NCBI GenBank assembly: GCA_963666315.2
Contig: CAXXHG010000020.1
Span: 1 to 64,000, forward strand
Length of the DNA stretch: 64,000 bases
Source of the DNA: Candidatus Binatia bacterium
GTDB taxonomy: Bacteria; Desulfobacterota; Binatia; Bin18
Reading direction: 5' to 3'
Within the stretch, counting starts at the first letter, position 1, and every line of letters begins with the position of its first letter. Below, one piece after another: positions 1-64,000 of this stretch. The notes beneath the pieces are model-generated. The model worked only from the letters and a program-made list of their open reading frames with translations, was not told the DNA's origin and did not search any database. Made by a program: the position numbers and the translations under genes.

Positions 1-963
1 CTTGGCGATGCTATAGTCCATACGGGTAAAGGAAATGGCCGCGGCCAGGCGAATACGAAAATCGATATGCTCCAAAGCTTCCTGGACGAGCGGCAGTCCA
101 CTTGCATCCTTGAAATGGGCCAGTGAGGCCGCAGCCGTAGTGCGGACCATCTCAGAGGAATCCGCTTGCAGCGCCGTCCGCAGCAGGGGCACGACGCTGG
201 GGTCGTCAAGTGAACCCAGCAGGCCGACAATAGCGTCGCGGACTTGTTCGCTGCTATCACTCAATTTTGCAGTGAGGTAAGCAAGCCCCGTCGGATCGCC
301 CGCTGCAGCTAAAGACCAGGCCAGTGTGGCCGCACCGATGGGGTCTTTTTCCGTTTTGAGTAAGGTTTGTAAAACTGGAAGCGCAGCGCGAGAGCGCAAC
401 TCTCCAAGTCCTCCGGCCCCCTGAGTCCTAATGCGCGTGTCCGTGCTTCTGATAGCATCAAGATACAGCAGCAGTGCCGTTCTATCCCGCGTCCGCCGCA
501 ATCCCGACAGGGCGAGACGCTGGCCTTCCGAGTCTTTGTAGTACAGCCGGCGTAGGAGTCCGACCGCATCCGGTGTCGCCATATCTCCAAGAACGTCGAC
601 TGCCGTGCGCCGCAGCATGGGCTGGTCAGACCGTAAGGCTTCATCCAGAACAAAGAGCCCGCCAGGATCACCGCGCCGTCCCAGTATGCCCGCAACGACA
701 TTCCGCTCGTACGGATCGCCAAGCCGGAGACCAAGCCGAAGCACCTCAATCGCCAGCTGTTGCAAGGCGACCAACCCCTGTCGCGTGGCCGGGTCATACT
801 CGGCCTTGTACACGGCAACCGCGCCAAGCAGATCCCCCTGCTCAGCCTGAGCTGCGGCAGACTCTTCTTCAAGCGCGGCCGCGAAGTCGCGCGCGCCTAA
901 GGGACTTACCAAGAGGAGACTGAGGAGACTGAGGAGACTGCAAGAAAGTTGTTGTTTCTTCAT
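1..963 (-). CDS. Secreted HEAT/PBS-lyase repeat protein (3' end runs off the window)
   Basis: Not in the ORF track. Manual translation from ATG at 963 gives MKKQQLSCSLLSLLSLLLVSPLGA... and stays open to position 1, with HEAT-like units (LRRTAVDVLGDMATPDAVGLL; VRDAIVGLLGSLDDPSVVPLLRTAL; VRTTAAASLAHFKD). RBS AAGGAG upstream. Confidence 0.85.
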   Translation of the reverse strand, partial: MKKQQLSCSLLSLLSLLLVSPLGARDFAAALEEESAAAQAEQGDLLGAVAVYKAEYDPATRQGLVALQQLAIEVLRLGLRLGDPYERNVVAGILGRRGDPGGLFVLDEALRSDQPMLRRTAVDVLGDMATPDAVGLLRRLYYKDSEGQRLALSGLRRTRDRTALLLYLDAIRSTDTRIRTQGAGGLGELRSRAALPVLQTLLKTEKDPIGAATLAWSLAAAGDPTGLAYLTAKLSDSSEQVRDAIVGLLGSLDDPSVVPLLRTALQADSSEMVRTTAAASLAHFKDASGLPLVQEALEHIDFRIRLAAAISFTRMDYSIAK

Positions 964-974
964 CACTGCTCCTT

Positions 975-1457
975 TCACTGCACAGGCTCACCACCCGCGT
1001 GGATAGGGCTTACGTTATTCGGCCATGCTAGCTGGCCTATCTGTCGGAGCACTGCGGCATGGTCCCAGTAGATACGCTCAGCAGACATTTTTCCGTCACG
1101 AAATTCAATGATAATCACTAATTCCACTTCAATAGACTTTCCCGTGGGTGGCATGCCGGGCAAGAACCAATCCATCTGTTTGGTATGGACCATGCGCACC
1201 CGGGCCTCTTCGACAATACACTCATCAGTGACCACCCGATTCGTCATCGTGTGCTCCCACTCATTAGGGATCGAAGGAATAAACATATCCCGATAGTAGG
1301 AGCGCAGCTCAATCTTGCCTTTGCCTCCGGAGCGCGTCGGCATGTGCATGACCGAGGCATCTTCGACCATGGTCGACAACGAGAGGTCTACGTCCTTTTC
1401 GACAAACTCACCAACAATATGCTGTTCCCATAGTTTGACTTGTTCTTGTGCAGACAT
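975..1457 (-). CDS. SnoaL-like / ester cyclase family (NTF2-like) protein
   Basis: MSAQEQVKLWEQHIVGEF...HMPTRSGGKG...WFLPGMPPTGKSIEV...FRDGKMSAERIYWD. AGGGGAG upstream of ATG 1457. Confidence 0.85.
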   Translation of the reverse strand: MSAQEQVKLWEQHIVGEFVEKDVDLSLSTMVEDASVMHMPTRSGGKGKIELRSYYRDMFIPSIPNEWEHTMTNRVVTDECIVEEARVRMVHTKQMDWFLPGMPPTGKSIEVELVIIIEFRDGKMSAERIYWDHAAVLRQIGQLAWPNNVSPIHAGGEPVQ

Positions 1458-1558
1458 CGTTTCAACTCCCCTTCTCCAAGGCTGATAGTTTTTACAGCAC
1501 AAATTCTCTGGCAATAACACTCTATTGGATATCCGAAGTTTCTGAGATGATCCGGCTA

Positions 1559-2602
1559 TCACACTTCAGGGATTACCTCCCGGGCAAACCGCTCTAGAGT
1601 CAGCCGCGCAGCCTCTTCATTTTGAGTAGTAACAAAAATTGCAATATCGGTCATCCCAGCAGCTTCGAGTTCACGCGCTTTGTCGATGCAGTCCTGTGGA
1701 GTACCGGCAATAGTACACTTCTGGGCGACGGCATCAGGAATCAGCTGGCGGTGTTTGGCTGTCAGATCGAGGTGTTCGTAGAAGCGATAGCTCTCGGTGA
1801 TGGCTTTCACCACGTCGGCATGCTCAACTCCGAGCGTTTTCGGCAACCAGACCTTGCCTGCAATATTCCGTGCGGCAGTGGGTCGGACTTGATCGAGGGC
1901 TTTGCTGCGCTCATCGGCAATGGAGGCATCAATGGCCGCAATAAAACGTAGCTTCGAGGGGTCCTTTCCCACCTTGCGAGCGCCTTCGCTCGCCGCTTGG
2001 ATCGTCGCAGCCGCCCCTTCGGCATTACCGCCCATATGGCCGTCAACAATGACCCCATCGCCAATTTCGCCGACAAGCAGAGCGGCCTTCGGACCCATGA
2101 CCGCAATCTCGATCGGAATATTTCCCCACTCCTCAGCCCCAGCCACTCGCAGGCGAGACTCACGCCCCCAGGTTTTCTTATCTCCTTGCCCAGACAGCAC
2201 TGGCGCCTCAACTTCCTGCCCGGATAGTAAGTCACGAATGAACACAACATCTCGACGGAGTTGATTACGCTTGGCAGGAGAAAGGCCCGCTGTTCGTACT
2301 GCGGAGTCACCCGCACCAACGCCGAGAACGGCACGTCCCTGACTCAGCATATTCAGCGAAACCATGGCATTCGCAGTCACCGTAGGGTGACGCGTAATCA
2401 GGTTCGTAACCCCCGTGCCGAGTTTTACTCGTTCGGTCGCTTGCGCGCAACAGGCTAAGCAGATGTACACATCGTTCCATAACATTTGAGAGTCACCAAC
2501 GTACACGGTCGCATAGCCATACGTCTCGGCACACTGTGCCAACCGAACAACCGGTTCTATGTTTTGGCCCGAGTGCGGCCAGATCATAACGCTAAATCGC
2601 AT
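1559..2602 (-). CDS. LLM-class flavin-dependent oxidoreductase (Mer-like)
   Basis: VGDSQMLWNDVY, LGTGVTNLITRHP, GRAVLGVGAGDS motifs. Start taken at MRFSVMIWP. Confidence 0.9.
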   Translation of the reverse strand: MRFSVMIWPHSGQNIEPVVRLAQCAETYGYATVYVGDSQMLWNDVYICLACCAQATERVKLGTGVTNLITRHPTVTANAMVSLNMLSQGRAVLGVGAGDSAVRTAGLSPAKRNQLRRDVVFIRDLLSGQEVEAPVLSGQGDKKTWGRESRLRVAGAEEWGNIPIEIAVMGPKAALLVGEIGDGVIVDGHMGGNAEGAAATIQAASEGARKVGKDPSKLRFIAAIDASIADERSKALDQVRPTAARNIAGKVWLPKTLGVEHADVVKAITESYRFYEHLDLTAKHRQLIPDAVAQKCTIAGTPQDCIDKARELEAAGMTDIAIFVTTQNEEAARLTLERFAREVIPEV

Positions 2603-2680
2603 TGTACAATTTTCTTTAGGGTCGAAGCATGAACGAGCGGACATGCACTATTTTAGGCTGGACACTATACTCCTGCACTG

Positions 2681-4423
2681 TCAGCCATTCCGCAATTGCG
2701 CAGTTGCTTCCTCATCCACTACAAACATATCCGGATCAATCACAACCCCGTAATCCTTCTGCGCACTTTCAATTGACACGAGTCCATCCCTCACGTCTTG
2801 TACAACTTTTTCTATGCTACGCTCCATGGGATTGCCAAACCCGCCGCCACCACTTGCAACAATTTCGACTTCTTGTCCCTTGTAAAGAGTACTCATAGAA
2901 TTCACCGTCACCGCTTCTTCACGTCCGTCCGTATGATGAAGAATTTGACGGTTAGGTGGTGCAGCCTGCCCTCCCTGTAATCCGAACGGTGCGGTCGCGA
3001 GCTGTGTTCCGCTGCCAAAGTTGGCACACAATATATCGTCTGCCTCGACTCGCCAGCGATAGGTGACCCCCATTCCACCACGCCATTTTCCTGGCCCAGC
3101 ACTATCCTGTTGATATTCGAGGTGCTGAATGAAGTACGGATTGACCAACTCATGCAACTCGGGATCCGGCGAACGTAATCCGCCCAGACATATGACCGTA
3201 CCAATATGATCCCAGCCATCGAACCCGGCAGTCGCTCCGCCGCCACCCTTGCTCAGAAAATGAATCTCGCCAAACGGTCGTCCGGTGCGTGGATTCATTC
3301 CCGTTGTTGCTGGCGCACACCAGCGTCCCCAAGCCGCTTGCACCCGCTCCGGTACTGCCTGAGACAGCGCCAGCCAGCCCGCTTCGGTGATTGTTTCGCT
3401 CGTCAAAACCGTGCAGGCCGTACTGGGTGCGGGTTCAAGCGGGTTTAACACGCTTCCACTGGGGGCAACGATCGAGATCGGGCGCATTGCGCCTTCATTG
3501 TGCGCCAGCTCGGGATCTACCACCGTGAACATGGTCAGATAGGTGGCAGAGGCCGTATTTGGAAAGGGGCTATTCACATACCCCTGCACCTGAGGGTCAG
3601 ATTCTGAGCAATCAAAGACCACGGCGTCGTCTTGTACTTCGACCCGGAGCCGAATAGTGACAGGCCGGTCATGGACAATACCGTCATTATCAATCTGGCG
3701 CTCCGCCCGGTAGATGCCGTTCGGGATCTTTCGGATTTCTTCGCGCATGTGTTTTTCTGATGCAGCAAGGATACGTTCGATCACCGCATCAATAGTCGTA
3801 ATAGTGTGCTTTTCGACCAGTGCAGCCACATGTCGCTCGCCCAGCGTGGCCGCGCCGATGAGACAATGCAAATCGCCTTCCACGAGGAAGCGTAGTCGTA
3901 CATTAGACAGGATGAGCTCCCACATGCCACGGTTGACCGTGCCTCGTTCGTACAATTTTGCTGGCGGAATCCGAAGACCTTCATCCCATACGTCACGCCC
4001 AGCTGGATGATAGCCCGCCGCTCCGCCACCTCCGGTGTCGGCCAGATGGCCTTTGGTGACTGACCAAAAGCATAACTCACCATCCACAAAGACGGGCCTG
4101 GTAACCGTAAAGTCTGGCAGATGGTTATTGCCTCGATATGGGTCGTTTAGGATAAAGACGTCACCCGGATGAATATCGCCGGCATACGTCTCAGCAATCG
4201 ACCGCACGGCCCACGGAGTCGCGGCCAATAACACAGGGATATAGGCGGTCTGGGCTACAAGGCGAAGCTGGCGGTCATAAATCGCAGTGACAAAATCGCG
4301 GGCCTCGCTAAAGATGGGCGACCGAGAGGTACGCAGCATGGTCTGGCCCATCTCTTTAGTAATCGAATTCAACCGATTAAAGATTACGGAGAGAAGGATG
4401 GGGCCAATGGATTCAGCATTCAT
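2681..4423 (-). CDS. hyuB: Hydantoinase B / oxoprolinase family subunit
   Basis: RTSRSPIFSEARDF, LNDPYRGNNHLPD, GHLADTGG, SGGGGFGNP motifs. Start taken at MNAESIGP. Confidence 0.92.
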   Translation of the reverse strand: MNAESIGPILLSVIFNRLNSITKEMGQTMLRTSRSPIFSEARDFVTAIYDRQLRLVAQTAYIPVLLAATPWAVRSIAETYAGDIHPGDVFILNDPYRGNNHLPDFTVTRPVFVDGELCFWSVTKGHLADTGGGGAAGYHPAGRDVWDEGLRIPPAKLYERGTVNRGMWELILSNVRLRFLVEGDLHCLIGAATLGERHVAALVEKHTITTIDAVIERILAASEKHMREEIRKIPNGIYRAERQIDNDGIVHDRPVTIRLRVEVQDDAVVFDCSESDPQVQGYVNSPFPNTASATYLTMFTVVDPELAHNEGAMRPISIVAPSGSVLNPLEPAPSTACTVLTSETITEAGWLALSQAVPERVQAAWGRWCAPATTGMNPRTGRPFGEIHFLSKGGGGATAGFDGWDHIGTVICLGGLRSPDPELHELVNPYFIQHLEYQQDSAGPGKWRGGMGVTYRWRVEADDILCANFGSGTQLATAPFGLQGGQAAPPNRQILHHTDGREEAVTVNSMSTLYKGQEVEIVASGGGGFGNPMERSIEKVVQDVRDGLVSIESAQKDYGVVIDPDMFVVDEEATAQLRNG

Positions 4424-4443
4424 GGTGTTTCTACTCGCACTCT

Positions 4444-4521
4444 GTAGGAGCAGTCCTGCGGGGATCTGCAGACCTGTGTGTACGTCTTTAAGAACGGGCA
4501 GACACGATGGTCTGTCCCTAC
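4444..4521. repeat. GTAG-type REP-like inverted pair between hyuA and hyuB
   Basis: Begins GTAGGAGCAG..., contains GCAGACCTGTGTG, and ends with an inverted copy GGGCAGACACGATGGTCTGTCCCTAC that has an internal palindrome. Confidence 0.5.
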
Positions 4522-6630
4522 TCACCCCGACGAATGCTCCCTTTTTAACTCTTCCAGAACTTCTTCTAATTTCCGTTCTCGTATATGTAATATATAATTG
4601 CGGTAGGCGTCACACACTAAACGATAGCCGGGTGGAACGAGCACAGTCGTATGTGATTGGTCAATCAATGCCGGCCCCATAACCGTAAACCCATGCTCGA
4701 ACTTCATCCCGTCGTAGACGGGGACAAGGTATGACTGACCGGAAAAGAATGCCTGGCGCTGTCCTTTTCGAGCTGCCGCAGAATCTTCTCCAACGAACGG
4801 ATGTTGCGGAAACTGAGGTTTGTCGGTGAGACCCAGCGCTTTGATACGCAGGTTAATCATTTCAAGCGGTGCATCTGGCATAGCGTATCCGTATAAGGAT
4901 TCGTGCAGGTCGTGAAAGCGTACGGCCGCCGCTTCCAGGGCAGCATGAGACAGCCGAGACGGGATGGTCACTTCAACCTCGTGGAACTGACCAATATAGC
5001 GGACGTCAAGAGCAGCATTGATACGTATCTTGTCGGAGGGGATACCTTCTGTGGCCAACGTATGCTGGGCTTCTTCTGCAATCTTAGTCAGCGTTTGGTT
5101 GATCTCATCGAGAGCGATGGCATTCCAATCACAGGTGAACGTGCGTACATAATCGTGCTGCAAGTCGGAAATAAGCATCCCTGCAGCACAGAAAACAGAC
5201 GACGCACGCGGAATAAGGATCAGTGGAATTTCTAACTCTAGAGCGATCATGCCAGCGTGAAGCGGCCCTGCTCCGCCAGCAACGACTAAAACAAACTCCC
5301 GAGGATCATATCCCTTCTCAACGGAAACGACCCGAAGTGCAGCCGCCATATTGGCGTTCACAATCCGATAGATGCCCTCAGCTGCTTCAACTGGGGACAT
5401 CCCCAGGGGTCGCGCAATATGATCAGTAATCGCGCGCTGCGCATCCTCTCTGTCTAGGCGCATCTCACCGTCCAAAAATCCGTCTGGGTCGAGATAGCCA
5501 AGCACGAGATCCGCGTCTGTCACAGTTGGTTCTGTTCCCCCGCGCCGGTAACAGACTGGTCCTGGCTCGGCACCCGCACTCTTGGGTCCAACGCGCAGGA
5601 GGCCACCTGCATCGATCCAGGCAATACTCCCGCCGCCTGCGCCAACCGTATGGATATCGAGGATAGGCAGCGCGAGTCGATATCCACCAATCTCTCCCTC
5701 TGTTGTAGTCACCGGTTGGCGGTCACGAATCAGACATGCATCAAAGCTGGTACCTCCCATGTCCACAGTAATGACACTCCGTAGTTCATGCGTGTCTCCA
5801 TAAAATACTCCGGCCATAGGTCCCCCTGCCGGACCGGAGAGGAGCGTATTTACTGCAAAGCGGTGGGTAAGCTGGGGCGACATCACGCCGCCGTTAGACT
5901 GCATGATCAGCAAGATCCCACCAAATCCAGCTCCATTGAGTTTTTTCTCAAGATCGATCAGATACCGTGCGAGCGGTGGGCCGACGGTTGCATTGAGAAC
6001 CGTGGTGGAATGTCGCTCATAGACCCGAATCTGGGGTAGGACATCCGACGAGAGAGAAAGATAGATGTCAGGCAACGCGTCGTGGATCAACTCTCCAGTT
6101 CGCTGCTCGTGCGCAGGAGATAAAAAAGACCACAAATAGCTGACGGCAATAGCCTCAACGCTCTCTGACCGAAGACGCTCTATCGTGTCCAGCACGTCTC
6201 GCTCATTGAGCGGAATAACCACTTTCCCCTCAACGTTGACACGTTCTTCAATTGGGTAAATACGTTCACGAGGGACGAGGGGGGGTGGCGGATTATATTT
6301 ACTGTCATACTGCCGCTCACGCAGCCCACGCCGCATATTGAGCAGATCGCGAAATCCTTTAGTCGTGAGAAAGGCAGTTTTGGCTCCTTCCCCAGTCAAG
6401 ATAGCGTTGGTCGTAATCGTCGTACCGTGGACAATAACGCTGACTTGACTGAGAAAGGCAGAGACTCCGAGGTCGAAAGAGGCAGCGATTTTCTGTACCC
6501 CCTGGAACACGCCGATTTCAGGCTGCCTTGGTGTGGTCGGGGTTTTATACACCTCAACTGTTCCTTGTGCGTCAGTGACAAGGAAATCGGTAAAGGTCCC
6601 ACCGACGTCGATGCCGATCTTGTATGGCAT
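4522..6630 (-). CDS. hyuA: Hydantoinase A / oxoprolinase family subunit (ATP-binding)
   Basis: IGIDVGGTFTD, HGTTITTNA, LLSGPAGG, DMGGTSFD, VGAGGGSIA, GPKSAGAEPGP motifs. Confidence 0.95.
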   Translation of the reverse strand: MPYKIGIDVGGTFTDFLVTDAQGTVEVYKTPTTPRQPEIGVFQGVQKIAASFDLGVSAFLSQVSVIVHGTTITTNAILTGEGAKTAFLTTKGFRDLLNMRRGLRERQYDSKYNPPPPLVPRERIYPIEERVNVEGKVVIPLNERDVLDTIERLRSESVEAIAVSYLWSFLSPAHEQRTGELIHDALPDIYLSLSSDVLPQIRVYERHSTTVLNATVGPPLARYLIDLEKKLNGAGFGGILLIMQSNGGVMSPQLTHRFAVNTLLSGPAGGPMAGVFYGDTHELRSVITVDMGGTSFDACLIRDRQPVTTTEGEIGGYRLALPILDIHTVGAGGGSIAWIDAGGLLRVGPKSAGAEPGPVCYRRGGTEPTVTDADLVLGYLDPDGFLDGEMRLDREDAQRAITDHIARPLGMSPVEAAEGIYRIVNANMAAALRVVSVEKGYDPREFVLVVAGGAGPLHAGMIALELEIPLILIPRASSVFCAAGMLISDLQHDYVRTFTCDWNAIALDEINQTLTKIAEEAQHTLATEGIPSDKIRINAALDVRYIGQFHEVEVTIPSRLSHAALEAAAVRFHDLHESLYGYAMPDAPLEMINLRIKALGLTDKPQFPQHPFVGEDSAAARKGQRQAFFSGQSYLVPVYDGMKFEHGFTVMGPALIDQSHTTVLVPPGYRLVCDAYRNYILHIRERKLEEVLEELKREHSSG

Positions 6631-6683
6631 AGACTGCCTACTGGTTGCAGTAGCTCAAGACGGGTTGTTCACAACTGCTGCGC

Positions 6684-7121
6684 TTACTCTTTCACGAGAG
6701 CAAACGTCGGCAAATACCGCTCCTCCCCTTCCGGGTCCGGACCGACAGCAGACGGGGACAACACAACCGTAAGTCCACGCTGGACTTGAGCTGATTCGGT
6801 TTCAACTAGCCGGGTGAAGATCCGTAGCTCTTCAATGAAAACAACGGCAAAAATCAGAGGTCGAGGGAAACCTGGCGGCACGCCGGTCTCTTGGATAGTA
6901 AAGGCGTGAATCGTGCCCTGGTTCGGGAGCGCCACCCAGTCAAGTTGATCTGAGAGGCAGTTCGGACACACAACACGCGGTGGCCAGTGCCGCTGCTCAC
7001 ACCGGGTGCAAGCGGTTGTCACGAGCTTTTCTTCCTGCAGTGCCTCATAAAACGGCGTCAGCCGGGTATTTTTATTACCTTGCAGCGGAAAGGGATCAAT
7101 GGCGCGAAAATACTCGTTCAT
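6684..7121 (-). CDS. DUF35 Zn-ribbon/OB-fold protein (thiolase partner)
   Basis: CTRC...WPPRVVCPNC zinc ribbon followed by GTIHAFT OB-fold. Lies directly downstream of a thiolase. Confidence 0.9.
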   Translation of the reverse strand: MNEYFRAIDPFPLQGNKNTRLTPFYEALQEEKLVTTACTRCEQRHWPPRVVCPNCLSDQLDWVALPNQGTIHAFTIQETGVPPGFPRPLIFAVVFIEELRIFTRLVETESAQVQRGLTVVLSPSAVGPDPEGEERYLPTFALVKE

Positions 7122-7127
7122 CCTGCC

Positions 7128-8291
7128 CTATTCCTTGCCATAAATCATGACCAAATGCTCACCCATGCCACTATTATTATGCGTCAGTCCGATCCGCGCG
7201 TTAGGCACCTGTCGTTCGCCGGCCTCACCGCGCAACTGCCAAAAGGCTTCAACCGCCTGGGCCACCCCAGTTGCGCCGAACGGATGTCCACAGCCCATAA
7301 GGCCGCCACGAGGATTGACGACCACATCTCCGCCATAATCGGACCGTCCCTCAGCAGCAAAAGGGCCGCCTTCACCTTTTTGACAAAAGCCGAGCTCTTC
7401 GTATGCGATCACTTCCGCGATGGCAAAACAGTCATGGACCTCAGCCAGATCCACATCCTGGGCCTGAATACCGGCCATTGTATACGCATCTTCAGCCGCC
7501 TGCTTCAGGGCCGGCCAACTTGCGTAGTCAGGATCAAGACTGGAAATAGAGAATCCATGCACCGCCTGTCCGGTGCCCCGAACATAGACGGGTTTCTCGG
7601 TCAGATCTTTGGCCCGTTCTTCACTGGCCAAAATCACAGCGGCTGCGCCGTCACTAATAGGCGAACACATAAAGAGCCGTAGCGGAGAGGCGATCATACG
7701 TGAGCATATGACATCATCCAGTGTCATCCCGTTCCGAAAATGAGCATACGGATTTTTGCTCGAATGGGTGTGGTTTTTCACCGAGACGTGGGCCAACTGC
7801 TCTTCTGTTGTTCCATACTCAGCCATATGGAGTTGGGCAGCCAGCGCGAAAGAAGGTGGAGCGGTCAGCCCAAAGCAGGCCTCCCAGTCGCGATCTACCC
7901 CTGTGCCCATATTCAAAATCGCTTCACCCATATTCGGCAGATTCAGCTTCTCCACCCCAAGCACCATCACCACATCGGCCAAGCCAGCCGCAATAAATGC
8001 ATAGGCATAGCGTATGCCAACGCTGCCGCTGGCGCACATATGCTCGGTCCGCGCCGAGAGCTTTCGTGGTTGAATGCCCAAGGTTTCAGCCGCAAGTGGC
8101 GCAATATGACTTTGAAAGGCGGTACGTTCAGGCAGGACAGCACCAACCACGAGGCCATCAACATCCCTTGGAGTGAGTTGGGGGATTGATGCAAAACAGG
8201 CCTGGCCCGCCTCAGCAATGAGTTCCCGAAAGCCGGCCTCCCGCACGCCAAAGCGTGTGAGTCCCGCTCCGACCAAAGCAACACGACGCAT
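7128..8291 (-). CDS. SCP2-type thiolase / acetyl-CoA acyltransferase
   Basis: EHMCASG catalytic Cys, KNH, AEVHDCF, GHPFGATG. RBS AGGAG. Confidence 0.92.
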   Translation of the reverse strand: MRRVALVGAGLTRFGVREAGFRELIAEAGQACFASIPQLTPRDVDGLVVGAVLPERTAFQSHIAPLAAETLGIQPRKLSARTEHMCASGSVGIRYAYAFIAAGLADVVMVLGVEKLNLPNMGEAILNMGTGVDRDWEACFGLTAPPSFALAAQLHMAEYGTTEEQLAHVSVKNHTHSSKNPYAHFRNGMTLDDVICSRMIASPLRLFMCSPISDGAAAVILASEERAKDLTEKPVYVRGTGQAVHGFSISSLDPDYASWPALKQAAEDAYTMAGIQAQDVDLAEVHDCFAIAEVIAYEELGFCQKGEGGPFAAEGRSDYGGDVVVNPRGGLMGCGHPFGATGVAQAVEAFWQLRGEAGERQVPNARIGLTHNNSGMGEHLVMIYGKE

Positions 8292-8355
8292 AGGAGGCTC
8301 CTTTCTTTTTGGACTGACCTAACTAAGCAGGAATTTACACTATTGGAAAGATTGA

Positions 8356-10191
8356 TTATTTGCCTGGCGGAGCGTCGAGACGGTCCCGAGTCTGTTTAGC
8401 CTCTTCTACTTTCCCAACTTTTGCGTAGAGTTGAGCTAATTGCTCAAGCGTCTCTCGCGTAGCTGGGCTGTCTTTAGGCAGGACTTCTTCTTGAATCTGC
8501 AGCGCCTTTTGTGTCAGCGCGACCGCCTCGTCGTTTTTGCCCTGCTCGGAATAGAATGTGGCCTGAGTCCGTAAGTTCAACGCAACATTCGGATGATCAG
8601 ACCCAAGCGATGCTGCCATGACTGTGGCCGCTTCTTCGTACAGGGGCAGGTAGATCGCGTAATCCCGAGTTTCCTGGAGCAAGCCGGTAATACCACTCAT
8701 CGTCGTGGCCAGATTATTTAAGCTTACAGCAATATCACGCTGCCCTGGCGCAAGTGCTATTGCTTCAACCCCAAGCGCCTCTTCATAATAGCGCTGGGAT
8801 TCTTTTAGATCTCCCGTATCTTTCAGAAAGAGCGCAAACTGGTTGAGACTCGTCGCAAGATTGGGATGGTCTTCACCCAGGGCAGTCTGCATCACCTGCA
8901 CAGATCGTTCGAACAATGGCCGCGCCGTATCAAAGTTACCATTCTGATGGTGGAGTGAAGCCAGGTTGTTTAAGCTTACAGAAACATTTGGATGGACATC
9001 TCCATAGGCAGTCTCGGTAATGTGTAAGGCACGTTCATACAGCGGCAATGGACGTTCTAAGTCGCCCCCTTCTCGGAGGGTTAACGCCAGATTATTGAGA
9101 CTAATAGCCACTGCAGGGTGATGCTCGCCCAGGGCTTGTTCGTTAATCGCAATCACCTGCTCATAGACCTGTGCCGCGCCGGCATAGTCCTGGATTTGAT
9201 ACAGCAAAGACGCCAGATTATTCAGACTTGTCGCCACATCCGGATGGGCCCGACCATAGGCATCCGTATAAATCTCCGCAGCCCGTTCAAACATCGGTCT
9301 CGCTTTGCCAAAGTCACCGGTCTGATACAACGCGGATCCAAGATTATTCAGACTCGCCGCTACATCCGGATGGGCAGGCCCCAGGGCGGCCTCCCGAATT
9401 TCGAGCGCGCGTTGCTGAACTTTCTGCGCCTCAGGATAGTCCCCGATTGCTTTCAGCAGGAGGCCCAGACGAGTCAAATCATCGCCGACAATCGCGTGCT
9501 GCGGACCATGCGCTCGCTCATGAATAGAGAGCGCAGTCTGCAGGAGCGTCCGTGCCCCAGCATAGTTTTGAGTCGCGATGAAGAGCTCGCCCAGATTGAT
9601 CATGCTGAGCGCAACGGCTGGATGTTCATTGCCGAGTTGTTGTTCATGAATCGTTAAGGCTCGTTCAAAGAGCGGACGTGCATCGTCATACTTCTTTTGC
9701 TCTTTGTAGAATGTCGCAAGATTGCCGAGGCTGACGGCAACCGCAGCATGCGACTCTCCGTACGCCGCTTCGGTAATCGTCAGCGCGCGCTCGAATAGCG
9801 CTCGCGCAGCGGAAGATTTATTCTGATCTTGCAGGACAAGCGCGAGGTTGGTCAGGCTGCGGACAATGCCAGGATGCTCTTTCCCGATCTGCTTTTCATC
9901 AATTATAAGGGCTCGCTCAAAGAGTCTCTGTGCCTCGTCGTACTGACGTGTCTCTTGGAGCAACAGGGCCAGATTGTTCAGACTCTGGGAGATTACCGGA
10001 TGGTCCGGTCCGGCGACGTCCTGTGTTCGCTGCAGAAGGTCGCGCGCTATCGGAATCGCCGCTTGGAATTTTCCGGCCGCGTGTAAACGTCCGGCTTCCT
10101 GCGCCAATTGTTTGAGACGGCTAGCTGGAGATTCCTCTTGGCCGTAAGCCAACGGTTGGCCATAGGCCAGCGGCACGGAACACCAGAGCAC
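8356..10191 (-). CDS. Secreted tetratricopeptide repeat protein (42-aa kinesin-light-chain-like repeats)
   Basis: About a dozen repeats of the form G.EHP.VA.SLNNLA.L...G.Y..ARPLFERAL.I.E. The start is uncertain: the frame stays open upstream through a hydrophobic stretch but has no in-frame ATG. Confidence 0.88.
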   Translation of the reverse strand: MLWCSVPLAYGQPLAYGQEESPASRLKQLAQEAGRLHAAGKFQAAIPIARDLLQRTQDVAGPDHPVISQSLNNLALLLQETRQYDEAQRLFERALIIDEKQIGKEHPGIVRSLTNLALVLQDQNKSSAARALFERALTITEAAYGESHAAVAVSLGNLATFYKEQKKYDDARPLFERALTIHEQQLGNEHPAVALSMINLGELFIATQNYAGARTLLQTALSIHERAHGPQHAIVGDDLTRLGLLLKAIGDYPEAQKVQQRALEIREAALGPAHPDVAASLNNLGSALYQTGDFGKARPMFERAAEIYTDAYGRAHPDVATSLNNLASLLYQIQDYAGAAQVYEQVIAINEQALGEHHPAVAISLNNLALTLREGGDLERPLPLYERALHITETAYGDVHPNVSVSLNNLASLHHQNGNFDTARPLFERSVQVMQTALGEDHPNLATSLNQFALFLKDTGDLKESQRYYEEALGVEAIALAPGQRDIAVSLNNLATTMSGITGLLQETRDYAIYLPLYEEAATVMAASLGSDHPNVALNLRTQATFYSEQGKNDEAVALTQKALQIQEEVLPKDSPATRETLEQLAQLYAKVGKVEEAKQTRDRLDAPPGK

Positions 10192-10300
10192 GGTGAGGGT
10201 AATCAGAACGACGGCGGTATGCGTGCGCCTATCCCATGTATTCCGTTTGCGGGAGCCACACTCCCATCATTAGTGCAGACTGCGCTCCCTGGAGACGGCG

Positions 10301-10822
10301 CTACTTATGTGGGACTTCGTCTGGAGAGGAAACGATATCCTGAGATGGTTTATGGTAGGTTTCCGCTACATCAAACGCACCACGCAAGGAGTAGGAATCA
10401 TCTGTGAATAATGGCAGATGAGAGTAATACGCCCGGTGGTAATAACAGGCCAACCCTTTGCCCGGCTCAGCTGTGTCATTCTCAAAGACCACGTCCTCAA
10501 GGACCACGTCGGAAATATCAACTCCGGCATCTTCTAGACTTCCAGAAGCCGACTGGCTGGCTACGTTTTGCTGCGCAGACTGTCCACCAGACGGATTCTC
10601 AGCCAGCGTAGCGGCATTCTTTTGTTGGACCGGCAGTCGAGGCTGAGTGGTGGGGCGCGGTTGGTGAGAAGGATTTTCAAATTTATCAAGCCAACCGTAA
10701 TACGAGCGATGCGTGTCCTGGACTGTTTGGGCTGACTGTTCCGCGTAGAGCGGCCCACTGCCCAAACACAGGGCAACGCCGCAGGCAGCAGCGAACGCCT
10801 TTTTTGCGACAGATGCCAGCAT
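10301..10822 (-). CDS. Hypothetical secreted protein
   Basis: Signal peptide MLASVAKKAFAAACGVALCLGSGPLYA, low-complexity linker, short C-terminal domain. Co-oriented with its neighbours. Confidence 0.6.
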   Translation of the reverse strand: MLASVAKKAFAAACGVALCLGSGPLYAEQSAQTVQDTHRSYYGWLDKFENPSHQPRPTTQPRLPVQQKNAATLAENPSGGQSAQQNVASQSASGSLEDAGVDISDVVLEDVVFENDTAEPGKGLACYYHRAYYSHLPLFTDDSYSLRGAFDVAETYHKPSQDIVSSPDEVPHK

Positions 10823-10876
10823 ATTTACATCTCAACCATCTAGACTTGCCATCCACACCAACGTGCCAACGTATAA

Positions 10877-10901
10877 GGGGGAGCAGGAAATCTGCTCCCC
10901 C
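10877..10901 (-). terminator. Hairpin downstream of the DUF1329 gene
   Basis: GGGGGAGCAG-GAAAT-CTGCTCCCCC, 10-bp perfect stem; only a short T tail on the minus strand. Confidence 0.55.
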
Positions 10902-10924
10902 AAGGGAACCTCAACTGGGGCTGT

Positions 10925-12364
10925 TTAACGGTGCAGCTCAGTCAGACGGTTCAGGTCGTATAGTCCGTTGATGAAGTCCACCGAAAAGTCAGGGAGGCCA
11001 CCACCGTACTCACGCCATAGATTACCACGACCGTTCTGAATATCGACCGTGTCCACGTTCTTCCAGTGCACTGCACCACGGCCATGGTTCATCTCTGTAT
11101 ACTTTTTAGCATCATCGGCCCATGCATAGCCCCACTGCCACAGCTTCCACAGTTTCCCCTTACGGTCAAAGGCGATATGATTCCAGGTCTCCCAGCTCTC
11201 TGGATCGATGGCCATGATAGCACTCTTATACGGATGGCGTGGGTCTCTCGGAATACGTTCGACCACGAACAGCTCACGGATCTGCCATACATCGTCATTC
11301 AACCAACCGTCCGGGCCGCCATAGTGGACACCGTCGTCGTCCCATTTGGTTTTAATATGTACTGTTAGAAATTTCTTCTTCCCCCAGAATTTCCAGTCCC
11401 ACTCAAGCGGCCGCCCAGAGAAGCCATAGAAGTCTTCCAGGGTGTGCTCGGTGCCCATCAACGAGTCAGATTTCACCTCAGCCGAAATACGGCGGACACG
11501 GCGCAAGCTGGGAACATAGGCCCAGCCGTCATCGCTCCGGCGGGGGTCAATATAGCGCGCAATGATGAAAGCCGTTCCTCGGACATCGTACGGAGAGAAG
11601 AATCCAGTAAATTCCTTCCAGTGGAAGGTCCCTCCGTCTTGGTTACCCGGAAGAGTATAGTTATTGTCCGGGAACATCGCCAACTGGGAGTGGTAGGCCT
11701 TGTGGTAAAAGGTGCCTAGACTGCGCTCATAGGATCCACCACCGCCGTAAATCTTCTCGGTGTCATAATTCCAGTCGGTGTCGATATCGATTTCGTCACC
11801 AAGCCATGCTTCAGGCGGTTTTTCCGGCTCCGGGGCAGTGTGTTCGCCACCAAAGCGCAACCATGTGGTTAACGCATTCGCAACGAAATATCCGCGCCAG
11901 TAAAAGCGCTTGTCATAATTCCAAGCAGTCTTGAGGCCAGCGATATCGACATTTCCCTCGGCCAGGATATCCTCATTGGAGAAGGGATAGCCGCAGACAA
12001 AGTTCTCGAGGGCACCATCCGAAGCAAGTACAACCTGCTTCTGGAATTTTTCGTTGCATTCCAACACCGTTTGATGCGGCGTCACATGGTAGGTCTCGAT
12101 AACCTCCATCTTGAGGGAGCCATCGTTCCATTTTTCATATTGCTCGAAATAGCCGGGAAACATGAACGGTTTGACCTTTGCCAGGTCGGCGTGGGTCAGG
12201 ACATCGCCGGCTTTGAAGTCGGGTTCAACGTCTTTCGATTCGTTGAACCATTTCACAAAGGTGTCATGCGTAAACTGCGTGGCGTCACCCTGAGCCCACG
12301 CACTGGGTTGCACCCATACCAGGCTACAGGCCGCGAAGAACGAAAATACTACGAGTCGCCTCAT
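10925..12364 (-). CDS. DUF1329 family (LolA-like fold) periplasmic protein
   Basis: Signal peptide; SPYDVRGTAF, DDGWAYVPSLRRVRRIS, EDFYGFSG, FDRKGKLWK motifs. Confidence 0.88.
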   Translation of the reverse strand: MRRLVVFSFFAACSLVWVQPSAWAQGDATQFTHDTFVKWFNESKDVEPDFKAGDVLTHADLAKVKPFMFPGYFEQYEKWNDGSLKMEVIETYHVTPHQTVLECNEKFQKQVVLASDGALENFVCGYPFSNEDILAEGNVDIAGLKTAWNYDKRFYWRGYFVANALTTWLRFGGEHTAPEPEKPPEAWLGDEIDIDTDWNYDTEKIYGGGGSYERSLGTFYHKAYHSQLAMFPDNNYTLPGNQDGGTFHWKEFTGFFSPYDVRGTAFIIARYIDPRRSDDGWAYVPSLRRVRRISAEVKSDSLMGTEHTLEDFYGFSGRPLEWDWKFWGKKKFLTVHIKTKWDDDGVHYGGPDGWLNDDVWQIRELFVVERIPRDPRHPYKSAIMAIDPESWETWNHIAFDRKGKLWKLWQWGYAWADDAKKYTEMNHGRGAVHWKNVDTVDIQNGRGNLWREYGGGLPDFSVDFINGLYDLNRLTELHR

Positions 12365-12459
12365 AAACCCTCCTCTAGAGAAAATTTGATAGCTTCATAC
12401 TTGGTTGACTTCGAGCACGAAGTCAATAATACCTCAGCAGGTATTTTTATACTGCCAAA

Positions 12460-12486
12460 CAGGAGGGGAACGCTTTTCCCCTCCTG
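12460..12486 (-). terminator. Hairpin between the DUF1302 and DUF1329 genes
   Basis: CAGGAGGGGAA-CGCTT-TTCCCCTCCTG, 11-bp stem, followed by TTT on the minus strand. Confidence 0.5.
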
Positions 12487-12497
12487 GCGTTAGGTCC

Positions 12498-14567
12498 TTA
12501 GAAACGATAGCGCAGGCGTCCCCAAAACTCGTTCATCTGGTTACGCTCTGAGCCACCGGCCTGCATATGACCAATACCGAAGCCGGCCTCCGTGAATGGG
12601 TCATTTGCGGGATCGCCGGTGAAAACGGCGAACGTACTCAGGTCATGCTGCGTTCGCTTACCCAGAAAAGCGGTCGCACCCAGCGTGACCGACCAGTTAT
12701 TGTCGATCAAGTACTCGATATTGCCGCCGGTTGTGGCATCTGTCGCGGTCGTACCAAAGGCACCGAAGACCAGCCACACCAACTGATCACGCATGAACTG
12801 GTTCTGGACGAAGAAGGTGGCGATGAAGTTGTCTTGAGCCCCGGTAGGAAGACCGTAACGCCCAGCCGGATTATCAGGATAGTGGGTTCCGTAGGCTTGC
12901 GCGCTCAGGAAAAAGCTGCGAGTGGGGTTGATCCAGCGGATCAGGGTCGGACGGTCAATACCCAGCACCCATTTGAAGATATTTCCGTCGGCTAACAGGT
13001 CAGACTTCGTAGTGTCAGTCAGGAGGGCATTCGTGGTCCAGGACGATTCCCAGCGGACAACAATACCAGTGTTCGGCTCGAACCAGTCAAACGACAGGCC
13101 CAACGTGTTTTGTTTACGATATTTCGCAACCAAGGAGCCGCCAAAGCCGCACATGTTGTTGTATTTAGCTTTTTTGAATTTACCTTTGGCGCCTTGAACC
13201 ACAGTGTGGTTCGCATCTCGCATCCGAATCTTGTTCGGCTTCACGCCAACAATCACCGAGTCGCCGTTGACCAGCGTCCCACCATTAGAACCGGTTGGCA
13301 GAATGCTGTTGCCAGCAGCATCGGTGGTGCACTCGGGCGAATTAAAGATATTAATCCGATCCCAACCAAAAGACGGCACGTCGTTGAAGGCAAACCAGTC
13401 GGTGATCTGAATCCGGAAATCCCCAAGGGTGGCTTCCCAACGGGTTCCAATGCCGCCGTTCTTCAGATTCCAGTGCGGTGAGCGATTCTTATACAACGCC
13501 ATGTTCAGGAACGGCACGTAGTTATCAGCTGACGGGTCGTCGGAGTGACCCGGGAACAATGCGGCAGCAAACAGGTCGTTGCCAAAAGCGAATGCATCAA
13601 TCGTACGCCCAAAGCCAATTGACCAAGGCTGAGCCGAGTTCCCAAAACCGAGCGGCGCATAGCGGTCGAAGGTGTACACGATACTACCCGCGACATCGCG
13701 CAGGACGCCGATATTGCCAAAGCGGTGCTCATACAAAGCCGACCACAGCGGCACGCGAGTGTCGTCAAAGAGATCGATGAAAAAGTGGTCGGAAAAGTCG
13801 ACCGGGTTCACCAAGTCTTGCAAACGGAAGAAGTCGGCCTTGCCCCACACGTGCTGCTGTTTTCCGATACGCAACCAGTTGCGGCCACCCATGCCCTTCC
13901 AGAAAAAGTCCAAATAGGCTTCGCGAACGGGATAGTACAGGTCCATATTCGTTTCACGGGTCATTCCATAACGCAGCTGGTTCTGGCTTGCATCAAGCCC
14001 GAAATATGCCTCGCTACGTGAATCCCGGAAACGGCCGGGCACCCCGTAGTTCGACCCAGGCACCAGATTGTACATGAAGCGAATTGATTGGGGACCTTCG
14101 TGCGGCCAGAATTCTCCAAAATTACCTGGCTCGTAGCCGAAAGCCCTGAGGAATGCGGCATTGCCAGCATTCGGAGCACTAGTCCGGCCAGACACAAACC
14201 GCTTATTTTCCCCTTTTCGGCCATTTCCAAACTTGTCGTCTATATCATAGATCGACTCGTATTGCGGCCGTAATTCGATGAAGTACTCGAATCGCTTGAA
14301 CGTATCCCGCAGCAGATACAGCGGACCAGATAGCTGGATACTCGCCCGGTAGCGGGACGAAGCGACATGATAGTCCTTCACGAACGAGGTATTTCGCAGA
14401 ATGGTAAAGTTATCCACATAGCCATGGACAGCCATTCTGTCGAGACTATCCATGAACCCCTTCTTTTCTGCCGCTTGTGCTGACGGCGCGGTCAGCGCCA
14501 GACTCAGACCGACCACTATGAGGCCGAGCCATAACGTTATTCGTTTCCCTCTCCCTGCTCGTTGCAT
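12498..14567 (-). CDS. DUF1302-like outer-membrane beta-barrel protein
   Basis: Signal peptide; VREAYLD, LRIGKQQHVWGKADFFRLQDLVNPVD; C-terminal RLRYRF barrel signature; canonical position next to DUF1329 and RND. Confidence 0.82.
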   Translation of the reverse strand: MQRAGRGKRITLWLGLIVVGLSLALTAPSAQAAEKKGFMDSLDRMAVHGYVDNFTILRNTSFVKDYHVASSRYRASIQLSGPLYLLRDTFKRFEYFIELRPQYESIYDIDDKFGNGRKGENKRFVSGRTSAPNAGNAAFLRAFGYEPGNFGEFWPHEGPQSIRFMYNLVPGSNYGVPGRFRDSRSEAYFGLDASQNQLRYGMTRETNMDLYYPVREAYLDFFWKGMGGRNWLRIGKQQHVWGKADFFRLQDLVNPVDFSDHFFIDLFDDTRVPLWSALYEHRFGNIGVLRDVAGSIVYTFDRYAPLGFGNSAQPWSIGFGRTIDAFAFGNDLFAAALFPGHSDDPSADNYVPFLNMALYKNRSPHWNLKNGGIGTRWEATLGDFRIQITDWFAFNDVPSFGWDRINIFNSPECTTDAAGNSILPTGSNGGTLVNGDSVIVGVKPNKIRMRDANHTVVQGAKGKFKKAKYNNMCGFGGSLVAKYRKQNTLGLSFDWFEPNTGIVVRWESSWTTNALLTDTTKSDLLADGNIFKWVLGIDRPTLIRWINPTRSFFLSAQAYGTHYPDNPAGRYGLPTGAQDNFIATFFVQNQFMRDQLVWLVFGAFGTTATDATTGGNIEYLIDNNWSVTLGATAFLGKRTQHDLSTFAVFTGDPANDPFTEAGFGIGHMQAGGSERNQMNEFWGRLRYRF

Positions 14568-14665
14568 TACGAGACCTCCTTCCGTGCCCTTCGCCCTGCG
14601 CAAAGGGGTAAGTCTTTCAACCCTCATATGAGACAGTCCGGGTAGACCCTCTCCCTATTACGATA

Positions 14666-17092
14666 TCAACTCGTCGGCTGCGGGCTCGCTTCCGCCAGTA
14701 GGGGCTGCTCTTCCTCAACAACCTCGACCGACTGCCCGCCAACAAACTTCGGTTTGATAATTGCCATCATCGCCGGCACCATAGTCAGGGCCGACAACCA
14801 ATGCGTCACCAGCAAGATGGCCAATAAAAGCGCCATCTCCGCAGAGAAGCGCAGACTCGATAGGAAATACCACGGAATCACCCCAGCGATCATGGTCGTG
14901 GCAGTAAAGGTCACCGCCATACCCGTGGTCGAGACCGTACGTTTGATTCCAGCAATTAAGTTCCCCCCGGATCGTGGCACTTCGAGCCGAATCCGGTCAA
15001 CCACATATAAGATATAATCCACCCCGATACCCATCCCCACCGCCGTCACCGGCAGCGAGTTGATATTAATACCAATTCCCATAAAGGACACATACATATA
15101 ACTCGCAACTCCGGCAGCGACCAGGGCAAGCATGACCATGGTTGCCGCGATGACTGAACCGTAGCTCAAAAGGACCAACGTGTAAACGGTTAAAATGACC
15201 AAACCCGCAGCCTTTTTCTCCGACCGATCAATCTCTTCATTCAGCGCCGCAGTGGTGCCGATAAACCCACCCGCCAAACGGATCGTCACGCCTTCGATCG
15301 GATGCTCGGCCATGAACTTCTTGGCCCGCCCAATGGCTTCACGCACGGTGTCACCTTTCACGTCTTTATAAAACACCACGAATTGGCCGTTCTTGTAGAC
15401 CATGTCCGTGTACTCCAGAATAACGCCCGATATAGGAGCCGAGGCTTCGTACACAAAGATCAAATTCCCGGTGATTGATCGGTCAGGCGGAATGACCTGC
15501 CAGCGTGGATCACCGTAGTGATAGCGACGATTTAGATTACGCGCCAAGGTATACAGTTCGCGCGTATCGCCCGCCTCTTTTTGTTCCAGCATATAGCGCC
15601 GCATCTCCTCAAGAACATCGAGCACATGGGGCTCTTTGAGGATATGTTCGCGTTCGCCTTCCAGATAGATCACGAGTTGATTGGCCCCAGCGAATCGTTC
15701 GTTAATGGCTCGTGCGGACACATTATAGTGAGCGTTTTGCCACAGCAGCGGAGACCCAGCTTCCTGTTCGCCGATCGGCACCGAAATCGCAGTACGGACA
15801 CCAAAGACAATAATGACAGAGGCTACCGCGACGACGACCCAACGACTGCGTTCACCGGTTGCAATATTGCCCACTGTGCGCAGCGTCACGTCCATCCAGC
15901 GTGGAACGAAGTGTTTTGTTTCTTTGGGCCTCGGCAAATACGACAGCAACATAGGCATGAAGTGGGTGATACAGAAAATATTCGCAAAGGCCCAAAAGCT
16001 GCCGTAATAGGCCAGCTTTTCAATCAGCGGAATGGTGGCAACCGACAGGACCAAAATCCCGCCAGCATCACTAATCACCCCGGTCACACCAGGCAGAAAT
16101 AAGTCGCTGAGGCACGTATAGGCAGACTTTCCCTGGTCTTGGGTTACTTCAAGTTCTTCAAAATAGCGCTCGATCATCTGCACGGCGTGACTGATGGAAC
16201 GGGCAGTAATAAGCAAGGGGATCACTAAGATGAGCGGGTCAAGGTTAAACCCCCACCAGCCGACCCAGCCCATACCCCACACGGTCTGGATGCACGCGCC
16301 GAACAGCGGGACCAAGACACCATAGAACTTACGGAAATAAATGATCAGGGCAAGCAGCATCATCAGACCGGTGAAGGAAAAGATGAGGAAGAGTTCGTTG
16401 GTAAAAAACCACACCCACCCCTTCAGCGCCGGCTCGCCGGCCACATAGATCTTGGTGTTGTCGTCTTCTATTTCGGCACGAATACGGGTGACTTCACGCT
16501 GAATTTCCCGGTAGTCGAGTCGATCCTCGTTGAACCCGGCCAGCACGAGCGCCGCCCTCCCGTCCTCCGAGACGTATTTGTTCATAACGATGTCGTTATT
16601 GAACATCTCAAATTTGAGTGCAATCAGCTCCTGGGGATCATCCGGCAGCTCGATCGGCAGGACCGGATACGAGCGGACCATGCCGCCCGGAAGGGTCTTA
16701 ATGTTTCGGATTTTAACGTGCGAAAGGGAAGCCACCTGGTTGTGGTCAACGCCGTTAATCTGGTCAAGCTGGTCTGTTAAATACCGAACCTTCTCCAAAT
16801 TTTCCTTGGTAAAAATATCGCCTTCACTCACCTGCAAGACCGCGGTGATTATATTCGCCCCTCCAAAGGTGGTCCGGTGTTCATTATACGCTTGGATATA
16901 CGCGTGGCCTTGGGGCAGCAGGTCGGCAAACTGGCTATACATCTCGACATTACGGGCCTGATAGCCCCAAAAGACCGTCGCAATCGCTAAGCAGATGAGA
17001 TAGGCCGGGCGGTGTCGCCATAAAACAGACAGATAGGCGCCAATAATGCGGTCAGCGTAAGCTTTAGGTTTATCAGGTGGTTTTTGGTCCAT
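14666..17092 (-). CDS. RND/MMPL family transporter
   Basis: Two-repeat TM architecture; ARSISHAVQMIERY, GMGIGVDYILY, SSLRFSAEMALLL motifs. Confidence 0.92.
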   Translation of the reverse strand: MDQKPPDKPKAYADRIIGAYLSVLWRHRPAYLICLAIATVFWGYQARNVEMYSQFADLLPQGHAYIQAYNEHRTTFGGANIITAVLQVSEGDIFTKENLEKVRYLTDQLDQINGVDHNQVASLSHVKIRNIKTLPGGMVRSYPVLPIELPDDPQELIALKFEMFNNDIVMNKYVSEDGRAALVLAGFNEDRLDYREIQREVTRIRAEIEDDNTKIYVAGEPALKGWVWFFTNELFLIFSFTGLMMLLALIIYFRKFYGVLVPLFGACIQTVWGMGWVGWWGFNLDPLILVIPLLITARSISHAVQMIERYFEELEVTQDQGKSAYTCLSDLFLPGVTGVISDAGGILVLSVATIPLIEKLAYYGSFWAFANIFCITHFMPMLLSYLPRPKETKHFVPRWMDVTLRTVGNIATGERSRWVVVAVASVIIVFGVRTAISVPIGEQEAGSPLLWQNAHYNVSARAINERFAGANQLVIYLEGEREHILKEPHVLDVLEEMRRYMLEQKEAGDTRELYTLARNLNRRYHYGDPRWQVIPPDRSITGNLIFVYEASAPISGVILEYTDMVYKNGQFVVFYKDVKGDTVREAIGRAKKFMAEHPIEGVTIRLAGGFIGTTAALNEEIDRSEKKAAGLVILTVYTLVLLSYGSVIAATMVMLALVAAGVASYMYVSFMGIGININSLPVTAVGMGIGVDYILYVVDRIRLEVPRSGGNLIAGIKRTVSTTGMAVTFTATTMIAGVIPWYFLSSLRFSAEMALLLAILLVTHWLSALTMVPAMMAIIKPKFVGGQSVEVVEEEQPLLAEASPQPTS

Positions 17093-17168
17093 TCGGTTCT
17101 CCTGCGCAAGCACGGGCGCTGTGAAGAGTCTTAAATCCGGGTGCTATGTGTATACGACGATTACGATT

Positions 17169-18422
17169 TTACAATGAGGATGATAACGACGGTAAGGATG
17201 GGTTTGTGGCGTAGAGCTTCATCTTATCCGTGGCCTTCCAGGTGTTGCCACCGTCTGTGGTGATAAGAATGGTGCCCTTCCCGCCACAGGCCACTCCAAA
17301 TCTTCCATCGGCGGCGAACGATGCGGTGCGTATCCACGTCAACACGTTTTCGCGCACCTGGTCGTCAAGCTGCCACGAGCCATTTTTGCCCGAGGCGATC
17401 GTGCCGAGCACTCCGGTGGCCATATCGCGCCGATTTCCACTCGGAGCCGCCGAGATAGACAGGAGCGTATTAAAGCTGCCGCTTGGAATATTTGTCCAGG
17501 TCTCACCTGCATCTTCGGTTTTGAGTAAGATCCCACTCTCGCCAGTGACATAGCCTTCTTGCGTACCCCGAAAATCAACATCGATCAAAAAGAGGTCTTC
17601 GAGGTAGAGTGGCGGGATACGCTGTTGAATCGCTTGTTCTTCGGACAGAGAAGGCCGGGTGTATTTCGGCAGATTATGCACATTGGTCTGTTTTTCCCAG
17701 TTTTTACCGCCATCCCAAGTCCGCAGAATGACCCCAAATTCACCCGCTGTCCAGCCTTCCAAGTCGTTGGCAAACGAGACGCCATTCAGGTTCACATCAC
17801 ACCGCTTCAGTTTTGGAGCAGTCGATTCCGGATCATCCGCCGGCTTCGCTGTGGCAAAATTCCGGAAGCCCCTGTCACAATACAGAGACAGGTTCTCCCA
17901 CGTCTCCCCACCGTCCTGCGAATGCACAATGGTCCCAATCGGCCCAACAACCCAGATATTCTGCGGATTTTCACCACGGCTGAGAGCGAAAAAGTGCGGT
18001 TGCTCAACCTCCCAGTCTTGCAGCGGCAGTTCAATGGGAATCTGTTTCCAGGTTTTCCCGCCATCGGTCGTTTTTAAAATAAGCCCATCCTGACCAACCG
18101 CGACTCCCTCCTGGGTATCGACGAAGTCGATCTCGTAGATCGTCCGCTGCACCCCGGTGGGGAGCATACTGAAATCCTGGCCTTTATTCGTCACATGCAG
18201 GATGAGTCCACGTCCACCCACGACCCACGCATTATTTTCATCGACGACAAAGGCATCAAACAAATCTTCACGGTGAGGGAAGACGTTTCCCTTCGATACG
18301 CCCTTTTCGTTCAGTATGCGCAACACCTCTTCATCAGCCGCTTCAACACACGCCGACAGAGTAAAGACAGCGGCAATCAGCACGCTCCAAGCCGCCGGAC
18401 GCCATAGTCGGTCTATTCCCAT
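17169..18422 (-). CDS. YCF48-like / BNR-repeat lipoprotein
   Basis: Lipobox LSAC; repeated Asp-box motifs (TTDGGKTW, SQDGGETW, TWDGGKNW, TEDAGETW, TTDGGNTW). Confidence 0.9.
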   Translation of the reverse strand: MGIDRLWRPAAWSVLIAAVFTLSACVEAADEEVLRILNEKGVSKGNVFPHREDLFDAFVVDENNAWVVGGRGLILHVTNKGQDFSMLPTGVQRTIYEIDFVDTQEGVAVGQDGLILKTTDGGKTWKQIPIELPLQDWEVEQPHFFALSRGENPQNIWVVGPIGTIVHSQDGGETWENLSLYCDRGFRNFATAKPADDPESTAPKLKRCDVNLNGVSFANDLEGWTAGEFGVILRTWDGGKNWEKQTNVHNLPKYTRPSLSEEQAIQQRIPPLYLEDLFLIDVDFRGTQEGYVTGESGILLKTEDAGETWTNIPSGSFNTLLSISAAPSGNRRDMATGVLGTIASGKNGSWQLDDQVRENVLTWIRTASFAADGRFGVACGGKGTILITTDGGNTWKATDKMKLYATNPSLPSLSSSL

Positions 18423-18583
18423 CTTCAAGATAATCTCCCCTTAAGGAAGTAGCCCTACTACATATTCCTGTATTCGAACCTCTCCTCTTAATGAGCTTCC
18501 AGGTCAGCTGTCAAGGGTCCCGCCAGCTCGCAGCTGATCATTACAGATCCTTAATCCCTTACGCAGGCGGCCTGTCGCTCCCA

Positions 18584-19012
18584 CTACTTTTGCTGCTTGT
18601 ACCGGATTGCCAAGCCGACAAGCTGAAATTCGTAGTCCGCCCGGCTTGTGTAGTCTCGTGGAGTGCGCGCGCCCGAATGCTGAACGTTGATCTCATCTAG
18701 GAACTCCCCAGCCTTCATTCGTTCGAGGATGACAGCCTCGGCTCCAATCGCACATGCTTCGCGATGCAGCGCAGCGTGCAGGCGATCAGCGCCTGTGCCC
18801 TGATTCCCGTAAGTCTTGACCCGTGCGATGACTTCATATGGTAATGCGGGTGGAGAGGAGAGGAGAGGAATCTTGCAATCAGCAGCCGAAAATTCAACCG
18901 GCAGAGCGCCCATTTGCTCGGTCAGAACCAGGGGTTTCGTCGGACGACGCACGCATCCTGCCAGCATGCTAGCAGCCACAATCGCCAAAATAACTCTCAC
19001 TGTCTCCCCCAT
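18584..19012 (-). CDS. Hypothetical lipoprotein (YbjQ/RcsF-like small domain)
   Basis: Lipobox MLAGC; PYEVIARV...LHREACAIGAEAVIL pattern. AGAGGGG upstream of ATG 19012. Confidence 0.65.
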   Translation of the reverse strand: MGETVRVILAIVAASMLAGCVRRPTKPLVLTEQMGALPVEFSAADCKIPLLSSPPALPYEVIARVKTYGNQGTGADRLHAALHREACAIGAEAVILERMKAGEFLDEINVQHSGARTPRDYTSRADYEFQLVGLAIRYKQQK

Positions 19013-19216
19013 TAGTGCCCCTTTGGAAAACGCCCTTGGCAAGATCAATAAGTGCGCTTGTTCATACCATATTCCAAGGACTCTCACTACTCTTGTGTTA
19101 TGAATCATCTAAATATGCTATATTGGCGAACTTCTTTGTATTCCATTCGAGCCGGGCGATGTCACCTGGGCAGTCGCAGGCCCAAGTGATCGCTTGCTGA
19201 TCGCTTATTGATTCGT

Positions 19217-20239
19217 ATGTCTTTCGATTATGCATCCAAGTGGGGCGTCCTCTTTAACGGTGATAAGCTGTCGCTCGACAATATCCTGTCCTTCGCCCGC
19301 CAGGCAGAAGATGCAGGAGCCGAGAGCATCTGGGCTGCCGAGTTATGGCGTGATGCCTTTGTCCCACTCACTGCCATTGCCGGGGTCGTCAAAAGGGTGC
19401 GGCTGGGAACCGCGGTGGCTCATTTTGCACGTCCACCAATGCTGACAGAACTGGGCGCTATGTCGCTGGCCGAGTACACTCAGGGTCGTTTCATTCTCGG
19501 GCTCGGGACGGCACCCAAAGAATGGAATGAGAAGTGGCACGGTCTGGAGTACCGCAAACCGGTCACTCGCATGCGTGAATATGTTGAATGTATCCGAGCC
19601 ATGTGGACCGGTTCGCCAACCAGAGCAGCCAACTACAGTGGCGAGTTTTATCAGCTGCGAGACTATCAACGCCTGACCGAGCCCAGCTATCGCAACATAC
19701 CTATTTACCTCGCCGCCGTCCTGCCGCGGATGATACAGCTTGCCGGTTCGCTCGCTGACGGTATCATCCTGAACGTCCTCAATACCCCGTGCTACTTCAC
19801 CGACGTTGTTCATCCCAACCTCAAAAAAGGCTTCAGCGCCGGAAAACGATCCCAAGAAAATTTTGAGATCTGCGCAGTCAAATGCTGTGCGGTGAATCGC
19901 GACCCGAAGCAGGCACGTGCTTTGGCGCGGCATGCTGTCGCCTTTTATGCCACCCTGCCCTATTTCGATATTATTCTCGATCCCATGGGCTTTACGCACG
20001 CGAAGCTGAAAATCCGAGAGGCCATGGCCCGCAACGACGTACCAGCCATGCTTGGCGCCGTCACTGACGATATGGTCGAGGCACTCGTCTTAGCCGGCAC
20101 AGCGGATGATGTCCGCCGCCAATTACGAGCCTTTGACGGACTTTTTGACACCCTGTTGCTGCTCAGCCCGTCTTTCGCGGCAGACGCGGAAGAAGTTCGA
20201 GAAAACAACGCTGCGATGATTGCCGCTTTTGCTGAATAG
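19217..20239 (+). CDS. LLM-class flavin-dependent oxidoreductase
   Basis: WAAELWRDAF, RLGTAVA, GRFILGLGT, PIYLAAVLPRMIQLAG motifs. Confidence 0.9.
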   Translation: MSFDYASKWGVLFNGDKLSLDNILSFARQAEDAGAESIWAAELWRDAFVPLTAIAGVVKRVRLGTAVAHFARPPMLTELGAMSLAEYTQGRFILGLGTAPKEWNEKWHGLEYRKPVTRMREYVECIRAMWTGSPTRAANYSGEFYQLRDYQRLTEPSYRNIPIYLAAVLPRMIQLAGSLADGIILNVLNTPCYFTDVVHPNLKKGFSAGKRSQENFEICAVKCCAVNRDPKQARALARHAVAFYATLPYFDIILDPMGFTHAKLKIREAMARNDVPAMLGAVTDDMVEALVLAGTADDVRRQLRAFDGLFDTLLLLSPSFAADAEEVRENNAAMIAAFAE

Positions 20240-20279
20240 CGCTATGTAGATTCCACTGTATTGAAATGGAGGGTCCGGT

Positions 20280-21435
20280 ATGGAAACGCAATTGCAACAC
20301 GCCATTCTTCCCGAAGCCACGCATGACGAGTTCGCTCGGCAGAATTTTGTCCAAAGCCTGAAGGTTCACCTAGCCACTCAGGTCTCACCGGGGAACAAAA
20401 CCGTGTATGAACGGCGTGCGGCACCACGCTTTGAGCGTGAACATCAACGCCTGCCCCAAGATCGGCATGAAGTCCGTAGCGTGATGAAGAACGAGCCCTA
20501 TTATCAGATGTGGAGTACGCTGCTACGGACGAGCCAAGAAATGATGTGGGAGTCGGTCAATGTGAGTGTTGAGCGGCAACTGCCGCAGCTGTGTGAGCGA
20601 GCCGCACCGAATGGCAGTACGCTGGGCTCACTGACTCTGGACCCTGACCTCACCATCCCGGCCTACCACAGAGCGGTGGATATTCACTGTCAGCCGGGGG
20701 GCTATCATACTGAGCTCGGACCAGACGATGTCGCGGCTGGAGCGACCTATGACCGGGCCGTGTACATTTATGCGATGAGTCGTCTCGGTCCCTTAAACGA
20801 TGAAATGGGCCAGTCCGTCGTGCTCCATCTCAAAGACCGACATGCCGACTTTCGGCCGCGTCGCATCCTCGATATGGGCTGCACCGTCGGGCATAGTACC
20901 CTCCCCTATGTTGATGCGTATCCCAACGCAGAAATCTTTGCCATTGACGTCGGCGCGCCCGTCCTGCGTTATGCGCATGCCCGGGCGGAATCGCTCGGCA
21001 AACGCGTCCACTTCTCTCAGCAGAATGCCGAACATACAAACTTTGAGGACGGCTCTTTTGATTTGATTGTCTCGCACATCTTACTGCACGAGACATCCAG
21101 CAAAGCCATGCGCAATATTATGCAAGAAGCTCACCGGCTCCTGAAGCCGGGCGGCATGATGCTGCATCAAGAAGTGCCCCAATATGAAGGCATGCCAGCG
21201 TATGACGCCTTTATGCTGGACTGGGACACCTACAACAATAACGAGACTTTCTGGGGGTACGATACACTCTATGGATCTGCAAAAATTGGCCGAAGAGTCC
21301 GGTTTCGCGGCAGACAACGTCATGCAGCTCATGATCCCCAGCGCCCTGGAGCGCGCAACAGCACGAACCAAAAAATTTCAAGGCGGCGATTTCGGCGGTG
21401 GTGGAGCCTGGTTCGTCTTGGGTGCAAAAAGATAG
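20280..21435 (+). CDS. Class I SAM-dependent methyltransferase with a +1 frameshift (extra G in run 21253-21257)
   Basis: ILDMGCTVGHST, SFDLIVSHILLHE, LKPGG. Removing one G gives ETFWGTIHSMDLQKLAEESGF...GAWFVLGAKR and a TAG at 21435. Confidence 0.8.
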
Positions 21436-21458
21436 CCCACAAGCAACGCAGAACGCGT

Positions 21459-21792
21459 ATGGCACGTAAAGCAAAAGGCAATCGTCCGACCTTTTTCGAT
21501 GATCCCCAGATCGACAAAGTCGTGGGGATTGTCATGGCCCTTACCGGGCGAGGTGTCGGTTCTGCGTGAGCGGATCGATACGATAGAGCGTATTGCGGCC
21601 GCGAAGGGCCTCTTTACCCGAGACGATATTGAGGCCTACCGCCCGGATGAGGCGGTTGCGGCCGCCCGAGACGCGTGGCGTGCAGAATATATCGAACGCG
21701 TCCTTCGAGTGGTGCACGAAGAGTTAGAAGGAATAGAGACAGGTGACACTGCGGAATTCTACGAAGCAGCCGTTCGTGCTGTTTCCTCCTAG
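21459..21792 (+). CDS. Small hypothetical protein with a +1 frameshift near 21546-21548
   Basis: MARKAKGNRPTFFDDPQIDKVVGIVMALTG joins EVSVLRERIDTIERI...AVSS if one G is removed from ACCGGGCGAG. Confidence 0.72.
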
Positions 21793-21959
21793 CCTGAGGC
21801 GCAACGGACGATGACAACGATACGCGCATCGTTTTGCAAGGGCGGCCAGCCGGTCGCCCTTTTTGCTTGGACTGTTCGCGACTCCGTTGACGCAGTTCTG
21901 TGTCCTTTTGTAACCGCGCAGATTCTCTGAAAGTCCGAACAAGAAAGTGAAGATGATCT

Positions 21960-24011
21960 ATGCCTCTCAAACTCGGCATTGACGTTGGCGGAACATTCAC
22001 CGACCTCATCCTTTTCGATGAAGACAGCGGCCGACAAGTCCGGGTCAAAACGCCGTCCACCCCGGCGGACCCATCGGTCGGCGTTTTGGCCGGCATCGAT
22101 AAAATCTGTCGCTCAGCGAACGTCTCACCGGGTGATATCGCCAGCATCATGCACGGTACGACGGTTGCCACGAATGCGGTTCTTGAAGGGAAAGGGGCAA
22201 GAGTCGGGCTCATCACCACCCAGGGCTTTAAGCAAATTCTCCATCTCGCCCGGTCGTGGACCCCGGGCCCGCTGGCCGGCTGGATTATTATGGAGAAGCC
22301 CGATCCACCCGCCGCACTCGAATACACACGCGAGGCCATAGAGCGCATAGACACGCGCGGTGAGATCATTACCCCGTTGGACGAAGACGCGATTCGCCTG
22401 GATCTGCAAGCGCTGGGCGCTCAGGGCATCGAAGCGCTCACCATTGCCTTAATCAATTCGTATGCGAATCAAGTCCATGAGCAGCGGATAAAAGAAATCG
22501 CCCAAGAGGTTCTTCCCACTATCCCTATTACCGCCTCCTCAGAAGTCCTGCCGGAGTTTCGGGAATACGAACGCACGCTCACCGCTGTCATGAATTCTTA
22601 CGTGCGGCCCAAGGTCGCCCGCTACATGCGCAGCTTTGCCGATCAATTAGCCTCACACGGCCTCAAAGCCGACGTGAATATTCTGCGCTCTGACGCGGGC
22701 CTCATGACCTTGCGTATGGCCCAGGAACGGCCGGTCTACGCGGTCATGTCAGGTCCAGCCGGGGGAGTCGCAGGCGCGTTGTATATTGCCAAGAAGGCCG
22801 GCTTTCCTAACCTGTTAACGCTCGATATGGGCGGTACGTCAACCGACGTTGCGATGTGCCAAGACGGCAGCCAAACGATTTCCCGCGAAACCACGCTCGG
22901 ATACTTTCCTATCAAAGTGCCTTCGGTCGATGTCCGCAGTATTGGCGCGGGCGGCGGCTCTATTGCCCATGTGCCTGAGATTACGAATGCGTTACGCGTC
23001 GGCCCACAGAGCGCGGGCGCAGATCCTGGCCCGGCCAGCTACGGTAAGGGCGGAACAGAGCCGACCGTCACAGACGCGAATGTTGTGCTCGGTCACTTGC
23101 CGCCCACACTACTCGGCGGTGAAATGACGCTGGATGAAGAGGCAGCCAAGGCCTCGGTTGAGCAGATCGGGAAGAAACTGCGTCTGGATGTGTATCAAGC
23201 CGCTCAAGGCATAATAGACATTGTGAATGAAAATATGCACGGCGCCCTGCGTCTGGTTTCCGTCCAGCGCGGCTACGATCCACGCACGCTGGCCTTGGTC
23301 GCCTTCGGGGGGGCGGGTCCCTTGCACGCCAACGCGGTCGCCAAACTCATTGGTACATTCCCTGTCCTGGTTCCGCCTGCCCCAGGCATCTTGTGTGCAA
23401 TGGGCGACGTGTGTTGTGACTACCGCGAAGAGTTTTCTCGAACGGTATTCCGCACTCTGGATCACATCACAGCTTCTGAGGTCATCGAAATCCTTGAACG
23501 GCTCGGTGAACAAGCAACCCGGTGGCTGGAACAAGAAGGCATTCCCCGCAGTCAACAGAAAATCTTCTACAACGCGGATATGCGCTATTTCCGTCAGGGT
23601 TACGAACTGCCTATCACCACGACGCTCGACGCTCTCCACGGCACAGGAATCGCTGCCCTGGCGGAGCAGTTCCACGCCTTGCACGAGCAGCTATACCGTT
23701 TTCGCCTGGATGCCGAATGTGAGATCGTGAACCTGCGCGCGATTGCTCTCGGCACGGGCACAACGCTGCATTGGCCTGAAGGAAAAACTGACGGCCCAGC
23801 CGCGTCCCACGCCCAGATTGACGAGCATCGTGTTTACTTTGACGGCGATTTTTTGACCACGCCGATTTATGATCGAGCCAAGCTCAAGCCCGGCAATCAA
23901 CTCCCCGGTCCCGCAATTGTCACCGAGATGGATTCAACCACGGTCGTGTTGCCAAACTTTGCTGGAGAGATAGATACGTATTCCAATATTTTGATTCGGC
24001 CCGCAGCATAA
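21960..24011 (+). CDS. hyuA: Hydantoinase A / oxoprolinase family subunit
   Basis: LGIDVGGTFTD, HGTTVATNA, MSGPAGG, DMGGTSTD, IGAGGGSIA motifs. Confidence 0.95.
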   Translation: MPLKLGIDVGGTFTDLILFDEDSGRQVRVKTPSTPADPSVGVLAGIDKICRSANVSPGDIASIMHGTTVATNAVLEGKGARVGLITTQGFKQILHLARSWTPGPLAGWIIMEKPDPPAALEYTREAIERIDTRGEIITPLDEDAIRLDLQALGAQGIEALTIALINSYANQVHEQRIKEIAQEVLPTIPITASSEVLPEFREYERTLTAVMNSYVRPKVARYMRSFADQLASHGLKADVNILRSDAGLMTLRMAQERPVYAVMSGPAGGVAGALYIAKKAGFPNLLTLDMGGTSTDVAMCQDGSQTISRETTLGYFPIKVPSVDVRSIGAGGGSIAHVPEITNALRVGPQSAGADPGPASYGKGGTEPTVTDANVVLGHLPPTLLGGEMTLDEEAAKASVEQIGKKLRLDVYQAAQGIIDIVNENMHGALRLVSVQRGYDPRTLALVAFGGAGPLHANAVAKLIGTFPVLVPPAPGILCAMGDVCCDYREEFSRTVFRTLDHITASEVIEILERLGEQATRWLEQEGIPRSQQKIFYNADMRYFRQGYELPITTTLDALHGTGIAALAEQFHALHEQLYRFRLDAECEIVNLRAIALGTGTTLHWPEGKTDGPAASHAQIDEHRVYFDGDFLTTPIYDRAKLKPGNQLPGPAIVTEMDSTTVVLPNFAGEIDTYSNILIRPAA

Positions 24012-24027
24012 CGAAGGGGAGCCCTCC

Positions 24028-25920
24028 ATGCGAGATGTAAAAATTGCTAAAATTCCGGATATCGAGATCGACCCCGTCACCCTCGATATTATTGAAAGCG
24101 CGCTCAAGAACTACCGCTACGAAATGGACGCAGTGCTGTTCCGCACGGCCATGTCGCCCGTCATCCGCGAACAGCACGACGAGTTCCCCATGATCTGTGA
24201 CCCGAACGGGCGCATGGTCGTCGGCCAGTTCGGCTCCTATATTCGCGAGATGATGGAAAGCTTTGACCACCCGCTCTATCCGGGCGACGTGATTCTGCTC
24301 AACGATCCTTATCTATGCGGCGGCGCGATTTCTCATATCAACGATTTCCTCGTGCTCGTCCCGGTCTTTGACGACGGTAATGAACTTATCGGCTGGGCGT
24401 CCATGTTCGGCCATCAGATGGACGTGGGCGGTCCTCTACCAGGTTCGTTTCCAACCAATGCCACCTCGATCTTTGGTGAGGGCCTGCGCATCCCGCCCGT
24501 CAAGCTGTTTGAAAAAGGCCAGCTCAATCAAGGCATATTAGATCTCATTTTGAACAATGTCCGCATCCCGATGATGAATCGCTCGGATTTGATGGGCATT
24601 GTGGCCGGCTGTAAAACTGCCGAACAGCGGGTGCGCGAACTGTGCGAACGCTTTGGCCGCGACACCTATCTGGCCGCCTGCCAGGCATTGCTGGATCGGA
24701 CCTACCGCGCTGTGCAAACCCTCATTCAAAAGAACATCCCCACTGAGCCGCAGTCCTTTGAAGATTATATTGACGACGATGGATGCGGAAACGGTCCGTT
24801 CAAAATGAAACTCACCATCTGGCGTGAGGGCGATAAGGCCATCTTTGATTGGGCCGGCACTGACCCGCAGGCCAGGGGTCCGGTCAACTTTTACCTCAAC
24901 CCCGGCATGTTCAAAATGTTCATCGGTGTGTATCTGATCATGGTCTACGACCCACAAATTATGTTTAACGACGGGTTTTATGACCTCATCGACGCCCGCA
25001 TCCCGGACGGTTCGCTGCTCCACCCCAAATTCCCCGCAGCCTTAGGCTGTCGGACGCATGCCCTGTCCCGATTGTTTGACGTCATGGGCGGCTGTCTTGG
25101 CCAGAAGAGTCCGGAACTCACGACGGCGGCCGGCTACGGCACCAGCCCGCACCTGTTGTATAGCGGCAACGATACAAACGATAAGTTCTTTTTTATTATG
25201 GAAATCGGCTATGGCGGCATTCCTGGCCGACCTATTGGCGACGGCATGGACGGCCATTCCTGGTGGCCGCTGTTTACCAATATCCCCACAGAATATCTCG
25301 AAAGCTATTGTCCCCTGCGTGTAGACCGCTACTCGTCGGTTATCGACTCAGGGGGAGCAGGTCGGCATCGTGGGGGGAACGGCATCGACAAGAGGTACAC
25401 CTTTCTCGAGTCCGGTGAGATTGCCATTCATGACGATCGCTGGCTCACGCCGCCGTGGGGTATTCTCGGTGGGAAACCCGGTATGCGCTCAACCAAGATC
25501 CTTGTCCGCGCCGACGGGTCGCGTACGGTTCTGCCGTCAAAATGCGATCAGATCAAAGTAGAGTCCGGCGATCAACTCATCTTCCAAACCGCAGGCGGCG
25601 GCGGCTGGGGCGATCCGCTGGAACGAGACGTTGAAAAAGTTCATATCGATGTGATCCGTGGGCTGGTTTCGGTTGAAAAGGCGAAGTCCGATTATGGCGT
25701 CGTCCTTGATCCGGAGACCCATGACGTAGAGGATGCCGCAACACGGGCACTTCGGGAGGAGATGGCAGCGAGCCGAGGCGAACGACAGACGTTTGATTTC
25801 GGCCCTCCTTTGGAGGAACTCCTCGCTCGCTGCAAAGAGGAGACGGGACTTGAGCCGCCGACTGCCCCCAAGCTGCCACAAGGCTGGGAGACGAATGGAG
25901 TGAAGAAAGTTGCGGCATAG
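24028..25920 (+). CDS. hyuB: Hydantoinase B / oxoprolinase family subunit
   Basis: RTAMSPVIREQHD, LNDPYLCGGAISHIND, GHQMDVGG, AGGGGWGDP motifs. Confidence 0.95.
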   Translation: MRDVKIAKIPDIEIDPVTLDIIESALKNYRYEMDAVLFRTAMSPVIREQHDEFPMICDPNGRMVVGQFGSYIREMMESFDHPLYPGDVILLNDPYLCGGAISHINDFLVLVPVFDDGNELIGWASMFGHQMDVGGPLPGSFPTNATSIFGEGLRIPPVKLFEKGQLNQGILDLILNNVRIPMMNRSDLMGIVAGCKTAEQRVRELCERFGRDTYLAACQALLDRTYRAVQTLIQKNIPTEPQSFEDYIDDDGCGNGPFKMKLTIWREGDKAIFDWAGTDPQARGPVNFYLNPGMFKMFIGVYLIMVYDPQIMFNDGFYDLIDARIPDGSLLHPKFPAALGCRTHALSRLFDVMGGCLGQKSPELTTAAGYGTSPHLLYSGNDTNDKFFFIMEIGYGGIPGRPIGDGMDGHSWWPLFTNIPTEYLESYCPLRVDRYSSVIDSGGAGRHRGGNGIDKRYTFLESGEIAIHDDRWLTPPWGILGGKPGMRSTKILVRADGSRTVLPSKCDQIKVESGDQLIFQTAGGGGWGDPLERDVEKVHIDVIRGLVSVEKAKSDYGVVLDPETHDVEDAATRALREEMAASRGERQTFDFGPPLEELLARCKEETGLEPPTAPKLPQGWETNGVKKVAA

Positions 25921-25936
25921 TCTTTCTTTATTTGCC

Positions 25937-26476
25937 ATGAGCGACACACCCCCCCTGCACCAAGAGCGCCCAGCACACTGCGCCCCTCCAGTGGTAAGGA
26001 ATCGAGTCTGGGCCACACTGCTCGGCTTAATCCTGCTCTGCCCCCTGTCGTGCGACCAGCTGAGCGACCAGCCATTAACCGGACACCGCGATATTGCCGT
26101 AGCACTGCGGTCGTTACTCGATCTCGCCTACACAGGACCAGACTATCCAACCTACCATGCCGAGCTTCTATCCTTCGTAATGCATGTTCAGGAAAAGATA
26201 GAGGCGACGCCCCACGCAATGCGTCCGTATGTGAGTACCATCATGGCGTATTTACGAACCGCAGACGAAGTGCTCCAGTGGCAAGCGCAACAATCCGAAG
26301 ACCACAGGCCACCCCAGCTCGCAACCTGGACGGGCCGCTACCCGTTTCTCCAGGCAGCAATCGGGGCACGTTTCGAAGCGCCGGGAGTCTTTGATGTGGA
26401 GACTGCAGTGCAACTGCTGCTTGAGAAAACAGACCAAACGCTGGTCGCTATGCAGATAAAAAATAAACCCATTTAA
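25937..26476 (+). CDS. Hypothetical membrane-anchored protein / lipoprotein
   Basis: Hydrophobic segment ending PLSC, then a helical domain. Co-oriented in the operon. Confidence 0.6.
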   Translation: MSDTPPLHQERPAHCAPPVVRNRVWATLLGLILLCPLSCDQLSDQPLTGHRDIAVALRSLLDLAYTGPDYPTYHAELLSFVMHVQEKIEATPHAMRPYVSTIMAYLRTADEVLQWQAQQSEDHRPPQLATWTGRYPFLQAAIGARFEAPGVFDVETAVQLLLEKTDQTLVAMQIKNKPI

Positions 26477-26527
26477 TTATTATGAACGGCCTGTCAGCAT
26501 GTGCAGCATGTATTTGAGGAGAGACCC

Positions 26528-27283
26528 ATGGGCAAACTCGACAACAAGTGTGCCTTAGTCACCGGCTCAAGCAGTGGCATAGGAAAAGCCGTCGCTGTGG
26601 CGTTTGCAAAAGAAGGCGCTGATCTTGTGATCAACTATCCGAACGACACGCAGGCTGACAATGCTGCTGCCGTAAAAGGCGACATCGAAGCACTCGGCCG
26701 GCGGGTCACGGCAATACAAGCCGACGTATCAAAAGAAAACGATGTTCAGCAGCTCATTGATACAACCATGCAGACCTATGGACGCATAGATGTGTTGGTC
26801 AACAATGCCGGCATTGCCACTGCCGCAACAATAGGCGATATGCCCGTTGCCATGTGGGATCAGATGTTGGCCGTGAATCTACGCAGTGTCTTCCTGTGTA
26901 CGCGCCTCGTCCTGCCCATTATGTACGAACAAGAGTATGGCAAGATTATTAACACAGCTTCACAGCTTGCCTATCTCGGCTCGCCGGGCCTGAGTCATTA
27001 CTGCGCTGCAAAGGCGGCCATCATTGCGTTTACCCGCTCACTGTCACGCGAAATCGGCACCCGCAATATCAACGCTAATTGTGTTGCCCCTGGGGCAACA
27101 CAGACGCCCATATTAGACGGCATCGGCACGGAGACGCTCGAAGCCATCCGCGCCAGCATCCCCAAAGGCCGCTTAGCCAGCGTGGACGAGATCGCCCCAG
27201 CCTATGTCTTTCTTGCCTGTGACGAATCGCGCCACTTTGTCGGGCAGTGCTTAAGTCCCAACGGTGGAGATATCATGCTGTAG
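26528..27283 (+). CDS. SDR family oxidoreductase (FabG-like)
   Basis: TGSSSGIG, NNAG, YCAAK catalytic motif. RBS GAGGAG. Confidence 0.93.
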   Translation: MGKLDNKCALVTGSSSGIGKAVAVAFAKEGADLVINYPNDTQADNAAAVKGDIEALGRRVTAIQADVSKENDVQQLIDTTMQTYGRIDVLVNNAGIATAATIGDMPVAMWDQMLAVNLRSVFLCTRLVLPIMYEQEYGKIINTASQLAYLGSPGLSHYCAAKAAIIAFTRSLSREIGTRNINANCVAPGATQTPILDGIGTETLEAIRASIPKGRLASVDEIAPAYVFLACDESRHFVGQCLSPNGGDIML

Positions 27284-27372
27284 CCGCGTCACCGCGTCAT
27301 GGGCGCAGCAGGGCCGAAAGCAGGGGGTCCCGTCCTTGCCTCCCCCCTGCTGCGCCTATAGACTCGGCCGCC

Positions 27373-28611
27373 GTGCCAGAGTCGTCCACATCACGCCAGC
27401 CGTCCCCGCCCGAGTCCCCACCACAGCACATTGAGGAAGTTCTCTTCACCCGGAATTTCATTTTGCTGTGTATCGGGACCTTTCTGTTCGCTGCGAGTAT
27501 GTTCCTCCTTTTCGCCGTCCTGCCGGTGTTTGTGGTGGAGGAGTTGCATGGAGCAGATTCTCAGGTCGGCCTTATCATGGGAGTGTTTGCCGTCTCGGCG
27601 TTGCTCGCTCGACCCCTGTCAGGACGACTGGTCGATCAGTGGAGCCGTAAGACCGTTCTCAGTATTGGTGCGGCGCTCTATTGTCTTGCCCCGGCTTTAT
27701 ACACCCAGGCCGAATCTGTGCCTGTCATGCTGGGTCTCCGGTTTTTCCACGGGTTCGGAATTGCCGCTTACACCACGGCGGCGGGTGTGTTTGTTGCCGA
27801 TATTGCACCGCCTAGCCGTCGTGGCGAAGGCATGGGCTACTACGGCATGTCGCTCAATCTCGCGATGACTATTGGCCCGGCCCTAGGGGCCATGCTCATC
27901 GGGCATATTAGTTATGATACCCTCTTCTGGATGTGCGCGGCGCTGGCTTTCGGAAGTCTGCTGCTCTCGCGGTCCTTACAGGAACCAACGCGGATACCGG
28001 CCCCCGATCACACCGAAACACAACCTGCCCAATGGGTGAGCCGGGCAGCCCTCTTTCCCGGCTTCATTGCCGTGTGTATGACCGTGACGTTCGGCGCAGT
28101 CGTCTCGTTTCTGCCTCTTTTTGCCAAAGCGCATAATTTTGGTAATCCAGGCGTCTATTTCACCCTCTACTCTATTGTCGTCGTCATCTCACGTCCCTTT
28201 GCCGGACGCTGGTCCGACCGCTATGGTCGCGCGGCGGTCGTCATTCCGGGTATGGCATGCCTGACTGCCGCCATGATCACCCTGGCCTTCTCTTCTTCTA
28301 TGACCGGCATACTATCCAGCGCGGTTTTACAAGGCTTGGGGTTTGGCGTAGTGCAGCCGGCCATCATGGCGCTCACGGTTGATCGTTCAACACCTCACGA
28401 ACGCGGACTCGCCCTTGCCACGTTGATGGGCGCATTCGACGTGGGCGTGGGACTCAGCAGTATCCTTCTCGGTCTCGTTCTCGACTACACTAATTTCACG
28501 GTCATGTTTTCATGCGCTGGCGGCGTTGCCCTGCTAGGCCTGATGGGAGCAGCCTGGGGGCTGCGACAGAATCGAGAACGTCTGCAAGAACGGGTACCGG
28601 AACGTAGATAG
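27373..28611 (+). CDS. MFS transporter
   Basis: About 12 hydrophobic segments; GRLVDQWSRK and GRWSDRYGR motif A. Start (GTG) uncertain. Confidence 0.9.
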   Translation: MPESSTSRQPSPPESPPQHIEEVLFTRNFILLCIGTFLFAASMFLLFAVLPVFVVEELHGADSQVGLIMGVFAVSALLARPLSGRLVDQWSRKTVLSIGAALYCLAPALYTQAESVPVMLGLRFFHGFGIAAYTTAAGVFVADIAPPSRRGEGMGYYGMSLNLAMTIGPALGAMLIGHISYDTLFWMCAALAFGSLLLSRSLQEPTRIPAPDHTETQPAQWVSRAALFPGFIAVCMTVTFGAVVSFLPLFAKAHNFGNPGVYFTLYSIVVVISRPFAGRWSDRYGRAAVVIPGMACLTAAMITLAFSSSMTGILSSAVLQGLGFGVVQPAIMALTVDRSTPHERGLALATLMGAFDVGVGLSSILLGLVLDYTNFTVMFSCAGGVALLGLMGAAWGLRQNRERLQERVPERR

Positions 28612-28706
28612 GAACACCGCCCCGCCGCAGCGTTCTCTCCTTGCGGTGGCCCGAGGGCTCGGCTAGGCTGATGCCAATACCGTTGGACTTGGAGGCTATC
28701 ACATAC

Positions 28707-30056
28707 ATGAAGAAGACAGTTCTGGCCCTTCTCTTTTGCAGCGTCCTCGTTGTCGGTCTACTGTTTGCGAACCAGGTCAACTCACAAGGCCAGGACCTCC
28801 CGAACCGAGAAGATATCCAGCAATGGATCGCAATGAACCTGGATAGCATCCCTCAATTCGAAGAGGGCGACATACTCAAGCAGGCCGACCTCGATAAGCT
28901 CCGACCCTTTCTCCCCCCGCGCTATATAGACGAGTATAATTTCCCAGAGGTTGCGTTTTCCGTTGCATCAACCGGACATTACCCGCCTCACCCCGACTAT
29001 CTGGCCGCGACCGAGCAGTACGCAAATCAAACCCGGCTGGCGGCGGACGGTGCGCTCGAAAACTATATTGCCGGACGACCGTTCGCTCGCGCTCTCATCA
29101 ACCCCGACGACCCGATGTCCGGGCTGAAAGCAGCCTGGAATTTTAATTACCGCTGGCAGTACTACGGCATGAATGTGAAGCGCTATCTGGGCGCACTCAT
29201 CGCCAAGGGGGGAAACGCCTCCCAGCTGTCCGGTTTCCCGGAGGATCTTATTCAGGGCGGCGGCAGAGTCATCCGGCATCTCGTCGCGTTATACCAGCGC
29301 GCCTACCATAACCACTTGGCTCAGCTATCCCAGCAGGGCCATCTCCTGCCGATCGATGATGCAGGTCGATTTGAATACAAGGACTATGTCGAGTTCCTTG
29401 AACCGTACGATGTCCGTGGACAGCGGTTTATGATCTATCGCTACGACGATCCCCGCAAGCAAGACGACGCGTGGGGCTTTCTCCCCCAACTGCACAAAGT
29501 CCGCAGACTGTCCACCCACGAGCGGGACGATTCAATCGCTGGGACGGATATGACGCTTGATGACTTCACCGGATTCTCCGGTCGCATTCTCGACCACACC
29601 TGGAAATTTCTAGGCTGGAAGGTCCTCTTGCACGTTATGAATTCGCGCAACCCGTATGCGCGTTTCTACGGACCCAACGGCTGGCTGCCCAACGATCGCT
29701 GGGAACTCCGTCTATGTGCCGTAGTTGAACAAACACCGACCTCAACACGTAACTACGGCAGCAAAATTTATTTTTGGGACGCCGAGACGTATGAGACCTC
29801 TATGGTGCTGGTTTTAGACCGGGAAGGTGTGTTGTGGAAAGTGATCGACCTCTTGCACGGCTGGTCTGAAGACGCGAGCCAACCAGAGGCCGACCGCGGC
29901 AAGAACCTGCCGCGCAATATCGGCTTCAGCATTGTCGATGTCAAACAAGAACAGGCCACCATCTTCTCAGCCTATACGATTGTCTATCCAGAGCTCACCG
30001 TCGATGAAATTGAGGAACGCTACGACATTAACAAGCTGACCGAGGGTCGGCGGTAA
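28707..30056 (+). CDS. DUF1329 family protein (second paralogue)
   Basis: Signal peptide; EPYDVRG, DDAWGFLPQLHKVRRLS, DDFTGFSG; similar to 10925-12364 along its length. Confidence 0.88.
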   Translation: MKKTVLALLFCSVLVVGLLFANQVNSQGQDLPNREDIQQWIAMNLDSIPQFEEGDILKQADLDKLRPFLPPRYIDEYNFPEVAFSVASTGHYPPHPDYLAATEQYANQTRLAADGALENYIAGRPFARALINPDDPMSGLKAAWNFNYRWQYYGMNVKRYLGALIAKGGNASQLSGFPEDLIQGGGRVIRHLVALYQRAYHNHLAQLSQQGHLLPIDDAGRFEYKDYVEFLEPYDVRGQRFMIYRYDDPRKQDDAWGFLPQLHKVRRLSTHERDDSIAGTDMTLDDFTGFSGRILDHTWKFLGWKVLLHVMNSRNPYARFYGPNGWLPNDRWELRLCAVVEQTPTSTRNYGSKIYFWDAETYETSMVLVLDREGVLWKVIDLLHGWSEDASQPEADRGKNLPRNIGFSIVDVKQEQATIFSAYTIVYPELTVDEIEERYDINKLTEGRR

Positions 30057-30058
30057 TT

Positions 30059-31249
30059 TCAGACAACATCTTCACTTCGCAAACGCTTTACATCTTGTGC
30101 CGAATAGCCGAGTAGAGTCGTCAGGATCTGCTCGGTATGCTCGCCCAGCAAAGGCGGTGGCAACCGGTATTCGACCGGCGTGGCGGACAGCTTGAGCGGC
30201 GAGCCCGTTACATGGACCTCGCCGGCCGTTGGATGGGGCATGGACACCCGCATATCACGCGCACGGACCTGTGGGTCGGCGAAGACCTCGGCTATAGTCT
30301 GAATCGGGCCACAGGCAACGCCGGCATTCCGCATGTGCCGCAACCAGACCTCTACCTCGCGAGTGCGAAAAACATCTTGCAGCAGCGGAATGATAACGTC
30401 GCGATGTTGCACGCGGGCCGGATTGGTCGCAAAGCGTTCGTCACCAGCCAGTTCCGGCCGTTCGATGAGCTGACACAATTTTTGCCACTGTGCGTCATTT
30501 CCGACAGCCAAACAGAAAGAGCCGTCCTGCGCCTGGAAGGATTCATACGGCACAATCGACGGATGGGCATTGCCATAGCGGCCCGGTGGGTTTCCCGACA
30601 CCAAATAATTACTGGCGACGTTCGCCAGCCAGCTGACTTGTACATCCAACAGAGAAATATCAATCGCTTGGCCTGTGCCCGTTTTCGTGCGGGCCAGCAG
30701 TGCGGCCTGTATCGCATTGGCCGCAAATAAACCGGCAGTGATGTCGGTGATGGCCACACCGACTTTCATCGACGCACCGTCCGCTTCTCCGGTGATACTC
30801 ATCACTCCGCCTCGGCCCTGAATAATGAAATCGTAACCGGGCAAGTCTTTATCCGGACCTGTCTGGCCGTAGCCGGTAATGGAACAGTAGACGAGACCCT
30901 CGTTTTCTTGCTTGAGGTGCTCGTAGCCCAACCCGAGCGAGACCATTTCCCCGGCTTTAAAGTTTTCGATCAGGACATCACTGCTTTGGGCAAGACGACG
31001 GACGAGTTGACAACCAGTATCCGACTTAAGATTGATAGTAATACTCTTCTTATTGCGGTTGACGCACAGGTAGTACGCGCTCTCACCGCCGGCAAACGGC
31101 GGCCCCCAGGCGCGCGTATCGTCACCGCTTCTGGGCCGTTCTACTTTGATCACCTCAGCCCCAAGATCTCCCAGCAGCATGGCGCAGAACGGTCCGGCCA
31201 ATATGCGCGAGAGGTCAAGTACACGAAATCCTTCTAACGCTCGCAGCAT
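30059..31249 (-). CDS. CaiB/BaiF family III CoA-transferase
   Basis: LEGFRVLDLSRILAGPFC, GDDTRAWGPPF, NRNKKS, CSITGYGQTGP motifs. Confidence 0.95.
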   Translation of the reverse strand: MLRALEGFRVLDLSRILAGPFCAMLLGDLGAEVIKVERPRSGDDTRAWGPPFAGGESAYYLCVNRNKKSITINLKSDTGCQLVRRLAQSSDVLIENFKAGEMVSLGLGYEHLKQENEGLVYCSITGYGQTGPDKDLPGYDFIIQGRGGVMSITGEADGASMKVGVAITDITAGLFAANAIQAALLARTKTGTGQAIDISLLDVQVSWLANVASNYLVSGNPPGRYGNAHPSIVPYESFQAQDGSFCLAVGNDAQWQKLCQLIERPELAGDERFATNPARVQHRDVIIPLLQDVFRTREVEVWLRHMRNAGVACGPIQTIAEVFADPQVRARDMRVSMPHPTAGEVHVTGSPLKLSATPVEYRLPPPLLGEHTEQILTTLLGYSAQDVKRLRSEDVV

Positions 31250-31487
31250 GATTTTTACTCCATATTGGAGGTACTCCACGTCGGAGGTGTACGCCGTAGG
31301 GCGATCGCTGCGCAATCCCCCTGACTTCTGAGCACGGTTTGAAAAAGCTTCTTGAAATATCCTTGGAAATTCTCTGCGGCGTTCACACCCTGCACCCAAA
31401 TGTGGTATAGTTACCTGTGTACAGCTCATCGTCCGCATGGGCTTGGAGTGGAATTGAAGATCCCGAGAGGATGTGGGGAGGTTGAGG

Positions 31488-31727
31488 ATGAAGGGAATAT
31501 TCACCTATCAGTGTCAAGACTGCGAAGGATCGGTTACTCATGTTCCAAATGGCTGCTGTCCGATTTGTGGATCACAAGCTGTGGATCCACTCGGGTGGTG
31601 TCAGCTCTCCCCGGACGAGCGGATCAGTTGGCTTGGTCGGATACGTGGCCGCTTGCGCCGCTCTCACCAAGGCGATGGAACACCTGTTCCTTCTCCCCTC
31701 GCCTCAGTAGAACACGTCGTCAAGTAA
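31488..31727 (+). CDS. Small Zn-ribbon protein (CxxC...CPxCG)
   Basis: MKGIFTYQCQDCEGSVTHVPNGCCPICGSQAV; GGAGG upstream. Confidence 0.6.
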   Translation: MKGIFTYQCQDCEGSVTHVPNGCCPICGSQAVDPLGWCQLSPDERISWLGRIRGRLRRSHQGDGTPVPSPLASVEHVVK

Positions 31728-31782
31728 GACAGACGTCGCGTAGACACGTCGTCGCGTAAATACGTTGTAGGGCACAAAACAA

Positions 31783-31807
31783 AGAGGCGTCCCGTTAGGA
31801 CGCCTCT
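31783..31807 (-). terminator. Rho-independent terminator after the amidohydrolase
   Basis: AGAGGCGTCC-CGTTA-GGACGCCTCT stem followed by a T-rich run on the minus strand. Confidence 0.75.
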
Positions 31808-31845
31808 CTATCTCTACTTGCCATACTTGGTACGCGCGCGCGTTG

Positions 31846-32949
31846 CTAGTCTAGGTTGTACAGCTCAGCCACGTTGTCGTGCAGAATCCAGTTCTTTTCC
31901 TGTTCCGTAAGATGGGCCGTATGTTTCTTCAGCAGTTCCTGTGAGTACGGCCAGGTCGAATCGCTGTGCGGGAAATCATTCGCCCACATCAGGCGACGCG
32001 GGTTGCACATATCCATCATCCGGAAAGCCACCCAATCGTCCTGAAAGGTGGTGTAGATATTCTCGCTGAAATATTCGCTCGGCATCCTGGACAATTCTTG
32101 GCCGGCTTTCAGCCAATAGCGATGCCGGTCATACGCGTGATCCATGCGGTACATATAGTGCGGCACCCAGCCTGCGTCCGCCTCGACACACACGATTTTC
32201 AGTTTGGGGTTACGCTCGAATACGCCGCCTAAGATAAAAGTCCCCATGAGGTCTTGGTTCCCGCGGATGATGGACAAGAAGCCGTTCAGCTTCGGCCCGC
32301 GCGCTGGCGTTCCCACAACATCTCCCTTACTGGTCAGAATGTGGAAGCTGAGCGGCATTTCCATGTCTATTGTCGCGTCCCAGAACGGATCATAGATGGG
32401 GTCATCGTAGTCAGACAGCTGCGGGTTGCCCGGCATCATCACCGCACGTAGTCCCAGCTCTTTTATTTTCCGAACATCTTGGATGCCTTCCTCAACTGAG
32501 CGCATGGCGGTTTGACCCTGACCGATAAGCCGATCCGGATGAGCCGCGCAGTATTCAGCGATCCATTCGTTGTAGGCATCAAAGCAGGCTTTTTTGTAAT
32601 CGAAGTCCGGGTGGTTGCACAGCAGCATACCGACTGTGGGGTAGATCACCTCGGCCGCCACGCCATCACGATCTTGATCAGCCATGCGCGCCTCCGGGTC
32701 CCAGCCGCCACGATGCAGATCTTCGAACTTAGCGCCAAACATGGTGAGTTCCTCGGCCTTCTTCCCAGCCGCAGCAACGAGCCCCATGGGGATGGGCCGT
32801 TTCAGACCGTTGATGACAAAGAGGTCGCCCTTTTTTTCGTCCGAGACCATATGCGGCGCTGTATCCTTATACTTTTTATCGATACGGTCTATATACGTGC
32901 CCGGAGGCTCGGTGATATGCGAGTCAGAAGAAATTATGGGTTTGAGCAT
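31846..32949 (-). CDS. Amidohydrolase family 2 protein
   Basis: SSDSHITEP, EVIYPT, SFHI, VEADAGW, WANDFPHSD motifs. Confidence 0.93.
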   Translation of the reverse strand: MLKPIISSDSHITEPPGTYIDRIDKKYKDTAPHMVSDEKKGDLFVINGLKRPIPMGLVAAAGKKAEELTMFGAKFEDLHRGGWDPEARMADQDRDGVAAEVIYPTVGMLLCNHPDFDYKKACFDAYNEWIAEYCAAHPDRLIGQGQTAMRSVEEGIQDVRKIKELGLRAVMMPGNPQLSDYDDPIYDPFWDATIDMEMPLSFHILTSKGDVVGTPARGPKLNGFLSIIRGNQDLMGTFILGGVFERNPKLKIVCVEADAGWVPHYMYRMDHAYDRHRYWLKAGQELSRMPSEYFSENIYTTFQDDWVAFRMMDMCNPRRLMWANDFPHSDSTWPYSQELLKKHTAHLTEQEKNWILHDNVAELYNLD

Positions 32950-33020
32950 TGAGCATTCTCCTAGATTTTGACATTCTCATTCCAGGCCGCAGCGCGCTGC
33001 GCCCCTCTATTTTATTTTGC

Positions 33021-34139
33021 TTATTTTGCGGAGAACAGCGTCTCCTCACTCGGCACGGCCTTATGCGGGTTGAAGTACGGAATCACGTACTGCCCGATCC
33101 GGCTGATAGATCGCATGATATTCTTGTGTGGAATGTGGCCTGCCTGCTTGAAGAAGATCACCTGATCCAGGCCTGCCTGGGCAAAGGTCTCAAGTTTCCG
33201 ATTGACCTCGTCCGGGTTGCCCACCGTCACCATCGGGTGCTCTTTCAGCTGGGCATCCGTCAGATCATTAGCATCGGCCTCAAGGTCAAACAAGCTGCGT
33301 AGATATTCGTAGGAATAGAGATTATTCTTCACCATCAGTGGCTCAAACAACTTGGCTACGTTGTGCAGAAACCAGCGCGCCCCATCGAGACCAATAGTCT
33401 CTTCTTCTTTGTTCTCGGCAACATGGCAAATGGCAACACCGGCAAAGCGCTCGTTAATGACTTTGACAACAACGTCGGTTCGGTCCGTACACTTCTCACG
33501 ATAGGTTTCCATGGCTTTCTGGACTTGTTCCCAGTTGAAGTTAAAGCTGAGCACGCCCAGACCACGGTCGGCCGCCATCTCATAGCTGTCCGGGGCTACA
33601 CACGCCATCCACATCGGCGGATGCGGCTCCTGGATCGGTTTAGGCACCACGCGCCGCGGCGGAATCTGAATCGTCTGGCCGTTGTATTCGAGAATATCCT
33701 CAGTCCAGGCTTTGACAATCACGTCCAGCGCTTCCCGCACTTCGAGTCGGGTCCGGTCGTAATCCACGCCAAAGCCATCTAACTCCTGGGCTGTGGTCGA
33801 GCGCCCGGTGCCGAGGTCCATACGACCATTGCTCAGAATGTCCAGCACGGCGGCTTGTTCAGCCACTTTAATCGGATGATTGAACCGATGGGGTAAGAGG
33901 CGCACACCGTGAGCAAGGCGAATATTCTTAGTCCGCTGCGATACGGCACCATAGAACACCTCGGGAGCCGGGCTATGCGAATATTCTTCCAGGAAATGGT
34001 GTTCGACTTCCCACACATAGTCAAAGCCGACCTTGTCGGCCAGCTCAATCTGCGCCAGTGCTTCGTGGTAGATGTTGTACTCGCTCAGCTTGTTCCACGG
34101 CCGCGGAGTCTCCATTTCATACAGCATGCCGAATTGCAT
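33021..34139 (-). CDS. LLM-class (luciferase alpha-like) monooxygenase
   Basis: WEVEHHFLEEYSHSPAPE, HPIKVAEQAAVLDILSNGR, PKPIQEPHPPMW motifs. Confidence 0.93.
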   Translation of the reverse strand: MQFGMLYEMETPRPWNKLSEYNIYHEALAQIELADKVGFDYVWEVEHHFLEEYSHSPAPEVFYGAVSQRTKNIRLAHGVRLLPHRFNHPIKVAEQAAVLDILSNGRMDLGTGRSTTAQELDGFGVDYDRTRLEVREALDVIVKAWTEDILEYNGQTIQIPPRRVVPKPIQEPHPPMWMACVAPDSYEMAADRGLGVLSFNFNWEQVQKAMETYREKCTDRTDVVVKVINERFAGVAICHVAENKEEETIGLDGARWFLHNVAKLFEPLMVKNNLYSYEYLRSLFDLEADANDLTDAQLKEHPMVTVGNPDEVNRKLETFAQAGLDQVIFFKQAGHIPHKNIMRSISRIGQYVIPYFNPHKAVPSEETLFSAK

Positions 34140-34218
34140 AACGTGCTCCTTTCTATGGTTAGTTATTTCTTTTTCTTAGCTCCCTAATGATTCATACCCT
34201 GATTCATACCTGCATCCT

Positions 34219-35370
34219 TTATAGCCCGTAGATCCGCGCCACATTTTCACTCAGGACTTTGCGCCGAGTTTCTTCAGACAGTGCTTCCACCATTGTTGCC
34301 AAGTCTTTGATGTAGTCACACGTATGGTCGTCGTGCGGAAAATCACTCGCCCAAAAGAATTTGTCCGGACCAATATACTCAATCAGATACGGGAGGGCGC
34401 GTTCATCCGGATCAGCCGAAATCCAGCATTGGCGTCGAAAATAATAACTCGGGACTTCTTTGAGCGGCACGCTCCTGCCGAGAGGCGTCTTATAGGCTGC
34501 ATCCATGCGGTCCAGCATCTGGCCTATCCAGCCCGCGCCTGACTCCAATATCACCACTTTGACTTGAGGAAAGCGGTCGAACAGGCCGTACTGAAAAAGC
34601 CCCAGAAACGCTTGCTGGGGCCCTTGGCCGCCGAGCATATCGACCCACCATTCGCCCCATTTATACATCCCGCGAAAGCGTTGATAGACACGCCGCTTCG
34701 GCGGTTCAGCGACCGGATGGATACCAATCGGCACGTCGAGATCCTGAGCCGCAGCCCAGAATGGATCATGATCTGTATGCCCATGGGCTTTATCCGTCAG
34801 CGTATACGGCGATACAAAAGCGCCTTTGGCCCCAGCCTTGACCGCCCGTTCTAATTCTTGCGCCGCAGCCTCACCTGTCGTGAGGCAGATATGGGCAATC
34901 GGAATCAGCCGGCCATTCGAATCGGAACAAAAATCAACGATCCAACGGTTGTAGGCCCGAGTGTAGGCTGTGGCCAGATCGAGATCGGTGACTTCGGCTT
35001 CCCACTCCAGACAAATGGTTGGATAGATCAGCGCTTTGACCAGATTTTCCTGGTCCAGCAAAACTAGCCGTTCTTGGGGATCGTTCCCGCCAAACGGGAT
35101 ACTTTTCGTATAGCCCTTTTGCTTAATGACATTCCGCTCTTCAAACGTACTGCCCATGCTCCGACCACGAGCCAGGATTTCAGCATCAAAATCGCGCGAG
35201 CGTTTTCCGTCAAGTTCTAAGTGGTCCAGCCCATCCGGTCCGGGTCGAATCCGGATCGCGCGGTCGCGAAACTCAGGTTCAAGATAGCGCTCCCACAGAT
35301 CTGCGGGTTCGTTGATATGGCCATCTGCGTCGATGACCCCTTCGTAAGGTAGACGTGATGTTTGAAACAT
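34219..35370 (-). CDS. Amidohydrolase family 2 protein
   Basis: DADGHINEP, LIYPT, GIHP, LESGAGW, WASDFPHDD motifs. RBS GGAGG. Confidence 0.93.
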   Translation of the reverse strand: MFQTSRLPYEGVIDADGHINEPADLWERYLEPEFRDRAIRIRPGPDGLDHLELDGKRSRDFDAEILARGRSMGSTFEERNVIKQKGYTKSIPFGGNDPQERLVLLDQENLVKALIYPTICLEWEAEVTDLDLATAYTRAYNRWIVDFCSDSNGRLIPIAHICLTTGEAAAQELERAVKAGAKGAFVSPYTLTDKAHGHTDHDPFWAAAQDLDVPIGIHPVAEPPKRRVYQRFRGMYKWGEWWVDMLGGQGPQQAFLGLFQYGLFDRFPQVKVVILESGAGWIGQMLDRMDAAYKTPLGRSVPLKEVPSYYFRRQCWISADPDERALPYLIEYIGPDKFFWASDFPHDDHTCDYIKDLATMVEALSEETRRKVLSENVARIYGL

Positions 35371-35466
35371 CTTACCTCCTAGGTGAATTGGCCAGTTCGT
35401 TTTTGAAACTCAAGAGCATTGTTATAGCGCGGTTCTATGAGTGTCAATCCGAAATCAATTCTGAAA

Positions 35467-36009
35467 TCAATCCGAGAGCTTGACCGCATTTTGAAAAAAA
35501 TCTAGGACTTGTGTGGCTAATTCGTCGGCCTGGGAATTCAGCTCGTCTTCAGTCAAGTTGGCGATAGGGTGCGAGGTCACCAGAAACTGATAGTCCTGCA
35601 CGCCCCAGCTTGCCGCCATAGCCTGCCCAGTGCCGACAAACGGCGTTGTCACAATAGACGCGGTTGGAATGCCGGCTTGTTCTAATTTGAGTCCGTCGAG
35701 CACACTGCTCGAACTACACGAGCCTCAATCACCTACTCCGGACAGGACGAGATCAACCTGTTCCCGAAAAAGCGAAATCGCCTCCGCGCTCACAGCATGG
35801 CCGGATGATTTCTTACGGTCCAGGTACACCATGCGTATGCCATGGCGCTGCTCCAGCCGCTCAGCAACTTTGCACAGCAGCTCTTTCGAGTTGAACTTCG
35901 TATTTTCAACCAGGCCAAGGCGTAAACCTTGCAGCGATGCCAGTCTCGGCGCATAGGAAAATGGAGTCGTCCCCAACGGCATGCGAGGATCAAAAACCGT
36001 GCGATGCAT
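35467..36009 (-). CDS. UGSC-family selenoprotein (Sec at TGA 35727-35725)
   Basis: ORFs 35725-36009 and 35467-35703 are in one frame; read-through gives VLSGVGD-U-GSCSSSSVLDGLKLEQAGIPTASIVT (180 aa). SECIS-like hairpin follows. RBS GGAGGT. Confidence 0.88.
35696..35712 (-). promoter_or_regulatory. Candidate bacterial SECIS element
   Basis: TCGAGCA-GTG-TGCTCGA, 7-bp perfect stem starting 12 nt after the UGA, with GU in the loop. Confidence 0.65.
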
Positions 36010-36064
36010 AGACCACCTCCTGTTAGAGTTCCTTCTCTCTTTTATGGAGTTTTGTTCATGGCTC

Positions 36065-37102
36065 TTAGCCTACCAACTCGGTCACACAGCGCGTCCATTT
36101 ATTGCCCCAGCCGGGCAAACACGCCGACCAACTCCCGCCTTGCGCACCAGCACATACAATTAATAAGTCATCCGGGTCACTCATCACATAGCGCCAGGTT
36201 GTTTCATCTTCTGTAGTTATCTCACCGGGCAGCCGCCCGGCCCGTTTGAAATCCGCCACGCAACGACGTGCGTGTTGAATGACAAACTCTTGGACTTGCT
36301 GCCGGCTCCAGCCACTCTGTCTCATGATCTCGGCGTGCTCGCCTGCGAGCACCATCAGCGTTTGATTAAAACCATACACATTCGGTGTAGCCAGATTGCA
36401 GACTGCAGCAGCGAATTCCAAGAGTAAGGGCTCAGGCTCACGGGCGAGTTGATTATACACACCCATCAGAGTATTGGACGCGTACAACGTCACCGTACTG
36501 TCTTCGGGTTGAAAGCCGCGCTCAACGTGCAGCGGCTGCCAGGGATGCTCGACTTCGTTTTCCGCAAAACAAAATGTATACTTGCCAGGAGAGCCCAGGG
36601 TGGCTTTGTCCAATAAAACCGGTCGCGTGTTCAGCACGTTGAGCATCACCAGACGCAGCGCACGTCCAATCGTCGCATTGGCCCGCACTCCCGGTCCAAA
36701 CGCATTATGCGTCGCGTTAATACCGAGCTCGGGACCAATCGGCCCGTTCACAATGAGTGTCAGTGCTGATCCCCCGGTACTGGTTGCCGGGTTATGATAA
36801 TGAAACTCGGGCCGGCACAGACAACGCACCGCAGCCAACACCACCGGAAAGTATTCGGCTAAGCAGCCGGCCATAACGGCGTTGATGGCCACCTTCTCAG
36901 CCGGAATCGTCGCGTTTCGTTCAGCTATCGTCCCGATAATCTCGCTCGCTTTGACCTTCCCAGCCGCAAGCATGGCCTCGATCGATTTTTCCGTCGGCGG
37001 GACGAGCGGCAGACCGTCACTCCAGCCTTGCTGGTAATAGAATTCGATCCAGGCCGCAGCTTCGCTGGGGTCGGTTGATGGCGGAGTAATTTCCTCGTTC
37101 AT
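36065..37102 (-). CDS. Uncharacterised protein of the family typically paired with UGSC proteins
   Basis: GWSDGLPLVPPT, EKVAINAVMAGC, LIVNGP, RANATIGRALRL, CFAENE, WQPLHVERG motifs; directly upstream of the UGSC gene. Confidence 0.8.
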   Translation of the reverse strand: MNEEITPPSTDPSEAAAWIEFYYQQGWSDGLPLVPPTEKSIEAMLAAGKVKASEIIGTIAERNATIPAEKVAINAVMAGCLAEYFPVVLAAVRCLCRPEFHYHNPATSTGGSALTLIVNGPIGPELGINATHNAFGPGVRANATIGRALRLVMLNVLNTRPVLLDKATLGSPGKYTFCFAENEVEHPWQPLHVERGFQPEDSTVTLYASNTLMGVYNQLAREPEPLLLEFAAAVCNLATPNVYGFNQTLMVLAGEHAEIMRQSGWSRQQVQEFVIQHARRCVADFKRAGRLPGEITTEDETTWRYVMSDPDDLLIVCAGAQGGSWSACLPGWGNKWTRCVTELVG

Positions 37103-37371
37103 GCGGAACCTTTTAGGAGACTTACATTACCAACACATAGATAGAAAGAACAATCAGGTGACGTTCCTAGCATGTCCCCACTACCCACGCGTCCCTGGCC
37201 TAACAGCGTCTCCAGTAGAGGCGAAGCATTTTGTTGACTGCTCACCGAGTCGTTTAGAATCCGCGAGAAATGCTTCGCCCCTACGAACCCCAGCCCGAAG
37301 GAGCAGTTAGGCAGCTACGCTGTCGTGTGTTATGGAATGCCAATACTTTTTTGCTACGTAAGGACTATTTC

Positions 37372-38409
37372 ATGTCGCACCGCTTTATGACTCTGCCTGA
37401 AATTCGACGTGCCGCCAAAACCATCCTGCCGCCCGGGCCGTGGGCGTTTGGCGATGGGGGTGCGGAAACCGAGACCACACTGCGTCGAAACCGGAGTGCA
37501 CTGAAACAGTTAGCCATCCGGCAGCGCGTGCTGCGTGATGTCCGTCATGTTGATATCAGCACCACCTTCTTGGGACTTGAACTACCCACGCCATTTGCCA
37601 TCGCGCCCATGGGCAGGCTGATTTTGCTCCATCCCGAGGGTGATCTCGAAATGGTCCGAGGCGCCAGCCCGAGCCGTAATCTGGCATTCGTGAGCGGCGT
37701 TACAGGCTGGTCGGTTGAGACGCTGGCTCAGGAGGCGCGCGGGCCGTTGATGTACCAACTCTACTTCTCCGGGCCACGTTCCTGGTGCCAGGATCTGCTC
37801 GCTCGGGTCGAAGCCTGTGGCTACCACGCCGTATGTCTGACGGTCGATGTCCAAACCTATAGTCGGCGCGAACGTGATATTGAACTGCGCTTTAACCCGC
37901 AGAGCGTCCACAATTTAGCGCCGAACGATCAACCCCCCGAGTTCGGCTATCAGGCCCGTCTCACCTGGGACGACGTAGCTTGGCTCAAAAGCATTCTGTC
38001 TGTCCCACTTGGTCTGAAAGGTATTCTCACGCCCGAAGACGCCAAGCTTGCGGTCCAGGCCGGGGTCGACATCATTTGGGTCTCGAATCACGGTGGGCGT
38101 CAGCTCGATTCCACCCTGGCAACGATAGCCGTCTTACCCGAGATTATTGAGGCCGTTGACGGGCGGGCCCAGATTATTATTGACGGCGGCTTTCGGCGTG
38201 GTACGGACATTATTAAGGCGCTGGCTTTGGGTGCAGATATCGTTGCCTTAGGACGGCCTATGTTGTGGGGTCTGGCCGCAGACGGTGCGGCCGGCGTACA
38301 CCGGACTATCGAATTATTCCGTGACGAACTGGAAACCAACCTGGCCTTATGTGGCCAAACCAGCGTGCGCAACCTAGAGCCCAATCTGATTCGGCAGGTA
38401 GATTACTGA
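37372..38409 (+). CDS. FMN-dependent alpha-hydroxy acid oxidase/dehydrogenase
   Basis: LTVD, LKGI, SNHGGRQLD, DGGFRRGTDIIKALALGA motifs. Confidence 0.93.
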   Translation: MSHRFMTLPEIRRAAKTILPPGPWAFGDGGAETETTLRRNRSALKQLAIRQRVLRDVRHVDISTTFLGLELPTPFAIAPMGRLILLHPEGDLEMVRGASPSRNLAFVSGVTGWSVETLAQEARGPLMYQLYFSGPRSWCQDLLARVEACGYHAVCLTVDVQTYSRRERDIELRFNPQSVHNLAPNDQPPEFGYQARLTWDDVAWLKSILSVPLGLKGILTPEDAKLAVQAGVDIIWVSNHGGRQLDSTLATIAVLPEIIEAVDGRAQIIIDGGFRRGTDIIKALALGADIVALGRPMLWGLAADGAAGVHRTIELFRDELETNLALCGQTSVRNLEPNLIRQVDY

Positions 38410-38738
38410 GGCAGCGAATCTAGTCGTTGACATGTGCCGGAGCACGAAATGTTGCGCCCCAGCGGGGCTGCGCCCAGTCTTCCCCCGTCTGGATTCTCTA
38501 GATTCATAAACCAAGTGCAACACCAGCCTGATAAGGTGTTGTCATGGACAAGAGATACAGACAACCTTCACTTGAGGAGCGGTGTAAGATTGCCGGTCTT
38601 CAAGACGCGGGGAGCTCGCTCCGGCAAAATCACCTCGTTTAGAAGAGCTCGGTATCGAAGTTTTAGCCCGTCGCGTCGTGTATGCCGCAGAAGGCGTTGC
38701 CTTACGGCTCGAGGGAAAAACACGCTGAGAGGTGCGCA

Positions 38739-39605
38739 ATGAAAGTCTGGCTTGATGGCGATATTGTTGAGGGACATGAAGCAAAGATCTCCGTCTTTGA
38801 TCACGGTCGGCTATACGGAGACGGGGTGTTCGAAGGGCTGCGTATATTGAATCGGCGCGTGTTCCGGCTGAATGACCATCTGCGCCGTATGGCCGTATCA
38901 GCTAAAGCCATCGGACTCACGCTTCCCCTGCCCTCAGAGGAGATCGGCAGCATAGTCCTGCAAACAGCCCGAGCCTTTGACCACGACGAGGCATATATCC
39001 GCTTATTCATCACACGAAGTGAGGAGCCACCGGGCGTTGATCCCACGCCCTGCCGCGAGCCACGCATCATCTGTATTGTCGATCACCTCAGCATGTTTCC
39101 ACAAGAAAAAATGGAGCACGGCATCGACATGCTCACGTCGACCCTGCGCCGGCCTTCACCCGACGTCCTCGACCCACGTATCAGAAGCCTCAACTACCTC
39201 AATAACGTCCTGGCAAAGCAGGAAGCACGCCTGCGAGGTCTGGACGATGCGCTGCTGCTCAATCAATCCGGTACGGTCGCAGAAGCCAGCGGAGCCAATA
39301 TTTTCACGGTCCTGCAAGGCGTCCTGTCTACCCCGCCGTCGCACGACGGGGCACTCGAAGGGATTACGCGTGACAGCGTGCTCCAATGCGCGACAGAACT
39401 CGGCATCCCCGCGCGTGAAGCCACCCTGAGCCGCTACGACCTATTTAAGGCTGACGAAGTCTTCCTGACAGGTACGGGGGCACGCATGGTCCCGGTTGCT
39501 AGCCTGGACGGACACCCGGTGGGTGGCCAACACTGTGGTCCGCTGACGGCTCAACTGAGTACGGCTTTGGCTCGCTATTCTCAGCTGAACGGGATTCCTT
39601 TTTAA
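38739..39605 (+). CDS. ilvE: Branched-chain amino acid aminotransferase homologue (class IV), PLP Lys apparently replaced by Arg
   Basis: YGDGVFEG, YIRLFITR, VAEASGANIF, LEGITR, ADEVFLTGT motifs; PRIRSLNYLNN in place of the usual ..KSLNYLNN. Confidence 0.8.
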   Translation: MKVWLDGDIVEGHEAKISVFDHGRLYGDGVFEGLRILNRRVFRLNDHLRRMAVSAKAIGLTLPLPSEEIGSIVLQTARAFDHDEAYIRLFITRSEEPPGVDPTPCREPRIICIVDHLSMFPQEKMEHGIDMLTSTLRRPSPDVLDPRIRSLNYLNNVLAKQEARLRGLDDALLLNQSGTVAEASGANIFTVLQGVLSTPPSHDGALEGITRDSVLQCATELGIPAREATLSRYDLFKADEVFLTGTGARMVPVASLDGHPVGGQHCGPLTAQLSTALARYSQLNGIPF

Positions 39606-39631
39606 GAAGACGCTAGACACGAAACCCTGTT

Positions 39632-39660
39632 TTGACAGATGCTATTTCCTGCTGTAACCT
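39632..39660 (+). promoter_or_regulatory. Sigma70-type promoter of the ArsR-SRPBCC operon
   Basis: TTGACA (39632-39637), 17-nt spacer, TAACCT (39655-39660). Confidence 0.7.
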
Positions 39661-39677
39661 TCAACCATATGGTTGAA
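39660..39677. promoter_or_regulatory. Palindromic operator overlapping the ArsR start codon
   Basis: Perfect 18-bp palindrome TTCAACCAT/ATGGTTGAA. Confidence 0.75.
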
Positions 39678-40019
39678 TTACAAGATATAAGTTTGAACCA
39701 AACGTATGCCGCCATTGCCGATCCGACCCGCCGCGCGATTCTGATCCGCTTGATGCAGTCTGAAGCGCGCGTGACTGAGCTGGCCGAGCCCTTCGACATT
39801 TCGCTTAACGCGGTCTCAAAACATCTGCGCGTCCTTGAACGGGCACAGTTGATCCGCCGCAGGATCAAAGGCCGCGATCATTATCTGTCGGTGAACATTG
39901 AGCCACTCCAAGAGGCGGCCGAGTGGATCGAAACATACCAGCAGTTTTGGGAAAAACGTATGGATGCGCTTGAACTATTTCTGGTGAAAAAAAACTCCCA
40001 AAAGAAACCGAAGCGCTAA
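39669..40019 (+). CDS. ArsR/SmtB family transcriptional regulator
   Basis: AIADPTRRAIL, VTELAEPFDISLNAVSKHLRVLERAQLI wHTH. Confidence 0.93.
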   Translation: MVELQDISLNQTYAAIADPTRRAILIRLMQSEARVTELAEPFDISLNAVSKHLRVLERAQLIRRRIKGRDHYLSVNIEPLQEAAEWIETYQQFWEKRMDALELFLVKKNSQKKPKR

Positions 40020-40021
40020 GC

Positions 40022-40486
40022 ATGACAACCTCACCGACACACAACATCGTATACGTGCAGCGGCTGCTGCCGGCCACACCCCAAGAAGTGTTTGACGCCT
40101 GGATTGACCCCGACAGTCCAACCGCATGGATGCGACCGGACGAGATTACCAGTACCAGCACCGAGCTCGAGGTACGGGTTGGCGGGTCGTACCGTATTGT
40201 CATGCGCTGTGCCACGGCTGAATATATACACACCGGAGAATATCTCGAAATCCAGCCGTACGAACGCCTCGTCTTTACTTGGCGTACATCAGCCGACTGG
40301 CCACAGGCCAGTATTGTGACGGTTGAGCTGCATCCGCAGCAAGATGGGACTCAGCTCGAACTCACACACGAACGGCTGCCAGACGAAGAGTCTGTAGCCA
40401 ACTTTCAGGGCGGCTGGCAGAGCGTTGTCGAGAAGTTTGCAGTCTATCTGCATGCTCCAGCAGAAGCAGAGAGCAACCGGAGATAG
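40022..40486 (+). CDS. SRPBCC/AHSA1 domain protein
   Basis: EVFDAWIDP, RVGGSYRIVM, GEYLEIQPYERLVFTW, GGWQS motifs; adjacent to ArsR. Confidence 0.9.
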   Translation: MTTSPTHNIVYVQRLLPATPQEVFDAWIDPDSPTAWMRPDEITSTSTELEVRVGGSYRIVMRCATAEYIHTGEYLEIQPYERLVFTWRTSADWPQASIVTVELHPQQDGTQLELTHERLPDEESVANFQGGWQSVVEKFAVYLHAPAEAESNRR

Positions 40487-40539
40487 ACGCTTCTCCCTTG
40501 CGGCGGTAGACTCAGGCCGACTGACAAAGGAGGCCTTCT

Positions 40540-41418
40540 ATGTCTGGAAATTCTACCAGTCGTACAATTGATACGGGCACAGAGCGTGTAATTGACACGG
40601 GTACAGACCGTGTAATTGACACGGGCACAGACCACCTGCTCGCCCGCGTTGAAGATGGCGTCGCGGTCCTGACTTTCAATCGCCCAGAAGCGCGCAATGC
40701 CCTGTCCCCTAGCATGCTTCCAGCCTTACGGACGTTATTACCTGAACTGGAAATGGACCGTGATGTCGGCTGTGTGGTACTCACCGGCGCAGGTACCGCC
40801 TTCTGTGCCGGCGGAGATGTCAAAGGCATGGGCCGCTCAGCGGGTCGGGCTTCGACTCCGGAAGAACGCATTACGGAACTCGGCGCCCGACAGGCATCCG
40901 TCACTGCCGCAATACACGAACTGGCCAAGCCGGTTATTGCCGCCCTGCCAGGTGCAGCCGCCGGTGCAGGACTGTCCATTGCCCTATCGTGTGACTTACG
41001 CATTGCCGCGGAGAGCGCGTTTATTACCACCGCCTTCGTCAATATTGGTTTGAGCGGAGATTACGGGGGCAGTTGGTTCTTGACCCGGCTCGTGGGGCCG
41101 GCCAAGGCACGTGAACTATACTTTCTGGCTGACCGGATCGGAGCCACCGAGTGCCAGCAGCTGGGTATCGTCAATCGAGTCGTTCCAGACGAATATCTCC
41201 AGACCGAAGCCTTGACCTGGGCTAAACAGATTGCAGCCGGGCCACGCGTTGCACACCGCTATATGAAAGAAAATTTGAACCGAGCCCTGACGGCTGACCT
41301 ACGGACGTGTCTCACTATGGAAGCCGACCGACTAGCCCGGACCTCGATGACCGAAGATCATAAAGAGGCGGTCAAGGCGTTTGTTGAGAAACGTAAGCCC
41401 AGGTTTAAGGGGCGCTAG
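40540..41418 (+). CDS. Enoyl-CoA hydratase/isomerase family protein
   Basis: FNRPEARNAL, FCAGGDVK, GAAAGAG, GLSGDYGGSW motifs. RBS AGGAGG. Confidence 0.93.
   Translation: MSGNSTSRTIDTGTERVIDTGTDRVIDTGTDHLLARVEDGVAVLTFNRPEARNALSPSMLPALRTLLPELEMDRDVGCVVLTGAGTAFCAGGDVKGMGRSAGRASTPEERITELGARQASVTAAIHELAKPVIAALPGAAAGAGLSIALSCDLRIAAESAFITTAFVNIGLSGDYGGSWFLTRLVGPAKARELYFLADRIGATECQQLGIVNRVVPDEYLQTEALTWAKQIAAGPRVAHRYMKENLNRALTADLRTCLTMEADRLARTSMTEDHKEAVKAFVEKRKPRFKGR
40566..40637 (+). repeat. 24-bp tandem repeat x3 in the crotonase N-terminus
   Basis: AATTGATACGGGCACAGAGCGTGT / AATTGACACGGGTACAGACCGTGT / AATTGACACGGGCACAGACCACCT, encoding IDTGTERV-IDTGTDRV-IDTGTDHL. Confidence 0.85.
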
Positions 41419-41430
41419 AGAGAGGCAAAT

Positions 41431-42510
41431 ATGCAATTCGGCATCATCTTTCCAACTCGCATCGATGATTGGCAACTCATTAAAGACGCCGAGGACCTGG
41501 GCTATGACCGCGCCTGGGCGCCTGACTCGCAAATGATCTGGTCGGACTGCTACACAACCCTGGCACTTGCCGCCCATAATACATCGCGCATTCACATCGG
41601 CAGCGGAGTGTCGATTCCCGGTACGCGTATCGCCCCAGTCACCGCGCACTCTATTGCCTCTATTAATCAGATTGCTCCCGGCCGGATATTTCTCGGCATC
41701 GGGACGGGACACACGGCCATGCGCGTCATGGGCATGAAACCCATGCGCATCGCTCCGTTTCGGGAGTATCTACGGGTCGTCAGCACATTGCTACGCGGCG
41801 AAGAAGTAGAGTACACACTGGATGGGACGACGCGCACCATTCGGTTTCTGCACCAAGATCTGCGCTTTATTAATCTCGAAGATCCTATTCCGATTTATAT
41901 TGCCGCCAATGGACCCAGAGCTCTCAATATTACCGGAGAATTTGGTGACGGCCTCACCACGCTCCTGTACGAGGACACCAGCATTCTGGCCAGCCATTTA
42001 CAACTCATAAAAAAAGGTGCAGCCAAAGCCGGACGTAACCTGCCCGACCCGTTTCATGTATCAGCCGTGACTTCGGCTGTTATTCTACGTCCAGGTGAAA
42101 CCCTGGCATCAGAGCGCGTGATTGATGCTTGCGGAGCCTGGGTCACGACCGCGTTACATTTCGTGTACGAAGTCTACCAGCTCACAAAAAAGGAAGAGGT
42201 CATCCCGCCCGCGTTTCAAGACATCTGGGAAGAATACTGCGCCTATGTTGAAAAAATGGAGACTCCAGCTGACAAACGCTATCTCCAGATCCATGACGGT
42301 CACAGCACCTATCTGGTTCCGGCAGAACGGCGCTTTGTCACCCCTAAAGCGATTCAAGGTACGAGTTTAGTAGGAACGCCTGATGAGATTATCGAGCGCA
42401 TACGACAAGCAGAGAAAGCGGGCATGCGCGAGCTCACCATCCTCCCGCCAACAGAAACGAACCGGGAGATGGTTACGGAATTTGCGGAGAAGGTGATACC
42501 GCGGTATTAG
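41431..42510 (+). CDS. LLM-class flavin-dependent oxidoreductase
   Basis: WAPDSQMIWSDCY, APGRIFLGIGTG, PIYIAANGP motifs. Confidence 0.92.
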   Translation: MQFGIIFPTRIDDWQLIKDAEDLGYDRAWAPDSQMIWSDCYTTLALAAHNTSRIHIGSGVSIPGTRIAPVTAHSIASINQIAPGRIFLGIGTGHTAMRVMGMKPMRIAPFREYLRVVSTLLRGEEVEYTLDGTTRTIRFLHQDLRFINLEDPIPIYIAANGPRALNITGEFGDGLTTLLYEDTSILASHLQLIKKGAAKAGRNLPDPFHVSAVTSAVILRPGETLASERVIDACGAWVTTALHFVYEVYQLTKKEEVIPPAFQDIWEEYCAYVEKMETPADKRYLQIHDGHSTYLVPAERRFVTPKAIQGTSLVGTPDEIIERIRQAEKAGMRELTILPPTETNREMVTEFAEKVIPRY

Positions 42511-42524
42511 CCGTTATCGAGACT

Positions 42525-42601
42525 GTAGGGGTAACCCTATGTGGTTGCCTTTCCGACTCATGGCCCACCCCGGCGCTTCGCGCCACCCCTCCTTGGAGGG
42601 G
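42525..42601. repeat. Two adjacent REP-like palindromes between convergent genes
   Basis: GTAGGGGTAACCCTATGTGGTTGCC, then CCCACCCCGGCGCTTCGCGCCACCCCTCCTTGGAGGGG (two small hairpins). Confidence 0.5.
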
Positions 42602-42612
42602 AATATAAAGAT

Positions 42613-43755
42613 CTACCCTCCAACCTGCTCATTCAAATTCGCAATCGCGTCAACATAACCTTCGATCATTTCGCGTACCACATCACGCGTCGCTCGACTC
42701 GTTTTGTGCGCGCCTATGCCCTGACCGGCTGGATAGGTGTAGAGCTGATACGCGCCAGACCCTTGTGTTACGCCAGGCGCTTTCATGGCATGATCGATAC
42801 GCCTCAAATAGTCATAATTCAGTACACTCTGTAGCGGCGTTTTGAGCGGCTCTGGCGTGTCTGGCCGATCCCATTCTTCCGTCCATTTGGAACGCAAAAA
42901 ACGGGCGTGTTTACCCGTCATGGACCTGGTCCGAATAGTGTCATCTGTATCCGCGGCCAGCATCTTTTCCTTAGCCATGCGATCTAGCTCAGATTCAACA
43001 GTCGTCAACCAGACCGAACCACACCACACGCCCTGTGCGCCAAGCGCCATGGCTGCCGCCATCTGGCGCCCACTGCCTATACCTCCAGCGCCCAGCACCG
43101 GGATCGGCGCAACCGCGTCAACGACTTCCGGGATCAATACCATGCCACCGATTTCTCCAGTGTGGCCACCAGCTTCGTATGACTGGGCGATAATCACGTC
43201 CACGCCAGCCGCTTTATGCCGTTCGGCATGCTTTTTCTTGCCTGCCAGAGCGCCAACATACAGACCCCGCTCATGCGCAGCTTGTATCACCCAGTCCGGC
43301 GGTATGCCGAGCGCACTCACCAGGAACTTGGCTTTATGCGCAAAGGCAATGTCAATAATGCCTTTGGCCTGCTTCTGAGAATAGCGTAGGCCGCGCTCTT
43401 TTTTGGAAGACGTCAGATGTTCTGGAAGCTCCGGCACACGGGCCTGTGACAGCAGGCTATCAAGGAATTGCCTATGCTCGTCCGGGATGTAGTCTTTGAG
43501 TGATTTTTGATCCATCCCACCTTTTTCTGCGCCCACATAGTTTGCCGGCATCATGAGATCAACGCCGTAGGGAAGGTCTCCCAGCTGTTCGTCTATCCAT
43601 TGCAGATCAATTTCCAGACGTTCGTCAGAGTGAATCGCCGCGCCCAGCACACCCAGCCCACCGGCCTTACTCACCGCGACGACCACATCACGGCAATGTG
43701 TGAAAGCAAAAATAGGATATTCGATTCCAAACATTTGTGTGATTTGTACTGACAT
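42613..43755 (-). CDS. Nitronate monooxygenase / FabK-like FMN oxidoreductase
   Basis: PIFAFTHCRDVV, GGLGVLGA, EAGGHTG, AGGIGSGRQ, GVWCGSVWL motifs. Confidence 0.9.
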   Translation of the reverse strand: MSVQITQMFGIEYPIFAFTHCRDVVVAVSKAGGLGVLGAAIHSDERLEIDLQWIDEQLGDLPYGVDLMMPANYVGAEKGGMDQKSLKDYIPDEHRQFLDSLLSQARVPELPEHLTSSKKERGLRYSQKQAKGIIDIAFAHKAKFLVSALGIPPDWVIQAAHERGLYVGALAGKKKHAERHKAAGVDVIIAQSYEAGGHTGEIGGMVLIPEVVDAVAPIPVLGAGGIGSGRQMAAAMALGAQGVWCGSVWLTTVESELDRMAKEKMLAADTDDTIRTRSMTGKHARFLRSKWTEEWDRPDTPEPLKTPLQSVLNYDYLRRIDHAMKAPGVTQGSGAYQLYTYPAGQGIGAHKTSRATRDVVREMIEGYVDAIANLNEQVGG

Positions 43756-43921
43756 AATCTTCCCCCGCCGAAAGAGATCTCCTCACAACTTGCAATAGCG
43801 TGCCTACATACGCAAGCGCTATCAAAAATACGGTGTGGAGGCGTAGCGCGTAGCGCCGGGGCGGGTTTTAGATTCTCGACACGCAGGAATACCCTTCCAC
43901 GGAACTGTAGCCAGAGTACTC

Positions 43922-44776
43922 CTACTCCTTTGGCTTCATAAATTTGAGCGTCATACGATCGCTCTCGCCGATAGCAAGATATTTATCCTGATCTATCTCT
44001 CCAAGCCGCAACCGTGGGGGTAATGTCCACACGCCTTTCGGGTGGTCCCTGGAGTCTTTCGGGTTGGCATTGAACTCGGACTTAGCCACACGTTTGAAGC
44101 CCGCTTTCTCGACCATTTGAATAGTCGCCTCCTCGGTCACATATCCAGAGCGGGCTTGGGGGTCTTGCGGCTTGGCAGGATCGCCACGGTGCTCGACCAC
44201 TCCAAAGATACCGCCCGGTTTTAACGCTTTGTATATGGCTGAAAAAACACCGTCAGCAGTCCCCGCTTTCATCCAGTTATGTACATTCCGAAAAGTGAGC
44301 ACCATGTCCGCCGAGCCTTCCGGTGCGATAGCGACTTTATGTGGCGGGGCGAGCTCTGTAATCGTCGGCTTACCGTACACGTCGGGGTTCGAGGTGAGTT
44401 TTTCGTCCAAGATCTTTATCAAATTCTGGACATACGCGCGGTCAGATTCTCGATCCGGTCCGGCAGCGTAATATGTCCCTTTGTCTTTGAGGTAGGGCGC
44501 CAGAATCTCGGTATACCAACCCCTTCCCGGCGATATCTCGACAACGGTCATGTCCGATTTCAGGCCCAACCAAGTCAGGGTTTTGGCCGGATGCCGATAC
44601 TGGTCACGCGCCTTATGCTCTGCTGAGCGATGTTCTCCATCGATCACAGCTTGCAGCGCAGGATCGACAGAATTTGAGAACTCATGCTGGTCGGCAAAGA
44701 CATATCCGACCGAGGACACGCCAAGAGTAACCGCTAGGCAGCCTTGTAGGAAACGAAGCAGTAGAGATTTCTTCAT
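43922..44776 (-). CDS. Predicted periplasmic SAM-dependent methyltransferase-like protein
   Basis: Signal peptide; RDQYRHP, VVEISPGRGWYTEIL, LTFRNVHNW, GVWTLPP, IGESDRMTLKF. Confidence 0.85.
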   Translation of the reverse strand: MKKSLLLRFLQGCLAVTLGVSSVGYVFADQHEFSNSVDPALQAVIDGEHRSAEHKARDQYRHPAKTLTWLGLKSDMTVVEISPGRGWYTEILAPYLKDKGTYYAAGPDRESDRAYVQNLIKILDEKLTSNPDVYGKPTITELAPPHKVAIAPEGSADMVLTFRNVHNWMKAGTADGVFSAIYKALKPGGIFGVVEHRGDPAKPQDPQARSGYVTEEATIQMVEKAGFKRVAKSEFNANPKDSRDHPKGVWTLPPRLRLGEIDQDKYLAIGESDRMTLKFMKPKE

Positions 44777-45010
44777 AAACAGCCCTCCATACTCATATTG
44801 CTTATTTACGTCGTCAGATCGCCATCCATAAGAATGGACTGGCCAATCACACAGGACAAGAACGCTGGGAACAGTCCTCTTATAGCAGCCGCAGAGTAGG
44901 AACAGGAACCACGTGAGGGTAGTGAGTTCAGTGTATTGATGGACAGACGGGTCTCGTACCCGCCCTTTCCCAAGCAAGCGCAAGGGATAGCAAGGGCTAT
45001 CCTGCCACTA

Positions 45011-45238
45011 TCAGTACGCGGGGGCGCACACGCCCATATATGCGTCACAGAACGGTTCGACAGAGGGCGCCGGCGGGCGCGACGTGGTCGGCGGAATACC
45101 AATCTTTGCCCCAGCAAACGTTCCGCACAGCTGCACTTGGCCGCTGTTGACCAAATATACGACCGTGGCTACAACTTCTTCCTCGCCGGCCGCGACAGCA
45201 TGGACTGCCCGGACGAGATCAAGAAGCGTACACCCCAT
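45011..45238 (-). CDS. Small hypothetical protein
   Basis: TLLDLVRAVHAVAAGEEEVVATVVYLVNSGQVQLCGTFAG looks like a compact helical/winged domain; GGGAG upstream of ATG 45238. Start uncertain. Confidence 0.55.
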   Translation of the reverse strand: MGCTLLDLVRAVHAVAAGEEEVVATVVYLVNSGQVQLCGTFAGAKIGIPPTTSRPPAPSVEPFCDAYMGVCAPAY

Positions 45239-45431
45239 CGGCGTAGGCTCCCCGCTCCGCCCTTGTGTTCGAGGCAGTATGGAGAGGAGGGGAGGAACGG
45301 AGCACTTGGTTTTTTTACTCTGCCTGCCAAGTGCTCCGTTTTGTGAGAAAAGAGAATCAAGAGTGCGGGCGTTTGGGGAGGTCGTGCGTATATTTCTATT
45401 CCGCATGGTCCGCACTCCCTTGGGCTGTCAG

Positions 45432-46922
45432 CTATTTCGCTGCGAGTGAGGCATATTGATTCACGCCATTGCCGCGTCGCAGCAATAGTAAGAGCGGCTT
45501 ATCCTCTACCACTTTTGCGATTTCCTTTTTCAGCGCATCAACAGACTCGACCCGTGTCCGGTTGACTTCCAGGATTACGTCGCCCTCACGCACTCCGGCT
45601 TCGGCAGCCGGACTATCCGGATTCACACCAGCCACGATCACGCCTTCCCCGTCTTTGAGGTTCATCCGCTCCCGCTCCTGCGGATTCAGTTCGCGCAGAG
45701 CCATACCCCATTTCCCTTTTTGAACAGGTCCGCTCGCCGGTTCGGGCTCGTCCAATTTGGCAATCTCAATCGTCAGCGTTTTCGTCTGCCCGTCGCGTAG
45801 CACCTCGACCGGTACTGCGTTGCCGACCTTGGTGTTTGCTACCAGCACGGGCAAATCGGAATTTTCTGCCACTTCGTGGCCGTCATAGCGGACAATCACA
45901 TCGCCGCGTTGTACGCCGCCTTTATCGGCAGGGCTGTCCGGGGAGACATCGGCCACCAACGCACCACTCGCCTCTTCGAGTCCGAGCGATTCAGCTAGCT
46001 CTTTGGTCATCTTTTGAATGGTCACCCCCAGCCAGCCGCGAGTGATATGACCTTTGGTTTCCAGATCAGGCACGAGCTGTTTGGCCAAGTTGATCGGGAT
46101 GGCAAAGCCAATGCCGATATTGCCACCACCACTGCCATAGATTGCCGTGTTAATGCCAACGACTTCGCCCTTTTCGTTAAACAGCGGCCCACCCGAGTTT
46201 CCGGGGTTAATTGAGGCATCAGTCTGGATGAAGTCATCATACGGACCAGCACCGATCGTCCGGCCTTTGGCACTCACAATGCCAGCGGTGACCGTATTGC
46301 TCAAGCCGAATGGATTACCAATGGCCATGACCCAGTCACCCACGCGCAGGTTCTCAGAGTCGCCCAGGCTAGCCACCGGCAGGTCAACTGCGGCTTCGAT
46401 CTTCAGGACAGCGAGATCGGTCTTGGGGTCACGGCCGAGCACTATGGCCTGATATTCCCGTTCGTCCGGCAAATTCACCATGATTTCGGTCGCGTTTTCG
46501 ACCACATGGTTATTCGTAATAATGAGACCGTCCTTACGGATGATAAACCCAGAGCCGGAACTGCGGCGCGGAAAGCCCTGAGGCGGACGCCGCGGGTAAG
46601 GCGAACGAAAGTCAGGCGGGAACGGGAATTGGCGACCAAAAGGATTGTGCGGACCACCAAAACCGCGTCCGCGGTCGGATGCTTTTTCTATCCCTACCAC
46701 TCGGACATGGACGACGGCGGGCGACACATGCTCAGCTAGATCGGCAAACGATGGGAGCCCGACTGGCGTTAATGTAACCCCAGGCGTCGAAATTGCCGCC
46801 TCAGTTTCAGTTTCCGGTGCAGCACGGACGGCATCAAGCTGAGTCATACGCCCCAAGGCAAAAGCACCCAGAGCGAGTGTAACGGCCATCACTCCAACGA
46901 ACGTTTTCTTTTTCATCTGCAT
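45432..46922 (-). CDS. degQ: DegP/DegQ (HtrA) serine endoprotease with two PDZ domains
   Basis: GSGFII, TNNHV, DLAVL, TDASINPGNSGGPL catalytic triad; RGWLGV PDZ. RBS GAGGAGG. Confidence 0.95.
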   Translation of the reverse strand: MQMKKKTFVGVMAVTLALGAFALGRMTQLDAVRAAPETETEAAISTPGVTLTPVGLPSFADLAEHVSPAVVHVRVVGIEKASDRGRGFGGPHNPFGRQFPFPPDFRSPYPRRPPQGFPRRSSGSGFIIRKDGLIITNNHVVENATEIMVNLPDEREYQAIVLGRDPKTDLAVLKIEAAVDLPVASLGDSENLRVGDWVMAIGNPFGLSNTVTAGIVSAKGRTIGAGPYDDFIQTDASINPGNSGGPLFNEKGEVVGINTAIYGSGGGNIGIGFAIPINLAKQLVPDLETKGHITRGWLGVTIQKMTKELAESLGLEEASGALVADVSPDSPADKGGVQRGDVIVRYDGHEVAENSDLPVLVANTKVGNAVPVEVLRDGQTKTLTIEIAKLDEPEPASGPVQKGKWGMALRELNPQERERMNLKDGEGVIVAGVNPDSPAAEAGVREGDVILEVNRTRVESVDALKKEIAKVVEDKPLLLLLRRGNGVNQYASLAAK

Positions 46923-47062
46923 AACATTCCTCCTCGCAGCAGCGTTTCTGTGTTCTTTGACGTTATATATACCCATTATATATGAGAGACAGATGAGACC
47001 AAGATTAAAGTTCTCTCATGTTTCCAAATGCCCTCTTGTCTGGCGGGAGCGACGGGGAGCAC

Positions 47063-47956
47063 CTATGGATACGTTGAGGAGGTCTCCAGCCAGGCAATCA
47101 GACACAGAAAAACAGCACTCAGCCCAGCGAGCCACTGCAGAGTGCGTTCGTTTGCTTCAGGCAGGGCGGGGACAAGCGCACCAAGCAGGACGCCACTCAA
47201 GAGGCCGCCAATATGGGCCGTATGGTCGACGCTGGGTTCAATACCGATCACAAAGCCGTAAAAGGCGATCAGCATCGCGGGCACATGCCACAATTTATAG
47301 CGTGAAGACGCAGGAAAGAGGAAAAGCTGTCGCAGCCGCACCCCGGACAATGCTCCGAGCAAACCCAGAATAGCCCCCGACGCACCAGCCTTCACCGCGA
47401 ATGACGGATTCCAGAAATAGCTCGCCCAATTCCCCATCACTCCAGCCACAACATAAATAAACAGTAATCGTCCCGGCCCGACTGCTCGTAAAGTGAGGAC
47501 GCCTAGGACACCAAGCGTAGCCATATTACCCGCTAGATGCTTGAGTCCGATATGGAGGAATAGAGCAGTCACAGTCCGCCACCATTCTCCATCCACGAGT
47601 AACAGGGTACGGATTGCGCCAAAGCGGAGTAACGTCGCAGAGCCGTGCGAGCTGCCGTGCTGCTCCAGCAGCCACCATACGACCATATTGATACTGATCA
47701 GCCCCGCAATCCACGCGAGACTACTCTTGTCTCCTAATAAGAACTCTGGAGGCGTTGAAGGACGTGGGGCATCTTCTTCGCTGATGAGTTGCTGCGCCTC
47801 TAGCAGACGAGCCGCTTCGACTTCAATGACCCACCCGCTGGTGGGATGCTCTTTTCGGAAAGACAGCTGAGAATTGATGCCGGCGCTGGCGAGTATGAGA
47901 GCCGTTTCTTCGGCGTGACCTTTCTCAGCAACAGCGATCAGAAATGCAGAGGCCAC
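47063..47956 (-). CDS. Rhomboid family intramembrane serine protease
   Basis: GEWWRTVTALFLH, HLAGN, GASGA (Ser), AHIGG (His). Confidence 0.9.
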   Translation of the reverse strand: MASAFLIAVAEKGHAEETALILASAGINSQLSFRKEHPTSGWVIEVEAARLLEAQQLISEEDAPRPSTPPEFLLGDKSSLAWIAGLISINMVVWWLLEQHGSSHGSATLLRFGAIRTLLLVDGEWWRTVTALFLHIGLKHLAGNMATLGVLGVLTLRAVGPGRLLFIYVVAGVMGNWASYFWNPSFAVKAGASGAILGLLGALSGVRLRQLFLFPASSRYKLWHVPAMLIAFYGFVIGIEPSVDHTAHIGGLLSGVLLGALVPALPEANERTLQWLAGLSAVFLCLIAWLETSSTYP

Positions 47957-48003
47957 AGAGATATCCGATATAGGGGCAGCCCCATGTGGCTGCCCGTCCC
48001 CTC

Positions 48004-48163
48004 CTACGACAACATCTTTTGCGCGCCCTTAACATAGGCGTCTTCTTTATTGTTCGCCTTTGGACAGGTCGATAGCCTGCACCGAGTAGTCCAAACCCAT
48101 TTCTTCCAAGGTAATAGAGACCTTCCAGCCGTTTGGGGTGGATGAGGTGTACAGCTCAATCAT
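48004..48163 (-). pseudogene. Glutathione S-transferase remnant (most of the gene deleted)
   Basis: RBS AGGAGG then [38 protein letters not shown]-stop; a shifted frame continues KEDAYVKGAQKMLS-stop. Confidence 0.8.
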
Positions 48164-48185
48164 GTCTTGTCCTCCTGAGTTTGGC

Positions 48186-49013
48186 CTAGTCTGGCTTAGT
48201 CGCGGCAAAACGCAGCCGCACATAATCCGCCGTCCATTGCCCTTCAGCGTCACACAGGTCCGGCTGCAGCACGTTACGAATTTCATTCATGACCGCCGAG
48301 CGATCAGCATCCGGAACAGCGTTCAGAAAGCTTCCAGTGAAAATTTCGAGCCAGTCTCTGATATCTCCGGGTAACCGCGTTGGCCGAGGGATGAGTTCCA
48401 TGGACGTGACTGTGTATCCGTGGGCTTGCAGCTGCTGGGTATATATTTCCGGAGTGGGGAAATACCACGGGTTAATCGGCTCTGGATCAATACCGCGAGA
48501 CTGGAGCGCTTGATACACGGCGGCAACGATAGTCGCAATATTCCCTGCGCCGCCGCATTCTGCCACAAACCGTCCGCCCGGCTTGAGCGCTTGCCACACC
48601 CCAGCAAGAACGGCGTCGCTGTGTTTCATCCAGTGCAAGGCGGCATTGCTGAACACCGCGTCAAACTCATTATCATACGAAAGCGCTTGGCCATCGACGA
48701 CATGCGCGTCTAAACCCCGTTTGCGTGCGGCTTCGATCTGCTCAGCACTTCCGTCTACGCCAACAACGAGACAGCCAAAGGCCGCCAGTTTTTCCGTCAG
48801 CGCCCCATCCCCGCAACCCAGGTCGAGAATGCGCTCACCGGGTTGTGGGTTCAGGAGTTCGACCACGGGCATCCCAAGGTCGGCCACAAAGCGAGCACTC
48901 CGCGCGTAGCGATCCGGGTCCCAGGTCTGACCTCGTCTTGTCTGACCTCGTATTGCTTGACCTTGTCGTGTTTGACTGTGTGTCGGCTGCGTGATGTCGG
49001 CTCCGTCTGACAT
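48186..49013 (-). CDS. Class I SAM-dependent methyltransferase (Tam-like)
   Basis: [39 protein letters not shown] motifs. Confidence 0.92.
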
Positions 49014-49344
49014 GAGTCTCCCTAATCGTGAAGCCGGGGGTGAGTCAAGAGGGAAGAGGCAATCAGACTACCCCTACAAAGAAAAGGCTGGAGAAGCGCC
49101 GCCGATGCAGTAAGGTTTTCTACGTAGACTTGCGCCTCTGTCTCCGTATTTTTTCGGACGCGCTTCTCTTGTTCCCAGCAACCTCCTTTTGCATAGTGTT
49201 ATTCGCATCATGCTATACTGAGACGCGACTGGGACATTAATCTGCCTATCATCCTTTGCTTACAATCTATCCGTTCTGCATATACGCGCAGCCTGGGTAA
49301 AGGCAGGTCCTGGCCTGAATTGATTTCTGTATGTACTGACCGCC

Positions 49345-51504
49345 ATGCGCAGTTTGACCGGATAGCACGTCATCGAGCAGCTGTACGAGAGTCCCACCTC
49401 GCTGGTATACCGCGCCCAGCGCGAGAGCGAGCAGTTTTCGATCATCCTCAAAATCCTCAAAGAAGAGTACCCGAGTCCGGCCGAACTGGTGCGCTCCCGC
49501 CAAGAGTACGAGATCACGCACAGCCTGGAGCTCCCGGGCGTGGTCCAGGTCTACAGCCAGCAGCCCTACCAGAACACCTTAGTGATGGAGGTCGAGGACT
49601 TCGGCGGCCGGTCCCTGGATCTGTGGCTGCAGGAGCAGTCTTTTCCTGTGGTCGACGTCCAGCTGACGGAGACGCTGGGCCAGGTGCATGCGGCCAACAT
49701 CATCCACAAGGACATCAATCCCGCTAACATCGTCTGGAACCGCGAGACAGACACGCTCAAGCTGATCGACTTCGGCATTGCCAGCCGCCTGTCCCGGGAG
49801 ACGCCGACCATCACCACGCCCCACCGCTTAGAAGGCACGCTGGCCTATCTGTCACCCGAGCAGACCGGGCGGATGAACCGGGTGGCGGACTACCGCACGG
49901 ATTACTACTCCTTGGGCGTGACCCTGTATGAGTTACTGACCGGCCAGGTGCTGTTTGTGGGGGACGATACGTTGGCGCTGGTGCATGCTCATTTGGCCAA
50001 GCCACCCGTGCCACCGCAGGTGATCAAGGCGGCGATTCCCGACAGTTGGTTGAAAGTCCGATCAACCGGATATTGCAAGGAAGAACGAGTCTCCAGTTGG
50101 GCGAGCATACCGCCTTGCTCACCCGTGATAGCAAGGAGCGCGCGGTGGACGGGAGCGGTGCGCCGATTTACAGCGCAGACGGGAAGCTCAAAGGCGCGGT
50201 CATGGTTTTTAGCGATGCCACCGAGCAACGGCGCCTAGAGGAAGAGTTACGTATGGAAGCCCTGGTGCTGGAAAGCATGGCCGAAGGTGTTCAGATGGCA
50301 ACCGAGGAGCGTATTATCTGTTTTACCAACCCGGCCTGGGATGCGATGTTCGGCTATGAACGGGGAACGTTGGTGGGACAGCATGTGTCCGTCCTCACGG
50401 CCGATCCCCCGGCAGAGCGTGCCCGGATTGCTGCAGACACCAAGGCACAGTTGCAGCGCGAGGGAGTGTGGATCGGTGAGTTTTCCAACTGCCGCAAGGA
50501 CGGCAGTCAATTTCTATCCGCGGCCCACATCAGTGTGCTGGAGGAGATGGATAAGCACTACCGGGTATCGGTTCAGCAAGATATCACCGAACGCAAGCAG
50601 GCCGAACGAGAACTGCGCCGGGCGAAAGATTCAGCCGAAGCTGCAGACCGAATAAAGTCCGAGTTTTTAGCCACAATGTCGCATGAGCTCCGCACGCCTC
50701 TCAACGTCATCCTCGGGTATGTCGATCTGCTGCTGGATGGGGCCTTCGGCGATCTGATCGATGAGCAGACGGAATGCGTCCGAGCCGTTTGAACTGATCG
50801 CTGCCATGCCGGAGTTGAGCCAGCTTGAGGCTGGTCGGTTACCCATAGAGATTCAACAGGTGCATCTTCCTGAGCTGCTGACAGAGATTCGAGCCGAGAT
50901 CCAGGATACGCAAGAGCGGTCTAATATAGACTTTGAGGGGAAGATCGAAGCCGATCTGCCCCTCCTCCAGACCGATCCGGGCAAGCTGAAAATCGTTTTG
51001 AAAAACTTACTCAGCAACGCCATCAAGTTTACAGAACAGGGCCATATCACGATCGAGGTCCGCAGGGACCAGAGAGGAGTGGAGATTAGCGTGAGCGACA
51101 CCGGTATCGGCATTCCTCAAGAGGCGCTCAGCCTTATTGTTGACCCCTTTCGTCAAGTCGACAGCTCAGCCACCCGCCAGTATAGGGGGACGGGCCTGGG
51201 ACTCCATATTGTAAAACATCTCCTGGACACCTTGAGCGGGGAAGTGCGGGTGGAAAGTGTGGTCGGACAGGGCTCAACCTTTCACGTGAAGATGCCAACC
51301 CTCGCAACCCTCCCGACCCGCGATGCCCTGGGGACATTAGGCTGCGACCCGACATTTTGCTCGGCCTCGCCCCAGACCTCCACTGCGCTGACAGGTCACT
51401 CTTCCGACGGCATGCAGCAGCCTGCTCCCTCTAGATCGTTGCAACGGACGTGTCTCGGTGCGAGTCCACACCCGCTTGCCGTTCAGCTCCTAGTGTGGCA
51501 ATAG
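49345..51504 (+). pseudogene. Degraded Ser/Thr kinase-PAS-histidine kinase hybrid (HstK-like)
   Basis: MRSLTG-TAG(49363)-HVIEQLYES...IIHKDINPANI...LIDFGIA...YLSPEQTGRMNR; frame break near 50045 into PAS and HisKA ([13 protein letters not shown]); second break near 50790 into HATPase (NLLSNAIKFT, DTGIGI, GTGLGL). Confidence 0.85.
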
Positions 51505-51532
51505 TCACAGGCGCAAGGAGCGCAAGGAGCGT

Positions 51533-52258
51533 ATGATGCACATCCCGCACGAGGCGTATCCGCCTGGATTTGCCGAATATCTGCAACCCCTGCTCGATGC
51601 CCGCCTGCGCTTTCTCGAAAACATGTCGGCAGTCGAAAAACGCATCTGCCACGGCATCATTGCCTCCTTTCCGCAGCTCGGACGAGGACCAACGGCGGCC
51701 GAGCTGGCAGAACGTACGACTCTCTCTCTAGATCATGTTGTGACTACGCTTACCCACCTGAGTACGCGTGACATGCTCAAATATGATGCGAAGACGGGCT
51801 GCGTTATTGCCCTCTACCCCTTCTCGGATGTGCCGTGTCCACATCAAGTTCAACTGGCCGGTACACAACGCCTGTACGCCATGTGACCCGGCGGAGCGAT
51901 CGCCCTTCCCATCGTGTATGGGCCAGGAACCTCAGCAACTGTTTTTTCTGAATGCACCCAGTGTCAGGCACCGATTCAGTTCGATATGACCGTCACCGAA
52001 GACGGCGCAGTAAGTTCCGCAGCGTCTACCGAAACCTTGCGCGAATGGGATCCTGTGTTCATTGATGCAGACCATACTCTACCGCATCTGCTGGATGGAT
52101 TTTGACTCCGCGTGCAGTTCTTCTGTAGCGAAGAACATTTCACCCAGTGGAAAACTGAGAATCCTGACGAAGAAGGATTTCTGATTACGTTCAGTCAAAG
52201 CGCACGGATCTGTCAGTCCTTCTATGGCGGCCTGTTAGAGACGTGTCGCAATCTATAG
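51533..52258 (+). CDS. MerB-like (organomercurial lyase fold) protein with two putative selenocysteines (TGA 51884-51886 and 52103-52105)
   Basis: One continuous frame of 241 aa: N-terminal wHTH, YPFSDVPCPHQV, RLYAM-U-PGGAIALP, VFSECTQCQAPI, LDGF-U-LRVQFFCSEEHFTQW. Matches MerB RLYAWC96ALD, VSSHC117 and QSFC159CHVHFF. RBS AAGGAG; start may be ATG 51536. Confidence 0.82.
51908..51922 (+). promoter_or_regulatory. Candidate SECIS for the first UGA of the MerB-like gene
   Basis: CCCAT-CGTGT-ATGGG, 5-bp stem starting 21 nt after the UGA, G second in the loop. Weaker than the other two candidates. Confidence 0.4.
52117..52136 (+). promoter_or_regulatory. Candidate SECIS for the second UGA of the MerB-like gene
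   Basis: GTTCTTC-TGTAGC-GAAGAAC, 7-bp perfect stem starting 11 nt after the UGA, GU in the loop. Confidence 0.65.
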
Positions 52259-52306
52259 TGGAGTCTGGATCTTTCTCATATGCCTGAAGTAAGGAGTACA
52301 TTATCC

Positions 52307-52984
52307 ATGGTCCATTTACTCATTGCCCTCAAACGCAAAGACGGTCTCAGTCGAGCTGATTTCTCTCGCCATTGGCGCGAAATACGTGCTCCGCTTGCCA
52401 AGCAAATGCCGGGGCTACGGCGTTATATTTAAAATCATAGTCCGACTATCCTGAGCCGTAGACTCGCCTATGATGGCGTAGTGGAAATCCGGATGGATAC
52501 TGAAGAGGCCATCACAGCCGCCTTTAATAGTAAGGAATACCGTGCTGGCGCGTACGCGGATGAACCGAACTTTGCAAATGTCAAAGACGTCGTTCGTCTT
52601 GTCACCGAAGATCATGTCCTGCACGCAGGTGAGGAAAGCAGCAGCCCTGAGCCGCGTATCAAACGGCTTTCTTTTATTAAACGGAAACCAGAATGGGACC
52701 GGGACGAGTTCTTTCGATACTGGAAAGACATACACGGCCCGATGGCGCTCGCGATGCCCGGCCTCCAACGTTAGGTGCATTGCCACGCCCTGCCCTCTGC
52801 GTATGAAAAGGGCGAGCCGCAGTACGACGGTGTGGCTGAGCTGTGGTTTGATACGCTTGGCGATCTCAACTTTACCCTGGCACGAGAAGAGTACAAAGAA
52901 GGCGCTCGGCCCGCTGGTCTCAAGTTCGTCGATCCAGACAGTATGCTGACTCTCATCACTGAGGAATATCGGATCGTGTACTAA
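52307..52984 (+). pseudogene. Tandem EthD-domain protein with two nonsense codons
   Basis: One frame: KRKDGLSRADFSRHWRE...PGLRRYI-TAA(52430)-NH...YDGVVEI and KRKPEWDRDEFFRYWKDIHGP...PGLQR-TAG(52772)-VHCH...YDGVAELWFD. Confidence 0.85.
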
Positions 52985-53138
52985 ATCAACAAAGCCTTTT
53001 GCCTCAATTAAGTCTTTCCTCCAAACTCCCGAAAATAGTCAATGAAGAGGGACTCCACTCCTGCCTGCCTGTTGTTCCGTCTCCTCCGGGGCTGTTCCTC
53101 ACAGCAGAACTCACTCGATAAGGAAGGACGGCCATTTT

Positions 53139-53944
53139 ATGCGCATCATCGCTGCGGATACAGGCATACCGTACGAGCTGAATATAGGAGATAGGGTCGA
53201 GTTAATTGGTTCGATTCGTCTCTACAATGGTGGCAAGATTATCCACGGCCCAGATACAGGTCGCATCATGGACATCCGCGACAAAATCGAGCGTTTAGCT
53301 ATTAAATGCCAGCAGGCACGATTTGGCGGCTGGTATGCCGCCAAAGATCTCGCCCGAGTCGCAACGTTGCAAACACCCGGCACCGCCTCAAAAAAGCAAA
53401 TGCGGCCCAACACACACCGCTCAGCCCAAACCGAACCTTTCAGGTCGGAGATCGCATCCAGGCCGGCCAGGCCATCTACAGCCCAAGCTGCGGCGTGACA
53501 GTCGGCAAAGGGACTGCAGGCAGTGTTGTGTGGGCCGGACGGCAATCCGTCTCTGTTCGCTGGGATAACGGGCCAGAATTCGTCTACGTCAATCCGGCAC
53601 TCTTAACACCAAGTTCGGGCCAAGCAGTGCAAAGCGCTGCTTCAGCCCAAAATCCATCTCAGCAAAGGACCTCTGCACAGCCACCTCCTCTCGCTGGCCA
53701 GGAACGCCGGCGACTCAGTCAGGGCGAGATCCTGACGTTTCAATCCATCCAAGAATTGCTCATGGCGCTTGGATTTTCTGATGATCAGAAAACCGGGGAA
53801 ATGCGTAATCCACAAACCACCCATGCTATTTCCTTTTCAGCCATTGCGGGTCGTTCGGTAGGCGAGTTTGTCCGCCAAGGTGTAAAGGCTGGCTGGTTGA
53901 AAGACTATTTCAAGCCTGACGCAGAACGTGACCTTGCAGCGTAA
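53139..53944 (+). CDS. Hypothetical protein split by a -1 frameshift at A_AAA_AAG (53390-53396)
   Basis: ORF 53139-53498 (LNIGDRVEL...) overlaps ORF 53306-53944 (FQVGDRIQA...VSVRWDNG); both halves have SH3-like GDR[VI] starts. Confidence 0.55.
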
Positions 53945-54000
53945 GTCGCAACGTAAGTTGCCGCATAAGTTGATTGAGGAATCTCGAAAGAGTCGGTACT

Positions 54001-54435
54001 TCACCCCGCCACAATCCCTAGCCCTGACACAAGGGCTGAAATCAGGGCACACAGCGGAGAGTAGATGAGCGTATCCCGACGGGCAAACTCTGAGTCCCGA
54101 ACCCGCTTAAAGAAACCAAACAGGCGAAAATCTCCAATTGCTCGTGCAAAGAAAACGACGGCGAGTACCCAGACTTCGCTAGAAGGAATCCAAACCGGCA
54201 AGCCCACGTTTATAACGCCTACCCTCCACAAGCATACGATGCCCGCGATAAGCAGAGCACAGGCCACGACTATAGTCGGCAAACGTCCAGGGCTAAATGT
54301 CGGTTTTCCATCCACACTTGGGATAACGCCGTCTAAGCCCCACTTCTCGCCAAAAGCCCAATACCAGTGCAGGGCTGACAGAGCTTAAAATATAAATGTA
54401 AGCAGGCTCGCTATGAAGACGGCTTGGGAGACCAT
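54001..54435 (-). pseudogene. DUF3995-like membrane protein with a premature TAA (54387-54385)
   Basis: MVSQAVFIASLLTFIF-stop-ALSALHWYWAFGEKWG...RAIGDFRLFGFFKRVRDSEFARRDTLIYSPLC in one frame. Confidence 0.75.
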
Positions 54436-54475
54436 GGGTGTGTTCCCCCGCGGCCCAACAGGTAGTTCATGCGCA

Positions 54476-55612
54476 TTACGACCGCGCTGGCAGACGGACG
54501 ACACCAGTACTCAGCACTGACAGTTCCCCATCTTGATTCTTTGCGTTCTGTTCAACTTCGACGTGATGCTGGCCGTCTTCCACAAAGATCCGGGAGACCT
54601 CGCCATTGATGAAGAGCGTATCTCCGACTGGATTATGGCGGCGGATCTTCACAGAAATATTTCGCAGGAAACCATCGTCTCCGATCCAGTCAGTGAGATG
54701 ATGGGACATCCATGACGTACGCTCAGGCCCGTAGTCATAGGCTTCAGGCGTACCCACACGCTGGGCCAGATCCGTATCCCAGTGGACGCGCTCAGGCACG
54801 TCGGGAATGCCGAAACGATCAGGAATGCCAAGCCCAGGATGTTTCCGAAGCTGTTTCCAGGCCAGACGATTGGCCCGAATATACAGCCCGCCCCAGCCCT
54901 GGGCATAGGCGATAAAACCCGTGACCGTCATCGGTCCTTTCACCATAGTAGACAGCTTGTCCCCGACTTTGACATCTTCGATATAACGCGGCGTTGCCCC
55001 GCGCACCTCTTCTTGCGCGTACTGGTCGAAGATCTCAGCGATTTGTTCACGCGAGTAGGAAACCTGCCCTCGCTGTTTGACTTCGGTATACTTTGTCCCG
55101 CGTTCACGTGCGGCATCGCGCTCGGTGCGGAAACACCAGCTGTCGCCCTCCACAACTAGTTCGCCATGCTGGTTGTAATAATCAACGTGATAAATCTGCT
55201 GGATGGCCCGACCCGCAAAGCGTGTCTCGTGTTCGACGAGGTCCTTGAGATAGGCCTTGGTCGTAAAGACATCGTTGCGAAACATCAGCTTATGCCACGT
55301 CAGGTCCGCGCCTGCCCACATGGCATGAATGCCGGGCAGGCCGCCAACGTAACCACTCAAAATGCGGTTGAGCGGAAAGACAAACGACGGCGGGGCAATG
55401 ATCCGGCCGTAGCGTCCCTGAGCCGCATACTCCGGGTCGCACCACAGCGGGTTATCATCCCCAATCCCGTGCGCGTAGTGGCGGATATTGTCGCGCGTGG
55501 CCTTATAACACCACGGCTCCAAGGTGTCCTCAATAGGCACATTAATGAGCTTGCGTAGTGTATCCAGGGCGTGATCAGTGATAAGGGCAAAGCGTTGTTC
55601 TGCTTCTGACAT
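54476..55612 (-). CDS. Double hot-dog MaoC-family acyl-CoA dehydratase-like protein
   Basis: DNIRHYAHGIGDDNPLW, APPSF, EDVKVGD, HWD...AYDYG, LTDWIGDDGFL. RBS GAGGAG. Confidence 0.85.
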   Translation of the reverse strand: MSEAEQRFALITDHALDTLRKLINVPIEDTLEPWCYKATRDNIRHYAHGIGDDNPLWCDPEYAAQGRYGRIIAPPSFVFPLNRILSGYVGGLPGIHAMWAGADLTWHKLMFRNDVFTTKAYLKDLVEHETRFAGRAIQQIYHVDYYNQHGELVVEGDSWCFRTERDAARERGTKYTEVKQRGQVSYSREQIAEIFDQYAQEEVRGATPRYIEDVKVGDKLSTMVKGPMTVTGFIAYAQGWGGLYIRANRLAWKQLRKHPGLGIPDRFGIPDVPERVHWDTDLAQRVGTPEAYDYGPERTSWMSHHLTDWIGDDGFLRNISVKIRRHNPVGDTLFINGEVSRIFVEDGQHHVEVEQNAKNQDGELSVLSTGVVRLPARS

Positions 55613-55697
55613 GTCTTGTTTTTCTCCTCAGCGCGATATGTGTATCAATTGTTCTCATTTTACGGAATCCACCCGGCCTCGTCTGGCCGGGATCACA

Positions 55698-57254
55698 TCA
55701 GGACCGCATTCCAGGCCGAATTCGCTGGTCCATACTCCGCAGGTCTCGTGCCTGGTCAAAAAGGCTGAAAAAGCGTTCGTGTACCCGTTCCTGTTCGGCG
55801 GCATTTGGCGCGGCTAGCAGGGTCACACCAATGCAGCCACACGCATTCATTGCAACGCCGACCAGGCCGGCTTCAAAAATCCAGATATGTTGCGAGCCGG
55901 ATAGCAGCATGCTCACAACGCCCAGCGTTCCAACGATGATGCCCACGAATGCCGCTTTACACGAGAAACGCGGCCAGTACAGTCCTAAGATCAACGGCAA
56001 ATAGAGCTGCATCAGAAATTCGAACTTAATGATCGTCAGCTGCCACAGGGTCGTAATAGGCCTGAGCGACAGACCCATTACGGCAAGCAAAATAAGAACA
56101 GTAAAAATCCGCCCGGCTTTGGCAATTTCATCCTCACTCGCGTGGGGACGAAAGAAATGACGATACACGTCGTGTGTCAGCATGGAGGACAGCGTGAGCA
56201 GAACGCTTGCGGCGGTTGACATGATTGCGGCAGCGGCACCGACAAAAACCAAGACGACCACCCAGTACAGGTGGGTAATGTGTTGGCCCAGCAAATGGCC
56301 CAAGATCTGATCGGCCTGCAGTGTTTCCAATCCCTGCAGTCGGACGACGCCGACCAGGCCGATGAACACCACACACAGCATAATCAGAAAATAATTGGGC
56401 ACCATCATCGCCACACTCCGGCGCAGGGCGCGTTCGGTTCTAGCGGCATAGACACTCTGGATAATTTGGGGATACATCGATCCGCCCAAACCAAAAACCA
56501 ACGCGTACAGGAAATACGACCGCGTCAGGGCAGCATAGGAATCTGTGACTGCGACTTTCTCAGGTGCGATCTGAACCGCCTGGCGGATAACGTTTGCGAT
56601 TCCGCCTTGTGCTGATACCAGCACCACGGCCGCCACAATGATCGAGCCTAACAGCAGGCTGCCCTGGAGCACCTCAGCCCAGACCACGCCACGCCAACCG
56701 CTGAGTAATACATAGCCCAGCATGACCGTTGAGATATACACCACACCGGTTGTGAAAGAGTACTGGCCATTCGTAAACCCGACAAAGGCATGGCCCATGC
56801 CTGTCGTCTGGATCATCAGATAGGGAATCACCGTCAGAATCAGAAAACAGGCCACCACCAGCCGTAGCCTGCGGCTTTGGAAACGGTCAGCGAAAAAGTC
56901 GGCAGGAGTGAGATAGTCGTATTTTTTGGACAAGACATACAGGCGGGGAGCCTAGGACAGGAGACCCAGGGTAATCGCAAGGATGAAGGGGATAAGCATG
57001 ACCGCCATCAAGCCGATCCGATAGGCTTGGCCGGGCAGGCCGAAGAAAGTATTGCCACTAAACTTGGTCGCCAACATGACGAAAAAGAGCACGACTGCGC
57101 CCGTCGTCTTGCCGCCCAGAAAATAGTCTCGGGCCGTCCACGTCTCGCCTGATCGATAGGCAAAGAAGCTGATCAAGAGATTGCTCAGCAGATACACAGA
57201 CAGCAGAACGAGAGCACCAAAACCCAGACCTACGGGCTCAGCCGTGCTGCTCAT
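55698..57254 (-). pseudogene. Sodium:solute symporter with one in-frame TAG (56954-56952)
   Basis: DYFLGG, ATKFSGNTFFGLPG...LLS-TAG-APRLYVLSKKYDYLTPADF...AAIMSTA; the two ORF-track pieces share a frame (519 codons). Confidence 0.82.
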
Positions 57255-57260
57255 AACACC

Positions 57261-57515
57261 TTAGTCCGCGTCTTTGAGCACGTTTTCGTCCAGGACGCCG
57301 TCTTCATCAAGGATGAAGGGTGCTAAGCGCCAGTGGCGCAGCACGACATATATGGTGAAGCCGTTCAGCACCAACGAAGCGCTGAGAGTCAGCAAAAACC
57401 AGAGCGGAATGCCGAAGATCAGCGGCTGATACGTTCCGACAAAGCCATACGGCACGCACAGGAAGAGTAAGACAGCAAAGATTGTCCAGATCCAGACGCG
57501 GGCGGGTTCTTTCAC
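57261..57515 (-). CDS. Small two-TM protein accompanying the SSS transporter (DUF3311/DUF997-like)
   Basis: Two hydrophobic helices with PLIFGIPLWF; GTG start overlaps the upstream TGA. Confidence 0.75.
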   Translation of the reverse strand: MKEPARVWIWTIFAVLLFLCVPYGFVGTYQPLIFGIPLWFLLTLSASLVLNGFTIYVVLRHWRLAPFILDEDGVLDENVLKDAD

Positions 57516-58288
57516 TCCAGCCCCGTATAATCAAATGTCATGGGCTCAATAGCACCAGCGTCGATAGCTTTGATCCGTGCATCCGAAAGCGGATAGCTGA
57601 ACTGCTCATTGCGCATGTACAGCCGCTGCAAGAGTATCGCATGCGTCATGGCTGCGACTTCGTCCCACTCAGTCGAGGACAGGTCCTGGTGTGAAAGCCC
57701 GACAAAGCCGGAACGCATATGCCCGATCTCGTCGGTGTACACGTGCTCGCACGCCTGAGCGATCCGGTCGTTGATCTCGCCCGAGCCGACCAGGCGCATG
57801 CCGGCAGAATACATGCTGCAGTAGCCGCCCTCGGTAAACCGGACGGCAAAATAGCCCAGCTGGCCACGCTTCTCACGGTATTCATATCGGCTGCGCGCCA
57901 GCTCATGATCAGCCTCCCAGCCGGTGAGTTGCTGGGGGTCGATCTTTGTTACACTCAGCGCGTCGTAGATATCGGCAAACAAACAATAGTGAAAGAATTC
58001 GGTCCTCAGGTCATCGATCACATTCAAAACCGCATGGCGGTCAATTTCGCGGTCGATCTTGTCGAAGACGTCACTCAGGTATGCCACGGGTCCCTGAAAC
58101 AGGCCCTTTTTTTTATCGCCAACCCCGGAGCCCCAGATTTCTTTGAAACACTGACGTTTCAGCCACAGCAGATCGGTCTCAGTCGTGCGCTGCGGACTTT
58201 GGAAATACGTCCAGACGACCTCTTCTTCTCCAGCCCAATGAGGGGCCGCAAGATCAACCAAGCGTCTGAGGTTTTCGTTGACAGGCAT
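57512..58288 (-). CDS. Ferritin-like diiron-carboxylate protein
   Basis: Spaced E / ExxH / E / ExxH ligands: FKEIW, TEFFH, FTEGG, DEIGH. Confidence 0.65.
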   Translation of the reverse strand: MPVNENLRRLVDLAAPHWAGEEEVVWTYFQSPQRTTETDLLWLKRQCFKEIWGSGVGDKKKGLFQGPVAYLSDVFDKIDREIDRHAVLNVIDDLRTEFFHYCLFADIYDALSVTKIDPQQLTGWEADHELARSRYEYREKRGQLGYFAVRFTEGGYCSMYSAGMRLVGSGEINDRIAQACEHVYTDEIGHMRSGFVGLSHQDLSSTEWDEVAAMTHAILLQRLYMRNEQFSYPLSDARIKAIDAGAIEPMTFDYTGLE

Positions 58289-58333
58289 GCATGCTTCCTT
58301 ATTGTAGACGCGTGTCCTGCTCAGGGCATGCGC

Positions 58334-59038
58334 CTACGTGCGAGCGCCGTTCGCGTCTATCTTGTCACCCAGCTCACAGATGCCTTGATAGAATAGCTTT
58401 ACCGCCGTCAGTGCGAGTTCCATGCCTTCCAGCACTTCAGTGCGCGTAGCGTCCGTCGTAACATGCCGGGAGATCGGCTCCCAGACTTTGCGGCCGGCGT
58501 GATCGTCATCTGCCTTGGTGTGGTAGGTAAAGAAAAAGACTTGTTCGTCATTCAGGTTGTACGTCTCCCGCCACGCCGCAGCCAAGAAATTATGTTTGCC
58601 CGGCATGGCCGTGAGCATAAACTCATCAACCGAAGTCGCCAGCCAGCCGGCAACCCAATGTTTGGTCCGCGCAATATTTTCCCACACATTGAGTGCCACA
58701 TCGACCAACGGAACGGCCCTAGTGGCATCCATATGTTCATTCGTCAGCCCCACGTTGCGGCCCATTTCCCATAACAGGGTGGTATGCGGCTGCGAAATTT
58801 CGTCGTCAAAGACGAGTTCCTCACGCATTTGCCCTATCGTCTTGCGCACGATCGCCAGGTCGGGACAGCGGCTCATCCATGCCGGCCGAATCACCGAGCT
58901 GAATAAGCGGTTGCGCAGGATATGCTGCAAGATAAAAGCCTGGCCGCGTCCGTGGGTCAAGGGTCCAACAAACCAGGGCACCTCGGGGGCGATCCGGAGT
59001 GCACGATCACATATCTCATCTACCAGCGTGTTCGACAT
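58334..59038 (-). CDS. Heme-oxygenase-like diiron oxidase (CADD/PqqC/TenA fold)
   Basis: SRCPD, MREEL...QPH, SVDE, FFTYHTKADDDH (HxxxDxxH). Confidence 0.78.
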   Translation of the reverse strand: MSNTLVDEICDRALRIAPEVPWFVGPLTHGRGQAFILQHILRNRLFSSVIRPAWMSRCPDLAIVRKTIGQMREELVFDDEISQPHTTLLWEMGRNVGLTNEHMDATRAVPLVDVALNVWENIARTKHWVAGWLATSVDEFMLTAMPGKHNFLAAAWRETYNLNDEQVFFFTYHTKADDDHAGRKVWEPISRHVTTDATRTEVLEGMELALTAVKLFYQGICELGDKIDANGART

Positions 59039-59080
59039 ACGATGTCCTCATTCCAGCTCTTCTGCCTGCCTCAGCGTTCT

Positions 59081-60247
59081 TCACGGCTGTCCGAGAATGG
59101 CCACACACGACACCGCTCCAGGACCGCCGACATTGTGCACTAAGCCCAGCTTTGGATCTTTGACCTGACGCGGCCCAGCCTGACCCCGCAGTTGGGTGAC
59201 AATTTCATACACCATGCGCACCCCGCTGGCTCCAATCGGGTGGCCGAACGACTTGAGGCCGCCACTCGGATTCACCGGAATATCTCCGTCCAACGCGGTC
59301 CGGCCTTCCTCAATCAGCTTAGCGCCCTCGCCTTTCTGAATGAAACCCAGGTCTTCGTAGTTGGTTATTTCGGTCCAGGTAAAGCAGTCGTGTACCTCAG
59401 CCACATCTATTTCCTTGAGCGGATCGGTGATCCCAGCCATGGCATACGCCTGGGCTGCCGCGTGTTGGGTTGCCCGAAATCCAAGATAATCATAATTCGG
59501 GTCCATAAACGGCCGGCCACTCGTCACCGCCAGCCCGACGCCTTTGACCGGAATATGATCAGGCCGGTATTTCCGCGCTAAATCGGCTCGACACACCACA
59601 GCGGCCGCTGCTCCATCTGTGGTTGGGCAGCAGTCGTATAAGCCGAAGGGATACGCCACAATAGGCGCGCTGAGTACGGTTTCCGCAGTCACCTTTTTCT
59701 GCAAGTGGGCCTTCGGATTCAGCGAGCCGTTATAATGATTCTTAACCGCTACTTTGGCTAAGGTTTCGCGGCTCAATCCGAACGTGTGCATATACCGCGT
59801 GGCAGCCAGAGCAAACAGCCCGGGTGCGGTTGAGCCGTCATGGTAGTAGGGATGAACGCCCTCACGGGCCAAACCACGGCCAGGACGATCCTTATATTTG
59901 TCGACGCCTAAGACGAGAGCGGTATCATACATGCCGGACGCCACCGCGAGGACGGCGTGCCGAAACGCATCTGTGCCTGTCGCGCAAAAGTTTTCTACCC
60001 GAGAGATCGGCTTATTATACAAACGCAGCGCGTCACCCAACGACACCGCCGCTTTGCCATGGCCTTGCGCAGGCGAATACGTGCCCAACCAGGCAGCGTC
60101 AATTTCTTCAGGCGCAATACGGGCATCATGGAACGCGGCAAACGCGGCATCAACCGCCATGTCCTCATAGCCCTGATCAGAATTGTCGCCAAACTTAATG
60201 CAGCCTACCCCTATCACCGAGACTTGATTTTTCAGCGACGCAGCCAT
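59081..60247 (-). CDS. SCP2-type thiolase / acetyl-CoA acetyltransferase
   Basis: VENFCATG, KNH, AEVHDCF, GHPIGASG, HNVGG motifs. Confidence 0.93.
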   Translation of the reverse strand: MAASLKNQVSVIGVGCIKFGDNSDQGYEDMAVDAAFAAFHDARIAPEEIDAAWLGTYSPAQGHGKAAVSLGDALRLYNKPISRVENFCATGTDAFRHAVLAVASGMYDTALVLGVDKYKDRPGRGLAREGVHPYYHDGSTAPGLFALAATRYMHTFGLSRETLAKVAVKNHYNGSLNPKAHLQKKVTAETVLSAPIVAYPFGLYDCCPTTDGAAAAVVCRADLARKYRPDHIPVKGVGLAVTSGRPFMDPNYDYLGFRATQHAAAQAYAMAGITDPLKEIDVAEVHDCFTWTEITNYEDLGFIQKGEGAKLIEEGRTALDGDIPVNPSGGLKSFGHPIGASGVRMVYEIVTQLRGQAGPRQVKDPKLGLVHNVGGPGAVSCVAILGQP

Positions 60248-60368
60248 AGCTTTTCCTCTTACCGGTACACCGGTGATACCGTTTGCTCCGGTACGCTGGT
60301 TGCCTGCCATCACAGCAGGTCCGAGATTATTACTGTTTGATGCCTATCATTTAGTATCCACACTGCTC

Positions 60369-60449
60369 GCCCTTCGACAAGCTCAGGGTGACCGGGAATA
60401 GGCTTGTCTGTGGGCTGCCCCGTTCGTGCTGAGCCCGTCGAGGCATGAA
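60369..60449. repeat. REP-like imperfect inverted repeat (CTTCGACAAGCTCAG type)
   Basis: CCCTTCGACAAGCTCAGGGTGACCGGG ... CCCCGTTCGTGCTGAGCCCGTCGAGGCATGAA; a related fragment GTCGAAGCATGAACG is at 2621-2635. Confidence 0.6.
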
Positions 60450-60683
60450 TGCGAATGGACCACGATCAAATAGAGCTCGTACGGCGCACTCAACCTTGCC
60501 CGCTGAGACACAGCCTGCTTTCCGTTTATATGCCGTTGCTCACCACTGGATCAAGCCCGCAACTGCTCGCAACCACCCTTCGCCATCCACACAAACGTAG
60601 GCACAGACAGCAGAACGAGGCAAAATAATCCAACACCTTCTCAGCTTCTCAGTGTCGCAGTATTGAACGCCTACGGTTTTCCC

Positions 60684-60713
60684 TTGACATACGCCCAGCC
60701 TGCCCGCTATAGC
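60684..60713 (+). promoter_or_regulatory. Candidate sigma70 promoter
   Basis: TTGACA, 18-nt spacer, TATAGC; upstream of RBS AGGAGG (60727-60732). Confidence 0.5.
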
Positions 60714-60742
60714 GCTTGCAGAGGGCAGGAGGCGTCTTTGTC

Positions 60743-60838
60743 ATGACGGATTCACACCGGGCCAGGAAAATGCAGCAGCTTATCATCGGGTGGAGTCTCA
60801 TCGGCCTATTCACAAGTGTCTGGTTGGCCCTGGCTTAG
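60743..60838 (+). CDS. Putative 31-aa single-pass membrane peptide
   Basis: MTDSHRARKMQQLIIGWSLIGLFTSVWLALA, with a strong RBS and promoter-like sequence; too short for the ORF track. Confidence 0.5.
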   Translation: MTDSHRARKMQQLIIGWSLIGLFTSVWLALA

Positions 60839-61108
60839 GGCGGGGAATCGTTGCACGTACTCACCGCCGGCCTAGCCCCTCATTATTTCACAATCTCTAC
60901 AATCCCATACCGCTACGCGGCTTCGTTCCAGGCGGATCAGCTCTAGCGAGTCTAGACTGCAAGAGGCTGCAGCCAAAGAGGGCAAGTTTTTCGATAAGGC
61001 CCCACCCAGGTGGGTGATGCCCGAGCGAACTCGTTGAACACGGCAAAGCCACTCGGGCGCTCAACACCTAATAAAAGCGCCTGCTCCGTGTCCCGTGCCC
61101 TCCTGCCA

Positions 61109-62539
61109 CTACCGTATGGGGCGGCACTTCCAATAGTAGTTGTGCATCGTAGGTCCCTCTTTGCGCCGCCTGAGGGTTAAGACGACCGAATCGCCAATGC
61201 GCACGTCCTCAGGATCAACGTCCGTCATCTGCAGATACAGCCGCCCACCCTGATCGAGATCGACTACACTCATAATCGTGGGGTTGTCGGGAGCCACGTA
61301 CAGATGGTCTCGGGTGAAGGTGAAAACCTGGCCGGTATGCCCAAGCAGAACTTCCTGGAGCGAATCGTGATTCTGACACGCGCTACACACCCGCGTGATC
61401 GGATATTGGCGGGTGTTGCAACGCATACATAAGGTTCCGTGGAGGCGGACATTTTGACTTTCTTCTTTTTCCAGTAGGACGTTGGACAGCTCGGCGGCCT
61501 CCTGGTGCTCGCCATAATACGTACGCATTTTCCGAAAGATCTGGTACGAGGGATACAGACGCTTTTCACTCACGTGGTCCGACACCGAAGACGGGAGCGG
61601 GCTGGTGCGAATCTCGTCGGTCACGCGCAGCAGTACCCCGTCCGCACCATCGCCGTAGTTGAGCAGAAGCAGCACGTCACCTGGACTCGCAACTTCCAGA
61701 GCTGCGGCAAGCAGCAGAAAAGCGGCCGCACTGCCTGGCGCGCCCATATCGTGAAACAAGGGGTCAAGCAGTTGTGTATCCTGAAAACCCAACTTCTTGG
61801 CAACGGCCGCATGCGCCCGGCCATCCGGAGAGGCGAGGATAACCTTGGCCACATTTTGGGCTTGTAAGCTGTGTTGTTCGAGCAGTGTTTTGCCGACGCT
61901 CACCAGGCTCTTGTGATAGCCACGCTCAGTAGCAAACCGCGACGTCTGGGTCTGAATGAAATCATCCGTGTCCCGTCGCCATTCATCCCAAAAATCACTC
62001 GAGCACGTGGCCAGGCCCAAGATCTCAGCCAGCACCTTCTCCTGGCCGAGAGTCACCGCGCTACCGGCGTCTCCCAGCCACTCTTCTTCACTCTCGCCGG
62101 GTTGGCCGTCACGTACGTCACCTGCCGCAATCAAAATATTAGACAACCGGCCGCTCTTGAGTGCGTCCAGCCCGGCCCGCAGAGCAGCCGTGGCCGAGCG
62201 CAGGCTCGCGCCAAAGTCCGCGGTTTCACACGTCGAGGGAAGATCACACGCTGCGGCAAGAAAGCTGGCCGACGAGCGCTGCCAAAAAGGGGCGGACGTT
62301 GACGCAAAGAACAGCGCGTCAATTGCGTTATTGCCTGGCTGGGTATTGCCTCGCCCGGTATTCTTCAGGTGCTCAAGACAGCGCTGGGCGGCTTCAAATC
62401 CGAGCGTGAACGCATCTTCATCAAAGTATACGGCGGCCCGCTCGCCTTTGCCGCCCCGACGATCCCACGCCTGGCCGAATTTACTGCGCTCCAGGCGACA
62501 AAAAGGAATATGATAGCCGCAACTTGTAATGCCGATCAT
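61109..62539 (-). CDS. HMG-CoA synthase/KAS III-like domain fused to a DUF35 Zn-ribbon/OB-fold
   Basis: MIGITSCGYHIP, DEDAFTL, GDAGSA, YGDGAD; C-terminal CMRC...YPITRVCSAC and GQVFTFT. Confidence 0.88.
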   Translation of the reverse strand: MIGITSCGYHIPFCRLERSKFGQAWDRRGGKGERAAVYFDEDAFTLGFEAAQRCLEHLKNTGRGNTQPGNNAIDALFFASTSAPFWQRSSASFLAAACDLPSTCETADFGASLRSATAALRAGLDALKSGRLSNILIAAGDVRDGQPGESEEEWLGDAGSAVTLGQEKVLAEILGLATCSSDFWDEWRRDTDDFIQTQTSRFATERGYHKSLVSVGKTLLEQHSLQAQNVAKVILASPDGRAHAAVAKKLGFQDTQLLDPLFHDMGAPGSAAAFLLLAAALEVASPGDVLLLLNYGDGADGVLLRVTDEIRTSPLPSSVSDHVSEKRLYPSYQIFRKMRTYYGEHQEAAELSNVLLEKEESQNVRLHGTLCMRCNTRQYPITRVCSACQNHDSLQEVLLGHTGQVFTFTRDHLYVAPDNPTIMSVVDLDQGGRLYLQMTDVDPEDVRIGDSVVLTLRRRKEGPTMHNYYWKCRPIR

Positions 62540-62548
62540 AGCCTCTTC

Positions 62549-63439
62549 CTACGCGAGCCCAGCTTGCTTGGCTCGCTCAAGAATAGTGCGCACCCGGGTG
62601 AGATGGGGCACATCGACCATCTGGCCTTTAAAGCTAAACGCCATCTTGCCCCCCTTTTCATTTTCTTCAAACGCAGCCAGGAGTTCTTGGCTTTCGGCAA
62701 TCTCTTCAGCCGACGGGCTAAACACGGTGTTGACCGTGTCTATCTGATTCGGGTGGATGGTGATTTTACCCGTAAAGCCCATCCACGCCCCCTCGACACA
62801 GTCTCGTTGGAAGCCTGCAACATCACGGATATCGACGAACACCGTGTCCAGCGGCTGTACCCCGGCCGCCGTTGCGGCCAACAACGTCATGATGCGCGCA
62901 TAACGAAAAACCTCAAGAAACCGGCCGGCCTCATCCCGATTACGTCGAGCGCCAATGGCGGCCGATAAATCCTCAGCGCCCCACGACAAGGCATCCACTC
63001 GCGGACAGGCACCAAAGTCCTTGATGTTCAGCAGCCCCTCGGGTGTCTCGGTTGCCAGCACGACTAATTTGACTTCTCCGGGTGCGTAGTCGAGTTGTTT
63101 TTCCATACGGGTCAGAATCGCATCAATTTTGAATAGGTCATCTTTAGTCCGTACTTTCGGTACGAGGTAGGAGTCCGGTCGACCCTGCATCGTCATTTCA
63201 AGGTCGTGTACTCCCCACGGCGTATCCAGGGGGTTCATCCGCACCATGCGTTCCTGGCGGCCGAAGTCTATATTTTTGAGCCAGTCAGTCACAGTCTCGC
63301 GGGCCGTGTCCTTATTGTCCGGCGTGACCGCATCTTCAAGGTCCAGCACCAGCGAGTCTGCCGCCAAAGCCAGCGACTTATTCAGCATCTTTTCATCTGC
63401 CCCCGGCACAAAGTGCACGGCGCGGCGTAAGCGTGTCAT
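62549..63439 (-). CDS. CitE-like CoA-ester lyase (HpcH/HpaI family)
   Basis: RRAVHFVPG, LDLEDAV, MVRMN, TETPEG, WGAEDL, GKITIHPNQ, MVDVPH motifs. Confidence 0.93.
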   Translation of the reverse strand: MTRLRRAVHFVPGADEKMLNKSLALAADSLVLDLEDAVTPDNKDTARETVTDWLKNIDFGRQERMVRMNPLDTPWGVHDLEMTMQGRPDSYLVPKVRTKDDLFKIDAILTRMEKQLDYAPGEVKLVVLATETPEGLLNIKDFGACPRVDALSWGAEDLSAAIGARRNRDEAGRFLEVFRYARIMTLLAATAAGVQPLDTVFVDIRDVAGFQRDCVEGAWMGFTGKITIHPNQIDTVNTVFSPSAEEIAESQELLAAFEENEKGGKMAFSFKGQMVDVPHLTRVRTILERAKQAGLA

Positions 63440-63467
63440 GAGCTGTCTCCGTTATCCGGCGCGGGGC

Positions 63468-63929
63468 CTACGAGATTTGAGCCTCTTTTTTTCGCATCAT
63501 GGCCCCGCGCCGGCAGTGCATAACGATTGCACCGCGCTGATTCTTAGCCTTATGCTCAAAGGTGATAATGCCCCACTGCGGACGCGAGCGGGATTCACGC
63601 TTGGCCACAACCTCAGTTTCTATATACAGGGTGTCACCAATGAAAACGGGCTTAGGGAACTTCACCTCTTCAAAACCAAGATTGCCGACCGTCGTGCCCA
63701 GCGTGGTATCGCCAACCGACAGGCCCACGGCCAAACCCAGCGTAAAAATACTGTTGACCAAACGTTGTCCAAATTCGGCTTTTTTTGCGAACTCTTCGTC
63801 CAAGTGCAGAGGCTGGGGGTTCATGGTCATGGTGGTGAATAAGAGATTGTCCGTCTCAGTGATGGTGCGTCCGGGTTGATGCTGGAATACGTCGCCGACG
63901 TTTAATTCTTCAAAGTATTTTCCGGCCAT
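63468..63929 (-). CDS. MaoC family dehydratase
   Basis: [44 protein letters not shown]. Confidence 0.93.
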
Positions 63930-64000
63930 ATCGTCCTCCCCTATCGTTCTATATCGTCTTTGGTCTCGCACCTCTTCAGCCGAAGAGGCCTGTGGACGTT

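Follow-up and report, generated by a model that had tools for sequence, protein, structure and literature searches.

To our knowledge, no enzyme for the cleavage of mercury-carbon bonds is well understood apart from MerB, whose mechanism relies on two cysteines and one aspartate. Among the proteins listed in selenoproteome catalogues, supplementary tables aside, the sole MerB-like selenoprotein appears to be SaoL, which contains one selenocysteine (Sec). According to the part of the preprint by Haft and Gwadz used here (bioRxiv 10.1101/2022.07.06.499078), SaoL is a MerB-family selenoprotein that is truncated in databases at its UGA codon and whose Sec is aligned to Cys159 of MerB. The same part of that source places this single Sec in a CU dipeptide, describes Cys99 and Asp102 as kept and locates the gene within a nine-gene SAO locus reported from anaerobes only; copper binding by the serine form of MerB is cited there as well.

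In the present study, a MerB-like gene with two in-frame UGA codons was analysed, which is located in a stretch of 64,000 nt from a Candidatus Binatia bacterium (assembly GCA_963666315.2, contig CAXXHG010000020.1, positions 1 to 64,000), hereafter termed the window. This gene very probably encodes a functional selenoprotein of the MerB fold, belonging to a group distinct from MerB and SaoL. Both UGA codons would be translated as Sec by the SelA, SelB, SelD and tRNA-Sec of the same genome with the aid of downstream hairpins, Sec would stand at the positions of the mercury-ligand cysteines, and the aspartate is replaced by glycine within the clade.

Gene structure and catalytic positions

As the original prediction had stated, the gene can be read through in one frame of 241 codons, whose sole interruptions are the TGAs at codons 118 and 191 (Table 1), and the opposite strand of this region is packed with stops. 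In HMMER alignments to MerB (PDB 1s6l and 5c0t) and MerB2 (5c17), the segment RLYAM-U118-PGG lies opposite RLYAW-C96-ALD, and DGF-U191-LRVQFF lies opposite QSF-C159-CHVHFF. Gly121 therefore occupies the column of Asp99. Conserved acidic residues of the protein are E171, D173, D188, E200 and E201. The eight cysteine codons of the gene (39, 90, 102, 141, 144, 198, 227 and 238) all read TGC or TGT. These alignments and codons agree with the earlier reading, according to which the TGAs fall on the metal-binding cysteines, the other Cys codons are intact and glycine stands at the Asp99 position. By simple arithmetic, the chance of two random stops landing on exactly these two of 241 columns is about 3e-5. 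A CxxC motif described before as an extra feature is indeed present (C141, C144), but it is a feature of the whole family and in that sense not extra: every sequence of alignment A1 has C141, and both cysteines occur in most of the Cys-type database relatives listed.

Simple scans for a promoter or terminator of the two-Sec gene found none. In one contig of run X8, the GCGCAAGGA repeat region in front of the gene contains an additional 9-nt copy after position 51510.

Table 1. Features of the two-Sec MerB-like gene and its surroundings, with positions counted from the first nucleotide of the window.
Feature	Position	Strand	Description
Two tandem copies of GCGCAAGGA	51512..51529	+	Each with Shine-Dalgarno-like AAGGAG; directly 5' of ATG ATG start
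CDS, two-Sec MerB-like protein	51533..52258	+	241 residues + TAG; N-terminal winged-helix-like domain, C-terminal MerB core
UGA codon 118, predicted Sec	51884..51886	+	Column of MerB Cys96; kept in all orthologues found
Candidate SECIS of UGA-118	51908..51922	+	CCCAU / loop CGUGU / AUGGG; starts 21 nt after UGA
UGA codon 191, predicted Sec	52103..52105	+	Column of MerB Cys159; kept in orthologues
SECIS of UGA-191	52117..52136	+	GUUCUUC / loop UGUAGC / GAAGAAC; starts 11 nt after UGA; encodes FF..EE motif

Sequence evidence for selenocysteine incorporation

The genome encodes SelA (522.6 bits), the wing domain of SelB (79.5 bits) and SelD (308 bits), and a tRNA-Sec gene (66.8 bits) adjoins selA. 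The best FdhA match, used as a control for Sec use in the genome, ends at a contig edge before the Sec site. A hairpin after each TGA had been proposed, and one was found at both sites. The hairpin of site 2 comprises 7 bp and reaches significance by itself (z -3.39, none of 200 shuffles as stable); its core pairs are invariant in 29 distinct sequences, with the closing pair being CG in 12 and UA in 12. In clade a, the clade of the window protein, an alternative hairpin of 5-6 bp with similar energy competes with this stem. The hairpin of site 1 is weak by energy (5 bp, -4.6 kcal/mol, z -1.19, 24 of 200 shuffles as stable, hence not significant alone) and is suggested by its conservation: 93.5% of the cells across the family are paired, and one compensatory pair was found, pair 28-44 being UA in 22 and AU in 6 sequences. 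A scan of positions 51400-52400 against Rfam gave no family match.

Orthologues were detected in 5 of 27 congeners with 62-89% identity, and all five carry both TGAs at the same codons. Both TGAs and the glycine are also kept in a metagenome homologue of 50% identity (L070). For divergent pairs where it was computable, dN/dS was 0.11-0.14 in the N-terminal segment and 0.135-0.145 between the TGAs (L011 versus L016 and L017), and 0.15 in the C-terminal segment after the second TGA (L011 versus L017). Cys, Asp and Cys occupy the three catalytic columns in the paralogue of the same genome and in 111 of 124 full-length database relatives. Moreover, no difference at either TGA was observed in assembled contigs, as opposed to raw reads, of the runs X1 (two strains), X3 and X8, which come from three studies; run X4 has no coverage of the TGA sites, and the metatranscriptomic label of X8 is a guess. 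No RNA dataset was listed among the runs that contain the gene. A genome-wide use of TGA as a sense codon was rejected, as TGA terminates 9 of the 30 long ORFs of the window and SelA, SelB, SelD and COX1 are free of internal stops.

The sequence features by which bacterial selenoproteins are generally recognised, i.e. a conserved UGA opposite Cys, purifying selection, SECIS stem-loops and the genes selA, selB, selC and selD, were all present. The original prediction had also named in advance what would speak for a pseudogene, and each point turned out in favour of a genuine two-Sec gene of the MerB fold: selA, selB, selD and tRNA-Sec are encoded, none of the orthologues found has Cys codons in place of the TGAs and their hairpins are conserved, and the contigs of three runs (contigs, not raw reads) show no TGC or TGT in place of the TGAs. 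The gene occurs in only 5 of 27 congeners although SelA is found in 25 of them, and it is therefore dispensable. The orthologue in G024 has a frame break near residues 27-30, because of which some copies may be decaying.

Fold and family assignment

The protein matches the Pfam family MerB (PF03243) with an E-value of 4.9e-16 and a score of 59.3 bits (cut-off 27), residues 97-231 covering profile positions 1-125 of 126. The AlphaFold2 model of the two-Sec protein reached a pLDDT of 94.4 and a pTM of 0.90, and in a Foldseek search of the PDB the best 11 matches were all MerB or MerB2 (E 9e-13 to 2.5e-7, TMt 0.56-0.77). Both the Pfam threshold and the fold thus place it in the MerB superfamily. 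The scores for the curated NCBIfam equivalogs lie far below their cut-offs for MerB (NF009710, 50.6 bits versus 193; NF033555, 42.5 bits versus 200) and for SaoL (NF040728, 35.5 bits versus 140), whereas a SaoL of the same phylum (L036), used as positive control for the latter profile, scored 170 bits. Scoring against MerB and SaoL, as had been suggested, accordingly identifies a protein that is MerB-fold by Pfam and under both curated cut-offs. Compared with the definition of the organomercurial lyase EC 4.99.1.2, both cysteine columns (Cys96 and Cys159) hold UGA, which is a swap of the chalcogen rather than a loss, the Asp99 column holds Gly121, as it does in 7 of 7 clade-a sequences covering the site, and the locus is devoid of the mer operon context (merR, merT/P, merA).

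The gene had been called an orphan. The window protein is, however, one of many two-Sec MerB-like proteins, which make up a large group and likewise score under the curated cut-offs of both MerB and SaoL. In a sample of 401 genomes of the phylum, two in-frame TGAs were present at 36 of 47 matching places, and the sole invariant columns of alignment A1 are 118, 141 and 191. A search with alignment A5 found only two metagenome loci. A word-indexed protein search with the two-Sec protein gave no match at near full length, as the truncated state of the database entries would lead one to expect: public protein sets contain nothing of the family but pieces that are truncated at the TGAs, the few named ones being called 'hypothetical protein'.

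Within the group, clade b is sister to the clade of the window protein (SH-aLRT 95) in a tree obtained by a quick search only. It shares both Sec columns and has homologous hairpins after both UGAs, at an identity of about 20-25% to the window protein. Unlike the window protein with its glycine, clade b keeps the aspartate (U-A-x-D in 22 of 22 sequences), so that the loss of the catalytic Asp is confined to clade a, and it has a hydrophobic N-terminal extension. The clade-b gene often lies behind a gene for a MarR-type regulator (10 of 22 loci). No name for clade b was found in the sources consulted.

Genomic context

In the window, the gene is accompanied by genes for HtrA, rhomboid and a methyltransferase, by a pseudogene of a kinase and by a remnant of EthD. 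The surroundings are decayed, with the frameshifted kinase upstream, the EthD remnant downstream and a hydrolase gene of the congeners missing. A SAM methyltransferase gene is oriented divergently to the two-Sec gene in the window as well as at each of the four orthologous loci used for comparison; in the window, the kinase pseudogene of about 2 kb lies between the two. A neighbourhood of methyltransferase, proline-iminopeptidase-family hydrolase and EthD is common within the genus. It was rejected as a conserved operon unit, since it is absent at 50% identity, where the context (L070) is completely different and the gene no longer adjoins a methyltransferase. A search for conserved operon partners gave none in the window, at the four orthologous loci or at L070. 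GST sequences also occur nearby, as a gene in G013 and as a fragment at the locus of G020.

The two-Sec gene has no mer genes at its flanks, in line with the earlier remark that merA, merR and merT are absent from the window. A cluster of merR, a Cys-type merB and merT/merP-like genes is located elsewhere in the genome on contig C47, where the Cys-type MerB-like gene lies between merR and the merT/merP-like genes. For MerA, no match above the cut-off was obtained in the genome. A candidate on contig C18 (395.5 bits versus a cut-off of 454) was rejected, as it is without the C-terminal Cys pair that is diagnostic of MerA.

Proposed function and alternative explanations

By homology with MerB, which is what suggests that the two Sec are adjacent, the two selenols would point towards one another and create a bis-selenolate site. 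Hg and MeHg are examples of the soft metals or organometal(loid)s that this site may capture, and As, Se, Te or Cu species are further possible ones. The protein would then hold the metal and pass it on, or cleave a carbon-metal bond by a selenium-assisted route, and not by Asp-driven protonolysis, for which it lacks the Asp as proton donor; it is this missing residue in the sequence that would point to a chemistry different from that of MerB. Apparently, the protein would act alone, alongside the Cys-type mer cluster of the same genome.

The TGAs might instead be inactivating mutations in a decaying pseudogene that lies amid other broken genes. The broken or missing flanking genes, the cutting of the gene at the TGAs by public gene callers and the frame break of the G024 copy fit such a history, which is nevertheless highly improbable given that homologues of 50-89% identity have the two TGAs in the same places, with a dN/dS of about 0.11-0.15 after each, that they lie exactly on the Cys columns of the homologues, that the hairpins are conserved with covariation and that the Sec machinery is complete.

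Among explanations that accept the two Sec residues, a redox enzyme in which the pair cycles between diselenide and selenols is rather unlikely. The MerB fold would in that case have been recruited for the reduction of disulfides, selenotrisulfides or C-S/C-Se compounds. Diselenide-forming two-Sec proteins such as SelL are known, the two Sec occupy positions that neighbour each other in MerB, the catalytic Asp is lost and GST sequences lie near the locus in G013 and G020; yet an Asp of the MerB type accompanies the two Sec in 22 of 22 clade-b sequences, which suggests an ancestral MerB-like metal chemistry, and there is no conserved reductase partner, with a context that is wholly different at 50% identity. 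It is also improbable, to a greater degree, that the protein is a metal(loid) sensor or regulator whose N-terminal domain binds DNA and whose bis-selenolate senses a soft metal in order to control, for example, the divergent methyltransferase gene. This domain is the same in MerB enzymes, on which the model superposes over 220-226 alignment columns, although it gives weak HTH-type Pfam matches (residues 48-87, E 0.017-0.14, below cut-offs) and weak Foldseek matches of about 60-residue stretches to DtxR-, MntR- and LexA-type regulators (E 0.05-0.1). Similarly, the two-Sec gene stands alone and is divergent from the methyltransferase gene in the window and four orthologous loci, but this adjacency is lost in L070 and interrupted in the window by the kinase pseudogene of about 2 kb.

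We therefore lean slightly towards a bis-selenolate site for soft metals or organometal(loid)s that works without Asp-driven protonolysis and independently of the Cys-type mer cluster; the explanation as a whole, with the selenoprotein part and the functional part taken together, is considered reasonably probable. It is conceivable, although doubtful, that two-Sec MerB-like proteins constitute a hitherto overlooked class of organometal(loid) enzymes that depend on selenium and that the Asp-less clade breaks carbon-metal or carbon-metalloid bonds, e.g. in MeHg demethylation, in a selenium-assisted manner and without an acid catalyst. If true, this would imply mer-independent turnover of MeHg or organo-metalloids in bacteria able to respire oxygen; the host bacteria of the gene were detected in marine-sediment metagenome contigs.

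A natural, conserved version of MerB with selenium at both ligand positions offers a ready experiment on the identity of the chalcogen and the acid catalyst, and the retention of Asp in one clade together with its loss in the sister clade allows the part of the acid catalyst in organometal chemistry to be compared. Correction of the truncated entries would improve annotation and extend the selenoproteome by a two-Sec family. Moreover, mercury and metalloid biogeochemistry would gain a candidate gene outside of mer operons.

Comparison with MerB, MerB2 and SaoL

With MerB of plasmid R831b (PDB 1s6l, 3f0o, 3f0p), the window protein has the fold, the domain order and PF03243 in common, and the two metal-ligand columns as well as the structural cysteine (Cys117, opposite C141) are conserved. 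It differs from MerB in that both ligand cysteines are replaced by predicted Sec and Asp99 by Gly, at an identity of about 20%, and in being encoded without a mer operon context, which the Cys-type MerB-like gene of its own genome has. MerB2 is the best match of the window protein both in sequence (E 7.3e-9) and in fold (E 8.9e-13). Like the window protein, MerB2 (5c17, with Ser at the Asp column) and the D99S mutant of MerB (5c0t, by its title) are without the Asp; they keep two cysteines, whereas the window protein has two Sec, and Gly rather than Ser.

With SaoL, as far as described in the part of the preprint used here, the window protein shares the status of a MerB-family selenoprotein, the truncation in databases at UGA and the Sec at the column of MerB Cys159. 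Unlike SaoL, it has two Sec, no CU dipeptide (Phe precedes U191) and no Asp. SAO-type neighbours (ABC transporter, efflux genes) were found neither beside the gene in the window nor at the four orthologous loci or L070. Together with the score below the SaoL cut-off and the different motif, this is consistent with the lineage separate from SaoL that the original prediction had suggested. The true SaoL from the same phylum sample (L036) is placed elsewhere in the quick tree than the two-Sec protein, and in contrast to SaoL, which is reported from anaerobes in that part of the source, the two-Sec protein belongs to a genome that encodes a heme-copper oxidase.

Reading frame and relationship to MerB

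The window gene had been predicted to be a single frame interrupted only by two TGA codons, and this was confirmed at codons 118 and 191 (see table), whereas the opposite strand of the same region is full of stops. The start codons are preceded by two copies of a 9-nt unit with a ribosome-binding motif; one contig of sequencing run X8 contains an extra copy (GCGCAAGAA) after position 51510, and the number of copies before the start therefore varies.

The read-through protein, with selenocysteine (Sec, U) assumed at both TGA codons, scored 59.3 bits against Pfam MerB (PF03243; cut-off 27), and its top match in a HMMER search against solved structures was MerB2 (5c17, E 7.3e-9). In the HMMER alignment to these structures U118 corresponds to MerB Cys96, Gly121 to Asp99 and U191 to Cys159, in agreement with the original prediction of Sec at both metal-binding Cys positions and of Gly at that of the Asp. 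The eight Cys codons of the gene are all ordinary TGC or TGT, in line with the earlier remark that the other Cys codons are intact. An AlphaFold2 model based on a 23-sequence alignment was confident (pLDDT 94.4, pTM 0.90), and MerB and MerB2 structures made up all of its 11 best Foldseek matches in the PDB (E 8.9e-13 to 2.5e-7), which bears out the proposed MerB fold.

Features of the two-Sec MerB-like gene and its surroundings (window positions unless another contig is named)
Feature	Position	Strand	Remarks
Ser/Thr kinase-PAS-HisKA-HATPase gene, split	49489-51504	+	three overlapping frames: 49489-50238, 50046-50792, 50761-51504
Tandem GCGCAAGGA (two copies)	51512-51529	+	each with Shine-Dalgarno-like AAGGAG; upstream of ATG ATG start
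Two-Sec MerB-like CDS	51533-52258	+	single frame, 241 codons, TAG end
In-frame TGA, codon 118	51884-51886	+	one of only two breaks in the frame
Site-1 hairpin CCCAU / CGUGU / AUGGG	51908-51922	+	starts 21 nt downstream of UGA-118
In-frame TGA, codon 191	52103-52105	+	second of only two breaks in the frame
Site-2 hairpin GUUCUUC/GAAGAAC, loop UGUAGC	52117-52136	+	7-bp stem after 11-nt spacer from UGA-191
EthD-family remnants	52308-52774	+	41-codon start ending TAA; later fragment in another frame
Sodium:solute symporter gene, split	55698-57254	-	ORFs of 411 and 100 residues
mer-type cluster	G000:C47:135900-138400 (L084 2927-5325)		window's own genome; MerR-like, two small ORFs, Cys/Asp/Cys MerB-like, MerT, HMA/MerP-like

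Family of two-Sec MerB-like proteins

Of 401 scanned genomes of the same phylum, 39 gave matches. Among the 47 matching places listed, 36 carried two in-frame TGAs (one of them also a TAA), 7 carried one, several of these being partial matches, and 4 carried none. Translation was performed for 35 loci, the 36th (L039) being dropped for lack of a tblastn match at the threshold, and yielded exactly two U in 30, one in 2 and zero in 3. The alignment comprised 23 of the 35 translated loci; the 12 omitted were frameshifted copies, copies cut by contig ends and ten other clade-b sequences, mostly close to retained rows, left out for alignment size. Only columns 118, 141 and 191 are invariant in these 23 sequences.

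Three clades were distinguished. Clade a, the group of the window protein, reads U-[PA]-[GA]-G and has no acid at the Asp99 column (7/7 covering sequences), clade b (22 sequences) reads LYAA-U-AxDA with Asp retained in all 22, and clade c (2 sequences) reads U-x-F-E with Glu at this column. In a quick IQ-TREE phylogeny of 79 rows, rooted at the midpoint solely for display, clades a and b were sisters (SH-aLRT 95) and clade c grouped with Cys/Glu forms (98), while a true SaoL (L036) was placed elsewhere. None of the three clades reached the NCBIfam cut-off of either the MerB or the SaoL models, whereas L036 passed the SaoL model at 170 bits; the suspected separation from the SaoL lineage was thus upheld. 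No model of NCBIfam release 20.0 was passed by the two-Sec proteins.

The closest relatives in a representative library of 1.84 billion proteins were fragments stopping exactly before a TGA: N-terminal fragments of 113-126 residues ending in AM, GM or PM (42-78% identity), middle fragments of 63 residues ending in MLDGF or MLDGL, and a C-terminal fragment of 51 residues. These fragments belong to eight 90%-identity clusters with 76 members in total, of which just 8 members are named, all as "hypothetical protein". In the full-length library relatives (at least 180 residues) the three catalytic columns are Cys/Asp/Cys in 111 of 124. One of these named members, a 73-residue protein of Candidatus Entotheonella serta (PON15164.1, P0185), corresponds to the middle part of a clade-a homologue, terminating with MLDGF directly ahead of the second Sec position, and clade a therefore extends past the genus of the window. 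Clade-b proteins (loci L022-L048) have about 245 residues, keep the Asp and possess a hydrophobic N-terminal segment; within 1.5-kb flanks, 10 of the 22 loci have an ORF for a MarR-type regulator upstream, and a MerR-type regulator or methyltransferase ORF adjoins a few of the genes.

Hairpins downstream of the UGA codons

A hairpin had been proposed after each UGA, and both were recovered with different strength. The site-2 hairpin alone was more stable than 200 of 200 shuffles (z -3.39). Its stem is present in all 30 aligned two-Sec sequences (29 distinct), usually as UUCUUC-Y-GGUC-R-GAAGAA; across the 29 distinct sequences the four core pairs do not vary, and the stem closes with C-G in 12 sequences and with U-A in another 12, a compensatory change that couples a Trp/Arg codon to the third position of a Ser codon. 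The FF..EE motif encoded by the stem has no counterpart in the Cys-type paralogue (NFFCSATH), which would follow from a constraint of the RNA on the codons. In its GGUC loop and its spacer of 11 nt the element resembles the SECIS of E. coli fdhF. Clade-a sequences can also form another hairpin of 5-6 bp, which overlaps the site-2 stem and has similar energy.

As folded from the window sequence, the site-1 hairpin is weak: at -4.6 kcal/mol (z -1.19) it was matched in stability by 24 of 200 shuffles, and the 48-nt stretch as a whole was no more stable than its shuffles. It is nevertheless conserved across the family, with 93.5% of cells paired and with one pair changing from U-A in 22 sequences to A-U in the 6 clade-a sequences; the shuffle controls of family-wide pairing ignore, for both sites, the kinship of the sequences and are not to be read as probabilities. 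No Rfam family matched the hairpin region.

Selenoprotein or pseudogene

The genome of the window encodes a complete Sec machinery, for which a check had been proposed: SelA (522.6 bits), an adjoining tRNA-Sec (66.8 bits), the SelB-specific wing domain (79.5 bits) and SelD (308 bits). The SelD match (G000:C28:39602-40519) lies within an open frame of 761 residues and SelD is therefore probably fused to another domain. A second tRNA-Sec-model match (G000:C24:117587-117673; 50.2 bits, just above the gathering score of 47) possibly represents a different type of long-arm tRNA. TGA is also used as an ordinary stop, ending 9 of 30 window ORFs of at least 300 codons, and SelA, SelB, SelD and COX1 of this genome have no internal stops.

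A pseudogene is a rival reading suggested by the surroundings of the gene, which are decayed. Four orthologous loci (G020, G024, G013 and G016) were compared. On the minus strand they carry genes for an HtrA-type protease, a rhomboid protein (unmatched in G013 and G016) and a SAM methyltransferase, in some loci with a GST or GST fragment nearby, and on the divergent side the MerB-like gene, a proline-iminopeptidase-family hydrolase (TIGR01250, 337 bits), a two-domain EthD protein and a MaoC-type dehydratase, followed in G020 and G024 by a sodium:solute symporter. The window lacks the hydrolase gene. Its split kinase gene, either a pseudogene or the product of assembly frameshifts, lies between the methyltransferase and MerB-like genes and is absent from the G020 locus, in which 39 nt separate these two. 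Both symporter ORFs of the window match one 502-518-residue ORF in G020 and G024, and the symporter is therefore another broken gene nearby.

The MerB-like frame itself is conserved. Orthologues were found in 5 of 27 congeneric genomes (62-89% identity), and all five contain two TGAs, which on translation lie at the same codons (RLYAM-U-[PA]GGAI and LDGF-U-xR[VM]QFF). A metagenome homologue (L070, 50% identity) also keeps both TGAs and the Gly (RLWGM-U-AAGTIAIP, MLDGM-U-LRVKFFCSEEH); the proposed search for conserved TGAs in relatives was positive. The neighbours of L070 (enoyl-CoA hydratase, catechol dioxygenase, amidohydrolase) are unrelated to those of the window, and thus no partner is conserved beyond the genus. 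Nei-Gojobori dN/dS of the window gene versus the two most distant congeners (L016, L017) was 0.11-0.14 for codons 1-117, 0.135-0.145 for codons 119-190 and, for codons 192-241, 0.15 versus L017 with dS saturated versus L016; selection therefore acts on the frame beyond both TGAs. Both TGAs were covered without listed difference in contigs, not raw reads, of three runs from three studies (X1, X3 and X8), where X1, possibly the source sample of the window, gave one identical and one diverged strain and X8 a diverged strain; X4 did not cover the TGA sites. Taken together, sequence comparison and modelling show the window gene to encode a predicted selenoprotein of the MerB fold, in which both ligand columns are Sec and the Asp is absent. 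SelA occurs in all five orthologue-bearing congeners and in 25 of 27 congeners overall versus 5 of 27 for the two-Sec gene, which is therefore an accessory selenoprotein.

In close orthologue pairs synonymous divergence was lower after the first TGA (codons 119-241, pS 0.15-0.24) than before it (0.39-0.55), which in this small sample fits an RNA-structure constraint on synonymous sites. The G024 orthologue (L014 / L050, G024:C3) matches in two frames, the break falling around residue 27-30, and the GU found in the site-2 loop of the other five clade-a copies is absent from its loop, UCUAGU; this copy is possibly decaying or an assembly error. The G009 orthologue is cut by the contig end.

Proposed function

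In the MerB reaction Asp99 donates the proton; compared with thiols, selenols are softer and have higher acidity. Since the window protein lacks the Asp, classical protonolysis is unlikely by analogy. In MerB the mercury is bound by Cys96 and Cys159, and Asp99 belongs to the active site, as described in a preprint (Haft & Gwadz, bioRxiv 10.1101/2022.07.06.499078) and in PDB titles. On this model, a soft metal or organometal(loid) would be bound by the two selenols in a bis-selenolate site, and the protein may take up the metal and pass it on, or may carry out cleavage assisted by selenium. A diselenide redox enzyme and a sensor using the N-terminal winged-helix-like domain are rival explanations. 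The sister clade keeps the Asp, which argues from sequence that MerB-like metal chemistry is ancestral and clade a a derived variant.

The mer-type cluster on contig C47 of the same genome contains a Cys-type MerB-like gene (Pfam 117.6 bits) whose product is 31% identical to the window protein. The presence of this cluster suggests that the two paralogues do different jobs. No MerA adjoins this cluster, and none was found over the cut-off in the genome, which contains a heme-copper oxidase and in which DsrA was not found.

Comparison with known selenoproteins

In a full-text literature search on MerB-like or organomercurial-lyase selenoproteins no two-Sec form was found; supplementary tables were outside its scope and may hold a prior listing. 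SaoL is the only MerB-like entry in the accessible parts of a 2022 review (PMC9312934, no motif given) and a 2026 review (PMC13188914, "CU, 1"), and MerB is not listed in the main text of the GOS survey (PMC2398784). As far as searched, SaoL was found to be the only MerB-like selenoprotein in print. According to the accessible part of its description (bioRxiv 10.1101/2022.07.06.499078), SaoL contains a single Sec, within a CU motif, retains the Asp, belongs to a nine-gene SAO locus and is reported from anaerobes alone, whereas the window protein has two Sec and no Asp. A MerB-like selenoprotein as a kind is hence already known; the two-Sec site and, in clade a, the lost Asp are rated as new.
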